IMG/VR virus record: IMGVR_UViG_3300009111_000005
Location: 23,371-87,370 of that record
Source of the DNA: a virus
Lineage: Duplodnaviria; Caudoviricetes
Direction: 5' to 3' (one strand)
Length of the DNA: 64,000 nt
Positions 1 to 64,000 of the stretch are shown one piece after another; position 1 is the stretch's first letter; each line of letters opens with the position of its first letter. The notes beneath the pieces were generated by a model. The model did not search any database. It was not told the DNA's origin and saw only the letters and a list, made by a program, of their open reading frames with translations. Position numbers and translations under genes: made by a program.

Positions 1-7634: not shown

Positions 7635-8623
7635 TCACCCCACGCGACTACAAGGATGCGATGCTCGTTCAGGACGCTTGCAACCTCAGCGGCGTCGTCA
7701 TCAGCTTCACAGCCCTGCTGAAGAAGCTCCGTGAGTTCTTCGAGAGGACGAGTGATCCGCAGTTGCCCGTATCAGAGTTGAACAGGCATCCGATTGCCGT
7801 GATGTTCGCCTCGAAGATCCACAGTCTCACGAGCGCGGGTGCGAAAGGTCTTCCCGATCTCGAGGACCTCCGTCACGAGGACGGCAAGCAGCTTCTCTTC
7901 TACAGCGAACTGCTTCAAACCGTCATTGCCAACCTCAAGCTCCTACTCGAGGCGCATCATCTCCCGTGGGACACTGAGATCGTGAACCGGCACGAGGTGT
8001 GTCGTGTCATCGCACGCAGAATGGCAGAACTGACGCACTGCGAGTCGATGCAGGTCTTCTCGCTCGCGTACGAGGCCTGTCAGCAGGCGGAGCACTTCGA
8101 GATCGGGGGTGCGCTCGCGAGTTGTGTTCCCGCGAGCGAGACCTGGCTACATCAGGTGATGTCGCCTTCGGTTGAAAAAGCAAAAGAGGCGATGGAGACA
8201 CCGGATGCAGACGTGCCGGACGTAGAGACTCTTCAAGGTCTTCTGTCTCTTGGAGGCTACGTGCTGCATTCGAAGATCGTTGCCGCGTGGACTGATGCTG
8301 AAAAGCGTGAGGTCGAGGGGTACTGTGCGGCGGTGCATCTGGCAGCATCGGATAACGACGTGACCATTCCGGCTCTTCCTGCGGTGCTGGCGTCTCGTGC
8401 ATCCCTCCTGGGTTCCGAAGATCCGGAATGGGTCTGCGAATGTGGTGGTTTTGGCGTCACGCGTGGCCTACTCTTCGACCGCGTAGAGAGTGTCTTTCGG
8501 TGCCCGCTGTGCCACGCGACAACGACCATCGAGCCGCTCACCGCGGCGCTCAAGGCGGAGCTGAAGACACCTCGGATGCTGGCGTTTGCGATGGGTCAAC
8601 TCAAGGAGGGCGAGGTGCCCTGA
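7631..8623 (+). CDS. hypothetical protein with C-terminal zinc ribbon
   Basis: 330 aa; CECGG...CPLCH. Confidence 0.75.
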   Translation: MITPRDYKDAMLVQDACNLSGVVISFTALLKKLREFFERTSDPQLPVSELNRHPIAVMFASKIHSLTSAGAKGLPDLEDLRHEDGKQLLFYSELLQTVIANLKLLLEAHHLPWDTEIVNRHEVCRVIARRMAELTHCESMQVFSLAYEACQQAEHFEIGGALASCVPASETWLHQVMSPSVEKAKEAMETPDADVPDVETLQGLLSLGGYVLHSKIVAAWTDAEKREVEGYCAAVHLAASDNDVTIPALPAVLASRASLLGSEDPEWVCECGGFGVTRGLLFDRVESVFRCPLCHATTTIEPLTAALKAELKTPRMLAFAMGQLKEGEVP

Positions 8624-9093
8624 TGGCGGATGAACCGAAGGCAGAAGAGAAGCCACGTTCACGCATCAAACTTGTCTTCGTGGGTGTTCGTCAGAGCATG
8701 AAGAACGACATGATGTACGTCTTCCACAAGATCATGGAGGATGGCATCACGCTCGAGAAGGAATCGCGTTCGTACAGCAAGCTCAAGAACATCGGTCGTG
8801 CGGGCAGCATCTGGTCCGTGGAGGTATCCCCTGATCAGGAGAGCACGATCTACACGAACACGATGAAGTACGAAGGCATGTGGGGCTCGACGTACAAAGT
8901 CGTGGAGTGGCAAGCTCTCTCGGATGCCGCCATCACCGCCATTGGGTTGGAACGTCGCAAAGCGAAGGAGACTTCGAACAACGAAGTCTTCGAGTGTCTC
9001 GAGCCTTTGCGCAAAGCGTACGCCAAGGCTGTGGGCCGAGAGCGGCAGATCCTGCTCGCTCAAGTCGTCGAATACGTCACACGACGTTCTTGA
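8623..9093 (+). CDS. hypothetical protein
   Basis: TGATG overlap; GAGG RBS. Confidence 0.75.
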   Translation: MADEPKAEEKPRSRIKLVFVGVRQSMKNDMMYVFHKIMEDGITLEKESRSYSKLKNIGRAGSIWSVEVSPDQESTIYTNTMKYEGMWGSTYKVVEWQALSDAAITAIGLERRKAKETSNNEVFECLEPLRKAYAKAVGRERQILLAQVVEYVTRRS

Positions 9094-9119
9094 CAATGTC
9101 GGCCAGATAAACATACGAT
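9090..9119 (+). promoter_or_regulatory. sigma70-like promoter
   Basis: TTGACA (9090) - 18 bp - TACGAT (9114). Confidence 0.55.
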
Positions 9120-9169
9120 GAAGCCGCTTTCAGGGTCAGTTCGTTCCTTGAGAATGGAATAGTCGGTCG

Positions 9170-9640
9170 TGATGTCCATGTCTTGGCTCTGCGTACCGGC
9201 TTGCGTGGACCTTCTCTTCGGAGGGGGTGGTGCGCAGGGCCATTTTCTTCTACACTGGAGAACGCATGCTGCACACACTCATCAGTGTTGTGCTGCGGGT
9301 TCTTGTCTGGTGGCCGGCTCTGGTCGGTCACCCGAGGGCGCCGCCCGGCCTGGACCGCCAGGGCGACGCGATCACACCCAGAGAAGCGTGCTGGTTCTTC
9401 GCGTACCAACCTACAAACCCCGCAGGCTGTTGGTGCCTGGTCAGGACTGTGGTTGCGTACTTGCTCATCGGATAGAGAACAAGACCCCGGTGAGCGCGAG
9501 GGAAATGGGTGCCTCGCAAACGGTCCAGACCGCAGCCACGGTCAAACGACGCGTGTCGCCTCGTGAACTGAGAGAAGACTGGGAAGTACCCGTGCCGGGC
9601 GATGAGAAAACCGTTGCAGGCTCATCGCCCGGCTCGGCTT
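9170..9640 (+). ncRNA. large structured ncRNA candidate upstream of tRNA-Glu and tmRNA
   Basis: 13-bp stems 9185-9197/9229-9241 (with G-U pairs) and 9594-9606/9621-9633; C(UUCG)G hairpin at 9209-9228. Confidence 0.45.
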
Positions 9641-9657
9641 TTACTGAGTAAAGAAAT

Positions 9658-9730
9658 GATCCCATCGTCTAGAGGCCCAGGACATCGGCCTTTCACGCCG
9701 ACGACACGGGTTCAAATCCCGTTGGGATCG
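9658..9730 (+). tRNA. tRNA-Glu(TTC)
   Basis: Full cloverleaf; anticodon loop CTTTCAC; no encoded CCA. Confidence 0.95.
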
Positions 9731-9733
9731 CTC

Positions 9734-10111
9734 GGGGGTGAACTGGCTTCGACGTGGGTACAGAAACACGCAGGGCGAGCCGGGGAGGGTTACCGTTCTC
9801 CGTTAAAACATGGTGACAAACTCAACTGCCAACGACAACGTCGGCAAGCCGCTGGGGTTCGCCCCGGTAGCTCTCGCAGCCTAAGGGTTGCGACGTTCTG
9901 CGGATGACCTTTGCCTCGTGTGGTCATCCGTGGGGCGCAATCGAACGCGGGGCAAGCCGGTGTGAGCCCGTGAGCACTGGCCACAATACGGGAACCGACC
10001 CTCAGGTCAGTGTCCTCTCTGTCTGATGGGGCGTTATTCTCTGGAGAGACTACGCTCGTAGTCCTGCGTGTGAAGTACTTGCGGACCCGGGTTCGATTCC
10101 CGGCACCTCCA
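9734..10111 (+). ncRNA. ssrA: tmRNA (transfer-messenger RNA)
   Basis: GGGGGTG/CACCTCC acceptor stem, T-arm GGGTTCGATTCCC, tag ORF 9828-9884 ANDNVGKPLGFAPVALAA*. Confidence 0.95.
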
Positions 10112-10163
10112 AAATGAACTCCTTTTGCGGGTACAAGAATGTGTACCCAGAAAGGAGATTCGA

Positions 10164-10385
10164 TTGGAGATCAAATTGACGGTGTGGCCGGTCAATACGA
10201 CCGGGAAGAAGGACGCGAAGGAAAAGGACGGGGAACTCTCTCTGCTCGGTGCGTTGAAGGCAAACGAGGAGTGTGTTGAGTGTGTGCTGTTGTTGGACGG
10301 AAAGGAAGTGCAGCGGTTCGAGGTCAATGCGGAGGACCTCGAGAACGCCATGCGTACACTGCGCGCTTTCACGGCGCATCAGTAA
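10164..10385 (+). CDS. small hypothetical protein
   Basis: AAAGGAG RBS, TTG start, own promoter motif, terminator-like hairpin downstream. Confidence 0.65.
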   Translation: MEIKLTVWPVNTTGKKDAKEKDGELSLLGALKANEECVECVLLLDGKEVQRFEVNAEDLENAMRTLRAFTAHQ

Positions 10386-10448
10386 CGCACGGTGTGTACA
10401 TCAGTAGGGCCCTGTGCAATGCAGGGAGTTTTTTTGGTTCAAATAGTC

Positions 10449-10521
10449 GCTGGCGTAGCTCAGTCGGTAGAGCAGTTGCCTTGTAAGCAACTGGTCGCGG
10501 GTTCGATTCCTGTCGCCAGCT
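10449..10521 (+). tRNA. tRNA-Thr(TGT)
   Basis: Canonical cloverleaf; loop CTTGTAA. Confidence 0.95.
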
Positions 10522-10586
10522 CTGGTGGGCTCTGGATAAGTGATCGCGGCTCAACGGAGATGATGCCGGGTACCAGACCCACTTTT

Positions 10587-10658
10587 GGGGACATAACTCA
10601 ATGGGAGAGTGCCGGCTTTGCAAGCCGGAAGTTGCGGGTTCAACCCCCGCTGTCTCCA
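10587..10658 (+). tRNA. tRNA-Ala(TGC)
   Basis: Cloverleaf; G3:U70 pair; loop TTTGCAA. Confidence 0.95.
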
Positions 10659-10868
10659 CTGTGTCGTCGGGCTTCCAGCCTGCCGGCGCTGCGCCTCCTC
10701 ACTTCGAAGTCGGTGCAGTTTGGGCCGAGGGAGACGCCTTGTAGCACAACGTGTGCATCATTACGTGTGCGACAAAACTCCAAGGGCAGCAAACCTTGGT
10801 CGACAAATCGCACGCCTCTTGCTGGAGGAAACCGAAGAGAGTTCTCTTCGGGTGCACACGTTTTTCAC

Positions 10869-10940
10869 TGGGGTGTCGACAAGTGGAAAGTCACGGGATT
10901 TTGGTTCCCGCATTCGAAGGTTCGAATCCTTCCACCCCAA
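10869..10940 (+). tRNA. tRNA-Gln(TTG)
   Basis: Cloverleaf; loop TTTTGGT. Confidence 0.93.
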
Positions 10941-10944
10941 CACA

Positions 10945-11017
10945 GGGAGCGTAGCTCAGTTGGTAGAGCATCAGACTTTTAATCTGGCGGCCGAGGGTTC
11001 GAGTCCCTCCGCTCTCA
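10945..11017 (+). tRNA. tRNA-Lys(TTT)
   Basis: Cloverleaf; loop CTTTTAA. Confidence 0.95.
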
Positions 11018-11021
11018 CAGC

Positions 11022-11093
11022 GGTCGGTTGGCGCAGCGGAAGCGCACCTGCCTTACACGCAGGGTGCCGGGGGTTCGAATCCCTCACCGACCA
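11022..11093 (+). tRNA. tRNA-Val(TAC)
   Basis: Cloverleaf; loop CTTACAC. Confidence 0.95.
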
Positions 11094-11102
11094 CGGAATA
11101 GC

Positions 11103-11270
11103 CTATCCTTCTTCTCGATGTTTGTTGGTTCGCTTCATGGCTTCGTAACGTTCGCGTGCTTGTGCATCGTCTGCATTGGCATTGCGCAGACCCTTCAACT
11201 TGCCTTGTGTGGCAGGTTTCACAGTAGGGCCTGCGGGGCCGGGTTCTTTGGGGCGAGGCAGCATCTTCAT
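11103..11270 (-). CDS. small hypothetical protein (55 aa)
   Basis: MKMLPRPKEPGPAG...; ATGA overlap with the upstream gene; below the ORF-track cut-off. Confidence 0.5.
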   Translation of the reverse strand: MKMLPRPKEPGPAGPTVKPATQGKLKGLRNANADDAQARERYEAMKRTNKHREEG

Positions 11271-11620
11271 GGGGTCACTCTTTCGTGTTGTTCGCGAAGT
11301 TCATCGCGTACCACTGTCACATTCGTTGCAAGTTCCTGGATGGCGTTCCAGTCGTGCCGGTCAAATGCGACGGTAGCGATCGTAACACCATCGATGAGCA
11401 TTTGGCGAATGTGGTTCAGAACGGCATCAGTCCCCAAGCACTCTTCGTTTTCGCGAGCGATGTGTTCGAGGGCATCTTCCTGGATGCGACCAAGCGCATG
11501 GAGTAGGCTGATATCTTCTTTCGCGATCAAGGCCAACAAGACATCGATGAACATGGTCAGAAGTGAGATCAACGCTGGGGTACAGAACGGTGGACGTCCT
11601 GGAAACCAGAGTTGGGTCAT
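11267..11620 (-). CDS. hypothetical helical protein
   Basis: 117-aa ORF with protein-like composition. Confidence 0.65.
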   Translation of the reverse strand: MTQLWFPGRPPFCTPALISLLTMFIDVLLALIAKEDISLLHALGRIQEDALEHIARENEECLGTDAVLNHIRQMLIDGVTIATVAFDRHDWNAIQELATNVTVVRDELREQHERVTP

Positions 11621-11774
11621 GAGACCAAATTATCAAGCTGCGTAGACAAAGTCGAGTTGTGACTAGCGAGCGTAACGCTCGCATAGAGAACTCATAGGAG
11701 TTCACTGCTAGTTGGCATCTTCGCCTCGAGCCAGGCTCCGATGCCCAACAAAGTACGCAGCGGAAGGATGGCAG

Positions 11775-12047
11775 ATGCGCTTTTTTTGTTTACATCGCGT
11801 AGAAGACGAGACGGGGGTGTCGGGTAACGGTGTTGTTGCGTGGGGTACACAGTGGCCCGACGGTTCTGTGTCGATGCGATGGCTCGGCAAAACACCCAGC
11901 TTCGTGAGCTACGAAGGGGGTATTGAGCACGTTCAAACAGTGCATGGACATCACGGCAAGACGATCATCATCTGGCAGGAATCATGTCGTTGCAAGGATC
12001 AGCATGACAGCTCTTCAAGTGGTTCAGGATCTTCCGTTCCCGGATGA
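11775..12047 (+). CDS. conserved small phage protein
   Basis: MRFFCLHRVEDETGVSGNGVVAWG...DGSVSMRW...HGHHGKT resembles a common phage family. Confidence 0.7.
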   Translation: MRFFCLHRVEDETGVSGNGVVAWGTQWPDGSVSMRWLGKTPSFVSYEGGIEHVQTVHGHHGKTIIIWQESCRCKDQHDSSSSGSGSSVPG

Positions 12048-13752
12048 CGCAGTCACGGAGACATTCGCGTTCATCGGACGGAAGGGTGCGGGTAAGACGT
12101 ACGGGGCAGGACGGTTCGTAGAAGAGCTACTCGAGATCAAAGCGCAGGTTGTGGTTGTCGATACGGTCGGTAACTGGTATGGGTTGCGCCTCAGCAAGAC
12201 AGGCAAACGCCAGGGCTACGACCTTCCTGTGTTCGGAGGCGAGCACGGGGATGTTCCTCTTGAGCGCACTGGCGGCGCACTCGTCGCGGATGTGCTCGTA
12301 GACCGGAACGTCTCTGTGGTGCTTGATCTGACTCTGTTCAATCAGTCTGCCCGTCAGCAGTTCATGGTGGACTTCGCGGAGCGTCTCTTTCATCGGAAGA
12401 CGCGTCAGCGTTCACCTATGCACCTTGTGCTCGAGGAAGCGCAGCGCTTGATCCCGCAGCAGACGCAAGGCAAAGGTGGGCTCATTCCTCGCCTCAAGGG
12501 CGCCATGGAAGAGATCGTCCGCATCGGCCGGAACTATGGCATCGGTTGTTCAATGCTTACCCAGCGGCCTCAGTCGGTCGACAAAGAGGTGCTCAATCAG
12601 ACTGAGTGTCTTGTGGTGTTCCAGACCGTGGGCACGCATGAGCGCCGGGCCATCAAGGAGTGGATCGTTGACAAGGGGCTCGATGTAGACCTCATCGATG
12701 AACTGCCTTCGCTTCCGGTGGGCACAGCGTACGTCTGGTCACCGCAGTGGCTCTCAACGCTGGGCAAGCACAAAGTGCTGCCGAAGCGCACCTACGACAC
12801 GTCTGCGACGCCAAAACTCGGAATGAAGCGGCTGCCGCCAAGGCCTCTTTCCCGTGGAGACCTATCAGAGCTTCAAACCGCGATGTCCGAGTCCATCACC
12901 AAGGCTGAAGAACACGACCCGAGTGCATTACGCCGTAAAGTACAAACGCTCACTGCGGAACTCGCAAAGCTTCGGGCACAAACGCCGGCCGAACCGAAGG
13001 TCGAGACACGCGTCAAAGAGAAGTCGGTGCTCACGGCCAGAGATAGAACGTTGCTTTCACGTTTGTGCAACGTCTTCATGTCTGAAGGAAACCGTCTCGA
13101 GCACCTGGTCGAAGGTATGCGTGGTGATGCGTTGGCTGCATCCAACATTGTGACACACGTACAGCAACTTTTGATTCCTGCATCGCCTACAGCGCTTGCT
13201 TCTCTTTCAGTGAAACCGCCTGTTCAACCTCCGATGAAACAGCCTCGTGCAGTGAAACCGGTGAAGCCTGACGGTGATGTGCAGCTCATCGGTAAGATGC
13301 GCGACATGCTTGCTGCTCTCGCAGCTACCACAGGTCACACGCTCAGCCGCAAGCAACTGGCCGTCCAAGTGGGCATGAGCGTGAAGTCGGGCGGCTTCAA
13401 TAACTACGTCGGCATGCTCTCTCGACAGGGGCTCGTCACGACTGCCAACGGAAACGTCGCGCTCACAGACACGGGGGCGTACCACGCAGAGGGCATCGAG
13501 ATCGCGCACACGCCTGACGAGGTTTTCGCGCTGTGGTTGCCCAAGCTCGTGGGCAAGACCAAGGACATTTTGACGTTGCTCTTCAAACACCCAACGCGAA
13601 TCTTCACACGCGCACAGGTGGCGGAAGAGGTCGGAATGAGCGTATCCTCGGGTGGCTTCAACAACTACGTGGGGATGCTCAGTAGACTCAATCTCATCGT
13701 CACAGGACACGGGTCGATGCGCCTCAACTGTGACGTGTTCAATCTTTCATGA
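12004..13752 (+). CDS. HerA/DUF87-like P-loop ATPase with tandem C-terminal winged helices
   Basis: Walker A GRKGAGKT, Walker B LVLEEAQ, GRNYGIG and TQRPQ motifs; duplicated SGGFNNYVGMLSR. Confidence 0.85.
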   Translation: MTALQVVQDLPFPDDAVTETFAFIGRKGAGKTYGAGRFVEELLEIKAQVVVVDTVGNWYGLRLSKTGKRQGYDLPVFGGEHGDVPLERTGGALVADVLVDRNVSVVLDLTLFNQSARQQFMVDFAERLFHRKTRQRSPMHLVLEEAQRLIPQQTQGKGGLIPRLKGAMEEIVRIGRNYGIGCSMLTQRPQSVDKEVLNQTECLVVFQTVGTHERRAIKEWIVDKGLDVDLIDELPSLPVGTAYVWSPQWLSTLGKHKVLPKRTYDTSATPKLGMKRLPPRPLSRGDLSELQTAMSESITKAEEHDPSALRRKVQTLTAELAKLRAQTPAEPKVETRVKEKSVLTARDRTLLSRLCNVFMSEGNRLEHLVEGMRGDALAASNIVTHVQQLLIPASPTALASLSVKPPVQPPMKQPRAVKPVKPDGDVQLIGKMRDMLAALAATTGHTLSRKQLAVQVGMSVKSGGFNNYVGMLSRQGLVTTANGNVALTDTGAYHAEGIEIAHTPDEVFALWLPKLVGKTKDILTLLFKHPTRIFTRAQVAEEVGMSVSSGGFNNYVGMLSRLNLIVTGHGSMRLNCDVFNLS

Positions 13753-13765
13753 CAAGGAGAAAACG

Positions 13766-14002
13766 ATGAGTGAAGCACCCGAGACCCAGGAAGAGACCAC
13801 CCCGGTGGAGAACAACGAATCGGCTGACGTGCTGGTCATCGCTTCGAAGGTGAAGGCCTACGTCAAGACACTGGAGCCCACAATGCGTGTGGCCGGTGAC
13901 TTCGCAGAAGGTCTGACGAGCGAAGTGCAGTACCTCATCCGACGAGCCATCAGTCGCGCTCGGTTGAACGGACGTGGCACGGTGCAGGCGCGGGACGTGT
14001 AG
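13766..14002 (+). CDS. bacterial-type histone-fold protein
   Basis: VLVIASKVKAYVK...ARLNGRGTVQARDV resembles Bd0055-type bacterial histones, including the RxTV..RD signature. Confidence 0.85.
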   Translation: MSEAPETQEETTPVENNESADVLVIASKVKAYVKTLEPTMRVAGDFAEGLTSEVQYLIRRAISRARLNGRGTVQARDV

Positions 14003-14003
14003 T

Positions 14004-14516
14004 ATGCCGCTCAAGCATCCTGCACTTCAGCAGCTCAGCTTGTTGCCCTACGTCACGCTCGATGATGCACGGCAGACTGTCGCGAAAGCTGCGTACGGGA
14101 AGAAGGGCACGGTGTGCCCGTGCTGTGCCCAGATCGCCAAGGTATATACGCGCAAGCTCAATTCAGCGCTCGCACAGTTCCTCATCTGGATCGTGCGTTC
14201 CTATGAGGACAATCCTCGCTGGATTCACATCCGCGAGTTCCCGATGATTCAGAATCGTCGCGGCGGTGGGGACTTTGCGAAGCTCGTGCACTACGGGCTG
14301 CTCGAGCAGCGACCGAACGAAGACGACAAGAGCAAACGCACGTCTGGGCAATGGAAACCTACCCAGAAGGCGAACGACTTCGTGCACAAGCGCATCAAGT
14401 TGCCCGAGTACGTGCAGCTCTACGACAACTATGTGCAGGGCTTCGCTACGAAAGAGATCGACATCGAGGCAGCGCTCGGGCAGCAGTTCGACTATCAGGA
14501 GCTGATGAGCCGATGA
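14004..14516 (+). CDS. conserved phage hypothetical protein (CPCC, wHTH-like)
   Basis: CPCCAQIAKVYTRKL and GDFAKLVHYGL. Confidence 0.7.
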   Translation: MPLKHPALQQLSLLPYVTLDDARQTVAKAAYGKKGTVCPCCAQIAKVYTRKLNSALAQFLIWIVRSYEDNPRWIHIREFPMIQNRRGGGDFAKLVHYGLLEQRPNEDDKSKRTSGQWKPTQKANDFVHKRIKLPEYVQLYDNYVQGFATKEIDIEAALGQQFDYQELMSR

Positions 14517-14833
14517 CCGCTCAGTTTGACCGTAAACGAGTAGACCGTTTCGTGTCGCGCGTGAAGAACGCGTTTCAGGGCAACGATGTCGATCTGGTGA
14601 AGTTCTGGATCTACATCACCTACAACATCACGGACGATGCTGGTGTACCGCTCGCAGCGCGTCTCACGCCCGAGGACGAGTCCGGTGATGCGCCCTTGCG
14701 TGACACCTGGTTCGGGATGTCCTTGTGGGAGAAACAGGCGGTGCTCTTCGGTATGGTGCCGCTCATCGAGAGGTGCGCTGCTGTAGCTGCCGAAGCTGTA
14801 GCACAGCGTGCACGGAAAGAAGAACCGCTATGA
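14513..14833 (+). CDS. hypothetical protein
   Basis: ATGA overlaps at both ends. Confidence 0.65.
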   Translation: MTAQFDRKRVDRFVSRVKNAFQGNDVDLVKFWIYITYNITDDAGVPLAARLTPEDESGDAPLRDTWFGMSLWEKQAVLFGMVPLIERCAAVAAEAVAQRARKEEPL

Positions 14834-15420
14834 AGGCAGAGCAACACGAAGTATCAGACGTGGGCGTCATCGAGACCTTCACCAACAAGTATGTTCCGCC
14901 CTTTGATGTCAAACCGGAACACATCTGTATTGAAGACATTGCCCACGCGCTCTCGAATCAGTGTCGGTTCTCGGGGCACACGAAGCGCTTCTACTCGGTC
15001 GCTGAGCACGCCTGGCTCTGTTCGTACTACGCACCGGCGCATCTCGCAGCCGAGGCGCTCATGCATGATGCCGCAGAGGCGTACCTCATCGACATCCCTC
15101 GGCCGCTCAAGCTCTACGTGAACTTCTTCATCAGCGATGTGCGTCAGTTCAGCTACTACCAGGCTGAAGAGTACGTGCTCAAGGTGATCGGCGCCAAGTA
15201 CGAGCTGAAGCTGCATCCTCAGTTGGAGACGATCACCAAGCTGGACAACGCCCTTCTCGTGCGTGAGTATCTCACCCTCATCAATGAGAACTTGCCACCA
15301 GGACTCGTAGGGATGCCCCCACTGGACCTGACTACGCAGACGATCGTGGGACATCTTCCGTCGGTAGCGAAAGGCCTCTTCATGGCACGCGCTATCGAGT
15401 TGGGCATCGGCCGAAAGTGA
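14830..15420 (+). CDS. HD-domain phosphohydrolase (YfbR-like deoxynucleotidase)
   Basis: EDIAHALS..CRF.GH, YSVAEH and LMHDAAEAY motifs. Confidence 0.9.
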   Translation: MKAEQHEVSDVGVIETFTNKYVPPFDVKPEHICIEDIAHALSNQCRFSGHTKRFYSVAEHAWLCSYYAPAHLAAEALMHDAAEAYLIDIPRPLKLYVNFFISDVRQFSYYQAEEYVLKVIGAKYELKLHPQLETITKLDNALLVREYLTLINENLPPGLVGMPPLDLTTQTIVGHLPSVAKGLFMARAIELGIGRK

Positions 15421-15423
15421 GCC

Positions 15424-16029
15424 ATGAGCGCAACGAACCGCAAGCAGTCCGCGAAGGCCCACGACAAGTACCCCACGGACATTCGCTTGGTGCAGGCGGC
15501 GTTTGACCTGCTTACGGAGCACCATCCGCAGTTCGTTTCAAACGCGACACTGTTCCTGGAAGCGGGTGCGGGTCGTGGTCCATTCTGTGAGGTCGCGCGC
15601 ACGTACTGTCGCAATCTTCAGTGTCGTCCGCTCGGTGTGGAACTGCATCCGGACGTGAAGCGGTTCGACTATCAGCTCATGCAACAGGATTTCTTATGCT
15701 GGAAGTCGCCTATACGTTTTGATTTTCAAGCAACGAATCCTCCTTTCACCTACGCTGAAGACTTCATCCGCAAGGGTCTTGAGATGCTTCAACCGCAGGG
15801 CATGATGCTCTACCTCATGCGCATCGGTGTCGCTGCCAGTGTGGGACGTACCGAACTCTGGGAAGAGGTCATCAAGCTCAAGGAGCTGTGGCTGATTCGG
15901 CGAAGGCCAAATTTCAACACGACACGCTCGGGAAGCTCAGATGCGACCGAGTATGCCTACTTCCTCATGACACATCGCACTCGCGAGAACGCAAAAGTGC
16001 CCACCATCTTTCGCTGGCTCGATTGGTGA
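15424..16029 (+). CDS. amino (N6-adenine type) DNA methyltransferase
   Basis: FLEAGAGRG SAM-binding motif I and TNPPF motif IV. Confidence 0.85.
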   Translation: MSATNRKQSAKAHDKYPTDIRLVQAAFDLLTEHHPQFVSNATLFLEAGAGRGPFCEVARTYCRNLQCRPLGVELHPDVKRFDYQLMQQDFLCWKSPIRFDFQATNPPFTYAEDFIRKGLEMLQPQGMMLYLMRIGVAASVGRTELWEEVIKLKELWLIRRRPNFNTTRSGSSDATEYAYFLMTHRTRENAKVPTIFRWLDW

Positions 16030-16032
16030 CGC

Positions 16033-16218
16033 GTGCCGAAGACAACGCTCGTGTATGCGCAGTCCCTCGAAGACTTCGTGAAAGAGCTTCGCGCTGATGC
16101 CAACCGCTTCGAGCGCCACTGGGTGCAACAGCATAAGACGAAGCCCGATCAGTACCCCATGAAGATGGGCGGCGGGGACTGGTGGGAGCAGTTCTTGGCG
16201 TGGCTTGAGACCTCATGA
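16033..16218 (+). CDS. small hypothetical protein
   Basis: 61-aa ORF ending GDWWEQFLAWLETS. Confidence 0.6.
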   Translation: MPKTTLVYAQSLEDFVKELRADANRFERHWVQQHKTKPDQYPMKMGGGDWWEQFLAWLETS

Positions 16219-16278
16219 TACGGGACTTTGTCCCGTCCACCCCCAGGTTCAGCGACAGTTTACAAGTTGCATTTCTGC

Positions 16279-16307
16279 TTGACAGGCCGTCTCTTCTTTT
16301 CGATCAT
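16279..16307 (+). promoter_or_regulatory. sigma70-like promoter
   Basis: TTGACA - 17 bp - GATCAT. Confidence 0.5.
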
Positions 16308-16365
16308 GTCCTATCGATAAACATCGAAAACCAAGTTTCAGAGACGCCACAAGAAGGAGGCAACC

Positions 16366-16671
16366 ATGAGTGAAACACACACTGAGACGACCCCTGAGTC
16401 CACGTCTGCGGCGGCTACTAAACCCACACTTACTCCCGGAAAAAAGAAGCCAGCGCCTCCCAACGTCGTCAACGCGAAAGACCTCGTGGCTACACGCAGG
16501 ACAATAGAGCGCCTTTTCAAACACCACAGCGAGGCCGCGAAAGTTTGGCAGAACGCGCTTCGCGAGCTTCAGCGTCTCGATTCTTCTGTTCAGCGTCTAG
16601 CGGGAGGAAACGGAAACACCAATGTTCCTCTTTCCGATCTGGATGAAGAGAACGTTGAGGTGCCGACATGA
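16366..16671 (+). CDS. hypothetical protein
   Basis: Strong AAGGAGG RBS. Confidence 0.75.
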   Translation: MSETHTETTPESTSAAATKPTLTPGKKKPAPPNVVNAKDLVATRRTIERLFKHHSEAAKVWQNALRELQRLDSSVQRLAGGNGNTNVPLSDLDEENVEVPT

Positions 16672-17306
16672 CCGGATACAAAGATCCAAATCTGACGCGC
16701 GAACAACGCATCATCATGGACCTGTTCTTTGATAGACGGCGTTACGCGCGGGCGGCTGAAACGGTGATCGTCAACGGATACATCCCTGCTCAGAGCACCA
16801 AGGGTTACATCACATCAGAACAGGAAGTGGCGTTAGCTCAAGCGGACCTTGTACGCTTGGGTACTTGGTCAGCCAAAACGCTTCACAAAGAAGTCACACG
16901 TATGTCCGACGACGTCTACAACCGCGGAATGCTTTTGGGTGGTCCGGGCAAAGGATGGCGGTGGTCTCAGCGTGCACGTGATGAGCAACTCGCATCCGAA
17001 CGTGCTCTGATGGTGTTGCTTGGTTGGTTGAAACGGATTCGTAATGCGTTTCATCGCATGAGCAATGGAGGTCGTTACGGACCTAAAACAGTGCTGGAAC
17101 GAGACGCGTACGCGGAGATTCATTCGTTGATCTGCCAGTTGATCGACGTCACAAGTGACTTGAAAGAGAAGGCGCGTGCGCGCAAGGCTGCTTTGTTTGG
17201 CGAAGTCACCTACGCCGAGGCGCTTGCTGGCACTTTTGTCCAGGGGATGAGCCAAGCAGAGTGCCAGGTCTACGCGCGCCAGACCAAACAGGAATACCAG
17301 CCATGA
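16668..17306 (+). CDS. hypothetical protein
   Basis: 212 aa; ATGA overlaps. Confidence 0.7.
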   Translation: MTGYKDPNLTREQRIIMDLFFDRRRYARAAETVIVNGYIPAQSTKGYITSEQEVALAQADLVRLGTWSAKTLHKEVTRMSDDVYNRGMLLGGPGKGWRWSQRARDEQLASERALMVLLGWLKRIRNAFHRMSNGGRYGPKTVLERDAYAEIHSLICQLIDVTSDLKEKARARKAALFGEVTYAEALAGTFVQGMSQAECQVYARQTKQEYQP

Positions 17307-17626
17307 GTGCGCGTCAACGTATCGGTCAGCGCTACGAAATTCTTCCACCCGTCGGTTTTTTCGAGGCTCAGAGTGTACGCCTTGGGCCTTGGTGGGACTT
17401 CCTCAAGAAGTACTATGGTAGTGTGTGTTGGGAAGAGAAGCGCGGGCTATTCTTGGCTCGCTATCCCAAGTGCAATCGTTGTCCTGCTCCTGCGACGACG
17501 GTACATCATCTGAACTACCTTCGTATCGGGAATGAATACTGGGAGGACCTCGAGTCGCTCTGTTTGCCCTGTCATGAACTGCACCATGGACGGGAGTTCA
17601 CGTTCTATGTCGCATGCCCTACGTAA
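17303..17626 (+). CDS. HNH endonuclease
   Basis: CNRC...VHHLNY...LESLCLPCHELHH. Confidence 0.85.
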   Translation: MSARQRIGQRYEILPPVGFFEAQSVRLGPWWDFLKKYYGSVCWEEKRGLFLARYPKCNRCPAPATTVHHLNYLRIGNEYWEDLESLCLPCHELHHGREFTFYVACPT

Positions 17627-18053
17627 ACCCTGTCCAAGATGTGGTCACACGGATGGGTACATTGTAGTCAAGGGAGGACAAGACACCGTTCGGTGTGGAC
17701 GATGTCATAGTTATCAATATTGCGCACCGAAGACAGAGACAGGGCGTGCGGTACGGTCCATCGTGACGGTGCATGATGCTGTTGATCGTGACTTGCGTTT
17801 GAAGATTCTTTTTCGAGCGACCGGCAAGTGTGAAATTTGCGGTTGGCGTCCTGCTGAAGAAGAAGGGCTTTGTGTAGGCCATTTGCTAAGCGTCAAAGTG
17901 GGCTTTCAGGCGGGTTTGCCGGATGACCTTCTTAACTCTGAAGAAAATCTAGCTGCAATGTGTTACGCCTGCAACGCTGCAATTGGCGACGGGGTACTCC
18001 CTCTTCGTTTGGCAATCGCCATCCTTCAGCATCGACGAGAGGAATCTACATGA
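17607..18053 (+). CDS. zinc ribbon plus HNH-like endonuclease
   Basis: CPRCG..CGRC at the N-terminus; CEICG..VGHLLS..NLAAMCYACN. Confidence 0.75.
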   Translation: MSHALRKPCPRCGHTDGYIVVKGGQDTVRCGRCHSYQYCAPKTETGRAVRSIVTVHDAVDRDLRLKILFRATGKCEICGWRPAEEEGLCVGHLLSVKVGFQAGLPDDLLNSEENLAAMCYACNAAIGDGVLPLRLAIAILQHRREEST

Positions 18054-18682
18054 GCGCACGAGACCGAACGCAACTTGCTTCACTAGGTTTTGCCGATCCT
18101 GACAAAAAGAATCCTGTGCACGACCTTGCGTGTCAATACATACATGAAAAGGATACACGGATACGGGTGTGTCAGAAACTCTTCGATAAGGATATGGGGG
18201 TGTATTCTTGGGTTCAGACTGAGTATCCGCTGTCCAAAGGGCAAGGTAGGTATAAAACAACCATTGGATTCCTAGATGTTGTTTTTCCATGGGGTATGGT
18301 TGCGTCGCCGGCACTCATGCGAAAAACAATTGCAGGACAATCCTGTGGTCTCATCGTTGTTGAAGTGAAAACAACGAAACCGTTAGTCATGGGGGATACC
18401 ATTCGTCAATTGCGTCTGTATCAAGAGTATTGGGTACCTGAGGACCTTGTCCGTAAATTCTGGGAAGAGACACGCCAGTGGGACGTGGGTGCACGTCGTC
18501 TTTGTGAGGCAACGTACTGGGTGCTCGCAACTACATTTCCTATTTCAAACGCTGAACGCGACTTTCTTTCCAAAGAAGGATTCCACCATGTATTTCTAGG
18601 TGATGGTTTTCAACATTGGATCGAAGCGCGTGAAGACAAGGCCTGCGCAGAAGAAAAGGAAAACTCGTGCGTATCAATCTAG
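18050..18682 (+). CDS. PD-(D/E)XK nuclease-like protein
   Basis: GFLDV...VEVKT...IRQLRLY. Confidence 0.65.
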   Translation: MSARDRTQLASLGFADPDKKNPVHDLACQYIHEKDTRIRVCQKLFDKDMGVYSWVQTEYPLSKGQGRYKTTIGFLDVVFPWGMVASPALMRKTIAGQSCGLIVVEVKTTKPLVMGDTIRQLRLYQEYWVPEDLVRKFWEETRQWDVGARRLCEATYWVLATTFPISNAERDFLSKEGFHHVFLGDGFQHWIEAREDKACAEEKENSCVSI

Positions 18683-20118
18683 CCGGCTTCAACATCGACC
18701 GTGACGTCCTCCAGCAACACGTGCCCGCAAATGACCCTCGGGCCTTCAATGCGCTGACTCCCGAAACTCTCTCCGCCGCCTACGCCCGCATCAGCCGGGC
18801 TCCTGAGCCCGTCGATGAATTACGGCGTAAAGCCGCGGAGGATGTGGCAGCGGCGAGGACATCGAACGAGAAGATCGTCTTCGGCTACGGGCACGCTTCC
18901 GTGGCTGAACACGCGGTCTTCAACTTCGATCTCATCGACGTGTCGCGTCTCGCGATTGAAGCTGTTGAGCACGCACGCTTGTGCTCGTACACGGAGAAGT
19001 CGCAGCGCTACGTCACCTTCGATCGAGACAAGGTCGAGTACGTGGTCCCTGAAGAGATCATCGAGGTGGGTCTTCGGAACGAGTTCATGGACTTCATCAA
19101 GGAGACCCACGACCAGTACCACTTCATTCTTGGACGCATCAAGGATCAGGAGCGCCCACAGGGAGGCACTGCGCAAGAAGACGCGAGGTACGTGTCTACG
19201 CTCGCGGTAGCTGGTCAGCTCGGGATGACGTGCAATGCACGCAACCTCGAGACACTCATTCGTCGCTTGGTCGCGCATCCCCTCGAAGAAGTGCGCGGTA
19301 TCGGTCAGACGCTGTATGTGCGCGCCAAAGACGTGGCTCCGTCCTTGCTCAAATACGCTACGCCGGAACCCTTGCGGTTGGCACAGACCAGCAAAGTGCA
19401 GGAGGCATTGCGGCTTCAGTGTGCGGGACTCTTCGCAGCCCCCGCAGAACGAGTCGAGTTGCTCGCGGCCACGGGCAACATGGAGGGCGGGAGCGGGGGA
19501 GACCACATCATCTTATCGGCTCTGGTGCACCAGGTCTCGCGCGTGCCCTTCGACATGTGCTTTGCGACTGTCGCACGTCTTTCTCCCGAACAGCGCAAGG
19601 GACTCATGCTGAACGTCCTCTCCACGATGGACGTCTACAGCGCCGCACCGCGCTGCTTCGAAATGTGCGATCTGACCTTTGAGCTGATCGTGTCCGCGAG
19701 CTGTTTCGCGCAGCTCAAACGGCATCGGATGCTCACACTGCTTCCTCAGATGTACGACCCCTCACTGGGCTACACGATCCCTGCGTCTGTTGCGCAGGAC
19801 GAGCCTGCCCTCGAACGGTTCAAGGCGGTGATGAGGACAGCGGAGGCGTTCTACAAGAAGCTGGCCCGGGTGTGCAACGAATCTCTCGCCGAGTATGTGC
19901 TCACCCAGGCGCATCGTCGCCGAGCGCTCGTGAAGATGAATGCGCGCGAAGCCTACGCGTTCAGCCGCCTCCGCGAAGACAAGCACGCTCAGTGGGAAAT
20001 TCGTGAAATTGCACAACAAGTGATGGGATTGGCGCGACGCGTGATGCCTCTGACGATGGCGCTGGCGTGTGGAAAGGACGCCTTCGAAGAATGGCGTAAA
20101 CAAGTACTTTCCTGTTGA
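18667..20118 (+). CDS. thyX: FAD-dependent thymidylate synthase, tandem-domain form
   Basis: GHASVAEH, SYTEKSQRYV and a second-domain QLKRHRM; 483 aa. Confidence 0.9.
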   Translation: MRINLAGFNIDRDVLQQHVPANDPRAFNALTPETLSAAYARISRAPEPVDELRRKAAEDVAAARTSNEKIVFGYGHASVAEHAVFNFDLIDVSRLAIEAVEHARLCSYTEKSQRYVTFDRDKVEYVVPEEIIEVGLRNEFMDFIKETHDQYHFILGRIKDQERPQGGTAQEDARYVSTLAVAGQLGMTCNARNLETLIRRLVAHPLEEVRGIGQTLYVRAKDVAPSLLKYATPEPLRLAQTSKVQEALRLQCAGLFAAPAERVELLAATGNMEGGSGGDHIILSALVHQVSRVPFDMCFATVARLSPEQRKGLMLNVLSTMDVYSAAPRCFEMCDLTFELIVSASCFAQLKRHRMLTLLPQMYDPSLGYTIPASVAQDEPALERFKAVMRTAEAFYKKLARVCNESLAEYVLTQAHRRRALVKMNAREAYAFSRLREDKHAQWEIREIAQQVMGLARRVMPLTMALACGKDAFEEWRKQVLSC

Positions 20119-20185
20119 CTTGTTCAAGTTCGAACATCAAAATGGTCATGTTTTTGCCACTAACATGGCAAACTGGACAAGGAGA

Positions 20186-20473
20186 ATGAACATGGCCAAG
20201 AACGGACGCGTCAAGAACAAGGATCGCGTGCTGAAGGCCTGGAAGTCCGCTTCCTGGCCGCCCGCACTCGGAGCGAAGGTTCGTCTCTTCGCCCCCAAGG
20301 ACTTCCGTGGCAAGGTGGCAAAGGTCATCGCCGTGGGGGACGAGAAGGCGAAGAACAGCACGCGCAGAGCGCCGAAGGGCAAGATTCGCATCATGTGCGA
20401 GTCCTACCAGTTCAGCGTGTCGAAGGAACAGGTCTTCCCGGCCGATGTCACGCTGAAGCAACTCCAGGGCTAA
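20186..20473 (+). CDS. small basic protein
   Basis: AAGGAG RBS; Lys/Arg rich. Confidence 0.7.
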   Translation: MNMAKNGRVKNKDRVLKAWKSASWPPALGAKVRLFAPKDFRGKVAKVIAVGDEKAKNSTRRAPKGKIRIMCESYQFSVSKEQVFPADVTLKQLQG

Positions 20474-20513
20474 CGAGTAACGCCACTAGCCCATCGTTTC
20501 CAGGAGAGCATCG

Positions 20514-20852
20514 ATGAAACGGCTGTACGTAGGGAATCTCCCCTACGCGACCACGAAAGAGGATCTCGAGGACCGCTTCGGACAGCATGGTGAACTGACC
20601 GACGTGAAGGTCATCACCGATCGTGAGACTGGGCGCAGCAAGGGTTTCGCCTTCGTGGAGTTCAAGAACGAAGGGGATGCCGAAGCCGCGCTCAGCGAGG
20701 ATGGGATGGACTTCAACGGACGTCCCATGCGCGTGAAAGAAGCGGAACAGAAGGAACGTCGCAACAACGATAACGGGCACCGTCAGGAAGGACGTGGTGG
20801 GCGGCCCGGAAGTCGTGAAGGTCGTGGTGGGCGGAGAGACGCACGAGAATAG
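20514..20852 (+). CDS. RRM (RNP-1) RNA-binding protein
   Basis: RNP2 LYVGNL, RNP1 KGFAFVEF, Gly/Arg-rich tail. Confidence 0.95.
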   Translation: MKRLYVGNLPYATTKEDLEDRFGQHGELTDVKVITDRETGRSKGFAFVEFKNEGDAEAALSEDGMDFNGRPMRVKEAEQKERRNNDNGHRQEGRGGRPGSREGRGGRRDARE

Positions 20853-20880
20853 CGGCCGGAGCGTACGGTCGTTCGCGAGA

Positions 20881-20916
20881 GCCCGTCATCTCAGTTGAGG
20901 TGACGGGCTTTTTTTA
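20881..20916 (+). terminator. rho-independent terminator
   Basis: GCCCGTCATCTC/GAGGTGACGGGC stem followed by a T-run. Confidence 0.85.
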
Positions 20917-20939
20917 CATTCAACGAAAGGAAACAGACG

Positions 20940-21749
20940 ATGATCTATACGTTTGGTTGGAGACGAGATCTGCCTGACCATAGGGACTACACGCAAGAAC
21001 ACGCAGCGGTGAAGCTTATCCTGGGTTCGTCCAAACCCTTGCAGGCAGCAAAGAGCACGCGACCGGCCACCAAGGACTTGCGTGAGTACTGTTCGCCCAT
21101 CGAGAACCAGGATGTGCTGGGATCATGCACGGCACACGCAGGCGTGGGGCTCATGGAGTGGTTCCAGCGTCGTGCGTATGGCAAGCACCTCAACATGAGT
21201 CGTCTCTTCCTCTACAAGGTTGCACGTCGGCTGGTTGGCATCAAAGGCGATGAAGGATGCTATCTGCGAACGACAATGCAGGCCATGCTCATGCTCGGAG
21301 TTCCTCCGGAGAATTTCTGGCCCTACAAGGTCGCTGACTTCGAGAAAGAACCCGACGCATTCATCTATTCCCTGGCGCACAAGTTCGAAGCGTACAGCTA
21401 CTACAAGCTGTACCCCACCAGGGATAAGAGCCTGATTGACGTTCTACGTGATCATCTCGCAGGTGGATTGCCGTTCATGTTTGGATTCACCGTCTACTCC
21501 AGTATCTCGAATGACGGTTGGATTCCCATTCCAGGTCCTGCTGATCGCGTGGAGGGGGGCCATGCCGTCATGGCCGTGGGATACGACGATACCAAGAAGG
21601 CCTTCCTGATCCGCAATTCGTGGGGTACGAGCTGGGGCCACAGCGGCTATGGCTGGCTACCGTATTGGTACTTCGAAAACGGTCAGGCCGAGGATTGCTG
21701 GTCGCTGGTGCGAGCGAACTTCATCGATACCGACCTGTTCAAGGTTTGA
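20940..21749 (+). CDS. papain-like cysteine protease (peptidase C1A)
   Basis: QDVLGSCTAHA, GGHAVMAVGY and IRNSWG catalytic motifs. Confidence 0.92.
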   Translation: MIYTFGWRRDLPDHRDYTQEHAAVKLILGSSKPLQAAKSTRPATKDLREYCSPIENQDVLGSCTAHAGVGLMEWFQRRAYGKHLNMSRLFLYKVARRLVGIKGDEGCYLRTTMQAMLMLGVPPENFWPYKVADFEKEPDAFIYSLAHKFEAYSYYKLYPTRDKSLIDVLRDHLAGGLPFMFGFTVYSSISNDGWIPIPGPADRVEGGHAVMAVGYDDTKKAFLIRNSWGTSWGHSGYGWLPYWYFENGQAEDCWSLVRANFIDTDLFKV

Positions 21750-21754
21750 AGTAC

Positions 21755-21783
21755 TTGACAGACTACGTGCATTCCTTCATCCT
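21755..21783 (+). promoter_or_regulatory. sigma70-like promoter of the second tRNA cluster
   Basis: TTGACA - 17 bp - CATCCT. Confidence 0.55.
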
Positions 21784-21886
21784 GTAGCTCTGATGCACTC
21801 CATGCCCTTCCAGTACTTGTATTACCTACCTCGGCTCTTAGGTTAAGAGCCTTCGCGCACTCAACTCGACAACTGAATACGTACGC

Positions 21887-21961
21887 GGGTCGGTAGCCCA
21901 ACTGGAAGCTGGCGCCAGCCTCAGGAGCTGGTTGTTGTGGGTTCGAATCCCTCCCGACCCA
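21887..21961 (+). tRNA. tRNA-Leu(CAG), short variable loop
   Basis: Cloverleaf; loop CTCAGGA; 5-nt variable loop; A73. Confidence 0.85.
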
Positions 21962-21965
21962 CCGC

Positions 21966-22052
21966 GGAAGGTGCCCATAAGGCAGGCCGGGCCTGCGGCT
22001 GACTGTAGATCAGCTCCCGCACGGGCGAGTGGTTCGACTCCATCACCTTCCA
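21966..22052 (+). tRNA. atypical tRNA-Tyr(GTA)
   Basis: GCTGA/TCAGC anticodon stem with loop CTGTAGA; long variable arm; 8-bp acceptor and 4-bp T stem; enlarged D region. Confidence 0.75.
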
Positions 22053-22058
22053 CCGTGT

Positions 22059-22133
22059 GCCGCGGTAGCCCAAATGGAAGCTGGCGCCAGGCTAAGGACC
22101 TGGAGGTTGCGGGTTCGAATCCCGCCCGCGGTA
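22059..22133 (+). tRNA. tRNA-Leu(AAG), short variable loop
   Basis: Cloverleaf; loop CTAAGGA; A34; A73. Confidence 0.85.
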
Positions 22134-22137
22134 CTTC

Positions 22138-22211
22138 GGGTCGGTAGCCCAACCGGAAGTGGCCCCCGTCTCAAAAGCGGGCATATGCGGGTTCGAATCC
22201 CGTCCGACCCA
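22138..22211 (+). tRNA. tRNA-Leu(CAA), short variable loop
   Basis: Cloverleaf; loop CTCAAAA; A73. Confidence 0.85.
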
Positions 22212-22508
22212 CTGAAGGGGATAAGGAACGGCGCCGCCTGCGCGAGAACGTTGCAGGTCCCCGTCTGACTGAAACAGTCGTTGAGTAGCCTCTCGGCCGG
22301 CGCCATCACGATTATAGCTTGCCGGCAGGATCTCATCTTCGCTGGTGACGCTGATCATCTGGCTGTACCCGTACCCACCATAGAAAAAAGGCGCTGTGAC
22401 CGTTTCCGATCAGAGCGCCTACCTTCGCCTCACGTTTCCGTTCAGCGAACAGACTACATGGTACAAGAAGGGTTCTGAGACGTCAACACTTTTCTTTAGG
22501 CCCATAGG

Positions 22509-22540
22509 GAAAGACCCAGGAGGGCCGTCCTGGGTCTTTC
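22509..22540. terminator. perfect 13-bp hairpin at the convergence of the + and - transcription blocks
   Basis: GAAAGACCCAGGA/TCCTGGGTCTTTC. Confidence 0.6.
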
Positions 22541-22603
22541 GAGAAGCTCGACAACAGGGAAAGAATGGCGACAGTCAAAGCGTATCGTAACGGCCCTTAT
22601 TGG

Positions 22604-23539
22604 TCAAGCAGCCTTTCGGAAGTATCCCAGGATGGCGAGGAGGGCACGTCCATGGACTTTGCCCTCCGTGATGGACAGCTCCGTGGTGGACCGGTTGGGG
22701 ACGATGATGAACGTGAAGGTGCCCATCCCTTGTGCGTGCAGTACACGTTCCATCGTTTTGCTGCATCGATCGAGGTACCACTCGGTGATGTTCTGGAGCG
22801 TGTAGAGCACGCTCGTTTGAACATCATCGGTGATGAGGTTGATGTGGTCGCCTGAATCGAGAATGAAGAGCGGTGCCCCATCGATGGGCGTATTCACGCT
22901 CTCCGGGGTGAGTCCCAGGGGCATGACCTCGCCCATTTCTTTCAGCTCATTGAGGTCGTAGCACAGCGTGTCGTCCGGTTGCAGATGCAGGGCTTTGTCC
23001 GTGAGAAACTTCGTCTCGGTGGACACCGCGGGAAGTTTCCGCAGTCGTTCGTAGAGTGCTTCGAGGATGCTCGTTCGATACGCCGCATTCGCGTCCTGGG
23101 ACTGGTCAGCGAGCAGGTAGCTCCCGATGAGTTCGATGGGAGTGCCCCGGGTACGAAGCTGGTCGATCGTGCCATCATCGTCTTCGCGCAACATTTGGGG
23201 CGGCACGGGAATGTTGATAGAGATCTCGGCGCATCCGTGTTCTGCGGCTTTTGCGAACGCGGCTGCGATGCCTTTGCCATCTACTTCCACGACTGTCTTC
23301 GTCGTCATCTTGAGTTTCCTTCGATACGTCTTGGTTTCGTCTCCGGCGTACTTTTCACACAGTTCGGTCTCCGTGGGCGTCATGTCTTCCTTGCAGGTCT
23401 TGAGCAGGAAGTTTCGGATGTACCCCGACGGAACTGTATCGAGGTAGCCCCCCTTGAAGCGCCCTCGAAGCAGGATGTACCGGCCATTGGCCATACGCTG
23501 GATGTAGTCGCCCATGGCGGCGGGTCCAGCGTCATTCAT
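22604..23539 (-). CDS. hypothetical protein
   Basis: Long ORF; the N-terminal RGRFKGGYLDTVPSGYI is reminiscent of DUF3820-like motifs. Confidence 0.7.
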   Translation of the reverse strand: MNDAGPAAMGDYIQRMANGRYILLRGRFKGGYLDTVPSGYIRNFLLKTCKEDMTPTETELCEKYAGDETKTYRRKLKMTTKTVVEVDGKGIAAAFAKAAEHGCAEISINIPVPPQMLREDDDGTIDQLRTRGTPIELIGSYLLADQSQDANAAYRTSILEALYERLRKLPAVSTETKFLTDKALHLQPDDTLCYDLNELKEMGEVMPLGLTPESVNTPIDGAPLFILDSGDHINLITDDVQTSVLYTLQNITEWYLDRCSKTMERVLHAQGMGTFTFIIVPNRSTTELSITEGKVHGRALLAILGYFRKAA

Positions 23540-23818
23540 TTCTTCGCGACCTTTTTTACTCGGTAAAGTCATGTCTTCAGCGTCCACTCTGGTACGTGGT
23601 AGACCTGGCAAGGTACAGGCTTCGTAGCACAGATTGAACGGTCCACGCATGGGGGCCAGATCGCACCGCCAGTGCAGAGCAAGCTGACGAAGATGTTAGG
23701 TTGTTGATTGTAGAACAGGCACCAACCGTTGTGCTTGTTCCGGCCCCCATGCTTTGCAGAGAGTATGTCGGCACCCTCTGTGAACGGACGGGGAATTGTG
23801 TCGAGATCACCCTCATCC

Positions 23819-24481
23819 TTAGCAGTACGAGTCTCTGATGGTTGCGGCAACGCGGTCCCAGTCGGGCATGTCGTTGATGGGGTCCCAGATGAGCCGCGTG
23901 ACCTTGACCGCGTGTGCCCAGGGAAGGAGGCCGGTTTCCGCTTCATGGAGTAGCTCCTGGTAGCCAGTCCGAAGATCCCGCAGATAGGACAGCGGAACTT
24001 TGACCTCCGCTTCACGGTTGCGAGCTTTCATTCGTTCGTAGGCCGTCTCAGGTTGCACATCGAGGAAGATGAGCTTGGTGGGCGGCATGAGTGACGTGCA
24101 AGCGTCGAGGTAACTGTCTTCGTAGATCTGCCAGAAGTCGGGATCGATGTTGCCCGCTTTCATGTGCAGCTTTGCGAAGACCCTGTCTCCACTGATAGAA
24201 CGGTCAAGAATCGCTCCTTTGTTGCCCCCGATACCAGTGGCTTCAACAGCGGCGAGTTGTTGCATGAGCTTGCGTTTGTTGAGCAGGTGCATCTGCATCG
24301 GGAAGGCGTAGTACTTGGGATCGTCATAGAACTTCTTGAGGTAGGGGTTGTCATCGGCGGGTTCTTCGACGACACGGAGGCCTAGTCTTTGGCCGATTTC
24401 ACGACAGAACGTTGTCTTACCTGCACCAATGATGGCTTCGACCCAGAGAAGCGGTAGGCGGCGCGCGTTGGGATTGATCAC
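23819..24481 (-). CDS. deoxynucleoside kinase
   Basis: P-loop EAIIGAGKTT, DRS motif and RNREAE lid. Confidence 0.92.
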   Translation of the reverse strand: MINPNARRLPLLWVEAIIGAGKTTFCREIGQRLGLRVVEEPADDNPYLKKFYDDPKYYAFPMQMHLLNKRKLMQQLAAVEATGIGGNKGAILDRSISGDRVFAKLHMKAGNIDPDFWQIYEDSYLDACTSLMPPTKLIFLDVQPETAYERMKARNREAEVKVPLSYLRDLRTGYQELLHEAETGLLPWAHAVKVTRLIWDPINDMPDWDRVAATIRDSYC

Positions 24482-24762
24482 TTCTCTTCTCCCTTGGAGA
24501 TCCCGCCACCAACGCCTACTTGGGTTTTGGTGGCGGGACGGTTGACGTATTTGTGCTGATAGCCTGCTTTGCGACGTGCAGATCCAGGATAGGTAGGAAT
24601 AGTCACAGTCGGGATGCTTGAACCGGTGGAGATGCCCAGACAGACCACCAAGTTGAAGCTACCGCACTTCGGACAATCGCTCGTTACGGGATTTTCGCTG
24701 TCCACGAGATCTTCTTTCGTGGCTCCACAATCTTGACACTGAAACTCACACATCTTGAGCAT
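24478..24762 (-). CDS. FmdB-like zinc-ribbon protein
   Basis: EFQCQDCG...CPKCGS. Confidence 0.8.
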   Translation of the reverse strand: MLKMCEFQCQDCGATKEDLVDSENPVTSDCPKCGSFNLVVCLGISTGSSIPTVTIPTYPGSARRKAGYQHKYVNRPATKTQVGVGGGISKGEEK

Positions 24763-25208
24763 CAGGCTTCTCCTAGTACTTCGACTTCTGCACCAAGAGA
24801 GACGAGTCCTTCGAGGAGTTCAGGGTGCGGACGCTGTACGAAGACGAAACGGAGTTGACGTTTCTCGAGGGGATTCACATCCCACTCCACATGCACTGTT
24901 TGCAGCAGGCCAAACGGACGACCCTTGTAGGTGGTGAACAAGGATCCTTTGATATCTTGTTGACGGGCGTAGATGCGTAGAGGGTAGGCGTCGTTGTGAT
25001 TGAGACTGTCGGGCGGCAGGCTGTACGGGTTGTCTTCCTTGATGTACTTGAAGAATACTTCGTTTTGGTCCGTGTTCAGTCGAAAGTGTTCAAGGCAGAT
25101 CAGGTTGCCCTGTTCGTTGATAGCGACATGTTCGTGGGGGCCAATCTGCACGCAGAGGTCATGTTGTGGCATGTCGGCTAGATAAACATTGAATGGAGGG
25201 TAAGTCAA
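24762..25208 (-). CDS. hypothetical protein
   Basis: 148-aa ORF with TGATG-type coupling. Confidence 0.65.
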   Translation of the reverse strand: MTYPPFNVYLADMPQHDLCVQIGPHEHVAINEQGNLICLEHFRLNTDQNEVFFKYIKEDNPYSLPPDSLNHNDAYPLRIYARQQDIKGSLFTTYKGRPFGLLQTVHVEWDVNPLEKRQLRFVFVQRPHPELLEGLVSLGAEVEVLGEA

Positions 25209-25230
25209 GCGAAACGAGGAGATGGGAGAT

Positions 25231-25494
25231 CTAACTGATCGCTTCAGCGCCTGACGTCATGATGTCAGGAAGCCAACCGATGGTGGTTCCAATACCGAGT
25301 CCACCGAGAACGTTCTTGAGGAGTGTGCCAGGGTGTTTTCGGGCACGAAGTAGCCCCGCACCTGTTCCGATGATAGCTCCAGCTGCTGTGCCTCCCTTGC
25401 GAATACGTTCTTCGGTTGTGCGTGCAGGCGTGAACGCAGTCTTGGTTAAGCCAAGGTCACGAAGTGCAGTCGCATGTCCGAGCTGGTGAAACAT
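25231..25494 (-). CDS. leader-family Gly-zipper virion protein
   Basis: MFHQLGHATALRDLGLTKTA leader. Confidence 0.75.
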   Translation of the reverse strand: MFHQLGHATALRDLGLTKTAFTPARTTEERIRKGGTAAGAIIGTGAGLLRARKHPGTLLKNVLGGLGIGTTIGWLPDIMTSGAEAIS

Positions 25495-26513
25495 CAGTAG
25501 GGCCTCGTGACCCCTTTGGCGGGGCTGATGTTCTTCAGTACTTGCTGAAGACGCCAGGCGAGGTTGTTTGTCTCAGGGACATCACGCATCAATGCGCCCG
25601 CGTCAGCCGTCTTGATGCGCGCCACACCGAGCTTCGGGGGCATTGCGCCCTCGGGAGGCATCGTGCCCTCCGGGGGCATGCCTGCGCCTTCGGGGCCACC
25701 GGGGGACGCTACCTGCGTGCCCGGGACGGCTTCTTCGGGATTCGAGACTTCTACTTTCGCGCCGGGCTCCGCGGCGAAGATGCTGTTGAGCCCGGTGGGA
25801 TCCTGAGTCGCTTCGGGGGTCACCTTCACGGTAGTCGAGCGTTGACCATCCGGGGTGATCTTCATCTGAAGCCCCTGAAACGTGCCACCGGGCAGCAGCT
25901 GAATCGCTTCTTCCGCGCTCGCGGGTTGCGGTGGCGCTTGCTGTGCTTGGCTGCCTCCACTCCAGTAGTTCGGGTCGCCGAGGGCGGCGTCGGCCTGCTT
26001 GCGGAACTCTTCGAAGGCCATACGCGCGCCCAGGTCACGGGCGTACTTCAAGTATGTGCTGCTCATCGCTTCCTCCGCGATCTTCTTCGGCGTTTCAAAC
26101 GTCGCCTTGACCTTCTTCTCGAACTCTTCGAACGGCATTGTCGTCATCGAGCCGAAGAAGCCGGGTTTGTTGTAGTGTGCGAGGTATGCGCTTTTGGCTG
26201 CATCGGCAGACATGAACCCCAGCATGCACTTGTCTTCATCATACACCTTGAAGTCAGGTGCTTTCATCTGGTGCACGACGTAGACGTTGGGAGCCCGTGT
26301 GTTGGGACCGACGTAGCAGTCTACATGATCCCCGTCGACACCTTCAGTGCGACGGATGTAGCCATACGGCACGCGCATCTTGGTGGTGCCACGCTTGTTT
26401 TCGTGGGGATCGAACCAGTGGCGCAGTTCGCCTTTGTCCGTCTCGACAGAGATGGGCAGGCCGCGAAAGGTGAGGCGGCGAGAGAGTTGACGGCGTGCGA
26501 ACTTCAGGTTCAT
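25494..26513 (-). CDS. putative internal virion protein with an InPase-type (inorganic pyrophosphatase-like) domain
   Basis: FRGLPISVE..KG..R...YGYIRRTEGVDGDHVDCYVGP...DEDKCMLGF...AYLAHY. Confidence 0.75.
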   Translation of the reverse strand: MNLKFARRQLSRRLTFRGLPISVETDKGELRHWFDPHENKRGTTKMRVPYGYIRRTEGVDGDHVDCYVGPNTRAPNVYVVHQMKAPDFKVYDEDKCMLGFMSADAAKSAYLAHYNKPGFFGSMTTMPFEEFEKKVKATFETPKKIAEEAMSSTYLKYARDLGARMAFEEFRKQADAALGDPNYWSGGSQAQQAPPQPASAEEAIQLLPGGTFQGLQMKITPDGQRSTTVKVTPEATQDPTGLNSIFAAEPGAKVEVSNPEEAVPGTQVASPGGPEGAGMPPEGTMPPEGAMPPKLGVARIKTADAGALMRDVPETNNLAWRLQQVLKNISPAKGVTRPY

Positions 26514-26517
26514 CAGG

Positions 26518-27093
26518 TCACTGAAACAAGTTGCTGCTTGCGTTTTGTGCTTGGGACGTTCCGGTATTCGCGTATTCTTTTTTCGGTCCTACGGTTCCTC
26601 CAGGTACCGACCCTGGTACGCTGCCTGTGCCGAGGGGAACCATCTGCACGTCCACTGGCTGTGTTGGACCTTTGTTCGTTGCCAAGGGATTCGGTGATGC
26701 TTTGAACGAGGGAGACGTACTCGGAGCGCCCAGCTGACCCGCGCTCTTGGTGACAGGTGTCGGGAGTAGTTCAGCGGGTGTCCGTGTAGTCGTGGTGATA
26801 GGCGTTACGCCCAGAGCTTCATCCAGTGCTCGCGAACTTACCGTGATGGGTTGTCCGTTAGGGCCCATGAGGCGAACTGACCCTGCGACAGGTCCGGGTT
26901 GGGCTGTGGGTAGTGCTTTTCGAAGTTGGTCCAATCCCTGTCGAAGTTCTCGTTGTTCGAGACGCCGTGTGATGGGTGCAAGAACACGTCGGCTCAACGC
27001 AGGGATATCGACAAGCGCGGGCCACGCGGCATCTTTTTCGAGGCCGAGATCAACGAGTGCGCGATGCGCGCCCTGTGCGTAGAACGGGTTCAC
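26518..27093 (-). CDS. leader-family virion protein
   Basis: MNPFYAQGAHRALVDLGLEKDA leader. Confidence 0.75.
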   Translation of the reverse strand: MNPFYAQGAHRALVDLGLEKDAAWPALVDIPALSRRVLAPITRRLEQRELRQGLDQLRKALPTAQPGPVAGSVRLMGPNGQPITVSSRALDEALGVTPITTTTRTPAELLPTPVTKSAGQLGAPSTSPSFKASPNPLATNKGPTQPVDVQMVPLGTGSVPGSVPGGTVGPKKEYANTGTSQAQNASSNLFQ

Positions 27094-27530
27094 TTTGTTG
27101 GGTCTCCACCGGGTACTGGGCCAGGACTTGCGCTGGGAACTTGACTCGCTTGGAGTCCACCCGGGAAGTCACTCGCCTTGGGCGGTGCAGCTGGTGCAGC
27201 GGGCTTTGGCATCTGCGCAGGTGGTGTTGCGCCGGGCATGCTTCCTGGTTTCGAACCGGGGATGCTTCCTGGTCCTGATGGTGCTGTGGACGGTCCCGGC
27301 ATCGAAGGTGTTGGTTGCGCTTTCGGAGGCTGCATAGGCGCAGAAGAGGGCGTCTGCGGTGCGCGGAACTGGCCACCACCCACCATCTGACCCGCGTTGA
27401 GCTTGGCTCCGAGACTGCCCGGAGGTGGCGCACCCATCGGACCTGGCGCACTCAGCAGAGGCGCAGCTTGTTTGATGAGCCCGAGGGCTGTCAGGGCGTG
27501 GTACCAGCCGAGCTTGACGAAGGTCATCAT
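27090..27530 (-). CDS. leader-family Pro-rich protein
   Basis: MMTFVKLGWYHALTALGLIKQA leader. Confidence 0.75.
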   Translation of the reverse strand: MMTFVKLGWYHALTALGLIKQAAPLLSAPGPMGAPPPGSLGAKLNAGQMVGGGQFRAPQTPSSAPMQPPKAQPTPSMPGPSTAPSGPGSIPGSKPGSMPGATPPAQMPKPAAPAAPPKASDFPGGLQASQVPSASPGPVPGGDPTK

Positions 27531-27536
27531 GGGCTC

Positions 27537-27701
27537 CTAGAGCATCACGCCTTCACGACGAAGCGCATCGACGGTGCTGCTCTTCCCACCTGTGATCGGT
27601 GGTTTGGGTGGCGGAGGCGGTGGTACAGGGGGCGGTGCAGCGGTCTTGAACAGCCCCAGTGTGCGAAGTGCTTCCATCTGGCCTTGTTTGTAGAACTGCA
27701 T
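27537..27701 (-). CDS. leader-family Pro-rich micro-protein (54 aa)
   Basis: MQFYKQGQMEALRTLGLFKTAAPPPVPPP...; GGAG RBS; below the ORF-track cut-off. Confidence 0.75.
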   Translation of the reverse strand: MQFYKQGQMEALRTLGLFKTAAPPPVPPPPPPKPPITGGKSSTVDALRREGVML

Positions 27702-27710
27702 CAGTTGCTC

Positions 27711-28184
27711 CTAGTAAGGCACGCGCGGTGCGGCTACTGTTTGTGCATGGCCGAGATGCCATGCAGGCAGATCGGCGCGGGTGACAGAGGTTACGGGATT
27801 GCTCGCAGACATGGAGGACAATACGGTAGGTCCGCGCAGACTCGCCGTTCCTGAATCAGTGCCGTACACTTTTCCCTGTTCACCGAGTACACGCTCGTAG
27901 TGCTGCTTGGCCTGCGACTTGGCGGCTTGTTCGGCTGCGTTGAGCCCTGGTTCCAGGTGCATTTCGGTCATGAGTTCGGGGGTGCCGGGGCGCGTCAGCG
28001 CTTGGCGAAGGCGACGCGCGCCCGTGACTTGCGGAACCTCAGCGCGGCCAGAGAACTCGGTCAAGCGTTGCATGAAACTCTTGGCCGCAGGAGTCAGCTC
28101 TTTCATGATCGCGGTCGCGGCTTCTTTGCTGAGACCCAGCGAAGCGAACGCGTACCCCTGTCCCTGTGTGTAGAAGATCGTCAT
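27711..28184 (-). CDS. leader-family virion protein
   Basis: MTIFYTQGQGYAFASLGLSKEA leader. Confidence 0.75.
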   Translation of the reverse strand: MTIFYTQGQGYAFASLGLSKEAATAIMKELTPAAKSFMQRLTEFSGRAEVPQVTGARRLRQALTRPGTPELMTEMHLEPGLNAAEQAAKSQAKQHYERVLGEQGKVYGTDSGTASLRGPTVLSSMSASNPVTSVTRADLPAWHLGHAQTVAAPRVPY

Positions 28185-28187
28185 GTT

Positions 28188-28448
28188 CTACATCTTGAGT
28201 GGCGGCATTTTGCCGCTGAGCTGACGTTGAGGAATGCGGAACGGGTTGCGAAACATTCGACTGAGCAACTTGTTCATGTCGAATTTCGGCATCTTCAGTT
28301 TGAAGAGTCGTTTGATCTTCCGGTGAATCTCCATGAAGGGGTTTTTGCGCGCCTTGACGAGGAGCGGCAGCACTTTGGCTTCCTTCACGTAGTGAAGGAG
28401 ACCTAGGTCTGCGAGCGCTTGCTCACGTCCTGCGTCATAGAACGGCAT
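28188..28448 (-). CDS. leader-family basic protein
   Basis: MPFYDAGREQALADLGLLHYVKEA leader. Confidence 0.7.
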   Translation of the reverse strand: MPFYDAGREQALADLGLLHYVKEAKVLPLLVKARKNPFMEIHRKIKRLFKLKMPKFDMNKLLSRMFRNPFRIPQRQLSGKMPPLKM

Positions 28449-28744
28449 CAGTGTGCTCGTTTGAGCGCGTTGATGAGCGCATTGCGAATCGTTGGAGCCC
28501 CCGCGACGGCGAGTCCTGTACCCGCGCCCATGAGCCCACCCCACGCTGACTGTTCCCCAGGATGCTCTGCACCCATGATGAGTCCGGTACCGAGACCTCC
28601 AAGTGCGCCCATGCCTGCTTGAACCGGCATACGTGTCAGGTATTCACCTGCGGGCCCCTCGAGCGTCTTGAGTACACGCGCTTGCATGGCCGGTGGAAGA
28701 CCCAGCGCAGCGAATGCGGTGCGTTGACCAAGCTTGAACATCAT
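28448..28744 (-). CDS. leader-family Gly-zipper protein
   Basis: MMFKLGQRTAFAALGL leader. Confidence 0.75.
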   Translation of the reverse strand: MMFKLGQRTAFAALGLPPAMQARVLKTLEGPAGEYLTRMPVQAGMGALGGLGTGLIMGAEHPGEQSAWGGLMGAGTGLAVAGAPTIRNALINALKRAH

Positions 28745-29313
28745 CAGAGTCCTAGACGACCTCGAAGGTCATCCACAGGAGACTTCTTTTCAGTGGTCAA
28801 GCCAGCAGCGCCTCCACCTGCGAGTCCTCCGAGTGCACCAGAGGCGTATGCAGGGTTGCTCAGAACTTTCATGCGTGGGTTGGCCACGTTTTGTGCAGCT
28901 TGACGGCCAATCGCAACTTCTGCGGCACGGTCGGCGGGAGCGCCGGTGATGCGTTGTACTTCACCCAGATTTTGCCCGATCTGCCGTTCTATCGTCTGAT
29001 TGGCGCGAGAGATGTAGTTCGGGTTGGCGCGTTGGAAAGCCTTTGCTTTGAGACCGCTGTGGGCTCCACCGACGAGGCCACCCGTGAGCGCACCGCCGGC
29101 CATCCCTCGAAGGAATCCCGACCCACCTTCACCTTCGGGTGCCGCAGCGAGGCCGCCCACACCACCCGTTACTGCGCCGGTGATAGCACCTTTGGCAGCG
29201 CCACGTCCCATGGTGCCTACGAGCTGGCGTCCTGCGGTGAGGAGATCGGCATGTTTGATCAGTCCGAGCGCCTCGCACGCGACCTTGACACCTCTTGCGT
29301 AAAACGAAGACAT
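28744..29313 (-). CDS. leader-family Gly-zipper protein
   Basis: MSSFYARGVKVACEALGLIKHA leader; GGxxGG helices. Confidence 0.75.
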   Translation of the reverse strand: MSSFYARGVKVACEALGLIKHADLLTAGRQLVGTMGRGAAKGAITGAVTGGVGGLAAAPEGEGGSGFLRGMAGGALTGGLVGGAHSGLKAKAFQRANPNYISRANQTIERQIGQNLGEVQRITGAPADRAAEVAIGRQAAQNVANPRMKVLSNPAYASGALGGLAGGGAAGLTTEKKSPVDDLRGRLGL

Positions 29314-29315
29314 CG

Positions 29316-30065
29316 TTATCTCCTCATGATGACGTGTTTGAGCGCGCTAGGTACTCCACGCATCTTGCTCATTGCAGCTGCGAACCCTGGTCGCGTTGCT
29401 TCCAGATGATGGACAACATCGGGAAGTTGACTCGCTGCGAGGATGGGTATATCCGCTAGTCCACTGAGGACGGCTGTGCGGGGTCGATCTTCGGGACGTG
29501 GAGCGATGAGCCAACCGATGCCTGCACCTGTACCGACACCGACGGCCATACGCTTGAGCATCTGTGCCGCACCGGGGCTGAGTGCGGTTTTGACCGAACT
29601 TTCCTTCTTGCGTGCAAGAAGGCCCGCGCCCGCGCCAGTGAGCCCTGCGATACCTGCGGCTTCACCGAAAATGCGCTTGAACTGTTCCGCACGGTCCGGG
29701 TTCAACTTTTCGATGACTTTTCCAGCCATCGGCGAATGCACAGAGACACGTGCGGGAATTCTTGAAAGACCACCGCGAATGGCACCGTGTGTTCCCGCTG
29801 CGAGTCCTCCGACGGTGCCTCCGAGAAGAGCGCCACGCAAGAATCCTTTGCCGCGTTGTCCTTCATCGCTGGTTGCAGCGCCAGTGACGCCCCCAGTGAG
29901 AGCCCCAAGAGGTGCAAGGAACGGTGCTGTGCCCAAAAAGTGCGCTGCCGCAGCAGGATTCTTTTTGGTGATGGCCATGATCGCTCGCCGGATAGGACCC
30001 GGTGTCGCGGTCTTTTCGAGACCGAGCACGGTCAAGGCACAGCGTTGTCCTTGCTCGTACATCAC
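29316..30065 (-). CDS. leader-family Gly-zipper protein
   Basis: MMYEQGQRCALTVLGLEKTA leader. Confidence 0.75.
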   Translation of the reverse strand: MMYEQGQRCALTVLGLEKTATPGPIRRAIMAITKKNPAAAAHFLGTAPFLAPLGALTGGVTGAATSDEGQRGKGFLRGALLGGTVGGLAAGTHGAIRGGLSRIPARVSVHSPMAGKVIEKLNPDRAEQFKRIFGEAAGIAGLTGAGAGLLARKKESSVKTALSPGAAQMLKRMAVGVGTGAGIGWLIAPRPEDRPRTAVLSGLADIPILAASQLPDVVHHLEATRPGFAAAMSKMRGVPSALKHVIMRR

Positions 30066-30418
30066 GCGAACGCCATTCCCTTCAGTGTGGCGGGTACGGT
30101 TCCCGTGGAGACTTTGAGCGCTGTGATGACACCATCACCGAAGATGAGCACGAAGCCGGTGCCCGCTTTGATGGTGAGGGCATCGGTGCTCGCGTTGAGC
30201 TTCACCGTGATGTCATTGGTGAGCGCTTGGAGCAGCAAGAACTTTGCACTCGCCATGGGAAGCGCGACGACTTCGTCGGTGACCACACCCGAGTAGACCT
30301 TCTCGATGTGTAGCGCCGAGGCGTACACGAGCGAGGCGGCGAGATTGATCTTTGCCGCTTGCTTGCCGTCTTCGAGAGGCCACTGAATCTCGCCAGTGAA
30401 AGAAAGTGTGCGTGCCAT
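30062..30418 (-). CDS. hypothetical beta-rich virion protein
   Basis: GGAG RBS; 118 aa. Confidence 0.7.
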   Translation of the reverse strand: MARTLSFTGEIQWPLEDGKQAAKINLAASLVYASALHIEKVYSGVVTDEVVALPMASAKFLLLQALTNDITVKLNASTDALTIKAGTGFVLIFGDGVITALKVSTGTVPATLKGMAFA

Positions 30419-30427
30419 CGAGGTCTC

Positions 30428-31276
30428 CTACTCCGCGGCGGTTTGGTAGCCGAGGCGCTCCAGTGCATCGCCAAGGTCTTCATCAGTGGTGGCGCGTCGT
30501 CCCTTGTACGCACCGTATGCACCCCCACCGAGCGTGCCTGCGAGTCCACCGAGACCAAGGCCAAGTGCGCCACCGGTCTCTGCACGGCTTCCACCGTGGT
30601 GCAGACGGCTGAAGAAGCCACGCTCACCCTTGATGGCATCGATGAGCTTGCCGATGCCTGCACCGGTTAGGCCACCGAGCGCGGCGCCACCGAGTCCACC
30701 GCCGATCTGTCCGAGAAGTGCACCACCGCCTGCGCCTGCGCCGCCTGCGAAGCCTTGACCTTCGGGAGAGGAAAGACCCCCGACGAGAGCTGCGGGGATG
30801 GGCCCGAGTGCGCCTGCGATGGGCGTGGCGATGTCAGCGCCTGCGGCGTGTTTGGCGCTGCCTTGTTTTGGCACATCCTCGAGAGCCATCTGTCGGCCCT
30901 TGTGTGCACCGTATGCACCACCACCCAGCGTACCGATGCCACCACCGAGGAGCGTACCCAGGAGCAGCGCTTTCTCGGGATCGACGTCAGCACCGAGTGC
31001 TTTGGCAAGTCGTCCGATTCCGTAGCCTGCGCCCGCGCCAAGACCTGCTCCACCGATTAGACCGCCCCAACCACCTGCGAGACTTCCAATGCCTGCGGCA
31101 GTGCCCGCTTCTGCGCGGTGACCTTTGGGTGCAGTGAGTCCACCCACTACGCCTGCACCCAAGGGCGTGACAGAACCAAGGAGCGGTGTGAGGATTTCGC
31201 CCTTCGCCATCTTCATGAAGTCCGCGTGTGCCGTGCGAGCGCCCATGTCGTAGGCCGTCTTGAGTTGGGGGTGCAT
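30428..31276 (-). CDS. multi-Gly-zipper membrane-associated virion protein
   Basis: AYDMGARTAHADFMKMA leader variant; repeated GGGAYGAxKGR. Confidence 0.75.
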   Translation of the reverse strand: MHPQLKTAYDMGARTAHADFMKMAKGEILTPLLGSVTPLGAGVVGGLTAPKGHRAEAGTAAGIGSLAGGWGGLIGGAGLGAGAGYGIGRLAKALGADVDPEKALLLGTLLGGGIGTLGGGAYGAHKGRQMALEDVPKQGSAKHAAGADIATPIAGALGPIPAALVGGLSSPEGQGFAGGAGAGGGALLGQIGGGLGGAALGGLTGAGIGKLIDAIKGERGFFSRLHHGGSRAETGGALGLGLGGLAGTLGGGAYGAYKGRRATTDEDLGDALERLGYQTAAE

Positions 31277-31290
31277 GCGACTCTTTCCTT

Positions 31291-31947
31291 TCACGAAACG
31301 TTTGCGAGCCGTGCGATAGCGTTCGCTGGTGCAATGCTCGGTGCATCAAAGAACGCGTAGGGCACGACGCGGGGTCCGTCAATGTGGTTGAGTGCGGTAA
31401 GCACGTCATCTTGGAGATGGTCTGCGACGCGCATCAGGGATCGTTTATCCCACGTACCGAAACGTTGGGTATTGCTCATGCGTGTGCGTACCCACGCCAT
31501 GGACCCCATCGCAGATGCGAATTCAGTTCCGCTCGCCGCAGCCGCATTGAAGAGGTTCGTGGTGTTGGTCAAACCGAGAATCCAGACGAGGCGCACAGCG
31601 CACCAGAAGTCCCACGAAGGTGAAGTCCACCATGAAGAAAACGCGGTCTTGATTTGCTGTGCGTGCTGATTCGTGATGAGCGTCCACACGTAGATGTTGG
31701 TCGTAGGATCTTTGAGTGCTGTTTCGTTGTACTTGACACGTGTCGCGTCACGAAGAGGTACTTGCATCAAACCGACAGGTCGGCGACGCAGATCGCGAGT
31801 ACGGGGGTCAATGTCTCCATTCGACTCGGCGACCATGTGCACGATGGCCAGTCCCATCGGAATGGGTCCACGGAAGCGATTGATCACTTCCCGCCACTTG
31901 GCCTCGAGCAGGCGCAGACGCGCCAATGTTACCTGGTAAAACGTCAT
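31291..31947 (-). CDS. lytic transglycosylase (SLT-like)
   Basis: AESNG catalytic Glu, VGLMQV and DPTTNI motifs. Confidence 0.8.
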   Translation of the reverse strand: MTFYQVTLARLRLLEAKWREVINRFRGPIPMGLAIVHMVAESNGDIDPRTRDLRRRPVGLMQVPLRDATRVKYNETALKDPTTNIYVWTLITNQHAQQIKTAFSSWWTSPSWDFWCAVRLVWILGLTNTTNLFNAAAASGTEFASAMGSMAWVRTRMSNTQRFGTWDKRSLMRVADHLQDDVLTALNHIDGPRVVPYAFFDAPSIAPANAIARLANVS

Positions 31948-32369
31948 TTGCTGCGCGCGATTTGTCCCAGCGTGCGGATGATGCTGACGCTGCTCGTTTT
32001 CACTGCTTCTTCGACGCCTGGAACGTATCCGTGCCCAACAGTTTCGCCGGGGTGCAACAGCGATTCGTAGCGTTTGCCTTTTCGTCCCAGCATGTCGAGT
32101 TCCCAACTTCCTGCGGGAGCTACGAATGGTTTGGGACCAGCACCACGTAGTGCTTGGCCTATGCGTCGGCCAGCACCTCGAAGCAGCATCGCACCGGTAA
32201 GGCCGCCAGCAACCAGTCCAGCTGGCAGCAACCAGTTCGAAGACTGGGATGTGGGTTCCGTAGGCGTGACGCCTGGCAGATACCCGAGTTGCCCGAGGTC
32301 CGGGTTGTCGAGGGCCTGTTCGTAGCCCCCGTAATCGTATTGCGACGGCATCTGTGCGGTCTTGGTCAT
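31944..32369 (-). CDS. hypothetical virion protein with one hydrophobic helix
   Basis: Preceded by a late-promoter motif; MTKTA start. Confidence 0.7.
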   Translation of the reverse strand: MTKTAQMPSQYDYGGYEQALDNPDLGQLGYLPGVTPTEPTSQSSNWLLPAGLVAGGLTGAMLLRGAGRRIGQALRGAGPKPFVAPAGSWELDMLGRKGKRYESLLHPGETVGHGYVPGVEEAVKTSSVSIIRTLGQIARSK

Positions 32370-32386
32370 CCCGAATTTCCTGCTGC

Positions 32387-32395
32387 AATTATAGG
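32387..32395 (-). promoter_or_regulatory. putative late promoter CCTATAATT
   Basis: Identical motif at 38393 and 44662, each intergenic and upstream of a virion gene. Confidence 0.65.
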
Positions 32396-32403
32396 CGATT
32401 ACC

Positions 32404-34173
32404 CTACGGATCGAAAGGCACGTTGGCTGTGCTATTCGAGGCGTCGACAGGGTTCATCTGATCGTCGAAGGTCTTCTTGCTGACGGTGCTTTCAGGGGGT
32501 GTCCCTGGTTTCATGTCGTCGCCAAAGACAGTGTCTTCCAGAGAACTCAACAGGTTGTCGATGCTGTCGAGAGCGTCTTCGAAGGGTGTATTCCCTGAGC
32601 CCGCACCGAAGATGAGTTCGAGTAGTGCTTTGGTGGATGCGAACTCTGCGGGGTTGGGTGCACCGAGCAGTAGCACGATGCCAGCGGTAAAGCCCGTACG
32701 GAAGAAGGGTGGTGCGGTGTCGTCGCTGGTGTCCGTGAGGCGAGTAGTCAGTGTGCGCAGAAAGGTGTCTACGCCACCGCTCGCTTCATCGATGGATGTC
32801 ACATAAATACCCGCGGCAGGCAACGATAGAAGCGTGGAGAGCTTCGCGACTTTTGCATTGATCTCGTCTGCGAAATCTTGATAGCGCGTGAGTTCAGCGG
32901 TGAGAAATTTGATGTAGCTCTGGAGAGCTGCGTTGGCACCCAACGTGAAATCACCGAGGGAAGCAATACGCGCTTGTAACATGGCCATGAAGAACTTCAG
33001 ATCAGGAATGAGATCGAGCACACTGGGGTGAGAAATCCAGTCGGGCTTCACGCCCCCGCGCGTCGAAGGTAACGTGGTTTCTATCCGTGCACTGACAACG
33101 TTGCTGATCTGCGTGTACTTTTGAAGCGTGTACTCCGGTTCCTTTTTGCCTTGTGGGTCTTCTGCAAGCGAATACCGAAACGCGACGGTGTAGTAGTACG
33201 TGGTGTCTTTGACCAGTGAAGCGTCGTCGTCGATATACGCGTTGATCACACCGTTGAAGCGAAACTGTTTGATGAGTACGGTCTTCTTATCCGCAGATGT
33301 GAGGGCGTTGCTGACTTCCGTTTGTTCACGGGTCAACTCGGCGGGTTGAGAGCCCCCAAAGATTGCCGTCCAGTCTTTCGCATTCATGATCTCGTCATTC
33401 GTAGATCGAATGACCGCAACTTCTTCAAGACGAATGCGTGCACCGTCAAATTCAGCAAGGACTTGCAGCGTCGGTGGATTGCCCCACTTCAACTGCATCC
33501 CTACACGTACCGAGTTTGGTGCTGCGATGGGTGTTACGCTCAAATCTTGTGGTGTTTTGGTGATGGTGTTGGGGATGAGTGGATTGCCCTTCAGAGCGGT
33601 TCCGAGCAGGCCTTGGATGGCACGCAAGAGGTCGTAGACACCCACGACCGATTGGGCACCACAGAGAATGACTGTGGCGTGTATAGCTTCGGTTTCACCA
33701 TACCTGGGTGCGTTGGGATCATCGGGATCGTAGGTTGCTTCGATGACTGTACGTCCGAAACCTTCGTTGCCTTGGTCGTAGTGCCCTACACGTTCGAGCG
33801 CCTGTTGAAGCGCGGTCTTGGTTTCGTCACTGATCGTTTCATCGATGACCCATGAGTCTTCTTCATGAGGCATCGTGAGAGGATCCGCCATGTTGTCAGG
33901 CAACCGTTTGCGCAACGGCACCACGAGCATATGCAGCCGGGCATCGACCTTGATGTACTTGTTGAGCAGTTCTTCGAGAATGGCCAAGGCAGCCTTGATC
34001 GCGAGCGCTTGAGGGTTCAACAGGTCGATGGCAAGCGCAGAAATGATCTGAAGGATGCTTTTTTGAATGCTGATGAGTGTGGCGATGGTGCTCGTGACAG
34101 TAGCGATCCCCGACGCAACTTGTTTGAGGGGTTCCAGGGGGGCTTTGATCGAAAGGTTTGTCCAGTTGCCCAT
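32404..34173 (-). CDS. putative baseplate/tail structural protein
   Basis: 589 aa; FN3-like WGNPP..TYYYTVAF segment; lies in the virion module. Confidence 0.55.
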   Translation of the reverse strand: MGNWTNLSIKAPLEPLKQVASGIATVTSTIATLISIQKSILQIISALAIDLLNPQALAIKAALAILEELLNKYIKVDARLHMLVVPLRKRLPDNMADPLTMPHEEDSWVIDETISDETKTALQQALERVGHYDQGNEGFGRTVIEATYDPDDPNAPRYGETEAIHATVILCGAQSVVGVYDLLRAIQGLLGTALKGNPLIPNTITKTPQDLSVTPIAAPNSVRVGMQLKWGNPPTLQVLAEFDGARIRLEEVAVIRSTNDEIMNAKDWTAIFGGSQPAELTREQTEVSNALTSADKKTVLIKQFRFNGVINAYIDDDASLVKDTTYYYTVAFRYSLAEDPQGKKEPEYTLQKYTQISNVVSARIETTLPSTRGGVKPDWISHPSVLDLIPDLKFFMAMLQARIASLGDFTLGANAALQSYIKFLTAELTRYQDFADEINAKVAKLSTLLSLPAAGIYVTSIDEASGGVDTFLRTLTTRLTDTSDDTAPPFFRTGFTAGIVLLLGAPNPAEFASTKALLELIFGAGSGNTPFEDALDSIDNLLSSLEDTVFGDDMKPGTPPESTVSKKTFDDQMNPVDASNSTANVPFDP

Positions 34174-34397
34174 CAGAGGTCCTTCAGCGCCTTACGCGCT
34201 TCGCTGAATACGCTTTTCATTTGTTCAAGTTGGGCTTTTCCGTCGGGGTGTTTTTGCAGTGCGGGTACATGGATTTGTACCATGCGTTCCAAACCCGCGA
34301 GACGTTGCGCTACAACGAGTCGTTGGGCTCGCAATACGAGCTTGGAAAGGCGTTCAACGAGTCGATGTGCCCCCTCGAGTGGCTGCCATTGTCCCAT
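34173..34397 (-). CDS. small helical hypothetical protein
   Basis: TGATG coupling to the next gene. Confidence 0.6.
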   Translation of the reverse strand: MGQWQPLEGAHRLVERLSKLVLRAQRLVVAQRLAGLERMVQIHVPALQKHPDGKAQLEQMKSVFSEARKALKDL

Positions 34398-34560
34398 GGC
34401 CCAGTCTACCTTAAAAAAAGGGCGTTCGTCCTGGTATAAGAATATGTTCCCCTAGAGCCATAGTTCCAAGAAACGTCTTGTGGCGTGACTTGGAGGCTAC
34501 GCGAGCCAGCGCGTGGGAGCAAACCTGGTAGTGGCCTCTTCCACGCAAGGAGGATACCCA

Positions 34561-34764
34561 ATGCTGTTCAAGAAGAAGCCGCCGCGCTATGCCGGTCTCC
34601 GCGCTGCCGCGGGGACGGTGGCAGTTGGGGCGCTTCTCGAGGTGGGTGCGCTGTTCGTGCGCGCCGTCTCGGAGGCGTACCACAACTGGTCGGAGCGGAA
34701 GGCGCTCGAGCGCGCCAGCCGCAAGGCCGCCACCGCGCAGCCGCAGTACCGCGCCAACGTGTAG
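34561..34764 (+). CDS. small protein with a hydrophobic helix
   Basis: AAGGAGG RBS; promoter motif at 34412-34440. Confidence 0.75.
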   Translation: MLFKKKPPRYAGLRAAAGTVAVGALLEVGALFVRAVSEAYHNWSERKALERASRKAATAQPQYRANV

Positions 34765-34864
34765 TTCCACGGCGCAGTCCCCGCCCGTTCTGGGCAAAGC
34801 AGTACAACTCCAAACTAAAAGCCCGGGGGTTCTCCCTGTGCTTTTACGTGAAAGGAGGTTCGTG

Positions 34865-35335
34865 ATGCGTTGGGGGTACGTATTGGGGGCGCTTGGACTC
34901 GCTGTCGGTGCAGCCATCTTGAGTGCATTGGCACAAGGCGAGGAAGAGCGCCGAGAAGAACGTAAGGTCCGACGGCAGAAGCGTTGGGAAGAAAAACGAT
35001 CCGCTGTTGTACTTGCGGAGAAGCGTGCGTATGACGCGCAGATGCGTGTGTACGACGAGGGCCAGAAAGAACAGGCTCTCATCGAGAAGTACGCGTCGGC
35101 GAGGTCGTACTGGCAGGCGGCAGTGGGTGATGGGAAGTATTACAACTTCACTCCTGTCGGCACACCGGCGGATGACGTCATTGCCGCAGAAGTACTCGAA
35201 GTCCTCGACAAAGGTTTGCGTGTTGAGGATGAGAACGGTGTGCGACACTTCATCTCCTTCGAGGGCACGAAGATGGCCCTGGAAGAAGTGGAAGAGTCCG
35301 AAGAAGAAGGTCCTCCCGCCCCACCAGTTCCCTGA
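34865..35335 (+). CDS. membrane-anchored coiled-coil protein
   Basis: AAGGAGG RBS; N-terminal TM followed by a charged helix. Confidence 0.75.
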   Translation: MRWGYVLGALGLAVGAAILSALAQGEEERREERKVRRQKRWEEKRSAVVLAEKRAYDAQMRVYDEGQKEQALIEKYASARSYWQAAVGDGKYYNFTPVGTPADDVIAAEVLEVLDKGLRVEDENGVRHFISFEGTKMALEEVEESEEEGPPAPPVP

Positions 35336-35411
35336 CGCTTCGGCGTCGGCTTCGTCAGTCCTTGACGAAGCCTTTCCCTTTAGGGTCAGATAGACCCATT
35401 AACCAGGAGTC

Positions 35412-35828
35412 GTGTTGGACGACATCGATATTCGACCAGTGATGGTCGATCAACTTACGCAGTTCGCGTCCCAGGATCTCGCAGCACGTTTAACGCGCAT
35501 CGAGACCCTTCTTCAGACCTATCTTCTGCGTCGTGCAGACGCAGATGAGAATCTTCGACGTCTCAACGAACTCTGTTCGTTCCTCGAAGCCGAGAAGGCA
35601 AAGGTGGAGCTTGCCCAGCGGCTTCAGACCGGCGATGTTGTACGGGTCGTGTGCCCGGACTGTCGGGGTAGCGGGCTCAAACCGACGGATGTCACGAGTG
35701 GCCGCATACAGACAGGTTCAGCATTCGAATCAGTACGCGCACCGGTACAGCCCGAGAATGATCCACGGCTCCAATGCGGGAAGTGTGAGGGTAAAAAGTG
35801 GATCATCATGGAGCGTTATCGAGGATAA
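35412..35828 (+). CDS. coiled-coil plus CxxCxGxG zinc-finger protein
   Basis: CPDCRGSG and CGKCEG. Confidence 0.7.
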   Translation: MLDDIDIRPVMVDQLTQFASQDLAARLTRIETLLQTYLLRRADADENLRRLNELCSFLEAEKAKVELAQRLQTGDVVRVVCPDCRGSGLKPTDVTSGRIQTGSAFESVRAPVQPENDPRLQCGKCEGKKWIIMERYRG

Positions 35829-35950
35829 CACCCTCATGCTCCCGCATATATTACCCGGTAAAGTGAGGGGCGGTGTGCCCGGGGACGAGCCCCGCCTTAT
35901 TTAGCCAAGACAACCTCTTTTTCTGGTATCAGAAAATAGGAGGTATTTCT

Positions 35951-36274
35951 ATGTTCAAGGTTCTACTACAACAGTTAGGCCTTGAGTACTGTGGACGCAT
36001 CAAAGGTATCCCCACCTTTGTTGCTAAAACACCGAAAGCTCGTCGTGTTCTTTTCGGGGATGGTACGCTCGCATTTGTGCTGAATCACGCTATTTTCTAC
36101 CGATCTACGTATGTCATGAAAAATCGAAAGGTGCGGGCGCACGAGCGAGAGCACATCGAACAACGTCGGATATGTGGTCCGATTCTGTTCGAATTGCTCT
36201 ACCTGATGATGCATTGTTTGAAGGGTTATGACGAGAATCCCTTCGAGAAGGCCGCTTGCGATGCAGAGATTTAG
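35951..36274 (+). CDS. HExxH metallopeptidase-like protein
   Basis: AHEREHIEQ...Y..NPFEKAA. Confidence 0.7.
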   Translation: MFKVLLQQLGLEYCGRIKGIPTFVAKTPKARRVLFGDGTLAFVLNHAIFYRSTYVMKNRKVRAHEREHIEQRRICGPILFELLYLMMHCLKGYDENPFEKAACDAEI

Positions 36275-37488
36275 TCTTGCTTAATCAGACGTTCGATACC
36301 CTTTGCTCCCAGATAGGTGGCTGCGCCACCAGCGAGAGCAAGGGGTATCGTACGTCTGGTAATGTTACGGAACTTTTTTAAGTCCGCAGGTTCTTTCGCG
36401 CCGAGATATTCTACAAACTGTTTGAAGGGACGGAAGGCATTGTAACCTTCTCGTTTTGCAGTTTGCAGAGCAGGTGTACTCAGCGTTTTTCCTTGTTGTG
36501 TAGCTTGTTGTTGTGCACGTCGTATCGCCAGACGCTGGCTGATTGTACGTCCTAGAGCTGGTGCTGCAATAGCGCCTATGGGCACTGCTGCAAGAGCCGG
36601 ATCTTCCGAAATGCCATAGGCAGCAGCACCGAGGCCAAGACCTAGTCCTGCACGTGCACCTAGACCCAGCAGTTTAGTTGTTCGTGGAGAAAAACGTGGT
36701 TTGGATGCGACACGTGCTGCAATTGCTTCGTAGGGTGATCCCTCACGCAGGTAATCAGCCGTGAGCACATGTTTGGCGGGTTTGCCTTTGACAACATCCG
36801 TGCCTGTCACGAGTTTTTGTGATTGTGCGGGAAGTGTAGAGCAAACATTGCCACTACACACGGGTTGACCAAGATTCTCCAGACCTGGAATCTTTGGGAC
36901 GAAGATATCGCGAAGGAGTGCTTCAACACCTCGACGAGGCGCATAGGGAGTTTTAGCACGTTCCAGTAAGGTCTGTTGTAACTCTCGTATTTGTTCGGGT
37001 GACATTCCTTCACGAGGACGAAGGAGTACTACGTCACGATAGCCCTCACGAATGAGACCGCCACGCAATTCTTCCAGTTTGCGTTTGAGTCCTGTCGTGG
37101 TCATCCGTTGGTATTCCGGCTCAGCTAATTCTCCCGCTGTTACGGCTGTTGCAGCATTTCCCCGACGAGCTACAACGGGAAAGGAGTGATAGAACTCTGT
37201 ACCGGTGACAGGTGATTGAAAGAGTTTCCAACCGGACCAACGAGGTTCTGTGGTGGCGATGACATCTCCCGGACGTGCCATTTGAGAGATGTCTCTTAGA
37301 TTTCTGCGGGGGATTGTTTCGTTGGTGAAAGGATCTTGCGTGATCGCTTTTTGTCCGATAAGCCCTGCAAAGGGAGAGACGGCTGCTGCACCTACACCTA
37401 CGTTGCGTAGTGTGTGGTCTTCTTCGGGGGCAAGACCCAGTGTTTTAAGGGTCTGGGATACACCCAGTTTGTAGAAGACACCGGGCAT
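36271..37488 (-). CDS. leader-family protein with a permuted NlpC/P60 (YiiX/YebB-like) domain
   Basis: FYKLGVSQTLKTLGL leader; RPGDVI...FYHS...VCSTL (His before Cys). Confidence 0.6.
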   Translation of the reverse strand: MPGVFYKLGVSQTLKTLGLAPEEDHTLRNVGVGAAAVSPFAGLIGQKAITQDPFTNETIPRRNLRDISQMARPGDVIATTEPRWSGWKLFQSPVTGTEFYHSFPVVARRGNAATAVTAGELAEPEYQRMTTTGLKRKLEELRGGLIREGYRDVVLLRPREGMSPEQIRELQQTLLERAKTPYAPRRGVEALLRDIFVPKIPGLENLGQPVCSGNVCSTLPAQSQKLVTGTDVVKGKPAKHVLTADYLREGSPYEAIAARVASKPRFSPRTTKLLGLGARAGLGLGLGAAAYGISEDPALAAVPIGAIAAPALGRTISQRLAIRRAQQQATQQGKTLSTPALQTAKREGYNAFRPFKQFVEYLGAKEPADLKKFRNITRRTIPLALAGGAATYLGAKGIERLIKQD

Positions 37489-37503
37489 GTCCCTCACGCT
37501 GAA

Positions 37504-38352
37504 TTACGCGACGACAGGCACCGCCAGCCGGGTGATGTGCGGTCCATTGCGGTACTCGAGCGGCACGATACGGCTGGCCGCCGAGATCCCGGTCGGGATG
37601 TCGAAGGTGAGCTGCGTGTTGGTGACTTCGCTCAGCACACACGCGGTGCCATCGAGGACCAGGCTGACGCCGGGGCCAACGCCGCCTGCGAGCTTCACAG
37701 CCGGAACCGCCGCGGTGAAGCTGCCTGCGGTGACCACGGTGGCCTGGACCAGAAGCTTGGCGCTCGGATCGGCGTTGATGACACCGATGATGTTGGCGGC
37801 GGTATCACCACCAGCCAGCGGCGTCACGGTGATGGCGCTGCCCACGACGGCGACGACAGTTGCACCACCTGCGGGAGTCGCGATGGCGAGAGTGATGTCG
37901 TTGCCCGGTGCGCCTGGCAGCGTGGCTGCGAGGCCGATCTTCGCGGTGCCAGCTGCGTTCTGAATCGAACCCGTGGCCGCGACCTGGTTGCCCAGCAGTC
38001 CGGTGCCGGTGGCGACAACGTTTGTGCCACCACCCCCAGTGCTGTAGCTGGCTGCACGAAGCTCGTTCAGCGCGGGCAGTCCTGCGAGACCTTCGGGCAT
38101 CCCGCGACCATCGAGCGTGGCGTCGGTCAGTACGGTCCAACGTACTCCGATGACGACGGTGGTGCCGAGGGAATCCATGACCGGTGTCTCGTAGGCTTTG
38201 AGCTGTGGCTCGATGCGCTCGAGGAGGTCACGTGAGATGTTCTTGGTTGCGGTGACACCAGAAGCCACATCCATCACGAAGTCGGTATACCCTTGCGGGT
38301 CTTTGATGGTGATGCTGGCCTGACCGATGTTCTGCACTTGAAGCTTCAACAT
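37504..38352 (-). CDS. virion structural protein
   Basis: GGAGG RBS; late promoter upstream; Gly/Ala/Thr-rich beta segments. Confidence 0.7.
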   Translation of the reverse strand: MLKLQVQNIGQASITIKDPQGYTDFVMDVASGVTATKNISRDLLERIEPQLKAYETPVMDSLGTTVVIGVRWTVLTDATLDGRGMPEGLAGLPALNELRAASYSTGGGGTNVVATGTGLLGNQVAATGSIQNAAGTAKIGLAATLPGAPGNDITLAIATPAGGATVVAVVGSAITVTPLAGGDTAANIIGVINADPSAKLLVQATVVTAGSFTAAVPAVKLAGGVGPGVSLVLDGTACVLSEVTNTQLTFDIPTGISAASRIVPLEYRNGPHITRLAVPVVA

Positions 38353-38392
38353 TGCATCCTCCACAGAAGTGGGAGTCCTTGATTTCCAGACG

Positions 38393-38401
38393 AATTATAG
38401 G
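38393..38401 (-). promoter_or_regulatory. putative late promoter CCTATAATT
   Basis: Recurrent intergenic motif. Confidence 0.65.
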
Positions 38402-38666
38402 GTAGGTGACTGGTTCTCACAAGGCCGTTGACGAGCCTTGCGCGGGCATTGCAAAATGGGTGTACCTGGGACGACTGGGACCAGGGGCGGTTCAAAGACC
38501 ACGAAGACAGCCTGCGGCGAACCTTCGGGATCAAGGCACGTTGTCACCCAGCCCCGGAGGACACGGGTGAGACGCGTAGCGACTCATGCGTGTTCGACAC
38601 TGGTTCCAATGCGTGGTCTGGGGACGCGGAACCGGGTCAATGCCCACGAGGCAGGCCTTTGGCCAG

Positions 38667-38695
38667 GAAAAGCCCTCCAGTCCGGGGGGCTTTTC
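38667..38695. terminator. bidirectional terminator hairpin
   Basis: GAAAAGCCC/GGGCTTTTC. Confidence 0.75.
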
Positions 38696-38700
38696 ACTAT

Positions 38701-40401
38701 CTAGGCTGTGAAGCTCTTCGTCGACAACGTGGATGGAATCACACCTGCGAGCGCCGAGTTTGCGGCGAGCTGCGTGGTGAGACACGCCATCACCGCAGTG
38801 ACCCAGGCGAACATCGCATTTGCCATGATCGGACTGACCATCCAGAAGACCATGCCGAGAGGGGGTGCGAGAACTCCAAGAAGTGCAGCAGTAGCCGCGA
38901 TGGCTGCGGACAAGCCTCCGATGTTTGTGCCGGTGTATGCCCCAAAAGCAGTGGCATACAGCGTACCTTTGACCAGGGGATTGGCCATGCTCGCCGCCAC
39001 AGGTCCCAGGTTCACAGTGGTGCCGTCGACGTTCGCTACACCTAGACTCGTTTTGAGCGTGGCAATGCCTGCCGTTGTTTCGAGGGTCGCATTACCGAGT
39101 AATGTCGAGTAGAGCAGGTTGCCTTTGGTGGTGACTTTGTTTTCGATGTCACCCATGAAGGTGCTCAATTTGAAACCAGCGAGCGCTGCGGGATTGGCTC
39201 CAGAGAGCGGGTTGCCGATGTCGATCTTCCAACCGGCGTTGAGTGTTGTTTCGCGTGCGAGGTCACCTGGCTTCATGAGGGCGACGTTGCCCCCTACGAC
39301 CTTCTCTTCATGTTTGCCCCCGATGGTCTCCGTGAGGTGACGCTGGATGCTGGTGGTTCGGTCGTTACCAACGTTGAGCGTGTCGCTCATGGCGACAACG
39401 GTTTCACGCGTACCATCCACACGTTCAGTTTGGGTACCGCGTACCGTGAGGTTTTCATCTCCTTTGGTATCTTGAAGACGATTCCCGATGGTGACTTCGC
39501 GACGGTCGGCTCCGCAATTCTCTTCGATCCCTTGTGCAGCGTAGACAGTGAGTTTTCCCTCGTTGTTGACGTGGAATTTGAAGTTCGTGCTTCCATCGGC
39601 TTGGGTCAACTCGAAGCGAAAGATGTCGCCCTCTGCGCCCAGGTCCATGCGTATGGTCCAGTTCTCCTGATCCGCGCCTGCTTCGGTGAGTTGGTCTGCG
39701 CCACCACGGAAGGACCATGTGATGCGTCCACCGTCATTCTTCACTTCGGATACACCCATATCCGTGACGTGACGGAAGTTACGCGAGATCACTTCAATGA
39801 GGTCATTGATCAGGTGGGTACGGATTTGCGCCAAGGATGATGATTTCATCACGTTGACGCCACCGCCGAGAACAGCGAGTAGGTTTCCTTCTTCCCCAAT
39901 TTGTGCCCAATCGTTGGCACCCATGTCGCGAGGGGTGTTCTTGGTGCGATAGTTGGCACCACTTTCACGTTGTTCCGTCGGGTCGTTGCCGCCTGTGTTG
40001 CTTTCTCCGCTGATGCTTAGACGGTTTTCGTTATCTTCGCGTCCACTGGTAAAGGGAAGTACTCCGACGATGATGGTGGGGCCATACTCATCGGAAAGTG
40101 CGACCACGGTTCCGATGGGTAACATTTGTTTGTCACCCGGGTTCTGCGTCATGCGTCCGATGTCTTTACGGATGGCAACACCATCCCCGATGGCAACTTC
40201 TATGTCGTAGGTGTGCGTGTCGGGATTGCGATCGGCGATGACGCCTGTGTAGCCCTGACCACGCGCTTTCATTGCGCCCTGGCCAGAGGCATCTTCACGT
40301 AGCGCTTTCCCTTTTTTTAGGGTTTGCGCGTCATGAGGAATGCTGACGGTGCGTTCGAAGAAAGGACGAAAAGGATTACCGCTGATGGGGGTGTCAGACA
40401 T
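38701..40401 (-). CDS. baseplate hub/spike protein (gp5/VgrG-like)
   Basis: OB-fold-like N-terminus, beta-helix-like IGNRxxxxKGDExxxVxG repeats, position downstream of the tube gene. Confidence 0.6.
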   Translation of the reverse strand: MSDTPISGNPFRPFFERTVSIPHDAQTLKKGKALREDASGQGAMKARGQGYTGVIADRNPDTHTYDIEVAIGDGVAIRKDIGRMTQNPGDKQMLPIGTVVALSDEYGPTIIVGVLPFTSGREDNENRLSISGESNTGGNDPTEQRESGANYRTKNTPRDMGANDWAQIGEEGNLLAVLGGGVNVMKSSSLAQIRTHLINDLIEVISRNFRHVTDMGVSEVKNDGGRITWSFRGGADQLTEAGADQENWTIRMDLGAEGDIFRFELTQADGSTNFKFHVNNEGKLTVYAAQGIEENCGADRREVTIGNRLQDTKGDENLTVRGTQTERVDGTRETVVAMSDTLNVGNDRTTSIQRHLTETIGGKHEEKVVGGNVALMKPGDLARETTLNAGWKIDIGNPLSGANPAALAGFKLSTFMGDIENKVTTKGNLLYSTLLGNATLETTAGIATLKTSLGVANVDGTTVNLGPVAASMANPLVKGTLYATAFGAYTGTNIGGLSAAIAATAALLGVLAPPLGMVFWMVSPIMANAMFAWVTAVMACLTTQLAANSALAGVIPSTLSTKSFTA

Positions 40402-40449
40402 TCCGTTCTCCTGTTAGGAGAATAGATGTCTGCGAGGATCAAAACAAGC

Positions 40450-41217
40450 TTAGGTGCTCTTCTTGGTGGGGAATGCACCGCCTTGCACACCGTCTTGTTT
40501 CTGTGCATCCGCAGTGACTTCATCGACGAAGCCCATGACGGTGTCAAGCGTGGCGAGATCGCTGGTTGTCAGACCGTACTTCACGACGTAGTTCTCGAAG
40601 AACGGCAGAAGCCGATCGAAGACCACGTTGACCTGTTCCATGATCATGTTCTGGCCAGCGTTGAAACCGATGGCGTACGACGTGATCATGCACAGCTCTG
40701 CGTAGAATCCACCGATGTGCTGGTGAATCTTGTCGCGGAAGAGTGACCCGAGCCCGAAGGGGATGAGGTACAGCTCGGAGTCGAGGTTGATGTAGTACTG
40801 GTCTTCCTTCTTGTTCGCCGGTCGGTCGTCGAACTTGGCGACATCCAACCCGCTCGCGCGCACGTTGTGGTAGAGCACGCGGAGAAGGTTTCGACCGTTG
40901 ACGAACAGCCGCCCTAGCGTGCACTGACCTTGTGCCTTGCCCGACACGAAGAACGTGCGCCCCGAGCCGATGGCCATCACCGGTTGGGTGGGCTTCTGCT
41001 GGGTGAACTGCACGCTCTGGAGGTGGCCGAGCGCGAGCATCTTGTCTTCGACGGACTTGGCGCCCTTGTCGTAGTCGGGGGAGCGCGCCGAGCCGGCGAG
41101 CACCAGCGTGTCATCCGGATGCGCTGCGGTGTACGCGGCGTTGTCCATGACGCGTTCGACGTAGTGGTCCTGAAACTTCCAGGTGCCCAGGCCGCGGGTG
41201 ATTCCGATCATCGGCAT
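40450..41217 (-). CDS. tail tube protein
   Basis: LQSVQFTQQKPTQPVMAIGSGRTFFVSGK; near the sheath gene. Confidence 0.7.
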   Translation of the reverse strand: MPMIGITRGLGTWKFQDHYVERVMDNAAYTAAHPDDTLVLAGSARSPDYDKGAKSVEDKMLALGHLQSVQFTQQKPTQPVMAIGSGRTFFVSGKAQGQCTLGRLFVNGRNLLRVLYHNVRASGLDVAKFDDRPANKKEDQYYINLDSELYLIPFGLGSLFRDKIHQHIGGFYAELCMITSYAIGFNAGQNMIMEQVNVVFDRLLPFFENYVVKYGLTTSDLATLDTVMGFVDEVTADAQKQDGVQGGAFPTKKST

Positions 41218-41229
41218 GACGTTGCTCCT

Positions 41230-41949
41230 CTAGTACGGACCTTGTCCTGTGAGCGCTTTGCCTCCAGCATACATCAAGTTGGGGGCGTAGGGCACACCAG
41301 GTGGACGCTGTTGTTGCTGTTGTTGCGTTTCGAACGTGGGCGCTGCCATGGACAAGCCCATTGCACCCGCGAAGGGAACACCCGCCGTAAGCGCTTTGGC
41401 GCCCATGGTACGGAAACCCTGACCCATGCCTCCCTGACGGAACGACTCCCACATGCCGGGCTTAGCGGCACTCTCGATGGCTCCCATGCGTGCAGCACCC
41501 AGGCCGCGCTGCATGCCCATTCGCGTCAGATTTCCGCCTGCACGCCAACCGAGACCACCCAGAGCACCACCAGCGAAGCCACGAGCGAAGGCTTGGCCGC
41601 GTTCTCCAGGTTCAGCGGTGGCTGCGTTGAGCCCGCCTGTGAGCAAGCCGAAGCCAGCCATTTCGCGACCAGCGCCGGCACCCACGCGCCCGAGCCAGTT
41701 GGCAGCACCCGGTGAGGCTTGTCCTACTGCACCCAGGGCCTTTTGACCCATCCACTCGAAGGGCTTGGCTGCCCAACCCACGGCTTTGCCGCCGGTGGCA
41801 CCCCAGAGCTTGGAGCCCAGGGAGCCCAGGGCACCCCAGATGGCAGCTTCTTTGCTCATGCCCAAGTCCTGCATGGCCTGCGACATACCTGCCTCGCGGC
41901 AGGTATGTCTCAGCTCACCCAGATCTTGGTCAATCGCGAAGTGACTCAC
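41230..41949 (-). CDS. leader-family Gly-rich virion protein
   Basis: AGMSQAMQDLGMSKEA motif; Gly-zipper helices. Confidence 0.7.
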   Translation of the reverse strand: MSHFAIDQDLGELRHTCREAGMSQAMQDLGMSKEAAIWGALGSLGSKLWGATGGKAVGWAAKPFEWMGQKALGAVGQASPGAANWLGRVGAGAGREMAGFGLLTGGLNAATAEPGERGQAFARGFAGGALGGLGWRAGGNLTRMGMQRGLGAARMGAIESAAKPGMWESFRQGGMGQGFRTMGAKALTAGVPFAGAMGLSMAAPTFETQQQQQQRPPGVPYAPNLMYAGGKALTGQGPY

Positions 41950-41961
41950 AAGGGTCCTCGG

Positions 41962-44598
41962 TTACACGCTGATCAGATGCAGTCCGATGCGGTTGAGCGG
42001 TTTCGGCATGTCGAGCGTCATGTAGGCCTCGACACGGTCCTCCGCGGCGCTGCTCGGTCCGAGCGACGTGATGGATGCGTCGTTGATGGGCGAACCGATC
42101 TTGGCGTACTTGCGGAGCTTCAGCAGGTCGATGCCGGTGATCATGGCCTGCTTGAGGAAGCTGATGGTCTCGTCGTTGATGTTGTAGACCCCGAGGAAGT
42201 CTTCGAGGATGTCCTGGAAGAACAGTGCGATGAAGTCGAAGTTCTTGACCAGGGAGTACTCGCCGGTCTCCAGCGTGTCGGTATCGGTCGTGAGCTGATG
42301 GACGCACGCCGGCAACGCATTGGGAGATTCCTGCCCGAAGACGAACCAACCACCGTCGGAAATCTCGGTGATCTGGGTGTCGCTGAAGTAGCCCGTCGAG
42401 TGGTAGATACGGTCCACGCCTGCGATGCCCAGGTTGGTGAAGCCCTGATGCGAAGGCAGGCCTGCCGTCATACCGCCCACGGCTGCGCCGAGGTAGTAGC
42501 CGGGCTGTGCATCAGCGAGTTCAGGCGTGTCTGCGATGGCGCGCGGTTTGGACCCATCGGTGAGGCCTGCGACCATGACGGAGTCAGGCCACACGAGGAT
42601 CACACGGCGGCTGTTGAAGCTCTGCGAGATGATGACCAGCTCGTCCACCTGATCGTTCTTGGTGAGCGTGCGCTGGATGCGGAACTTCAGGGTGCTGTCC
42701 CCGTCTTCCAGGTTGGTGGCGATGACGTCTGTGTTGCTGTCGAGGATGACGTCGTTCTCGTTCGGAATGTACGCCACCGTGGAAGAGTACGGAGCATTGG
42801 TGGTGTAGTCGGTTCCCGAGATCGGATTGGGAACCTGGAGAAGGTCCGTGGCCTTCACACCATCTGTGATGAATGTGGAGGTGGCGTTGATGATCTTGCG
42901 GAAGGGACGACGTGTCGTGGCTTGGCGAGCCACCGTGACTGCCGTGACGGGCGCCACGAGAGAACCGGCGACTCCAGTGCCGTCGCTGATGACGCCAGTG
43001 GGTGCGATGGTCCACTCTGCCGGCGGGCCTGCCAACGCCAGTGCGGTGATCAGCCAGTCCTTGATGTCTGCGGGAACCGACGATGCGGTGATACGTACAA
43101 CCTTTCCGACGTGTCCCGCTACGCCCGTCACGCCCACGCTGGCGACCTTGTTGGTCAGCGCGGTTGTCGTGCCCCCCGTGAACGAGGTGCTTGCGACGGG
43201 CGTTCCCGTTCCGCGCATGATGTAGTACTGCACGTTGCCTTGCAGTTTCCCTTGCTCGTTGGGTGCGACTGGAGCGGGGAAGGGCGTCGTGACGCGCAGA
43301 CGTTTTTCGTCGTAGACCTCTGCGACGGTGTAGTTGCCGACGCGCGAGGTGCCTGCGGTGTCGCTGATGATGGTGAGTACGTCACCTGCGCGCACACCTG
43401 CCGTCACGAAGGTTGCGAGGATGTCCACGAAGACATTGATGGCGTCTGCGGAGACAATCGGTGTGCCTGCGACAGCGCCATCGATGCAGTGGTGAGCGCC
43501 TGCCGTGTACGGGCCACTGACCGTTTTGGCCGTCGGCAACGCTTGTGCACCAATGACCACGCGGAACTTCTGCGGGATACCGTTGGTCTCGGCGTAGACG
43601 ACGTCAGCCAGCCCTTCGACCTGTGTCTTGTAGGCCGCGATGATGTTCTTGTCGACGGTGACCGGGACGATGGCGTAGATGTCCTTGCGTCCTTCGATCA
43701 CTTCCATGCACTCGGTGTGGCCGGTGAGTGCGTCGGCTTTGACTCCGAAGAATTGAACTTCGGTGGTTGTGTTCTGAAGCGAGACGAAGCACATGCCCGC
43801 GAGAGGGTTGCGAGCATCGATCTTGCCGATCTTGGTGGTGATGTCCGTCTCCGAGGAGACGGTGTCCACATCGCGCAGGTCTTGGCGCAACGAACGGTAC
43901 TCGATGTAGACCTTGGCGTAGTTGACTGGACGAGGTGTGGTTTCACCCGTCAGGATGGTGGTCACACCGCCTTCGATCTTGATCTCGTTGCCGCTGATGA
44001 CCACGAAGGAGTCATCGACGACCACATCGCTCACTTCACGCTCGAGGCGGAAGAGCAGTGTGGTGTTGGTGGTCGTGAAGTTCGTGGTGGTGCGAAGCAC
44101 AGTGGCGCTGTCCACGGCGAGCACGCGCTTCACGAGGTTGGTGCCGCCACCCGCAGGGTCAGCGATGATGAGGTAGTCACCTGCTTTGACGCCCGTCGCA
44201 AGGAAGTCGATGGGTGTAGCACCGGTGGCTGTGACGAGGTTCTTGTTGGCGTCGACGCTGGCACCCGTGGAGACGTCTCCGGTGTCCGCGTCTTGGGCGA
44301 TCAACACCCGACACTCGTCGAAGTAGACGGTGACACTTTCGCTGTCGAGGAGTGCACCGGTCTTGTTGCTGGGCGGTTCAGCCACCGTGATGGCGTCGGT
44401 GAATGCGACGGGTGGCGTGTAGGGGTTGTTGGCGTTCTTGGTTCCGTAGCCGGAGCTGACCAGGAGATCACCCTTGTCGTCCAGGTAATCCTTGATCCAA
44501 TACGCCGGTCCCACGAGGAGACAGTTCAGGTCGGGAGTCGTGGGCGTCACGGTGACCGACGCGTACTCCTGGTATACGAGAACAACTGGTCTTGCCAT
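41962..44598 (-). CDS. contractile tail sheath protein
   Basis: 878 aa; sheath-like C-terminus (PSHQGFTN..IAG, HQLTTD, EYSLVKNFDF); upstream of the tube gene. Confidence 0.85.
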   Translation of the reverse strand: MARPVVLVYQEYASVTVTPTTPDLNCLLVGPAYWIKDYLDDKGDLLVSSGYGTKNANNPYTPPVAFTDAITVAEPPSNKTGALLDSESVTVYFDECRVLIAQDADTGDVSTGASVDANKNLVTATGATPIDFLATGVKAGDYLIIADPAGGGTNLVKRVLAVDSATVLRTTTNFTTTNTTLLFRLEREVSDVVVDDSFVVISGNEIKIEGGVTTILTGETTPRPVNYAKVYIEYRSLRQDLRDVDTVSSETDITTKIGKIDARNPLAGMCFVSLQNTTTEVQFFGVKADALTGHTECMEVIEGRKDIYAIVPVTVDKNIIAAYKTQVEGLADVVYAETNGIPQKFRVVIGAQALPTAKTVSGPYTAGAHHCIDGAVAGTPIVSADAINVFVDILATFVTAGVRAGDVLTIISDTAGTSRVGNYTVAEVYDEKRLRVTTPFPAPVAPNEQGKLQGNVQYYIMRGTGTPVASTSFTGGTTTALTNKVASVGVTGVAGHVGKVVRITASSVPADIKDWLITALALAGPPAEWTIAPTGVISDGTGVAGSLVAPVTAVTVARQATTRRPFRKIINATSTFITDGVKATDLLQVPNPISGTDYTTNAPYSSTVAYIPNENDVILDSNTDVIATNLEDGDSTLKFRIQRTLTKNDQVDELVIISQSFNSRRVILVWPDSVMVAGLTDGSKPRAIADTPELADAQPGYYLGAAVGGMTAGLPSHQGFTNLGIAGVDRIYHSTGYFSDTQITEISDGGWFVFGQESPNALPACVHQLTTDTDTLETGEYSLVKNFDFIALFFQDILEDFLGVYNINDETISFLKQAMITGIDLLKLRKYAKIGSPINDASITSLGPSSAAEDRVEAYMTLDMPKPLNRIGLHLISV

Positions 44599-44661
44599 TT
44601 CGGTCTCCTGAAAGCCGTCGGCTTGAGATCTGTGACAGGGTTCCTGCGCTCTGTCCGACCG

Positions 44662-44670
44662 AATTATAGG
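44662..44670 (-). promoter_or_regulatory. putative late promoter CCTATAATT
   Basis: Intergenic, upstream of the sheath gene. Confidence 0.65.
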
Positions 44671-44705
44671 GGACAGGTTTTGATTTCACAAGTTGACTTA
44701 ATGGT

Positions 44706-45404
44706 TTAGCGCGGTGGAAGCTGATCACTGCTGCGGGTGGCGAGGTCGAGAAGATACTCATTCGGACTCATGCCACTTTCCCGGATGCGGAGGGCGATCT
44801 CCCGTAGCATGGGTGCCACTGGAACGACGGTCCAGCGGACGTTGTACTGCACTTGGAAGGACACGGGGGTGTTCCAGGATTCATCGTCGTCTTCGTAAGG
44901 CACGGTGCGTCCGAGCGTGGGCGTCAGCATATCGTGCAAGGCAAAGGTCGCCTGGATCACGTCCGAGGATGCGTACAGACTCCATTGGACGATGTCTCCG
45001 ATGATGGCGCTTTCCCCTTTACGAGCAGCTACACAGTCGATGGAGATAGGTACCGTAGACAAGCACCACTGTGCCTCTTTACGGTCGCTCCAGCGATGTG
45101 CAACGCGGTCACCCAGGATGCTTTTGCCGTAGACGCTCTCATCCTTGTCGACGTAGATCGCGGGCTTTTTGCCGCGTTCAGGTACGTTGTCCTCGAAGGC
45201 AGATACGATGAGGATGTTGGTCTTGTTGGCGTCGGCGTACCACGGGTAGTCTGGGGGACCATTGCCCGGTGCGAAGCGGGCCCGTAGAAACGCCACGAAG
45301 ATGCCGACGATGGCGAGAGGAGAACCATCGACGACAGCCGCATGCTGTCCGGGTGCTTTGACCGGCGGCGGCGTGAGAAGTTGATGGGTTCCCTGTTCAC
45401 TCAT
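44706..45404 (-). CDS. putative tail terminator/completion protein
   Basis: Position between neck and sheath genes; alpha/beta pattern. Confidence 0.5.
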   Translation of the reverse strand: MSEQGTHQLLTPPPVKAPGQHAAVVDGSPLAIVGIFVAFLRARFAPGNGPPDYPWYADANKTNILIVSAFEDNVPERGKKPAIYVDKDESVYGKSILGDRVAHRWSDRKEAQWCLSTVPISIDCVAARKGESAIIGDIVQWSLYASSDVIQATFALHDMLTPTLGRTVPYEDDDESWNTPVSFQVQYNVRWTVVPVAPMLREIALRIRESGMSPNEYLLDLATRSSDQLPPR

Positions 45405-46246
45405 AGCAGTGGTGGTGTTGCTCGAAGGTCAACAGGAATACGGTACTCCACTGACCCGTGTTCCATCAAGGATGCTGTGACTTGTTGGTGTACGGAGTGT
45501 CGACGCAGCTCTGTTTGCGTTTGACGACGTACGGTGTACCTGTTGTTCGTGCTCGTTTCGATGAGCAGGTCTTTGTCTTGGAGCAGAGGAACATCGAGTA
45601 GCGTGATGACATGCGGCGACGCCTCTTTCATGTTGCGAGGACTGCCGATGAACTCTGCTTCGACTTTCTTTGGCGTGTTGACACGTCCCCACACCACAAC
45701 CGGGCTCCAGTATCCACCGATGAAAGACGTGCCGTAACAGGTGAGACACTGTTCTTTCGTTGTAGCCTGCGTCACGGGGTCGTAACAGTCGGGACAGCGA
45801 TGTCCCCACCAGCGACGCTTGAGCAACACGAGGCGCACACCGTTGTGCCGTTTGAAGAGCACGGTCTCGTCGTACTGTAGTCGGCGTCGCAGGCCTGTCG
45901 GAATGGGGTCAAGCGCGGGTTCAAAGCCGTGTGGGTCACTGATGGCGCTGTTGGCGCATCCCGATGGTGGGATGACTGTGACGACATAGTAGATGTTGCG
46001 TGCAAGAGAGTGTGCGTGCGCTTTTCCGTCGTCAGGAAGATGCGGTTGATCGAGGAAGTCGTCGATGTAGTTGTAGTTGTTTTGTTCGCCTGCTACGAGC
46101 ACTTCCCAGGGACCGTTGATGGAACCACTGCGTTTGATCGAGAACGTATACGAACCACTCTCCGTGGGATCAATGAGATCCCATTGGAGAAAGATGCGCC
46201 GGGGATAGAGAGGCGTCACCTTTGTGATGCGGATGCCCAGTGCCAC
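45401..46246 (-). CDS. putative head-closure/neck protein
   Basis: FN3-like N-terminus, CPDC..CLTCYG knuckle, LQDKDLLIE segment. Confidence 0.5.
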   Translation of the reverse strand: MALGIRITKVTPLYPRRIFLQWDLIDPTESGSYTFSIKRSGSINGPWEVLVAGEQNNYNYIDDFLDQPHLPDDGKAHAHSLARNIYYVVTVIPPSGCANSAISDPHGFEPALDPIPTGLRRRLQYDETVLFKRHNGVRLVLLKRRWWGHRCPDCYDPVTQATTKEQCLTCYGTSFIGGYWSPVVVWGRVNTPKKVEAEFIGSPRNMKEASPHVITLLDVPLLQDKDLLIETSTNNRYTVRRQTQTELRRHSVHQQVTASLMEHGSVEYRIPVDLRATPPLL

Positions 46247-46251
46247 CGTGT

Positions 46252-46518
46252 CTAGATCCCTGTGAAGTTGTCGTACTCGGGCAACAACTTCTGCATGTGC
46301 CGTTTGTCGTGGTCGTCCCAGAGCGATCCGATGTTGGAATGCGTGGGCATGTACTTGCTGTACGGCGATTCTTCTTCTTCGTTGGTCGCGGGGCTCTCTA
46401 CTTCACGCATGCGCTGGTAGGTTTGGTCAGTGGGGGCGATGAGCGAAGAACCAAGCTTACGCAGTGCTTCGGCCCAGCCCAACTTGTAGAAGAAGCTAGT
46501 CGATGCGGCGGCCGACAT
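46252..46518 (-). CDS. leader-family small protein
   Basis: SFFYKLGWAEALRKLG leader. Confidence 0.65.
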   Translation of the reverse strand: MSAAASTSFFYKLGWAEALRKLGSSLIAPTDQTYQRMREVESPATNEEEESPYSKYMPTHSNIGSLWDDHDKRHMQKLLPEYDNFTGI

Positions 46519-46987
46519 AGCGGTACCCCGATCCGAAGGTTCCGTACGACCCTTCGATGTTGAACTGATTCTTCATGGCACGCGATAGTTCTTGCCATTC
46601 GGCTTGCAGCGTTTGGGCGAGCGCGAGGTACGCTTGATACTTTTCGTAGATGCCCGAAGGTGCGATGTCGCCGTCTTGAACCTGAACCTGGTTGCGCAGC
46701 TGATGGAAACTTTCGCTCATCATGAGGAAGCGCGCAGTCCCGATGAGCAATAGGTACTCGTTGGGAAAGTTCTCGGGAAGAAAGCTGCTTACGGGAGTCA
46801 TCGCGTTGAACGCGCTCACTGCCATGCGCACCGCGAAGGTAAGCTCGTCAGGCGTGAATTGCACGTCGTCGAGAATGATGTTGCCTTGGCCACCCGGAAG
46901 ATGCCCCAACGCATAGTCGCGTAGGAACATGCGGATCATGTCCGCAGTGACAACAAACGGCGTAGCTGGTGTGGCGACTACGGGCAT
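46496..46987 (-). CDS. putative head-tail adaptor
   Basis: Helical 163-aa protein in the neck position. Confidence 0.5.
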   Translation of the reverse strand: MPVVATPATPFVVTADMIRMFLRDYALGHLPGGQGNIILDDVQFTPDELTFAVRMAVSAFNAMTPVSSFLPENFPNEYLLLIGTARFLMMSESFHQLRNQVQVQDGDIAPSGIYEKYQAYLALAQTLQAEWQELSRAMKNQFNIEGSYGTFGSGYRYVGRRID

Positions 46988-47002
46988 TCTTTACTCCGTA
47001 AA

Positions 47003-47467
47003 TCACACGCTGACGGCTTGTTCTGCACGGGTGTAGATGCGCGCCCACATGGCGGCAGTCCCTGCCGCGACGACGAGTTTGATCTTTTCGCCCTTCTGGA
47101 AGCGCCAGCGCAGACTGTTGTCGCTGTAGGCGATGTACCGTGAGGTGCCTGTGGCGATGGGGATCGTACCCGAGGTGGTGACGATGGAGAGCGTGTAGGC
47201 GAGAGACGTGCCCAGATCCGCGAGAACCTGTTCGAGGACCATGGGTTGTTTGTGTGCCATGACGAAGAGACCACCGTGTGTCCCTTCGAATGTGCTCTCG
47301 TCAGGTTTCCCCAAACGCCAGATACCGAGGTCATCGTCGTAGAATGGGACGAAGTCCTCGACGGCATCGGCGGGAGCAATCCCATCATAGGTGCTGCCCG
47401 CAGCAACGCGTTGTTCGATGATGGTGCTCAGAACATCGGGGTCAATCTGCGTTTGTTTGATGAGCAT
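47003..47467 (-). CDS. virion structural protein
   Basis: GAGG RBS; in the structural operon. Confidence 0.65.
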   Translation of the reverse strand: MLIKQTQIDPDVLSTIIEQRVAAGSTYDGIAPADAVEDFVPFYDDDLGIWRLGKPDESTFEGTHGGLFVMAHKQPMVLEQVLADLGTSLAYTLSIVTTSGTIPIATGTSRYIAYSDNSLRWRFQKGEKIKLVVAAGTAAMWARIYTRAEQAVSV

Positions 47468-47476
47468 GGTTTTCCT

Positions 47477-48043
47477 CTACGGGATCACGACTTCGCGGGT
47501 GTCCGGTCCGAACGCACCGGGTTTGAAGAATTGCACGGTATAGGTGAAACCCGCTTCGACGGTGACAGGGTCTACCCAACCCCCATTAGCGTCTGTCGTA
47601 GTGACACCCACAGCTGCGGAGTAGTTTTCGAGATCGTAGTCCGTTTTCTTGTACACACGGACTTGCGCATCTGCGATAGGACGTCCATCAGGATCGTTGT
47701 ATCGCAAATTATTCTCGGTACCGTAGTCTTCATCGAGCGCGACGGTGTTCGGAAATGGCGGCGGTGTCGTCGATTCAGAGGGCTGGAATGGGTTGCTATA
47801 GCCACTCTTGTTGTCGGCCGTATCACCTGATCGCAGTCGATACCAGTTGTCGAGCGTGCCCGTGGTGTCGACGATGAAGAACCGATTGGAACTGGGATCG
47901 TAGTTGGGTCCGAGAAGGTCGTGGGCAATGGTGATGAGGTCAGCCCAGGTGCCAGGGACACCTGCGTTATCCGGTGCCCGCTGGATATCATAATCCTTGA
48001 TGTCCGGCTCGGTGTTGGGCAACCAGGTGATGGTGACACTCAT
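47477..48043 (-). CDS. virion protein with FN3-like and prealbumin-like beta domains
   Basis: ITWLPNTEPDIKDYDIQR; PIADAQVRVY..TTTDANGGW. Confidence 0.6.
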   Translation of the reverse strand: MSVTITWLPNTEPDIKDYDIQRAPDNAGVPGTWADLITIAHDLLGPNYDPSSNRFFIVDTTGTLDNWYRLRSGDTADNKSGYSNPFQPSESTTPPPFPNTVALDEDYGTENNLRYNDPDGRPIADAQVRVYKKTDYDLENYSAAVGVTTTDANGGWVDPVTVEAGFTYTVQFFKPGAFGPDTREVVIP

Positions 48044-48360
48044 GTCTTACGTCCCTGTGGGCAACGTGGCGTGGCCGGAGCTTCTGCGCCTGAAGTCTCA
48101 CCGGCTTCGGGAGCACGCGGCACACGTGGCGGATCAATTGTAGGGTCATAACCCCTTGGACCACAAGGCACAACCGGGGTTGCCGGCCCGCGTGCCATCG
48201 TTTGAATCGGTACTTTGGGAGGCGTGTGGGCAGGATCCGAGGCTTGTGGGTCGCATGGCGGTACAGGAATAGGTCCGATGATGCCCTCACCGCCGCTGGG
48301 AGCGGTGATGGTTTTGTAGATGGGATAGAGCATCCCATCGGTGATGAGGGCGATCGTCAC
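48040..48360 (-). CDS. Pro-rich hypothetical protein
   Basis: ATGA overlaps; PPCDP and PRVP repeats. Confidence 0.6.
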   Translation of the reverse strand: MTIALITDGMLYPIYKTITAPSGGEGIIGPIPVPPCDPQASDPAHTPPKVPIQTMARGPATPVVPCGPRGYDPTIDPPRVPRAPEAGETSGAEAPATPRCPQGRKT

Positions 48361-49073
48361 GGTTCTTTGACCGACCTCGCAGTGGCTGCACGCTCCGGGT
48401 GACCAGGTGTCGGTGTGGTCGTGAATGTATAGGTCGCAAACTCGCCTTGGCCACTTCCACCAGGTGTAGCTGCATTCGCGTCTGTCTTGGTGTAGAACAG
48501 ACGAATGCGTCCCGTGAGCATCAGACCCTGCGTGTTGTAGGTCATGTTGTCGATGTAGTAGTTCTCTTTTTGAAGTGCTGCGACGCGCTGAACCAATTCA
48601 CCGAACGAGCCCACTACGCGATGGTCCACTTGCATCGCGTTCCAAACTGCGTCTGCGATGACAGCGGGGAGTCCAACAGTCAGGTCGTAGATGTGTAGTT
48701 CGTAGCCCTGGGGAAGTCCCAACGCGTCGGTCCCCCCAATTTGAACTACATCAATGTCGTAGACGTCAGCGGTTCCTGGGTTGGTGATAGCTGCTGTGTT
48801 GAAACCTTTGGCGTGGATGGGTGGTGCATCTAGACGATAGATGCCGGGGCTGTACGCAGCAGAGACTTCACCAAGCGCTTGATGACGCGTGATGACCGTG
48901 GATGGCCACTTGAATGTGTTGTCACTCCAGTCGAAGTATTTGTCGTCCTGGTGTCGACGAATCTGAATAAAGATGTCTGTTTTACCCGGCAGCGGTTTGC
49001 TGTCCTCATCGAGGAGTTGAATCTCGATGGGTTCTTTGGCACCAGGAAGAATATACTTCGATCCACCTTGCAC
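48357..49073 (-). CDS. virion structural protein
   Basis: 238 aa; in the operon. Confidence 0.65.
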   Translation of the reverse strand: MQGGSKYILPGAKEPIEIQLLDEDSKPLPGKTDIFIQIRRHQDDKYFDWSDNTFKWPSTVITRHQALGEVSAAYSPGIYRLDAPPIHAKGFNTAAITNPGTADVYDIDVVQIGGTDALGLPQGYELHIYDLTVGLPAVIADAVWNAMQVDHRVVGSFGELVQRVAALQKENYYIDNMTYNTQGLMLTGRIRLFYTKTDANAATPGGSGQGEFATYTFTTTPTPGHPERAATARSVKEP

Positions 49074-49076
49074 AGG

Positions 49077-49442
49077 TCACTCTCCGCGTGCTTTTACGAC
49101 TGCCATCGCTGAGCCGACGACTGCGTAACCCTCCGCGGTGATTTTCTCACGACTGGTGTGCATTTGAACACCCGCATCGTCCATCCGTCGATGCAGGTTG
49201 GTCGTGATGATCTGTACCAGCGAAATCTTGGCCCGCATTCGCTTGGTGTGATTGGTTTTGGTCAACGCATCGACGATGTATTCCCGTGCTTCTTCAATCT
49301 CGGCAGGCAAGAGCACACGACGATCAATCATGCGTTGGAGGAGTGCTTCGCCTTTCAGCGTTTCGATGTTGTTCGCGTCCTCTAGCGTCAGCACGCCTGC
49401 GTCGATGAGAAGCTGTACCACGTCTGTCTCATCCTTGGTCAT
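49077..49442 (-). CDS. helical hypothetical protein (weak T2SSE_N/MshEN-like start)
   Basis: LLIDAGVLTLED. Confidence 0.6.
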   Translation of the reverse strand: MTKDETDVVQLLIDAGVLTLEDANNIETLKGEALLQRMIDRRVLLPAEIEEAREYIVDALTKTNHTKRMRAKISLVQIITTNLHRRMDDAGVQMHTSREKITAEGYAVVGSAMAVVKARGE

Positions 49443-49809
49443 TACCCTCTCCTGTTGGAATCCGAAAACGCGGATTCGTGGCTTCACGTCGCCCTTCTTC
49501 TTTGGCCCGTGCTTTGTGCTCCTCGTCTATGAAAGCCTGTACCTTTAGCATAGCTTCACTGACGTGTTGTTGGCACGTGGTCATTCGGTTACCCGTCTGA
49601 TCACCAATAAGCTTGATGGTTTCAGCGAGGTCTTCAAGGGCGGTGGTAAGCTTCGTTTTCGCTGCGGTATCTGTGACTTGATTTTGCAAGGTCTGGTCCA
49701 TCAGCTTCTCGGTAATCTTGAGCTGACGGAAGAAAAGGTAGAACCCCACACCGGCCAGCAGACCCAGTACACCATTTTTCAAAAGTAGGTCGACAATGGG
49801 ATCCATCAA
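49429..49809 (-). CDS. holin-like single-TM coiled-coil protein
   Basis: LLLKNGVLGLLAGVGFYLFFRQ TM, then a coiled coil. Confidence 0.55.
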   Translation of the reverse strand: MMDPIVDLLLKNGVLGLLAGVGFYLFFRQLKITEKLMDQTLQNQVTDTAAKTKLTTALEDLAETIKLIGDQTGNRMTTCQQHVSEAMLKVQAFIDEEHKARAKEEGRREATNPRFRIPTGEGNDQG

Positions 49810-50282
49810 GCTCTCCGAAATTTACGTCCAAGTTCGGCGAGCTGCTTCTGAACATTGACCAACAGCTCTTGCATCTCTTGGAGTTTGTGAAAGTAGTGCA
49901 CGCTGTGACGGATAGCGAGTTTCAGTGTGCGCTCGTTCAAGTCGAGATGCGTGTTCAGGTAACAAGCAGCTCCTGCATCATCGGCAGCCCAAGCGATGTC
50001 TTCGTCTGGAAGTGTGGATAGGATGATGACTGGGGTAGCACAGCCTCCTGCGTTGGCACGTTGAAGTAGTTCAATGCCGGTCATATTGACGCCGGGAAGA
50101 TGATAGTTCACGAGGACCACATCGTGTCGATTGCGTACCAGTGCACGAAGTGCTTCGGCGTAGTCTTCGGTGATGTCGATGTGGTAATGCTGGGTGGCGT
50201 CTGGACCCGTTGTGAGGGCCGCACGGATAGCGTCGATCTCGTCTTGCACGTCGCTGATGACGAGTACGTGGGTGGTTTCCAT
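49806..50282 (-). CDS. CheY-like pseudo-receiver domain protein
   Basis: Receiver pattern with phospho-Asp replaced by Asn (VVLVNYHLP) and the conserved Lys missing (CYLNT). Confidence 0.8.
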   Translation of the reverse strand: METTHVLVISDVQDEIDAIRAALTTGPDATQHYHIDITEDYAEALRALVRNRHDVVLVNYHLPGVNMTGIELLQRANAGGCATPVIILSTLPDEDIAWAADDAGAACYLNTHLDLNERTLKLAIRHSVHYFHKLQEMQELLVNVQKQLAELGRKFRRA

Positions 50283-50410
50283 CTAACCGTCCGTAACGCT
50301 AAGTGTTTTTTAGCTTCGACGGTTAAGAAACCGACAGAAGCGCTCCCTCTACTCTAGACGTACACGTGCCCAAACGCAACGAGTCAAGACTTTACCGCGT
50401 AATAATTGGG

Positions 50411-50806
50411 TCACTTCGTTTGCTGAAGTTGATCCCAGCGTGCAGGCTTGCGCGGAGGCGGTGCAGGTGGGAGCGGTTTGTTCACTTTGACCGCTTTCAG
50501 GATCTTGGTAACCGCGGGACCAGGCAAAGCACCGCGTACATCGCGTTCTTTGATGATCCAGTTCTGGATGGTAGAGATTTCTTCGGCTTGAGTGCGTGTG
50601 GATGCTGCGAGCAATTGGACATCGCGTGAAAGGCCCTCTACTTGCTTGGCGAGTTCCTGGTATCCAATCTTCACATTCGGATCACGCACTTCCTTGAACC
50701 AGTTCAAGATCCCCAGAACGAGCCCGGTCAGCGCAGTGATGAGAACCGCGGCGCCTTTGCATTTGGCGAAGAACGCATTGCCCTGTGCTTCAATCAGCTG
50801 CGCCAT
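50411..50806 (-). CDS. single-TM coiled-coil membrane protein (possibly lysis-related)
   Basis: AAVLITALTGLVLGILNWF TM. Confidence 0.6.
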   Translation of the reverse strand: MAQLIEAQGNAFFAKCKGAAVLITALTGLVLGILNWFKEVRDPNVKIGYQELAKQVEGLSRDVQLLAASTRTQAEEISTIQNWIIKERDVRGALPGPAVTKILKAVKVNKPLPPAPPPRKPARWDQLQQTK

Positions 50807-50814
50807 GTGTCACC

Positions 50815-51948
50815 TCAGTACGGAACCGCGATGAAGCGCAACGGCAGGTTGCTGGCGCTGGTCGGCATCCACTGCATCCAGATGCTGAGACTGGCGCCGG
50901 GGTTGTACTTCGCGCTGACAGCACCCTTGGTGTTATCGCCCGAGTACCCTGCATCAGGAGGGATCAAGAACTTGCCACCGGCCAGGATGCCGGGCATCGT
51001 GTAGGCCGCCCCGCCCCAGGTGCCCCCTCTGGGGTTCATCAGGAAGCCGATCTTCTTCCCGTCAGGAGCCTTGATGTTGAGGTGCATCTTGTAGAGTACC
51101 CCGTAGTTGCCGGCCAGCGTCTGCTGGGATCCGTCCGTCTTGTCCACGCCGACTGCGTTCGGATCATTGACCGTGTTGGCGGCGAGGGGGAGCTGCATGA
51201 TGCCCTGGGAAGAGTCGATCCAAGATCCCACGGCGGTATCGTAGACCTTGCTGTTGTTGGGGAAGGTCCCGCGCTGATGGGTGTCTCTTGGGAGGACCTG
51301 GAGCGTGGGGCAGATGGACACTGGATCATCTGTGGCATCGAGGGCGCAGACAGTGATCGAGTGGTTCTGCGTGAAGCTGTAGTCGTAGAGGCCTGTCATC
51401 AGATAGGTGGGACTCGCGAGCGTCTCGATGTCCGTCACGAGCTTCACCGTTTGTCCTGCCGCTACCTGAACAGCCGAACCAGCAGTCGAGGTGAGCCACC
51501 GGTAGAACGTGAGCTTTCCAGCGTAGAGGTAGCTGTTCGACGGGCCAGCGGTTCCCTTCTGCTGCACCTTCAGTTCGCCAGAAGAACTGCCGAGGTTCTT
51601 GAGCAGGATGGCGAACTTCATCTTGTTCTTCGGATACCCGTTGACGTGGTGGACGTGGACCCGGTTGTAGACCGTTCCGCTGGTGTAGCTGAGGGTGGTG
51701 TCCTCGTAGAGTTTGCCCTTGGCGGCCACCGTCTCGGGGCTGTCGCTGAAGATCAGAACTCCCCCATCCCAGGTATGGCTCATCCCGATCTCGGGGCATG
51801 TCAGCGGCAGGACACCGCTCAGAGGGATAAGCTGTGCCTGTGTGGCGGCATTCAGATCGGTCACGAGCTGTGCCGGTGTTGGGCAGGTCTGTGCCTGGGC
51901 AGACCAGGCCACGAACAGCAGGGCAATGGCGATCAACAGCGACTTCAT
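50815..51948 (-). CDS. secreted protein with a Sec signal peptide
   Basis: MKSLLIAIALLFVAWSAQA signal with AQA cleavage site; LIFSDSPE..LYED..HH.N beta-rich domain. Confidence 0.75.
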   Translation of the reverse strand: MKSLLIAIALLFVAWSAQAQTCPTPAQLVTDLNAATQAQLIPLSGVLPLTCPEIGMSHTWDGGVLIFSDSPETVAAKGKLYEDTTLSYTSGTVYNRVHVHHVNGYPKNKMKFAILLKNLGSSSGELKVQQKGTAGPSNSYLYAGKLTFYRWLTSTAGSAVQVAAGQTVKLVTDIETLASPTYLMTGLYDYSFTQNHSITVCALDATDDPVSICPTLQVLPRDTHQRGTFPNNSKVYDTAVGSWIDSSQGIMQLPLAANTVNDPNAVGVDKTDGSQQTLAGNYGVLYKMHLNIKAPDGKKIGFLMNPRGGTWGGAAYTMPGILAGGKFLIPPDAGYSGDNTKGAVSAKYNPGASLSIWMQWMPTSASNLPLRFIAVPY

Positions 51949-51957
51949 CGACTTCTC

Positions 51958-52149
51958 CTATGGCTTGTAGTCACGAAACGTCATCGTCGTGTCGCTGTCC
52001 CACGTTCCAACAGCAAACACGTCATGATTCTCGTCGGCGACCCACCACTCCAGGTCTTCTCCTGGATGTGTGGGCTGTACCTCATGTGCCTTGTCAGGAT
52101 ACTCGACCTGAGCTTTCACCAGCGTCTCTTCTGCGGTGTGTGCGGCCAT
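51958..52149 (-). CDS. small hypothetical protein
   Basis: GGAG RBS; 63 aa. Confidence 0.6.
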   Translation of the reverse strand: MAAHTAEETLVKAQVEYPDKAHEVQPTHPGEDLEWWVADENHDVFAVGTWDSDTTMTFRDYKP

Positions 52150-52854
52150 CTACTCCTCCCACAGGTCGATGTAGGCGCGGATCACCGTACTCGTGGTCTG
52201 ATTCGGCGTGACCGTCACTCGCACGTAGGTCTTCTCCCCAAGCGGAAGATCGGGCAGCACTCGATTGAACTCCATCGTGCGTGGTGGTGTGGGGTTGCTC
52301 AAGAACATCTTGTAGAGATCACGCACATCGTCCACAAGGTTCGCGCCGTACCACGTTCGCCCATTCAGCTTGAACGAGCACTCATCATCGATCACTGCGC
52401 CCCAGCCCTGGATCCACGCCCTCTTTCCAGCAGGCACGTAGTGGTGGCAGAGGAACGCCTCGGTGGTCCCGGAGCCGATGCCTGTGATTTCTGTCCCTCC
52501 ACCACCTGTCTGTGTCATGAGCTTGACCGCGCCCACAGCGTAGGTCCCCTGGATGACCTTCATGTCCTGCACGAAGCGCAGGTCCGTTGCGATCATGTCC
52601 ACGGCAGAGGTGCCGTTGAGCGTCACGTCCTCCGACTTCAGCTCGTAGTTGGAGTTGAGGAAGTCGACTCTGACCGCTGCTGCCCCAGATCCACCAGGCT
52701 TGTCCTGATTACTGGTGGAAACGAGGGAGCGCTGTGCTTGTGCGGCAGGCTCCACGTACCCACGGTTGCACACCAACACCTCAGCCGTGGCTGCGGCTGT
52801 GAGGTTGCCGAAAAGATGCAGCCGAAATGGAGCGTCTTGTTCTAGCTGGCTCAT
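52150..52854 (-). CDS. tail fibre/receptor-binding-like protein
   Basis: Paralogous to the C-terminus of 52858..54195 (AQRS..S, VTLNGTS, HHYV). Confidence 0.6.
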   Translation of the reverse strand: MSQLEQDAPFRLHLFGNLTAAATAEVLVCNRGYVEPAAQAQRSLVSTSNQDKPGGSGAAAVRVDFLNSNYELKSEDVTLNGTSAVDMIATDLRFVQDMKVIQGTYAVGAVKLMTQTGGGGTEITGIGSGTTEAFLCHHYVPAGKRAWIQGWGAVIDDECSFKLNGRTWYGANLVDDVRDLYKMFLSNPTPPRTMEFNRVLPDLPLGEKTYVRVTVTPNQTTSTVIRAYIDLWEE

Positions 52855-52857
52855 CGG

Positions 52858-54195
52858 CTATTCCTCGTAGAAGTCCATCGCAGCGAAGTACACACGGCTC
52901 GAAGTGGAATCCGGCGTCACGTAGATCCTAACGTGAGCAGGACCCACGATCTCAATCGGCGTACCGTAGCTGCGGGTTATCGTGCTTTGGGTCGTCCCGA
53001 TCCTGATAGTGTCTGATGCCTGTCTCTCGAACGCATTAGCATTCGATGGATCGTCGATCCTAACATCATAGCTGGCTGCGTCCGAGCCCTTCAGACCCAC
53101 GCTGATCCCAGTGAGGTACATCGTCCGTCCCGAGGCCACATAGTGGTGGGCAATGAAAGTCTGACCATCACCAACACCAATGGTGATAACAGTCGCGCCA
53201 GCCCCAGCCGCCCCCGCCTTCAAAGTCAGGATGCCCGCATTCGTCAGCCCAGAGCCAACAGTCAGGACCTCGATTTTCTCGATGAACGCGATGGTCGTGG
53301 AGACGGTGTTGACGTAGCTGGTTCCGTTGAGGGTCACAGTCTCGTAGAACGGACCTGTGATCGACCCACCACTCACAGAGTAGTAGGTGATCTTGACCGT
53401 GCGTGCCCCAGTACCCGCTCCAGTGTCATTGGCGCTGGAGCTGGCGATCGAACGCTGGGCGTTCGAGGTCTGCTCTGTGTAGACCGTCCACTCCACGGGA
53501 GCTTGCGCGGTTGCAGCTCGAGTGACCTTGCCGTTGCTGAATCCCTTGAGGGTAGACTTAGTGCCGGGAGGAGCTACGATCAATCGACCTTGTGTGTCCG
53601 TCAGGAGCGACTGGACGTTCGTCCCGTCTTGTCCAGCCACCAGAACTGGGTTGCCTACAGGTGTTGCTCCGTCAGCAGCGCGGCCTTCAACCTGCGTACT
53701 TCCACCGCCTCCACCGCCTGATACTAGCCATGGTGAGGTTCCTCCAGTCCCCTGGTCTACTTTACCGATGGTGTTGGTGCCCGCTGGAAGGGGGTCTACG
53801 ATCTTCTTGATGCCGTCAGTGGTCTTGATCAATGCCAACGTATCTTCGGTTGCTGGATTGATCTGCGTTCCTGCTGCGTTCAGTAGTTTGCTTACCCCCT
53901 GGATGCGGTAAACGCCGCTGTCAGCCAGGATAGAAATTGCGTTGCCGCTGGCGTCGTACAGAACGATGGGCCATGCCGCGCTGCCTGCTGCTTTTGTTCC
54001 TTGTGCGACTTTTCCGATCTCGTTGGTGCCTGTGGGAAGGGCATCAACGATTTTTTTGATGCCGTCGGTGTCCTTGATGGCACTGAGGGCAGTCAACACG
54101 GACTGGACCGAGGAGTCCTTGGCAGGATCGATCGCATTCCCGGCGCTGTCGTAGACCTTGAACCCATCGTTGTCGACTTCGATAACGAAGAACAT
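52858..54195 (-). CDS. tail fibre-like protein with an internal duplication
   Basis: DGIKKIVDxLPxGTNxIGKVxQG occurs twice. Confidence 0.6.
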   Translation of the reverse strand: MFFVIEVDNDGFKVYDSAGNAIDPAKDSSVQSVLTALSAIKDTDGIKKIVDALPTGTNEIGKVAQGTKAAGSAAWPIVLYDASGNAISILADSGVYRIQGVSKLLNAAGTQINPATEDTLALIKTTDGIKKIVDPLPAGTNTIGKVDQGTGGTSPWLVSGGGGGGSTQVEGRAADGATPVGNPVLVAGQDGTNVQSLLTDTQGRLIVAPPGTKSTLKGFSNGKVTRAATAQAPVEWTVYTEQTSNAQRSIASSSANDTGAGTGARTVKITYYSVSGGSITGPFYETVTLNGTSYVNTVSTTIAFIEKIEVLTVGSGLTNAGILTLKAGAAGAGATVITIGVGDGQTFIAHHYVASGRTMYLTGISVGLKGSDAASYDVRIDDPSNANAFERQASDTIRIGTTQSTITRSYGTPIEIVGPAHVRIYVTPDSTSSRVYFAAMDFYEE

Positions 54196-54662
54196 CAGGC
54201 CACCGTCTTAGTCCATGCGATGGACGCCACCTTGCCAGTTGCTCTGGTGATCACGCCCGTCAACCTCATCTTCTCCACGCCGGACCCATCGTACTGGATG
54301 GCGTCGAGTTGCGATACCTTACCGCCGGACCGGGCGATCACACACTCGCGGATCTTCTTCAGCTTGTCGCTGGTCTCCCAGTTGATGACATTGGTGACTT
54401 TGCCGCCGCTCCGCACGATCTCCTGCCAGTTGGTTTCGTTCACCCAATGCGTGAGCGTGTCGAGAAGCTCGTGTTCAGCCTCGGTGATGCCCCCTCCACC
54501 GGAGCGCGGGTTGAAGACGCCGGTGGCGTCCTTCATCCGGAAGGCTCCACCGACCTGGCGAATGCCACCGACCTCGGTGGGGTCACCTAATGTGCTTTCC
54601 TTGAGGATGATCTCGTCATCCTCAATCATCGGGCCGGGATGTCTGTCGGGGGTAATCGGCAC
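54195..54662 (-). CDS. virion protein
   Basis: Repeated RSGGKV(T/S)xI motifs. Confidence 0.6.
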   Translation of the reverse strand: MPITPDRHPGPMIEDDEIILKESTLGDPTEVGGIRQVGGAFRMKDATGVFNPRSGGGGITEAEHELLDTLTHWVNETNWQEIVRSGGKVTNVINWETSDKLKKIRECVIARSGGKVSQLDAIQYDGSGVEKMRLTGVITRATGKVASIAWTKTVA

Positions 54663-54665
54663 GGT

Positions 54666-55259
54666 CTAGTCCTTCTTGCGTCCTCTCTTGGGCTTCCCGG
54701 CTTGCTCCTCTTGCTTTCTCTGCTGGGCGATGGATGCGCCAGGCCGCACGCCTGGAGGCCTGGGACCACTGTCAGCCATCTGAGGAGTGCCATCTTCCTC
54801 GAGTGTGATTCGCCCCTCCGCTATCGCCTTGACCAACTCCTCCTGCCTGGAGTCGATCTCTCGCACAATCTTCTGGATGAAGTCGTGGACTACCCTGTAC
54901 CCTTGCGCCTCTCCTAGTGCCTGCTGTTCGATGTTGGACAGGTGTCCCGCCAGGTTCTCCGTGGCAGCCACGGTCTTGCTCAGCCAGGACTTGATCAGCT
55001 TTGCAGTTTCCAGGTCTGGGATTGACTTCTCTACTTCATCGTCCACTGCTGCCATGATGCCGAGGAGGTTCTTGGCGTGCCCCTGCATAGCTTTCTTGGC
55101 ACCACCAAGCTCTGCCGCTTTCTTCTCGGCACTGTCTAACATCTCTTCGACTTTGATACCGAGAGATGTGGCAGTTCCTCGACGGATTTCGGCTTTCATG
55201 TTGGTGAAATTCGCGACAGTATTGTCCTTGTTGATGGGTTCTTTTTCCATCAAGTCCAT
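54666..55259 (-). CDS. helical hypothetical protein
   Basis: GGAG RBS; 197 aa. Confidence 0.65.
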   Translation of the reverse strand: MDLMEKEPINKDNTVANFTNMKAEIRRGTATSLGIKVEEMLDSAEKKAAELGGAKKAMQGHAKNLLGIMAAVDDEVEKSIPDLETAKLIKSWLSKTVAATENLAGHLSNIEQQALGEAQGYRVVHDFIQKIVREIDSRQEELVKAIAEGRITLEEDGTPQMADSGPRPPGVRPGASIAQQRKQEEQAGKPKRGRKKD

Positions 55260-55333
55260 GTGTCATGCTCCATGTAGGTGAGGTTGATGACGCAGGAAGA
55301 CCCGCAAGTCTTCCTGCGTCACCTTACCATGTA

Positions 55334-57295
55334 CTAGGGCGTGCGGTCGATCAGGCAGAGTTGGTCGCCGATGCGGAGGGTGAACTCGAACATGATCTGG
55401 CCATTGGACAGAGAGGTGCCAGGGTAGAAGTCGTGGTTCGCCCCAGCGTTCGCTCCCGGCCGGAGGTACTGGCCGTTGAGATAGAGGTCGTAGTCTTCGG
55501 TGAAAGTACCCGCCGACAGATCACCAAGGGCGGTATCGATGTTTCCGTCCCCGAGGGACACGTCGTTGCCGGTAGTCGTGGTCACGGTGCAGACCGCGAA
55601 CACGCGACGACGGTAGGCCGCACTCTTGGCCTGGACGATGGCGTTGAGGAGGGAGACCTCGCCGAACGCGGTGTCAAAGGCCGTCCATTCACCCGAGTTG
55701 TTGGCCAGTGCGAGACCATCGGCCAAACTCCAGGACGAGCCAGCACGATAGGAGTCGGTGAGGTTCAGCTCGAGGGCCGCCGCCAGGCTCAGGTCCGCGC
55801 CGCCGCCCGAGGCCACCTTGAGAACGCCACCGGCATCGATCTGGTTGGCGGTGACGCCGACGTTGATGGTCGTGCCCCCCGCACCCGTGTCCACCTTGAT
55901 GCCGTTCAGGAAGTCGTTGTCCACGGCGTCGACGTTGAACTTGTCGACGTCCGCAGCGACCTGCACCTCGCTGGTGCCCCCTGCCGAACCCTCCAGGACC
56001 TTGAGCAGGATGGCGTTGAGGTTGTCGCGGAGGTCCCACTCGAGCCCGGTTGCCAGGTCGAGGTAGGCGTTCGTCCCCAGCTCGACCGGGGTGACCCCCT
56101 GGTTGTTGTAGGCCACCTGACGCGTGACCGTGGTCCCGGCCGGGAACTCGACGACCACGCCCTTCAGGAAGTCCTGCTCGGTGAGATCTTCGAGACGAAC
56201 GCGCTCACGAGCCGAGTAGCTGAAGCCCTGCGTGACGGGCATCGACACTAGCTCCAGATCGTCGCCCGTGGTGTTGCGCACCACGAAGGAGACCTGCGCC
56301 CTGTTGGGCGTGGTCCCCGACATGGTGGACCCGTTGGTGTTGCTCTCCGTCTGGAACAGACCGAACACCTGCTTGCCACCGACCAGGATCGGATCGAGGT
56401 GCGTTTCGGCGTCGACGAGCGGCATCAAGTTCTTCGGAGACACCGCGTCGGAGCCCACGACCTCGGCCAGGTCACCAGCACCGAAGCTGGCGTTGTACGC
56501 AGCGACCGTTCCCAACGTGGTGACCGCGCCGATGGCTGCGGTGAGCTGCGAGGGAAGCTGGGCAGCCGTGAAGACGTGGAAGTCGGTGGTCGATCCGACC
56601 GCGGCCACCGTCACGACGTTCGTTGAGTCCGCTGCGCCGTGGACGCCGCCCGACGTGAGGACCCGGTGCGCCTCGTAGTCGGTGCGGATCTCGTTGACCA
56701 GCGTGATCAGGGTGGCGAGGTTGGTCGCGTTCGGCGAGGTTACCGCGTTGGTGGTGTCCGCCGCGCCGTGGATCGCCGGAGCCCCGGACACGTCCACGCG
56801 GTGCGCGTTGTACTGGGCCTTGAGGTCGTTCGCTCGCGCGATTGCCGTGGCGAGGTTGGTGGCGGTGGGCGCGGTGACCGCGTTCGTGCCATCGGCCGAG
56901 CCGTGCACGCTGCCGGCGGTCAGGACACGGTGTGCCTCGTACTTCGCCACCTCGTCGTTGACCAGCGTGATCGCCAGGTCGAGGCCCGGATAGATGTCGA
57001 TGAGCTTCCAGACATCGCGGAGCACGCGCTTCTTCTCGACGGCATGCAGCGCGGTGTTGAGATCATTCACAGCACGCTGTGTTCCTGTCTCCAGCGCTGA
57101 GGGAATGACGAGATCGTCGTACCAGTTCCCCGTCTGCTTGTTGAGCAAACGGTGATGGCCAGACCGAAGGACAGAAAGGTCGTCCTCAAGACTGACCGGA
57201 GTTGTCTGGAAGTTCGCCAGACTCGGAGAAATGTTGCTGATGTACTGTTCTGACTTCCTGACCTGCGTGTCTTGCCGGAAAATGCTGCGACCCAT
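55334..57295 (-). CDS. large virion structural protein with triple internal repeat
   Basis: Y(E/N)AHRV...HG(A/S)ADxTNxVT repeated three times. Confidence 0.7.
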   Translation of the reverse strand: MGRSIFRQDTQVRKSEQYISNISPSLANFQTTPVSLEDDLSVLRSGHHRLLNKQTGNWYDDLVIPSALETGTQRAVNDLNTALHAVEKKRVLRDVWKLIDIYPGLDLAITLVNDEVAKYEAHRVLTAGSVHGSADGTNAVTAPTATNLATAIARANDLKAQYNAHRVDVSGAPAIHGAADTTNAVTSPNATNLATLITLVNEIRTDYEAHRVLTSGGVHGAADSTNVVTVAAVGSTTDFHVFTAAQLPSQLTAAIGAVTTLGTVAAYNASFGAGDLAEVVGSDAVSPKNLMPLVDAETHLDPILVGGKQVFGLFQTESNTNGSTMSGTTPNRAQVSFVVRNTTGDDLELVSMPVTQGFSYSARERVRLEDLTEQDFLKGVVVEFPAGTTVTRQVAYNNQGVTPVELGTNAYLDLATGLEWDLRDNLNAILLKVLEGSAGGTSEVQVAADVDKFNVDAVDNDFLNGIKVDTGAGGTTINVGVTANQIDAGGVLKVASGGGADLSLAAALELNLTDSYRAGSSWSLADGLALANNSGEWTAFDTAFGEVSLLNAIVQAKSAAYRRRVFAVCTVTTTTGNDVSLGDGNIDTALGDLSAGTFTEDYDLYLNGQYLRPGANAGANHDFYPGTSLSNGQIMFEFTLRIGDQLCLIDRTP

Positions 57296-57307
57296 GGATG
57301 TACCTCC

Positions 57308-57616
57308 TTATGGGACGATGTAATCTGCCAGTAGCACGTCGGTGTTCCGTGGTGCTATTGCCATAATTATAGTGTCAAACCCTGTTCCAACACCACCACT
57401 CTCGGCGACAGTGTAGTCGTTCGTGCTTCCGAGACGTAAGCGCTGGCCGTTCCAGTACACTTGAATGACGACTGTGCCTTGTTGCATGAAAATTTCAGGT
57501 GTCTGAAATGTAGTGTTGGTGCCATCTTTTAGTCCCAGGAGGTCGATCCCCCATCGGAATCGCCGCAGTAAGATCTGCGCGGCTTCTGCGCCAGTGATAG
57601 TTGCTTGAAGACGCAT
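57308..57616 (-). CDS. small Ig-like virion protein
   Basis: DGTNTTF..VYWNGQRL..DYTV. Confidence 0.6.
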   Translation of the reverse strand: MRLQATITGAEAAQILLRRFRWGIDLLGLKDGTNTTFQTPEIFMQQGTVVIQVYWNGQRLRLGSTNDYTVAESGGVGTGFDTIIMAIAPRNTDVLLADYIVP

Positions 57617-57628
57617 GCCATGCCTATC

Positions 57629-57877
57629 CTACTTCAGTATAGGCTCTTCTTTCAGCAGTTCTTTCAGTACTTGTGTGTAGTTTCTCTTGTTTGCGTCATA
57701 CGCCGCGAAGGGCGAGTTGATGTACTCCAATCTGGCGGCACGCCCATCATCCCCACTGATGGGGAAGCAAATCACAAGCTGCCGACCGCGCAAGTAGTGC
57801 TTGTTTGAGTTTACCCCTTTGACGGTCTTGATGAACGTCGCCAGGTTCAGGTCTGTTGTTTCGAATGCTGTTGGCAT
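57629..57877 (-). CDS. DUF5659-like small protein
   Basis: FETTDLNLATFI start. Confidence 0.5.
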   Translation of the reverse strand: MPTAFETTDLNLATFIKTVKGVNSNKHYLRGRQLVICFPISGDDGRAARLEYINSPFAAYDANKRNYTQVLKELLKEEPILK

Positions 57878-57973
57878 ATTGCTTTACCGCGTAAAATGTC
57901 ATGTTGCACTGATATGAAAAAGGCGCGTGGGCTTATCGCCGCACGCGCCTTGTCCACAAGCATTGGTGCGCGT

Positions 57974-58393
57974 CTATCGGTTGCGCCCACGCTTCTTGGT
58001 GTCGTCGGGCCTCTTCTCGCTCTCGTTGACCTTGACCGGCGTCTCCTGTGCAACCACGGTGTCCTTCAAGGAGACCGACACAGGAGACGGCGTGGGAGGA
58101 ACCGGGGGCGAAGGAGATGCGGGAGTCGGCGCAGGTGCGGGTGCCGGCGTGGGCTTGGGAACGACTGCTGCCGGCGGTGGGGCCGCCACAGGTTCAGGAG
58201 CAGGAGTGCCCAGCGGGGTCGCGACCAGTCCAGCACGGAGGTAATTCTGGACGTGTGGATGACCATACGTCTGTTCATCCACCACGGCTGCTGCCCCTTT
58301 GGTTGGGAAGATGATGGGGACACCACGGTCATCGAGAACCTGAGATAGGTCCAGCGAGCCATCACCTTGCCAGGTCAGGCAGTACTTTCGCAT
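57974..58393 (-). CDS. hypothetical protein with a Pro/Ala linker and basic tail
   Basis: GAGG RBS; directly downstream of the capsid gene. Confidence 0.7.
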   Translation of the reverse strand: MRKYCLTWQGDGSLDLSQVLDDRGVPIIFPTKGAAAVVDEQTYGHPHVQNYLRAGLVATPLGTPAPEPVAAPPPAAVVPKPTPAPAPAPTPASPSPPVPPTPSPVSVSLKDTVVAQETPVKVNESEKRPDDTKKRGRNR

Positions 58394-58461
58394 GGGCGTT
58401 TCCTCATGCTCGGTTGCCCGAGCGAGTCACACAACTACCCCACCGCCGGCCACATCATCGA

Positions 58462-59379
58462 CTAGGTCGGGAACTGGATCACCTGGAAGGCGAGCGTGTT
58501 CCCGATGCCGATGCCCGGAGCCGCGTAGCTCCAGAACTCGATGATGTCCGCTTCCTGCTTGATGTACAGCGTGGCGTCCTGGAGCAGGAAGAAGTTGCCG
58601 AGGAAGTTCTCGGGCGCGAAGACGTAGGCCTTCTTCGGGTTGAGGATGTCGCTCTTGATGGTGGACACCACCGGGATGCCCCAGAGCTTCTCCTCTTCCT
58701 CGATGCCCTCGTCGTAGTGCCGGCTGGCCACGTCGTCGCCGACGGAGGTCGCGGGCAGGTCGAGAGCTTCGTAGTACAGCTCCTTCGTCATCAGCACCTT
58801 GCCGATGGGCTGACGCCGACGGACCATCGCTTGGAACGCCTTGCGGAAGGCGGCCGAGTTGAAGCCGGTGGCCCCGGTGATCTGCACGGCGGCGTTGAGG
58901 GCAGCGAGGTCATCGATGGTCGTGATGCCCTTCTTGTCCTCTTGATCCGCCATGTCCTTGACCGAGTTGTCGGACAGGATCTTGCGGATGTCGTTCTGGT
59001 ACGTCATCAGCTCCCACTTGTTCTTGGTGAAGCGCTGGGATTCGGTCTTCCCGAACTTCACCGCGTAGCGGGGGCCGCGGAACCAGGTGCGGGGACCGGT
59101 GCCCTGGAAGGTCACGAAGGTGGCCACGCTGTCGGGCTCCTTCTCGACGATCTTCTTGGGCTGGTCCGTGTTCTCGTCACGGTCGATCTCGTCGTCCGCG
59201 AGGAGAATGGGGTTGATCAGCTCCCGGAAGAAGGATTCCTGGCGCACCTTCATGCGGATGAACGCCGAACCTTCGTCCTGGGCCTCCTTGACTCGGCCCT
59301 CCTCGAGCTTCCGGATGAAGTTCGAGTTGATGAGGCGGGCCGAGACTTCCTTGGTCTCGGTCTGGTAAAGCGATGCCAT
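58462..59379 (-). CDS. major capsid protein (HK97-like fold)
   Basis: About 305 aa, very strong codon bias, GGAGG RBS, position downstream of the protease, scaffold and decoration genes. Confidence 0.8.
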   Translation of the reverse strand: MASLYQTETKEVSARLINSNFIRKLEEGRVKEAQDEGSAFIRMKVRQESFFRELINPILLADDEIDRDENTDQPKKIVEKEPDSVATFVTFQGTGPRTWFRGPRYAVKFGKTESQRFTKNKWELMTYQNDIRKILSDNSVKDMADQEDKKGITTIDDLAALNAAVQITGATGFNSAAFRKAFQAMVRRRQPIGKVLMTKELYYEALDLPATSVGDDVASRHYDEGIEEEEKLWGIPVVSTIKSDILNPKKAYVFAPENFLGNFFLLQDATLYIKQEADIIEFWSYAAPGIGIGNTLAFQVIQFPT

Positions 59380-59447
59380 CGGTTCCTCCACTGCTGGCCG
59401 GATGGTTCCGGCGTTCGGTTAAGGTTCTACGGGTCGCCCCAACGTTG

Positions 59448-59903
59448 TCAGGCCGCGACTACGACCTTGCCTTCGGTCGCGGTCTTGTCTTCGCGAACGT
59501 ACCCGATGATCTGCTCGTTCACCGCTTTGGCCTTGATGACGCCAGCGTTGAACGACACCGGGACACCCGGGGTGTATGTGCCCGCCGTGTACGTCTTGGT
59601 CGACCAGATGAAGCCGGTGCCGAGGCGCACGCACATGCACATCCCGGTGTACTGTCCCGAGAAGTCATCGTTGCCTTCGACCACGAGCCAGACCTGGATG
59701 GGGTCGGCGATCGACACGTTCGGTGTCGTGGCCTTCGACATGACGGCCTGGTTGTTCTGAAGTTCCTGCGTCACGATCGCGCCCGCCGGCAGAGACTCGT
59801 AGACCCCCGGGGTCGTCTGCTTGATCGGGAACGGTTCGGCGAGGGCACTCCCGTTGGGGTAGCCACGCAGGATGTCAAACGTCGGGTTGTTCAGAAGCGA
59901 CAT
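59448..59903 (-). CDS. capsid decoration/cement protein
   Basis: 151 aa; immediately upstream of the capsid gene; strong codon bias. Confidence 0.6.
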   Translation of the reverse strand: MSLLNNPTFDILRGYPNGSALAEPFPIKQTTPGVYESLPAGAIVTQELQNNQAVMSKATTPNVSIADPIQVWLVVEGNDDFSGQYTGMCMCVRLGTGFIWSTKTYTAGTYTPGVPVSFNAGVIKAKAVNEQIIGYVREDKTATEGKVVVAA

Positions 59904-59936
59904 GTGCAGTTCTCCTGTTTGAGGGGGCGACCCTCG

Positions 59937-60314
59937 TTACGACATGACCCAGTTCATGAACTGCGCGTCGGCGTTTTCTGCGGCTTCTTTCGCCTGCGCA
60001 GTCTTTGTTCTGATGACGGTGGCGCGGTCGTTGATGTCGCCCGGCTCACCCATCTCATCGGGAGGCTGTGCTCCTTGACGCTCAGCCAGCTTGACGACGG
60101 TGTCGACGATGTCCTGATCAGAGGCCGCGAGCTTCTCCAGCAGGTCATCGGGCAGTGCTTCGCCTGTGGATGCAGCGATCTTCTCGCTCAGACGGTTGGC
60201 CACCTTGCGACGTTCGGCCCGCTGTGCTTCTTTGCGTGCCGCTTCTTCTTCGTCGAGGTGCACGGCGACCTTCTCGAGCAGGTCAGCCACTTGGTTGAGG
60301 AACTTGTCCGACAT
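59937..60314 (-). CDS. scaffold-like helical protein
   Basis: EKVA, EKLA and KTA motifs; coiled coil. Confidence 0.55.
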   Translation of the reverse strand: MSDKFLNQVADLLEKVAVHLDEEEAARKEAQRAERRKVANRLSEKIAASTGEALPDDLLEKLAASDQDIVDTVVKLAERQGAQPPDEMGEPGDINDRATVIRTKTAQAKEAAENADAQFMNWVMS

Positions 60315-60316
60315 CG

Positions 60317-60457
60317 TTATCTCCCGAGCTTTCGCTTCAGCAGATTCAAACCGATCGTACCGCGGATGATCTGCGCGCACTTGATGAGCTTGCGCTTCTC
60401 GTATTCCGCAGCCTGCTGGCGAATGACCTCGGCCAGCTTACGCAGTTCGTTTTGCAT
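60317..60457 (-). CDS. small helical head-assembly protein (46 aa)
   Basis: MQNELRKLAEVIRQQAAEYEKRKLIKCA...; fills the intergenic gap; below the ORF-track cut-off. Confidence 0.6.
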   Translation of the reverse strand: MQNELRKLAEVIRQQAAEYEKRKLIKCAQIIRGTIGLNLLKRKLGR

Positions 60458-60695
60458 TGGCCGTCGTCACGAAGTTGTGGAGGTCGTCATAGGTGACCTC
60501 GGGATCCTCGATGTTGATCGTACGGCACGCATCCGCAAGCTTGATCAGGTCTCGCGCTTCTTCCGAGGTGAGCTGCGCGTTCTTCACGCCGTGAAGCAGT
60601 TGCACCTCGGCCGTCTTGATGCGCTGTTCTGCTTCAACTTCACGCAGAATTTGCGCAGCGGCTTCGCTGACCGAAGGCATCTTGACGCGAGCCAT
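60438..60695 (-). CDS. small helical head protein
   Basis: RIKTA motif; TGATG coupling. Confidence 0.65.
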   Translation of the reverse strand: MARVKMPSVSEAAAQILREVEAEQRIKTAEVQLLHGVKNAQLTSEEARDLIKLADACRTINIEDPEVTYDDLHNFVTTANAKRTA

Positions 60696-61282
60696 CAGTA
60701 TCCTCCCGGGATGCCCGAGAAGTCAGGCACGTTTTGCAGCTCGGGGTAGAGACCTGTCTGGCCCACACCACGGGCGATGTTTCCGAGACCGCGAATGACC
60801 TGCGGCGCGGCTAGACCAGCGGCTGCGCCCGCGCCGAACGCGATGTTGCGTGTGCGGTTCTTGTTGGCTTCGCCTTGTTGTTGGCCCACACCGTACGCAA
60901 GAGGCGCACCTGCGAGTCCAGCAAGACCGATACCACCACCAATCATCGCTCTGCGACGAAGACCCGTGACACCTCTTGGCGTAGCGTTTACGGTACGCAA
61001 AGCTTCTTCTGCTCGAGCAGCCTGTCCTTGAGCAAGACGCAGGTCTGCTTCGGTCAGTGCTTGGCCGTGCCGCATTTCTTCTAGTGCTTTTTCGGCACGC
61101 GCAGTCTGTTCGCTGGCTTGCGTGAAGCCCCGCTCCGCCGCAGCTACACGACGTGGATTCGAGAAGAATCGACGCATGAAGCGAGCGCCCAGGCTTTCAC
61201 CCGCCGCTTCTTTGGTGAGCGCCGTGTGGGCGTCAGCAAAGAGTTGGCCGTAGAGCGCCAGGATGTCGGAGCGGTACCGCAC
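60695..61282 (-). CDS. Gly-zipper head-associated protein
   Basis: ALTKEAA motif followed by two hydrophobic Gly-rich helices. Confidence 0.65.
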   Translation of the reverse strand: MRYRSDILALYGQLFADAHTALTKEAAGESLGARFMRRFFSNPRRVAAAERGFTQASEQTARAEKALEEMRHGQALTEADLRLAQGQAARAEEALRTVNATPRGVTGLRRRAMIGGGIGLAGLAGAPLAYGVGQQQGEANKNRTRNIAFGAGAAAGLAAPQVIRGLGNIARGVGQTGLYPELQNVPDFSGIPGGY

Positions 61283-61292
61283 GAAGCAGCTC

Positions 61293-61943
61293 CTACGCGT
61301 TCATCGCCCGGATGACGTTGTTGATGGTCACGGCGCCGGCCTTGTAGCACTCGGACGCGATCTTGTGGGTCTCGTTCATCGCGTCCTGGTACCCACGGCC
61401 GAACTCGTCGTTTGCTTGCTTGACGAGCGCGTCCCAGGTCTGCCGGTAACCGAGGTCCACCGCCTCTTTCACGAGGTCGGGGTTCTCGGAGGCGAACTTC
61501 TGGAACGCGGGGTCGTTCACCGCGGCGGTCTTGATGGCGTGCAGCGCGGGGTCGATCAGCGTGGGCTGTCCCTGAGCCGCCGCGACTGCGGCAGTCTTCA
61601 CCGCCGGGGCCACCTGCTCGGCTGCTGCTTCGTATTGCGCCATGCGTGCCATGAAGCCATCGCACATCGCGGCGCCATACAGGGAAGCTTGCTTGCTGAG
61701 CGCATCTTCCTCTGCTGCCGTCAGGTCCTCGGCCAGCTTCAGAAGCCCCTCGGCGGGGTTTGGACCCGCGACGGAAGCTGTCTTCGTGGTGGTCGGCGCT
61801 GCGGCCAGCGTCTCGCGCAACGCCGTGCGCAGAGACTCGGTGCTGGTCGTCGGCGTCTTCGGCTCTGTCGAAGCCGTCTTGATGCCACCCTGTTCAGCAG
61901 CCCGGCTCTCGTTCAGACGTTGCATGATCTTTCCGATTTCCAT
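61293..61943 (-). CDS. scaffold/core protein with repeated KTA sites
   Basis: IKTAS, TKTAS, SKQAS, VKTAA and IKTAA. Confidence 0.6.
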   Translation of the reverse strand: MEIGKIMQRLNESRAAEQGGIKTASTEPKTPTTSTESLRTALRETLAAAPTTTKTASVAGPNPAEGLLKLAEDLTAAEEDALSKQASLYGAAMCDGFMARMAQYEAAAEQVAPAVKTAAVAAAQGQPTLIDPALHAIKTAAVNDPAFQKFASENPDLVKEAVDLGYRQTWDALVKQANDEFGRGYQDAMNETHKIASECYKAGAVTINNVIRAMNA

Positions 61944-62015
61944 GTTGACCTCTTCGCGGTTCCAGGCAATTTCCATCCAATAATAGGGTGGATGTCCTGG
62001 GAACACAAGTGAGTT

Positions 62016-63944
62016 TCAGGTGATGTCCCACGCCAAGGTTCCTACAACCTCGGCCAGTTTTTCCAGGTCCAGACGCTCCTCGGTGATGCCGTTTGACGCT
62101 ACCTTGTCTTCGGCATCCACCAGACGTGCCAGTGTCAAGTCAGGGTGGTAGAGGCCAAAGCTCGAAAGCTTCTTCATGAAGTAATGAATCGGGTTGTGTT
62201 CACGTACGTGTCGTGCGACTCGACGGAGGGTAGATGATCCGTTCTTGGTGATACCGTAGTCCAACCCGAGCGTGTTCACCGTGTTCAAGAGATGGCTCTG
62301 CTTCTCCTGGAATTCGGTCAGATAGGGCACCTTCTCACCACTGGTCGTGGTGTATTCGGCGTCAGGCTGGAACGCACCGTGGCCGAAGACGAGCCCGCTG
62401 GCCGCGACAGGAAGTCCGAGTAACCGCGCGTTGCCAGGTAGGGCAGTCATCATCTTGTACCCACCACCCAGAAGCGCAGCACTACCGACGAGCCGGCGAA
62501 GCTTTGCCTTTGCAAGTTCATCTTCAGCTGCTTCAGCCGCGCCGTGTGTGGTCTGATAGGTACGTCCCGAATCAGGGTCTTGCACCTCGAGTACATTCGA
62601 TTTGGGTGTGTCTTCTTGTTTGTAGTAATCCGGTGTCAAACGTCGACGGAGATAGTTCGAGATCGTGGACCGCTTCTCGAGCATGGGTGCGATGGTTTTT
62701 TGGATCAGTTCCTGTTGTTGCGGTTCTTCGACGGTCAGTGTTCCCATGAGGTCATTCAGCAACGAGGGTTGTTTGCTGAACATGTCGAAGAATTCACCCT
62801 GGAGCGCAGTCAGGTTGTCGAGTACCGCAGGCGGTACTTGAGCACCGGGCATCGCTTTTTCGATGAAGAGCTTGATGAACTCAGGCGTGGTTAGAATGAT
62901 GCCTGCCCGGGAAAGCGCGGCAAGGGTATCAGGCAAAGGATGTGCAGACAGCGCACGCAGGTCTTCGTTTCCTAGTTGAGGTGTTGCATTGACCACGCTG
63001 GGCAACGACGACTGGCAGTACTGTTGAATGAGTCCAGCTTCGGGAAGTTCAGACTGAACTACCGCAGCGGGGTATCCGCGTACCACTTTGTCGATGACCG
63101 CGAGCTTTTTGACTGCTGCGGCTTTTGCGTTGAGGTCATCCACAAGGTCTCCCATTGCGCTCGAATCAAAACCTTGTAGCTCGTATGCCGTAGCGACTTT
63201 TTTGAGCATGAAGCCCGTGCGGTCTGCCGGGCGAAACACCCACGAGCTATCGAAGAACTTGGGCGCAGGGTTGAGTGCGCCATAGCGCATCCCTGTGGGT
63301 GTCAGTTGACCCATCGTCCATTTGAGATGGTCACAGTAGTGCTTGCGGGTAGGTGCTTGATGGCCACATTCGGTGCAGACGTCGAACTTGATACGGCAGC
63401 CCATGCTCTTAGCCGGGAACTGTCCATCTCCGATCTGTTCGACGAGATCAGGTGCTTTGTCGTTCTCGATGTCTTCGAGCACCTCGATACGGTGCATGAA
63501 AGGATTCCAGAACGCTTTGAGGATACGTCCGATGCGCTTTGCGGGGTCTTTGTTGACGTGGTGTCGAAAGACGTTGCCCTGTTCGTAGCTTTGATGATGG
63601 TACTGAACACATTCGTCAGGCAGGATCCAGGCGTCCCGTTTGTTACCACAGCAACCGCATTTCGGTTTGATGCCTACCTTGTAAGGTTGCTCGGGGAAGC
63701 CGTCGCCATTGCGGTTCAGACCATACCACTCGAAGCTACCGAGACCGATGACGAGGACGATGGTGCGACCGGGAACAGGTTGTACGCTTTGGATGTAGTC
63801 GAGCGCGGGACTTGAACTCGCTTCTTTCGAGAGCGGTTCGTAGCACGCTTTACCGCGTACACTCCAGAGAAGAACCGGTTGAACGGTGGGTTCTCCCGTG
63901 GGGAAACGCTCATCGAGCAGGATGATTTTTTGACGATCCATCAT
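62016..63944 (-). CDS. prohead maturation protease with a long C-terminal extension
   Basis: NRNGDGF, FRHHVNKD (His), KSMGC (Ser), CTECG..CDH and FFDSS..RPAD motifs; upstream of scaffold and capsid genes. Confidence 0.7.
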   Translation of the reverse strand: MMDRQKIILLDERFPTGEPTVQPVLLWSVRGKACYEPLSKEASSSPALDYIQSVQPVPGRTIVLVIGLGSFEWYGLNRNGDGFPEQPYKVGIKPKCGCCGNKRDAWILPDECVQYHHQSYEQGNVFRHHVNKDPAKRIGRILKAFWNPFMHRIEVLEDIENDKAPDLVEQIGDGQFPAKSMGCRIKFDVCTECGHQAPTRKHYCDHLKWTMGQLTPTGMRYGALNPAPKFFDSSWVFRPADRTGFMLKKVATAYELQGFDSSAMGDLVDDLNAKAAAVKKLAVIDKVVRGYPAAVVQSELPEAGLIQQYCQSSLPSVVNATPQLGNEDLRALSAHPLPDTLAALSRAGIILTTPEFIKLFIEKAMPGAQVPPAVLDNLTALQGEFFDMFSKQPSLLNDLMGTLTVEEPQQQELIQKTIAPMLEKRSTISNYLRRRLTPDYYKQEDTPKSNVLEVQDPDSGRTYQTTHGAAEAAEDELAKAKLRRLVGSAALLGGGYKMMTALPGNARLLGLPVAASGLVFGHGAFQPDAEYTTTSGEKVPYLTEFQEKQSHLLNTVNTLGLDYGITKNGSSTLRRVARHVREHNPIHYFMKKLSSFGLYHPDLTLARLVDAEDKVASNGITEERLDLEKLAEVVGTLAWDIT

Positions 63945-64000
63945 GCCTCTGACTATGGCAGCAGTTGCCTGAGGATGTCGATACCGTGTTCTGCGTTGAG

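Follow-up and report, generated by a model that had tools for sequence, protein, structure and literature searches.

A putative face-to-face histone with an acidic N-terminal tail encoded by a tailed phage

The locus described here raises the question of whether a tailed phage encodes a genuine histone, to which class of prokaryotic histones such a protein would belong, and what a strongly acidic tail in front of a basic core could mean for DNA binding. It lies in a 64,000-nucleotide stretch of DNA (the window) from an IMG/VR virus contig of 87,370 bp, estimated to be ~49% complete. An earlier note, made from the letters of the window, had described a virus-encoded minimal histone of Bd0055 type with a 20-aa acidic leader. 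The translation quoted there matches the open reading frame exactly, and the viral origin is borne out by the IMG/VR virus contig and by the phage-family genes around the histone. The features of the locus are as follows.

9658-11094 and 21887-22212: nine tRNA genes and a complete one-piece tmRNA (tmRNA at 9734-10114, Rfam RF00023, 158 bits)
12004..13752, + strand: HerA/FtsK-like P-loop ATPase whose C-terminus has two winged-helix-like repeats; gene preceding the histone in its operon
13754..13759, + strand: Shine-Dalgarno sequence AAGGAG, 6 nt before the histone ATG, read directly
13766..14002, + strand: histone gene, 78 codons plus TAG, named from homology to solved alpha3 histones and from its predicted fold
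13766..13828, + strand: acidic disordered N-terminal tail, residues 1-21, defined by pLDDT, charge table and homolog composition
13829..13999, + strand: predicted histone fold, residues 22-78 (alpha1 26-36, loop 1 37-45, alpha2 46-67, loop 2 68-74, truncated alpha3 75-77)
14004..14516, + strand: downstream neighbour of unknown function, phrog_2693 (E 2.7e-31), 96% identical in contig L002
14830..15420, + strand: HD-domain dNMP phosphatase (phrog_318, 8.8e-49)
15424..16029, + strand: DNA methyltransferase (phrog_799, 2.8e-29)
18667-20118, + strand: long ThyX (483 aa), in the + strand block
23819-24481, - strand: thymidylate-kinase-like gene that follows the + strand block

The histone gene is real and conserved, and it has a strong ribosome-binding site. 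It runs from the ATG at 13766 to the TAG at 14000-14002 and gives a protein, P0001, of 78 aa; its ATG lies 13 nt past the upstream stop codon, and the downstream gene begins 1 nt past the TAG. The identical protein is present on 10 contigs, the longest of 93 kb, and eight close homologs share 68-90% identity with it. In the related contig L002 the 1.75-kb upstream gene is missing and the upstream sequence is unrelated, but CAAGGAGAAAAC and the ATG are conserved, and identity with the window resumes precisely at CAAGGAGAAAAC-ATG. Since the Shine-Dalgarno sequence and the ATG are thus kept across an indel breakpoint, the translated form is the long one, with the tail. Between the window and L002 (a single pair), dN/dS is 0.27 over the histone core and falls to 0.13 in alpha1 plus loop 1.

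Histone fold and class

When P0001 was searched against all PDB sequences with phmmer, only prokaryotic alpha3 histones were matched: HTkC from Thermococcus kodakarensis (9F2C, E 1.1e-10), HLp from Leptospira perolatii (9QT0, 5e-7) and HBb/Bd0055 from Bdellovibrio bacteriovorus (8CMP and 8FVX, ~1e-4). A profile of the nine closest homologs left this order unchanged (8e-15, 2.4e-10 and 1.6e-7, respectively), and 137 relatives at E<1e-3 emerged when 1.84 billion representative proteins were searched exhaustively with HMMER. Pfam hmmscan with E up to 10 gave only Phage-MuB_C (E 0.081, 13.3 bits vs a cutoff of 25), which was treated as noise; P0001 has no score above the gathering threshold for CBFD_NFYB_HMF (PF00808) or DUF1931 (PF09123), and no significant match was obtained in the PHROGs scan. 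The Pfam miss reflects models that are too distant and does not count against a histone fold.

Structure prediction, one of the checks proposed in the earlier note, gave a histone fold. The AlphaFold2 model, built from an 86-sequence alignment, has pLDDT values of 88-96 over residues 21-78, and DSSP assigns to it an alpha1 helix at residues 26-36, an alpha2 helix of 22 residues (46-67) and an alpha3 of just three (75-77). Its top nine Foldseek matches are all HTkC, HBb or HLp (rmsd 1.0-1.4 A), with HTkC superposing at 1.0 A over 56 columns with a probability of 1.00, and VIA-align Z scores are 7.3-7.5 for these three histones vs <=5.7 for TAFs and for archaeal and eukaryotic nucleosomal histones. 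The alpha3-truncated histones of Schwab et al. (2024) have an alpha3 of only 3-4 residues and an alpha2 that does not reach its nucleosomal length; the predicted alpha3 of P0001 has three residues, and its top structural matches are all alpha3 histones. The RD clamp, RxTxxxxD, is present as R70-G-T72-V-Q-A-R-D77, of which R70, T72 and D77 are invariant in the clade alignment (A2) and T72 in 86 of the 86 rows of the family alignment A1. Residues 22-78 are therefore almost certain, on the predicted model and the homology together, to adopt the histone fold of the prokaryotic alpha3 type. The earlier assignment of a minimal histone fold in the same superfamily as Bd0055 is upheld by the phmmer and profile matches to solved alpha3 histones.

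The nearest relatives outside the clade of P0001 are tandem histone-fold doublets of ~97-190 aa (P0010-P0017 and P0019-P0028; E 1e-12 to 1e-8). In those that were checked (P0010-P0017 and P0019), both halves carry the Arg/Asn/Arg pattern discussed below, except for one half of P0011.

Membership of the Bd0055 type is a different matter. The 'bacterial dimers' are told apart from face-to-face (FtF) histones by the missing Arg and Asn at logo positions 48 and 52 (PMC11390915). In FtF histones these two residues join two dimers, and in HLp they correspond to R49 and N53, which act together with R55; the crystal structure of HLp shows an interface network of R49, S52 and N53 against R55, T61 and F63 (PMC12701072). 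When P0001 was aligned by HMMER (phmmer) onto the HLp residues named in PMC12701072, its R64, N68 and R70 fell on R49, N53 and R55, and all three are invariant in the clade, as is D77 (A2). The remaining interface residues of HLp, S52, T61 and F63, are replaced by L67, R76 and V78. HBb has Ser and Asp at the positions of R64 and N68.

A quick maximum-likelihood tree was built from 89 short sequences. With 52 of its 86 forks open, it resolves little, and only two well-supported statements are taken from it: the nine clade members form one group with a support of 99 on a long stem, and HBb falls into a different subclade (SH-aLRT 94) that excludes the phage clade and whose members mostly lack the Arg/Asn pair. 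Comparison of monomer structures does not separate the two classes, since FtF histones and HBb are tied against P0001 (VIA-align Z 7.3-7.5).

Three other classes were considered and rejected. P0001 ends at V78, one residue past D77, and has no C-terminal helix; the 'phage histone' class of Schwab et al., also called VTTH, is ruled out by the retained RxTxxxxD and the absence of the C-terminal tetramerization helix. The ZZ histones, which carry an N-terminal C4 plus C2H2 ZZ-type zinc finger, are ruled out since residues 1-21 contain no Cys or His. The bacterial-dimer (HBb/Bd0055) class was set aside as well, with the FtF Arg and Asn present and P0001 placed outside the HBb subclade.

The order of E-values, the presence of R64, N68 and R70, the tree placement, the retained clamp motif and the absence of a C-terminal helix and of a zinc finger lead us to read P0001 as an FtF-type rather than a Bd0055-type alpha3 histone. 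The Bd0055-type label of the earlier note thus does not hold: HTkC and HLp outscore HBb by sequence and by profile, R64 and N68 are present, and the protein lies outside the HBb subclade. HTkC (9F2C) and HLp (9QT0-2), which are 45% and 40% identical to P0001 (rmsd ~1.0 A), share with it the truncated alpha3, the RxTxxxxD clamp and the Arg/Asn/Arg network. They differ in having Lys or Thr after the clamp Arg where P0001 has Gly, and in a tail of no or few residues where P0001, a phage-encoded protein, has an acidic one of 21 residues. HBb/Bd0055 (8CMP, 8FVX, 9EZZ) shares the SKVK and GR-x-TV-x-ARD motifs and the monomer fold (Z 7.5), but it differs at the R64/N68 pair, belongs to a separate subclade and is the weakest of the solved relatives (E 1e-4).

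The conserved trio R64, N68 and R70 suggests that P0001 probably forms a tetramer. The foremost alternative is an HBb-like dimer that bends DNA to compact it, as HBb does, with no tetramer involved. P0001 and HBb belong to the same superfamily, the HBb structures fit the model as well as the FtF ones do (Z 7.5; rmsd 1.4 A), P0001 differs from HLp at three of six interface residues, and viral Bd0055-like histone-fold proteins exist (PMC13681535). Against these points, HBb is the weakest match of the three solved relatives in both searches (1e-4 vs 1e-10 by sequence, 1.6e-7 vs 8e-15 by profile), the 'bacterial dimer' class lacks by definition both the Arg and the Asn that P0001 possesses (PMC11390915), and P0001 stands outside the HBb subclade. 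We regard such a dimer as possible, but unlikely.

DNA-contact surface and acidic tail

HLp contacts DNA through A13, S14, K15, K17 and K21 of alpha1, T27 and G29 of loop 1, and T56 and T57 of loop 2 (PMC12701072). The corresponding residues of P0001 are A26, S27, K28, K30, K34, V42, G44, G71 and T72, so that seven of the nine are identical; the two differing positions are T27 (V42 in P0001) and T56 (G71), the latter placing a Gly where the RKT motif usually has its Lys. All seven matching residues are invariant in alignment A2, together with R64/N68/R70 and R70-D77. With a net charge of +5 over residues 22-78 and a low dN/dS, this is the pattern that would be expected of a DNA-binding histone.

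The tail presents the opposite picture in charge. Residues 1-21 contain six Glu, one Asp and no Lys or Arg (net charge -7), are rich in Thr, Pro, Asn and Gln, and are predicted to be largely disordered (AlphaFold2 pLDDT <50 for residues 1-3 and 6-17). The acidic leader claimed in the earlier note is therefore present, and the conservation of Shine-Dalgarno sequence and ATG in L002 indicates that it is translated. The tail charge of -7 offsets the +5 of the core and gives the whole protein a pI of 5.08, where the family median is 8.99; tail charges of -6 to -7 occur, among the 86 singlets of the family, in the clade of P0001 only. Seven of the eight close homologs carry a 20-21 residue acidic tail of drifting sequence, for example MEENTTTNPETNETPASDNE, and the eighth has a short tail of eight residues. 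Acidic composition is retained in all eight long-tailed clade members. The only DNA pair, with L002, shows six non-synonymous changes and one synonymous change in the tail and no visible purifying selection. Composition, not sequence, thus seems to be what is conserved, and it is from this conserved composition that a role for the tail is suggested. Cellular homologs from MAGs have mostly short tails, of 3-7 residues in about half of them when first-ATG starts are taken.

The tail codons (13766-13828, compared with 10001-10063 of L002) also have a dS of 0.08, from one synonymous change, vs 0.78 over the remaining codons. A constraint on translation initiation or a recent recombination could be behind this; the comparison is a weak one from a single pair.

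In the model, A26-S27-K28 mark the end of alpha1 from which the tail emerges; this end is a point of DNA contact in HLp, and for this reason we infer that the tail may compete with DNA in cis. Acidic tails are found beside DNA-binding surfaces in other proteins, such as the C-terminal tails of HMGB1, SSB, T7 gp2.5 and T4 gp32. As in P0001, a disordered acidic tail there adjoins a basic surface that binds DNA, and in cis it could act as a competitor of the DNA; the folds are unrelated, however, and those tails are C-terminal whereas that of P0001 is N-terminal, so the likeness is one of analogy only.

The same features could be read in another way, with the histone fold serving mainly as a dimerization scaffold and the tail mimicking DNA to trap host DNA-binding proteins, or with the protein mixing with an FtF histone of the host and so poisoning its chromatin. 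DNA mimics are common among phage proteins, P0001 as a whole is acidic (pI 5.1), the acidity of the tail is conserved while its sequence drifts, and the point at which the tail emerges is the DNA-binding end of alpha1. A pure scaffold, however, would have no need of the DNA-contact positions or of a +5 core under purifying selection (dN/dS 0.13 in alpha1 plus loop 1). No host histone is known, and the closest cellular homologs found are less than 50% identical. A decoy of this kind appears to us quite unlikely.

Genomic setting and host

The histone gene belongs to a tightly packed operon for DNA and nucleotide metabolism, within a + strand block (~40-21,750) of nucleic-acid and nucleotide-metabolism genes that includes radical-SAM-like, RNA-ligase-like and HNH endonuclease genes. 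It lies outside the - strand block beyond ~25 kb, which holds the few recognizable virion genes (baseplate/tail-hub-like and protease-like). The cluster of phosphatase, methyltransferase, ThyX and thymidylate-kinase-like genes hints that the phage reshapes the thymidine nucleotide pool or modifies its DNA. A promoter and terminator scan found no + strand site between 12251 and 15779, and with no interrupting site from 12.25 to 15.78 kb the histone is probably co-transcribed with its neighbours; over the whole scan, sites were no more frequent than in shuffled sequence. A second histone-fold gene, as a heterodimer partner, was searched for with the family profile, and none was found in the 87-kb record, itself ~49% complete.

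The upstream ATPase was identified from sub-cutoff matches to Pfam DUF87, AAA_10 and TrwB, from phrog_2666 (9e-19) and from HerA chains in the PDB (1e-6 to 1e-5). A SGGFNNYVGMLSR motif occurs twice in its C-terminal repeats. The gene shows a clean 1.75-kb presence/absence pattern: L002 and L003, two JGI contigs that are syntenic with the window over >20 kb and carry the histone in the same slot, both lack it, and the ATPase is therefore not an obligate partner of the histone. In contig L022, part of an unrelated 200-kb element of 39% GC, an ATPase of 27% identity whose C-terminus is winged-helix-like in the same way is nevertheless located 2 kb upstream of a histone gene, with RuvC-like and Vsr-like genes (named by eye) between the two.

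L022 and L021 are opposite ends of this element, the 199,919-bp contig Ga0265292_1000080 (39% GC), and have near-identical gene sets; a terminal repeat or a circular overlap could account for the duplication. A histone-fold gene of 63 aa is present at either end (893-1084 in L021 and 9989-10180 in L022), in which the clamp Arg is replaced (GKKKTLGAED), and the nearby genes are, by eye, RuvC-type resolvase-like and Vsr/DUF559-type endonuclease-like.

The location of the gene also bears on whether P0001 could be a virion-packaged protein that condenses the genome in the capsid or is injected with the DNA. Coating of the genome was among the roles proposed in the earlier note, and some phages do package internal DNA-binding proteins. 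The histone gene, however, is part of the + strand metabolic and nucleic-acid block (40-21750) and not of the - strand tail-hub/protease block, and the protein is net acidic. Packaging in the virion is accordingly very unlikely. Less credible still is a chance open reading frame or a mis-called start, with the gene not real or its tail untranslated: the frame is short, Pfam and PHROG matches are absent and the longer database form of HLp did have a mis-called start (PMC12701072), which is why the start of the phage gene had to be checked, but a strong, correctly spaced Shine-Dalgarno sequence precedes the first ATG and is conserved with it across the indel breakpoint, eight of the nine clade members (query included) begin 20-21 residues ahead of the fold, no Shine-Dalgarno sequence stands before the internal GTG at codon 22, and homology and fold evidence contradict a chance frame, so that this explanation retains practically no weight.

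Since the phage record contains a tmRNA, its host is a bacterium. The 3' ~60 nt of the tmRNA, the conserved part and the only part that aligned (~80-84%), gave BLAST matches in 185 of 301 sampled Myxococcota vs 35 of 401 Pseudomonadota genomes, a comparison that covers these two phyla and counts one unpublished genome (G200) among the 185. Over its whole length, the tmRNA is 56-57% identical to two Myxococcota tmRNAs vs 48-53% to two Pseudomonadota ones. The phage tag peptide has 18 residues, ANDNVGKPLGFAPVALAA, and begins with ANDNV, as does the tag of one sampled Myxococcota genome (ANDNVELALAA). With two phyla sampled and only the conserved 3' end aligning, these comparisons weakly favour Myxococcota over Pseudomonadota. 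The nearest cellular homologs of P0001 found are 47-48% identical and come from MAGs labelled Myxococcales, Chlamydiae and Deltaproteobacteria; the scan (alignment A2) was limited to two peptide patterns, so that 47-48% is a lower bound. A host lineage with histones of its own, hinted at in the earlier note, is one possibility. In a Myxococcota MAG (L031, JBHJGZ010000003.1), an ORF ending at ~6200 encodes a Cys/His-rich N-terminal domain followed by a histone fold, similar to the ZZ type of Schwab et al.

Proposed role and place among viral histones

Taken together, we favour the reading that P0001 is an FtF-type phage histone that bends or wraps DNA, is made during infection and has its binding moderated by the tail, and give this statement as a whole a probability of roughly 0.6. 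Production during infection is a guess from gene order. The protein would dimerize and, judging from the R64/N68/R70 network, probably tetramerize into a ring as in HLp. DNA would then be bound independently of sequence by the N-terminal end of alpha1 (A26-S27-K28, K30 and K34) and by the bridge of loop 1 and loop 2 (G44 and T72), and ~50-60 bp could be bent or wrapped, as has been proposed for FtF histones. By analogy with other acidic tails, that of P0001 most likely folds back on the basic surface and tunes or gates DNA binding in cis; gated binding would need a high local concentration, a partner or particular DNA. Replicating phage DNA and the host nucleoid are the candidate targets, again guessed from gene order.

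The roles suggested in the earlier note, genome coating or remodelling of the host nucleoid, are plausible for P0001; the pI of 5.1 for the whole protein, unusual for a DNA-coating protein, argues against simple bulk coating. A bolder extension, which we hold to be quite unlikely, is that P0001, by virtue of its acidic tail, acts on chromatin as a switch or as an antagonist. As an auto-inhibited histone, P0001 would load onto DNA only once a partner displaces the tail; the adjacent HerA-like translocase, which recurs near a histone gene of the unrelated 200-kb element, is a candidate for this partner. As an 'anti-histone', P0001 would enter mixed assemblies with the FtF histones of a bacterial host that has them and remove these from the nucleoid.

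Phage-encoded alpha3 histones as such are not new, having already been described (Schwab 2024; Liu 2025). Alpha3 histones occur in some bacteriophages (Schwab et al. 2024), and mining of IMG/VR, the resource from which the window was also drawn, yielded 84 bacterial-like histone-fold proteins, with a wider profile search giving 289 non-redundant histone-fold proteins in Caudoviricetes; the clusters include viral FtF and Bd0055-like forms (Liu et al., preprint 2024, hLife 2025; PMC13681535). The 'phage histones' of Schwab 2024 (A0A2E7QIQ9 type), which are the VTTH of Liu et al., resemble P0001 in being alpha3 folds of tailed phages, but they have a long C-terminal tetramer-forming helix and lack RxTxxxD, and P0001 is the opposite on both counts. 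Closer to it are the viral FtF histone-fold proteins, whose N-terminal tails have 5-40 residues and are enriched in Lys (Liu et al.; PMC13681535). P0001 shares with these the FtF-like fold, the origin from an IMG/VR tailed phage and a tail length (21 residues) within the published range, but its tail, with a net charge of -7, contains neither Lys nor Arg.

A tblastn search of 50,697 GenBank phage records gave no match, and hence no cultured phage in that set has a close relative of P0001. Scans of viral contigs, whether by P0001 itself or by the alignment of its clade, likewise gave none, with records near that of the window possibly falling outside the scan. A broader alignment found two further IMG/VR contigs with histones of the Arg/Asn/Arg pattern, one of them beside a RecA-like gene. 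In L043 (3272-5843; IMGVR_UViG_3300023444_000001), a 63-aa histone-fold gene with the pattern RAKANGRKT is flanked by a 204-aa gene and a RecA-like gene, apparently a recombination module.

The only new feature of P0001 is its strongly acidic N-terminal tail, described by neither Schwab 2024 nor Liu 2025. Biochemical tests of phage alpha3 histones are reported in neither study, and both base the class on prediction. The clade of P0001 offers a convenient test case in this respect, with a protein of 78 aa, a clear FtF signature and a tail charge opposite to that of the published viral FtF tails, and its setting in a DNA- and nucleotide-metabolism module rather than a virion module points to a role during infection.
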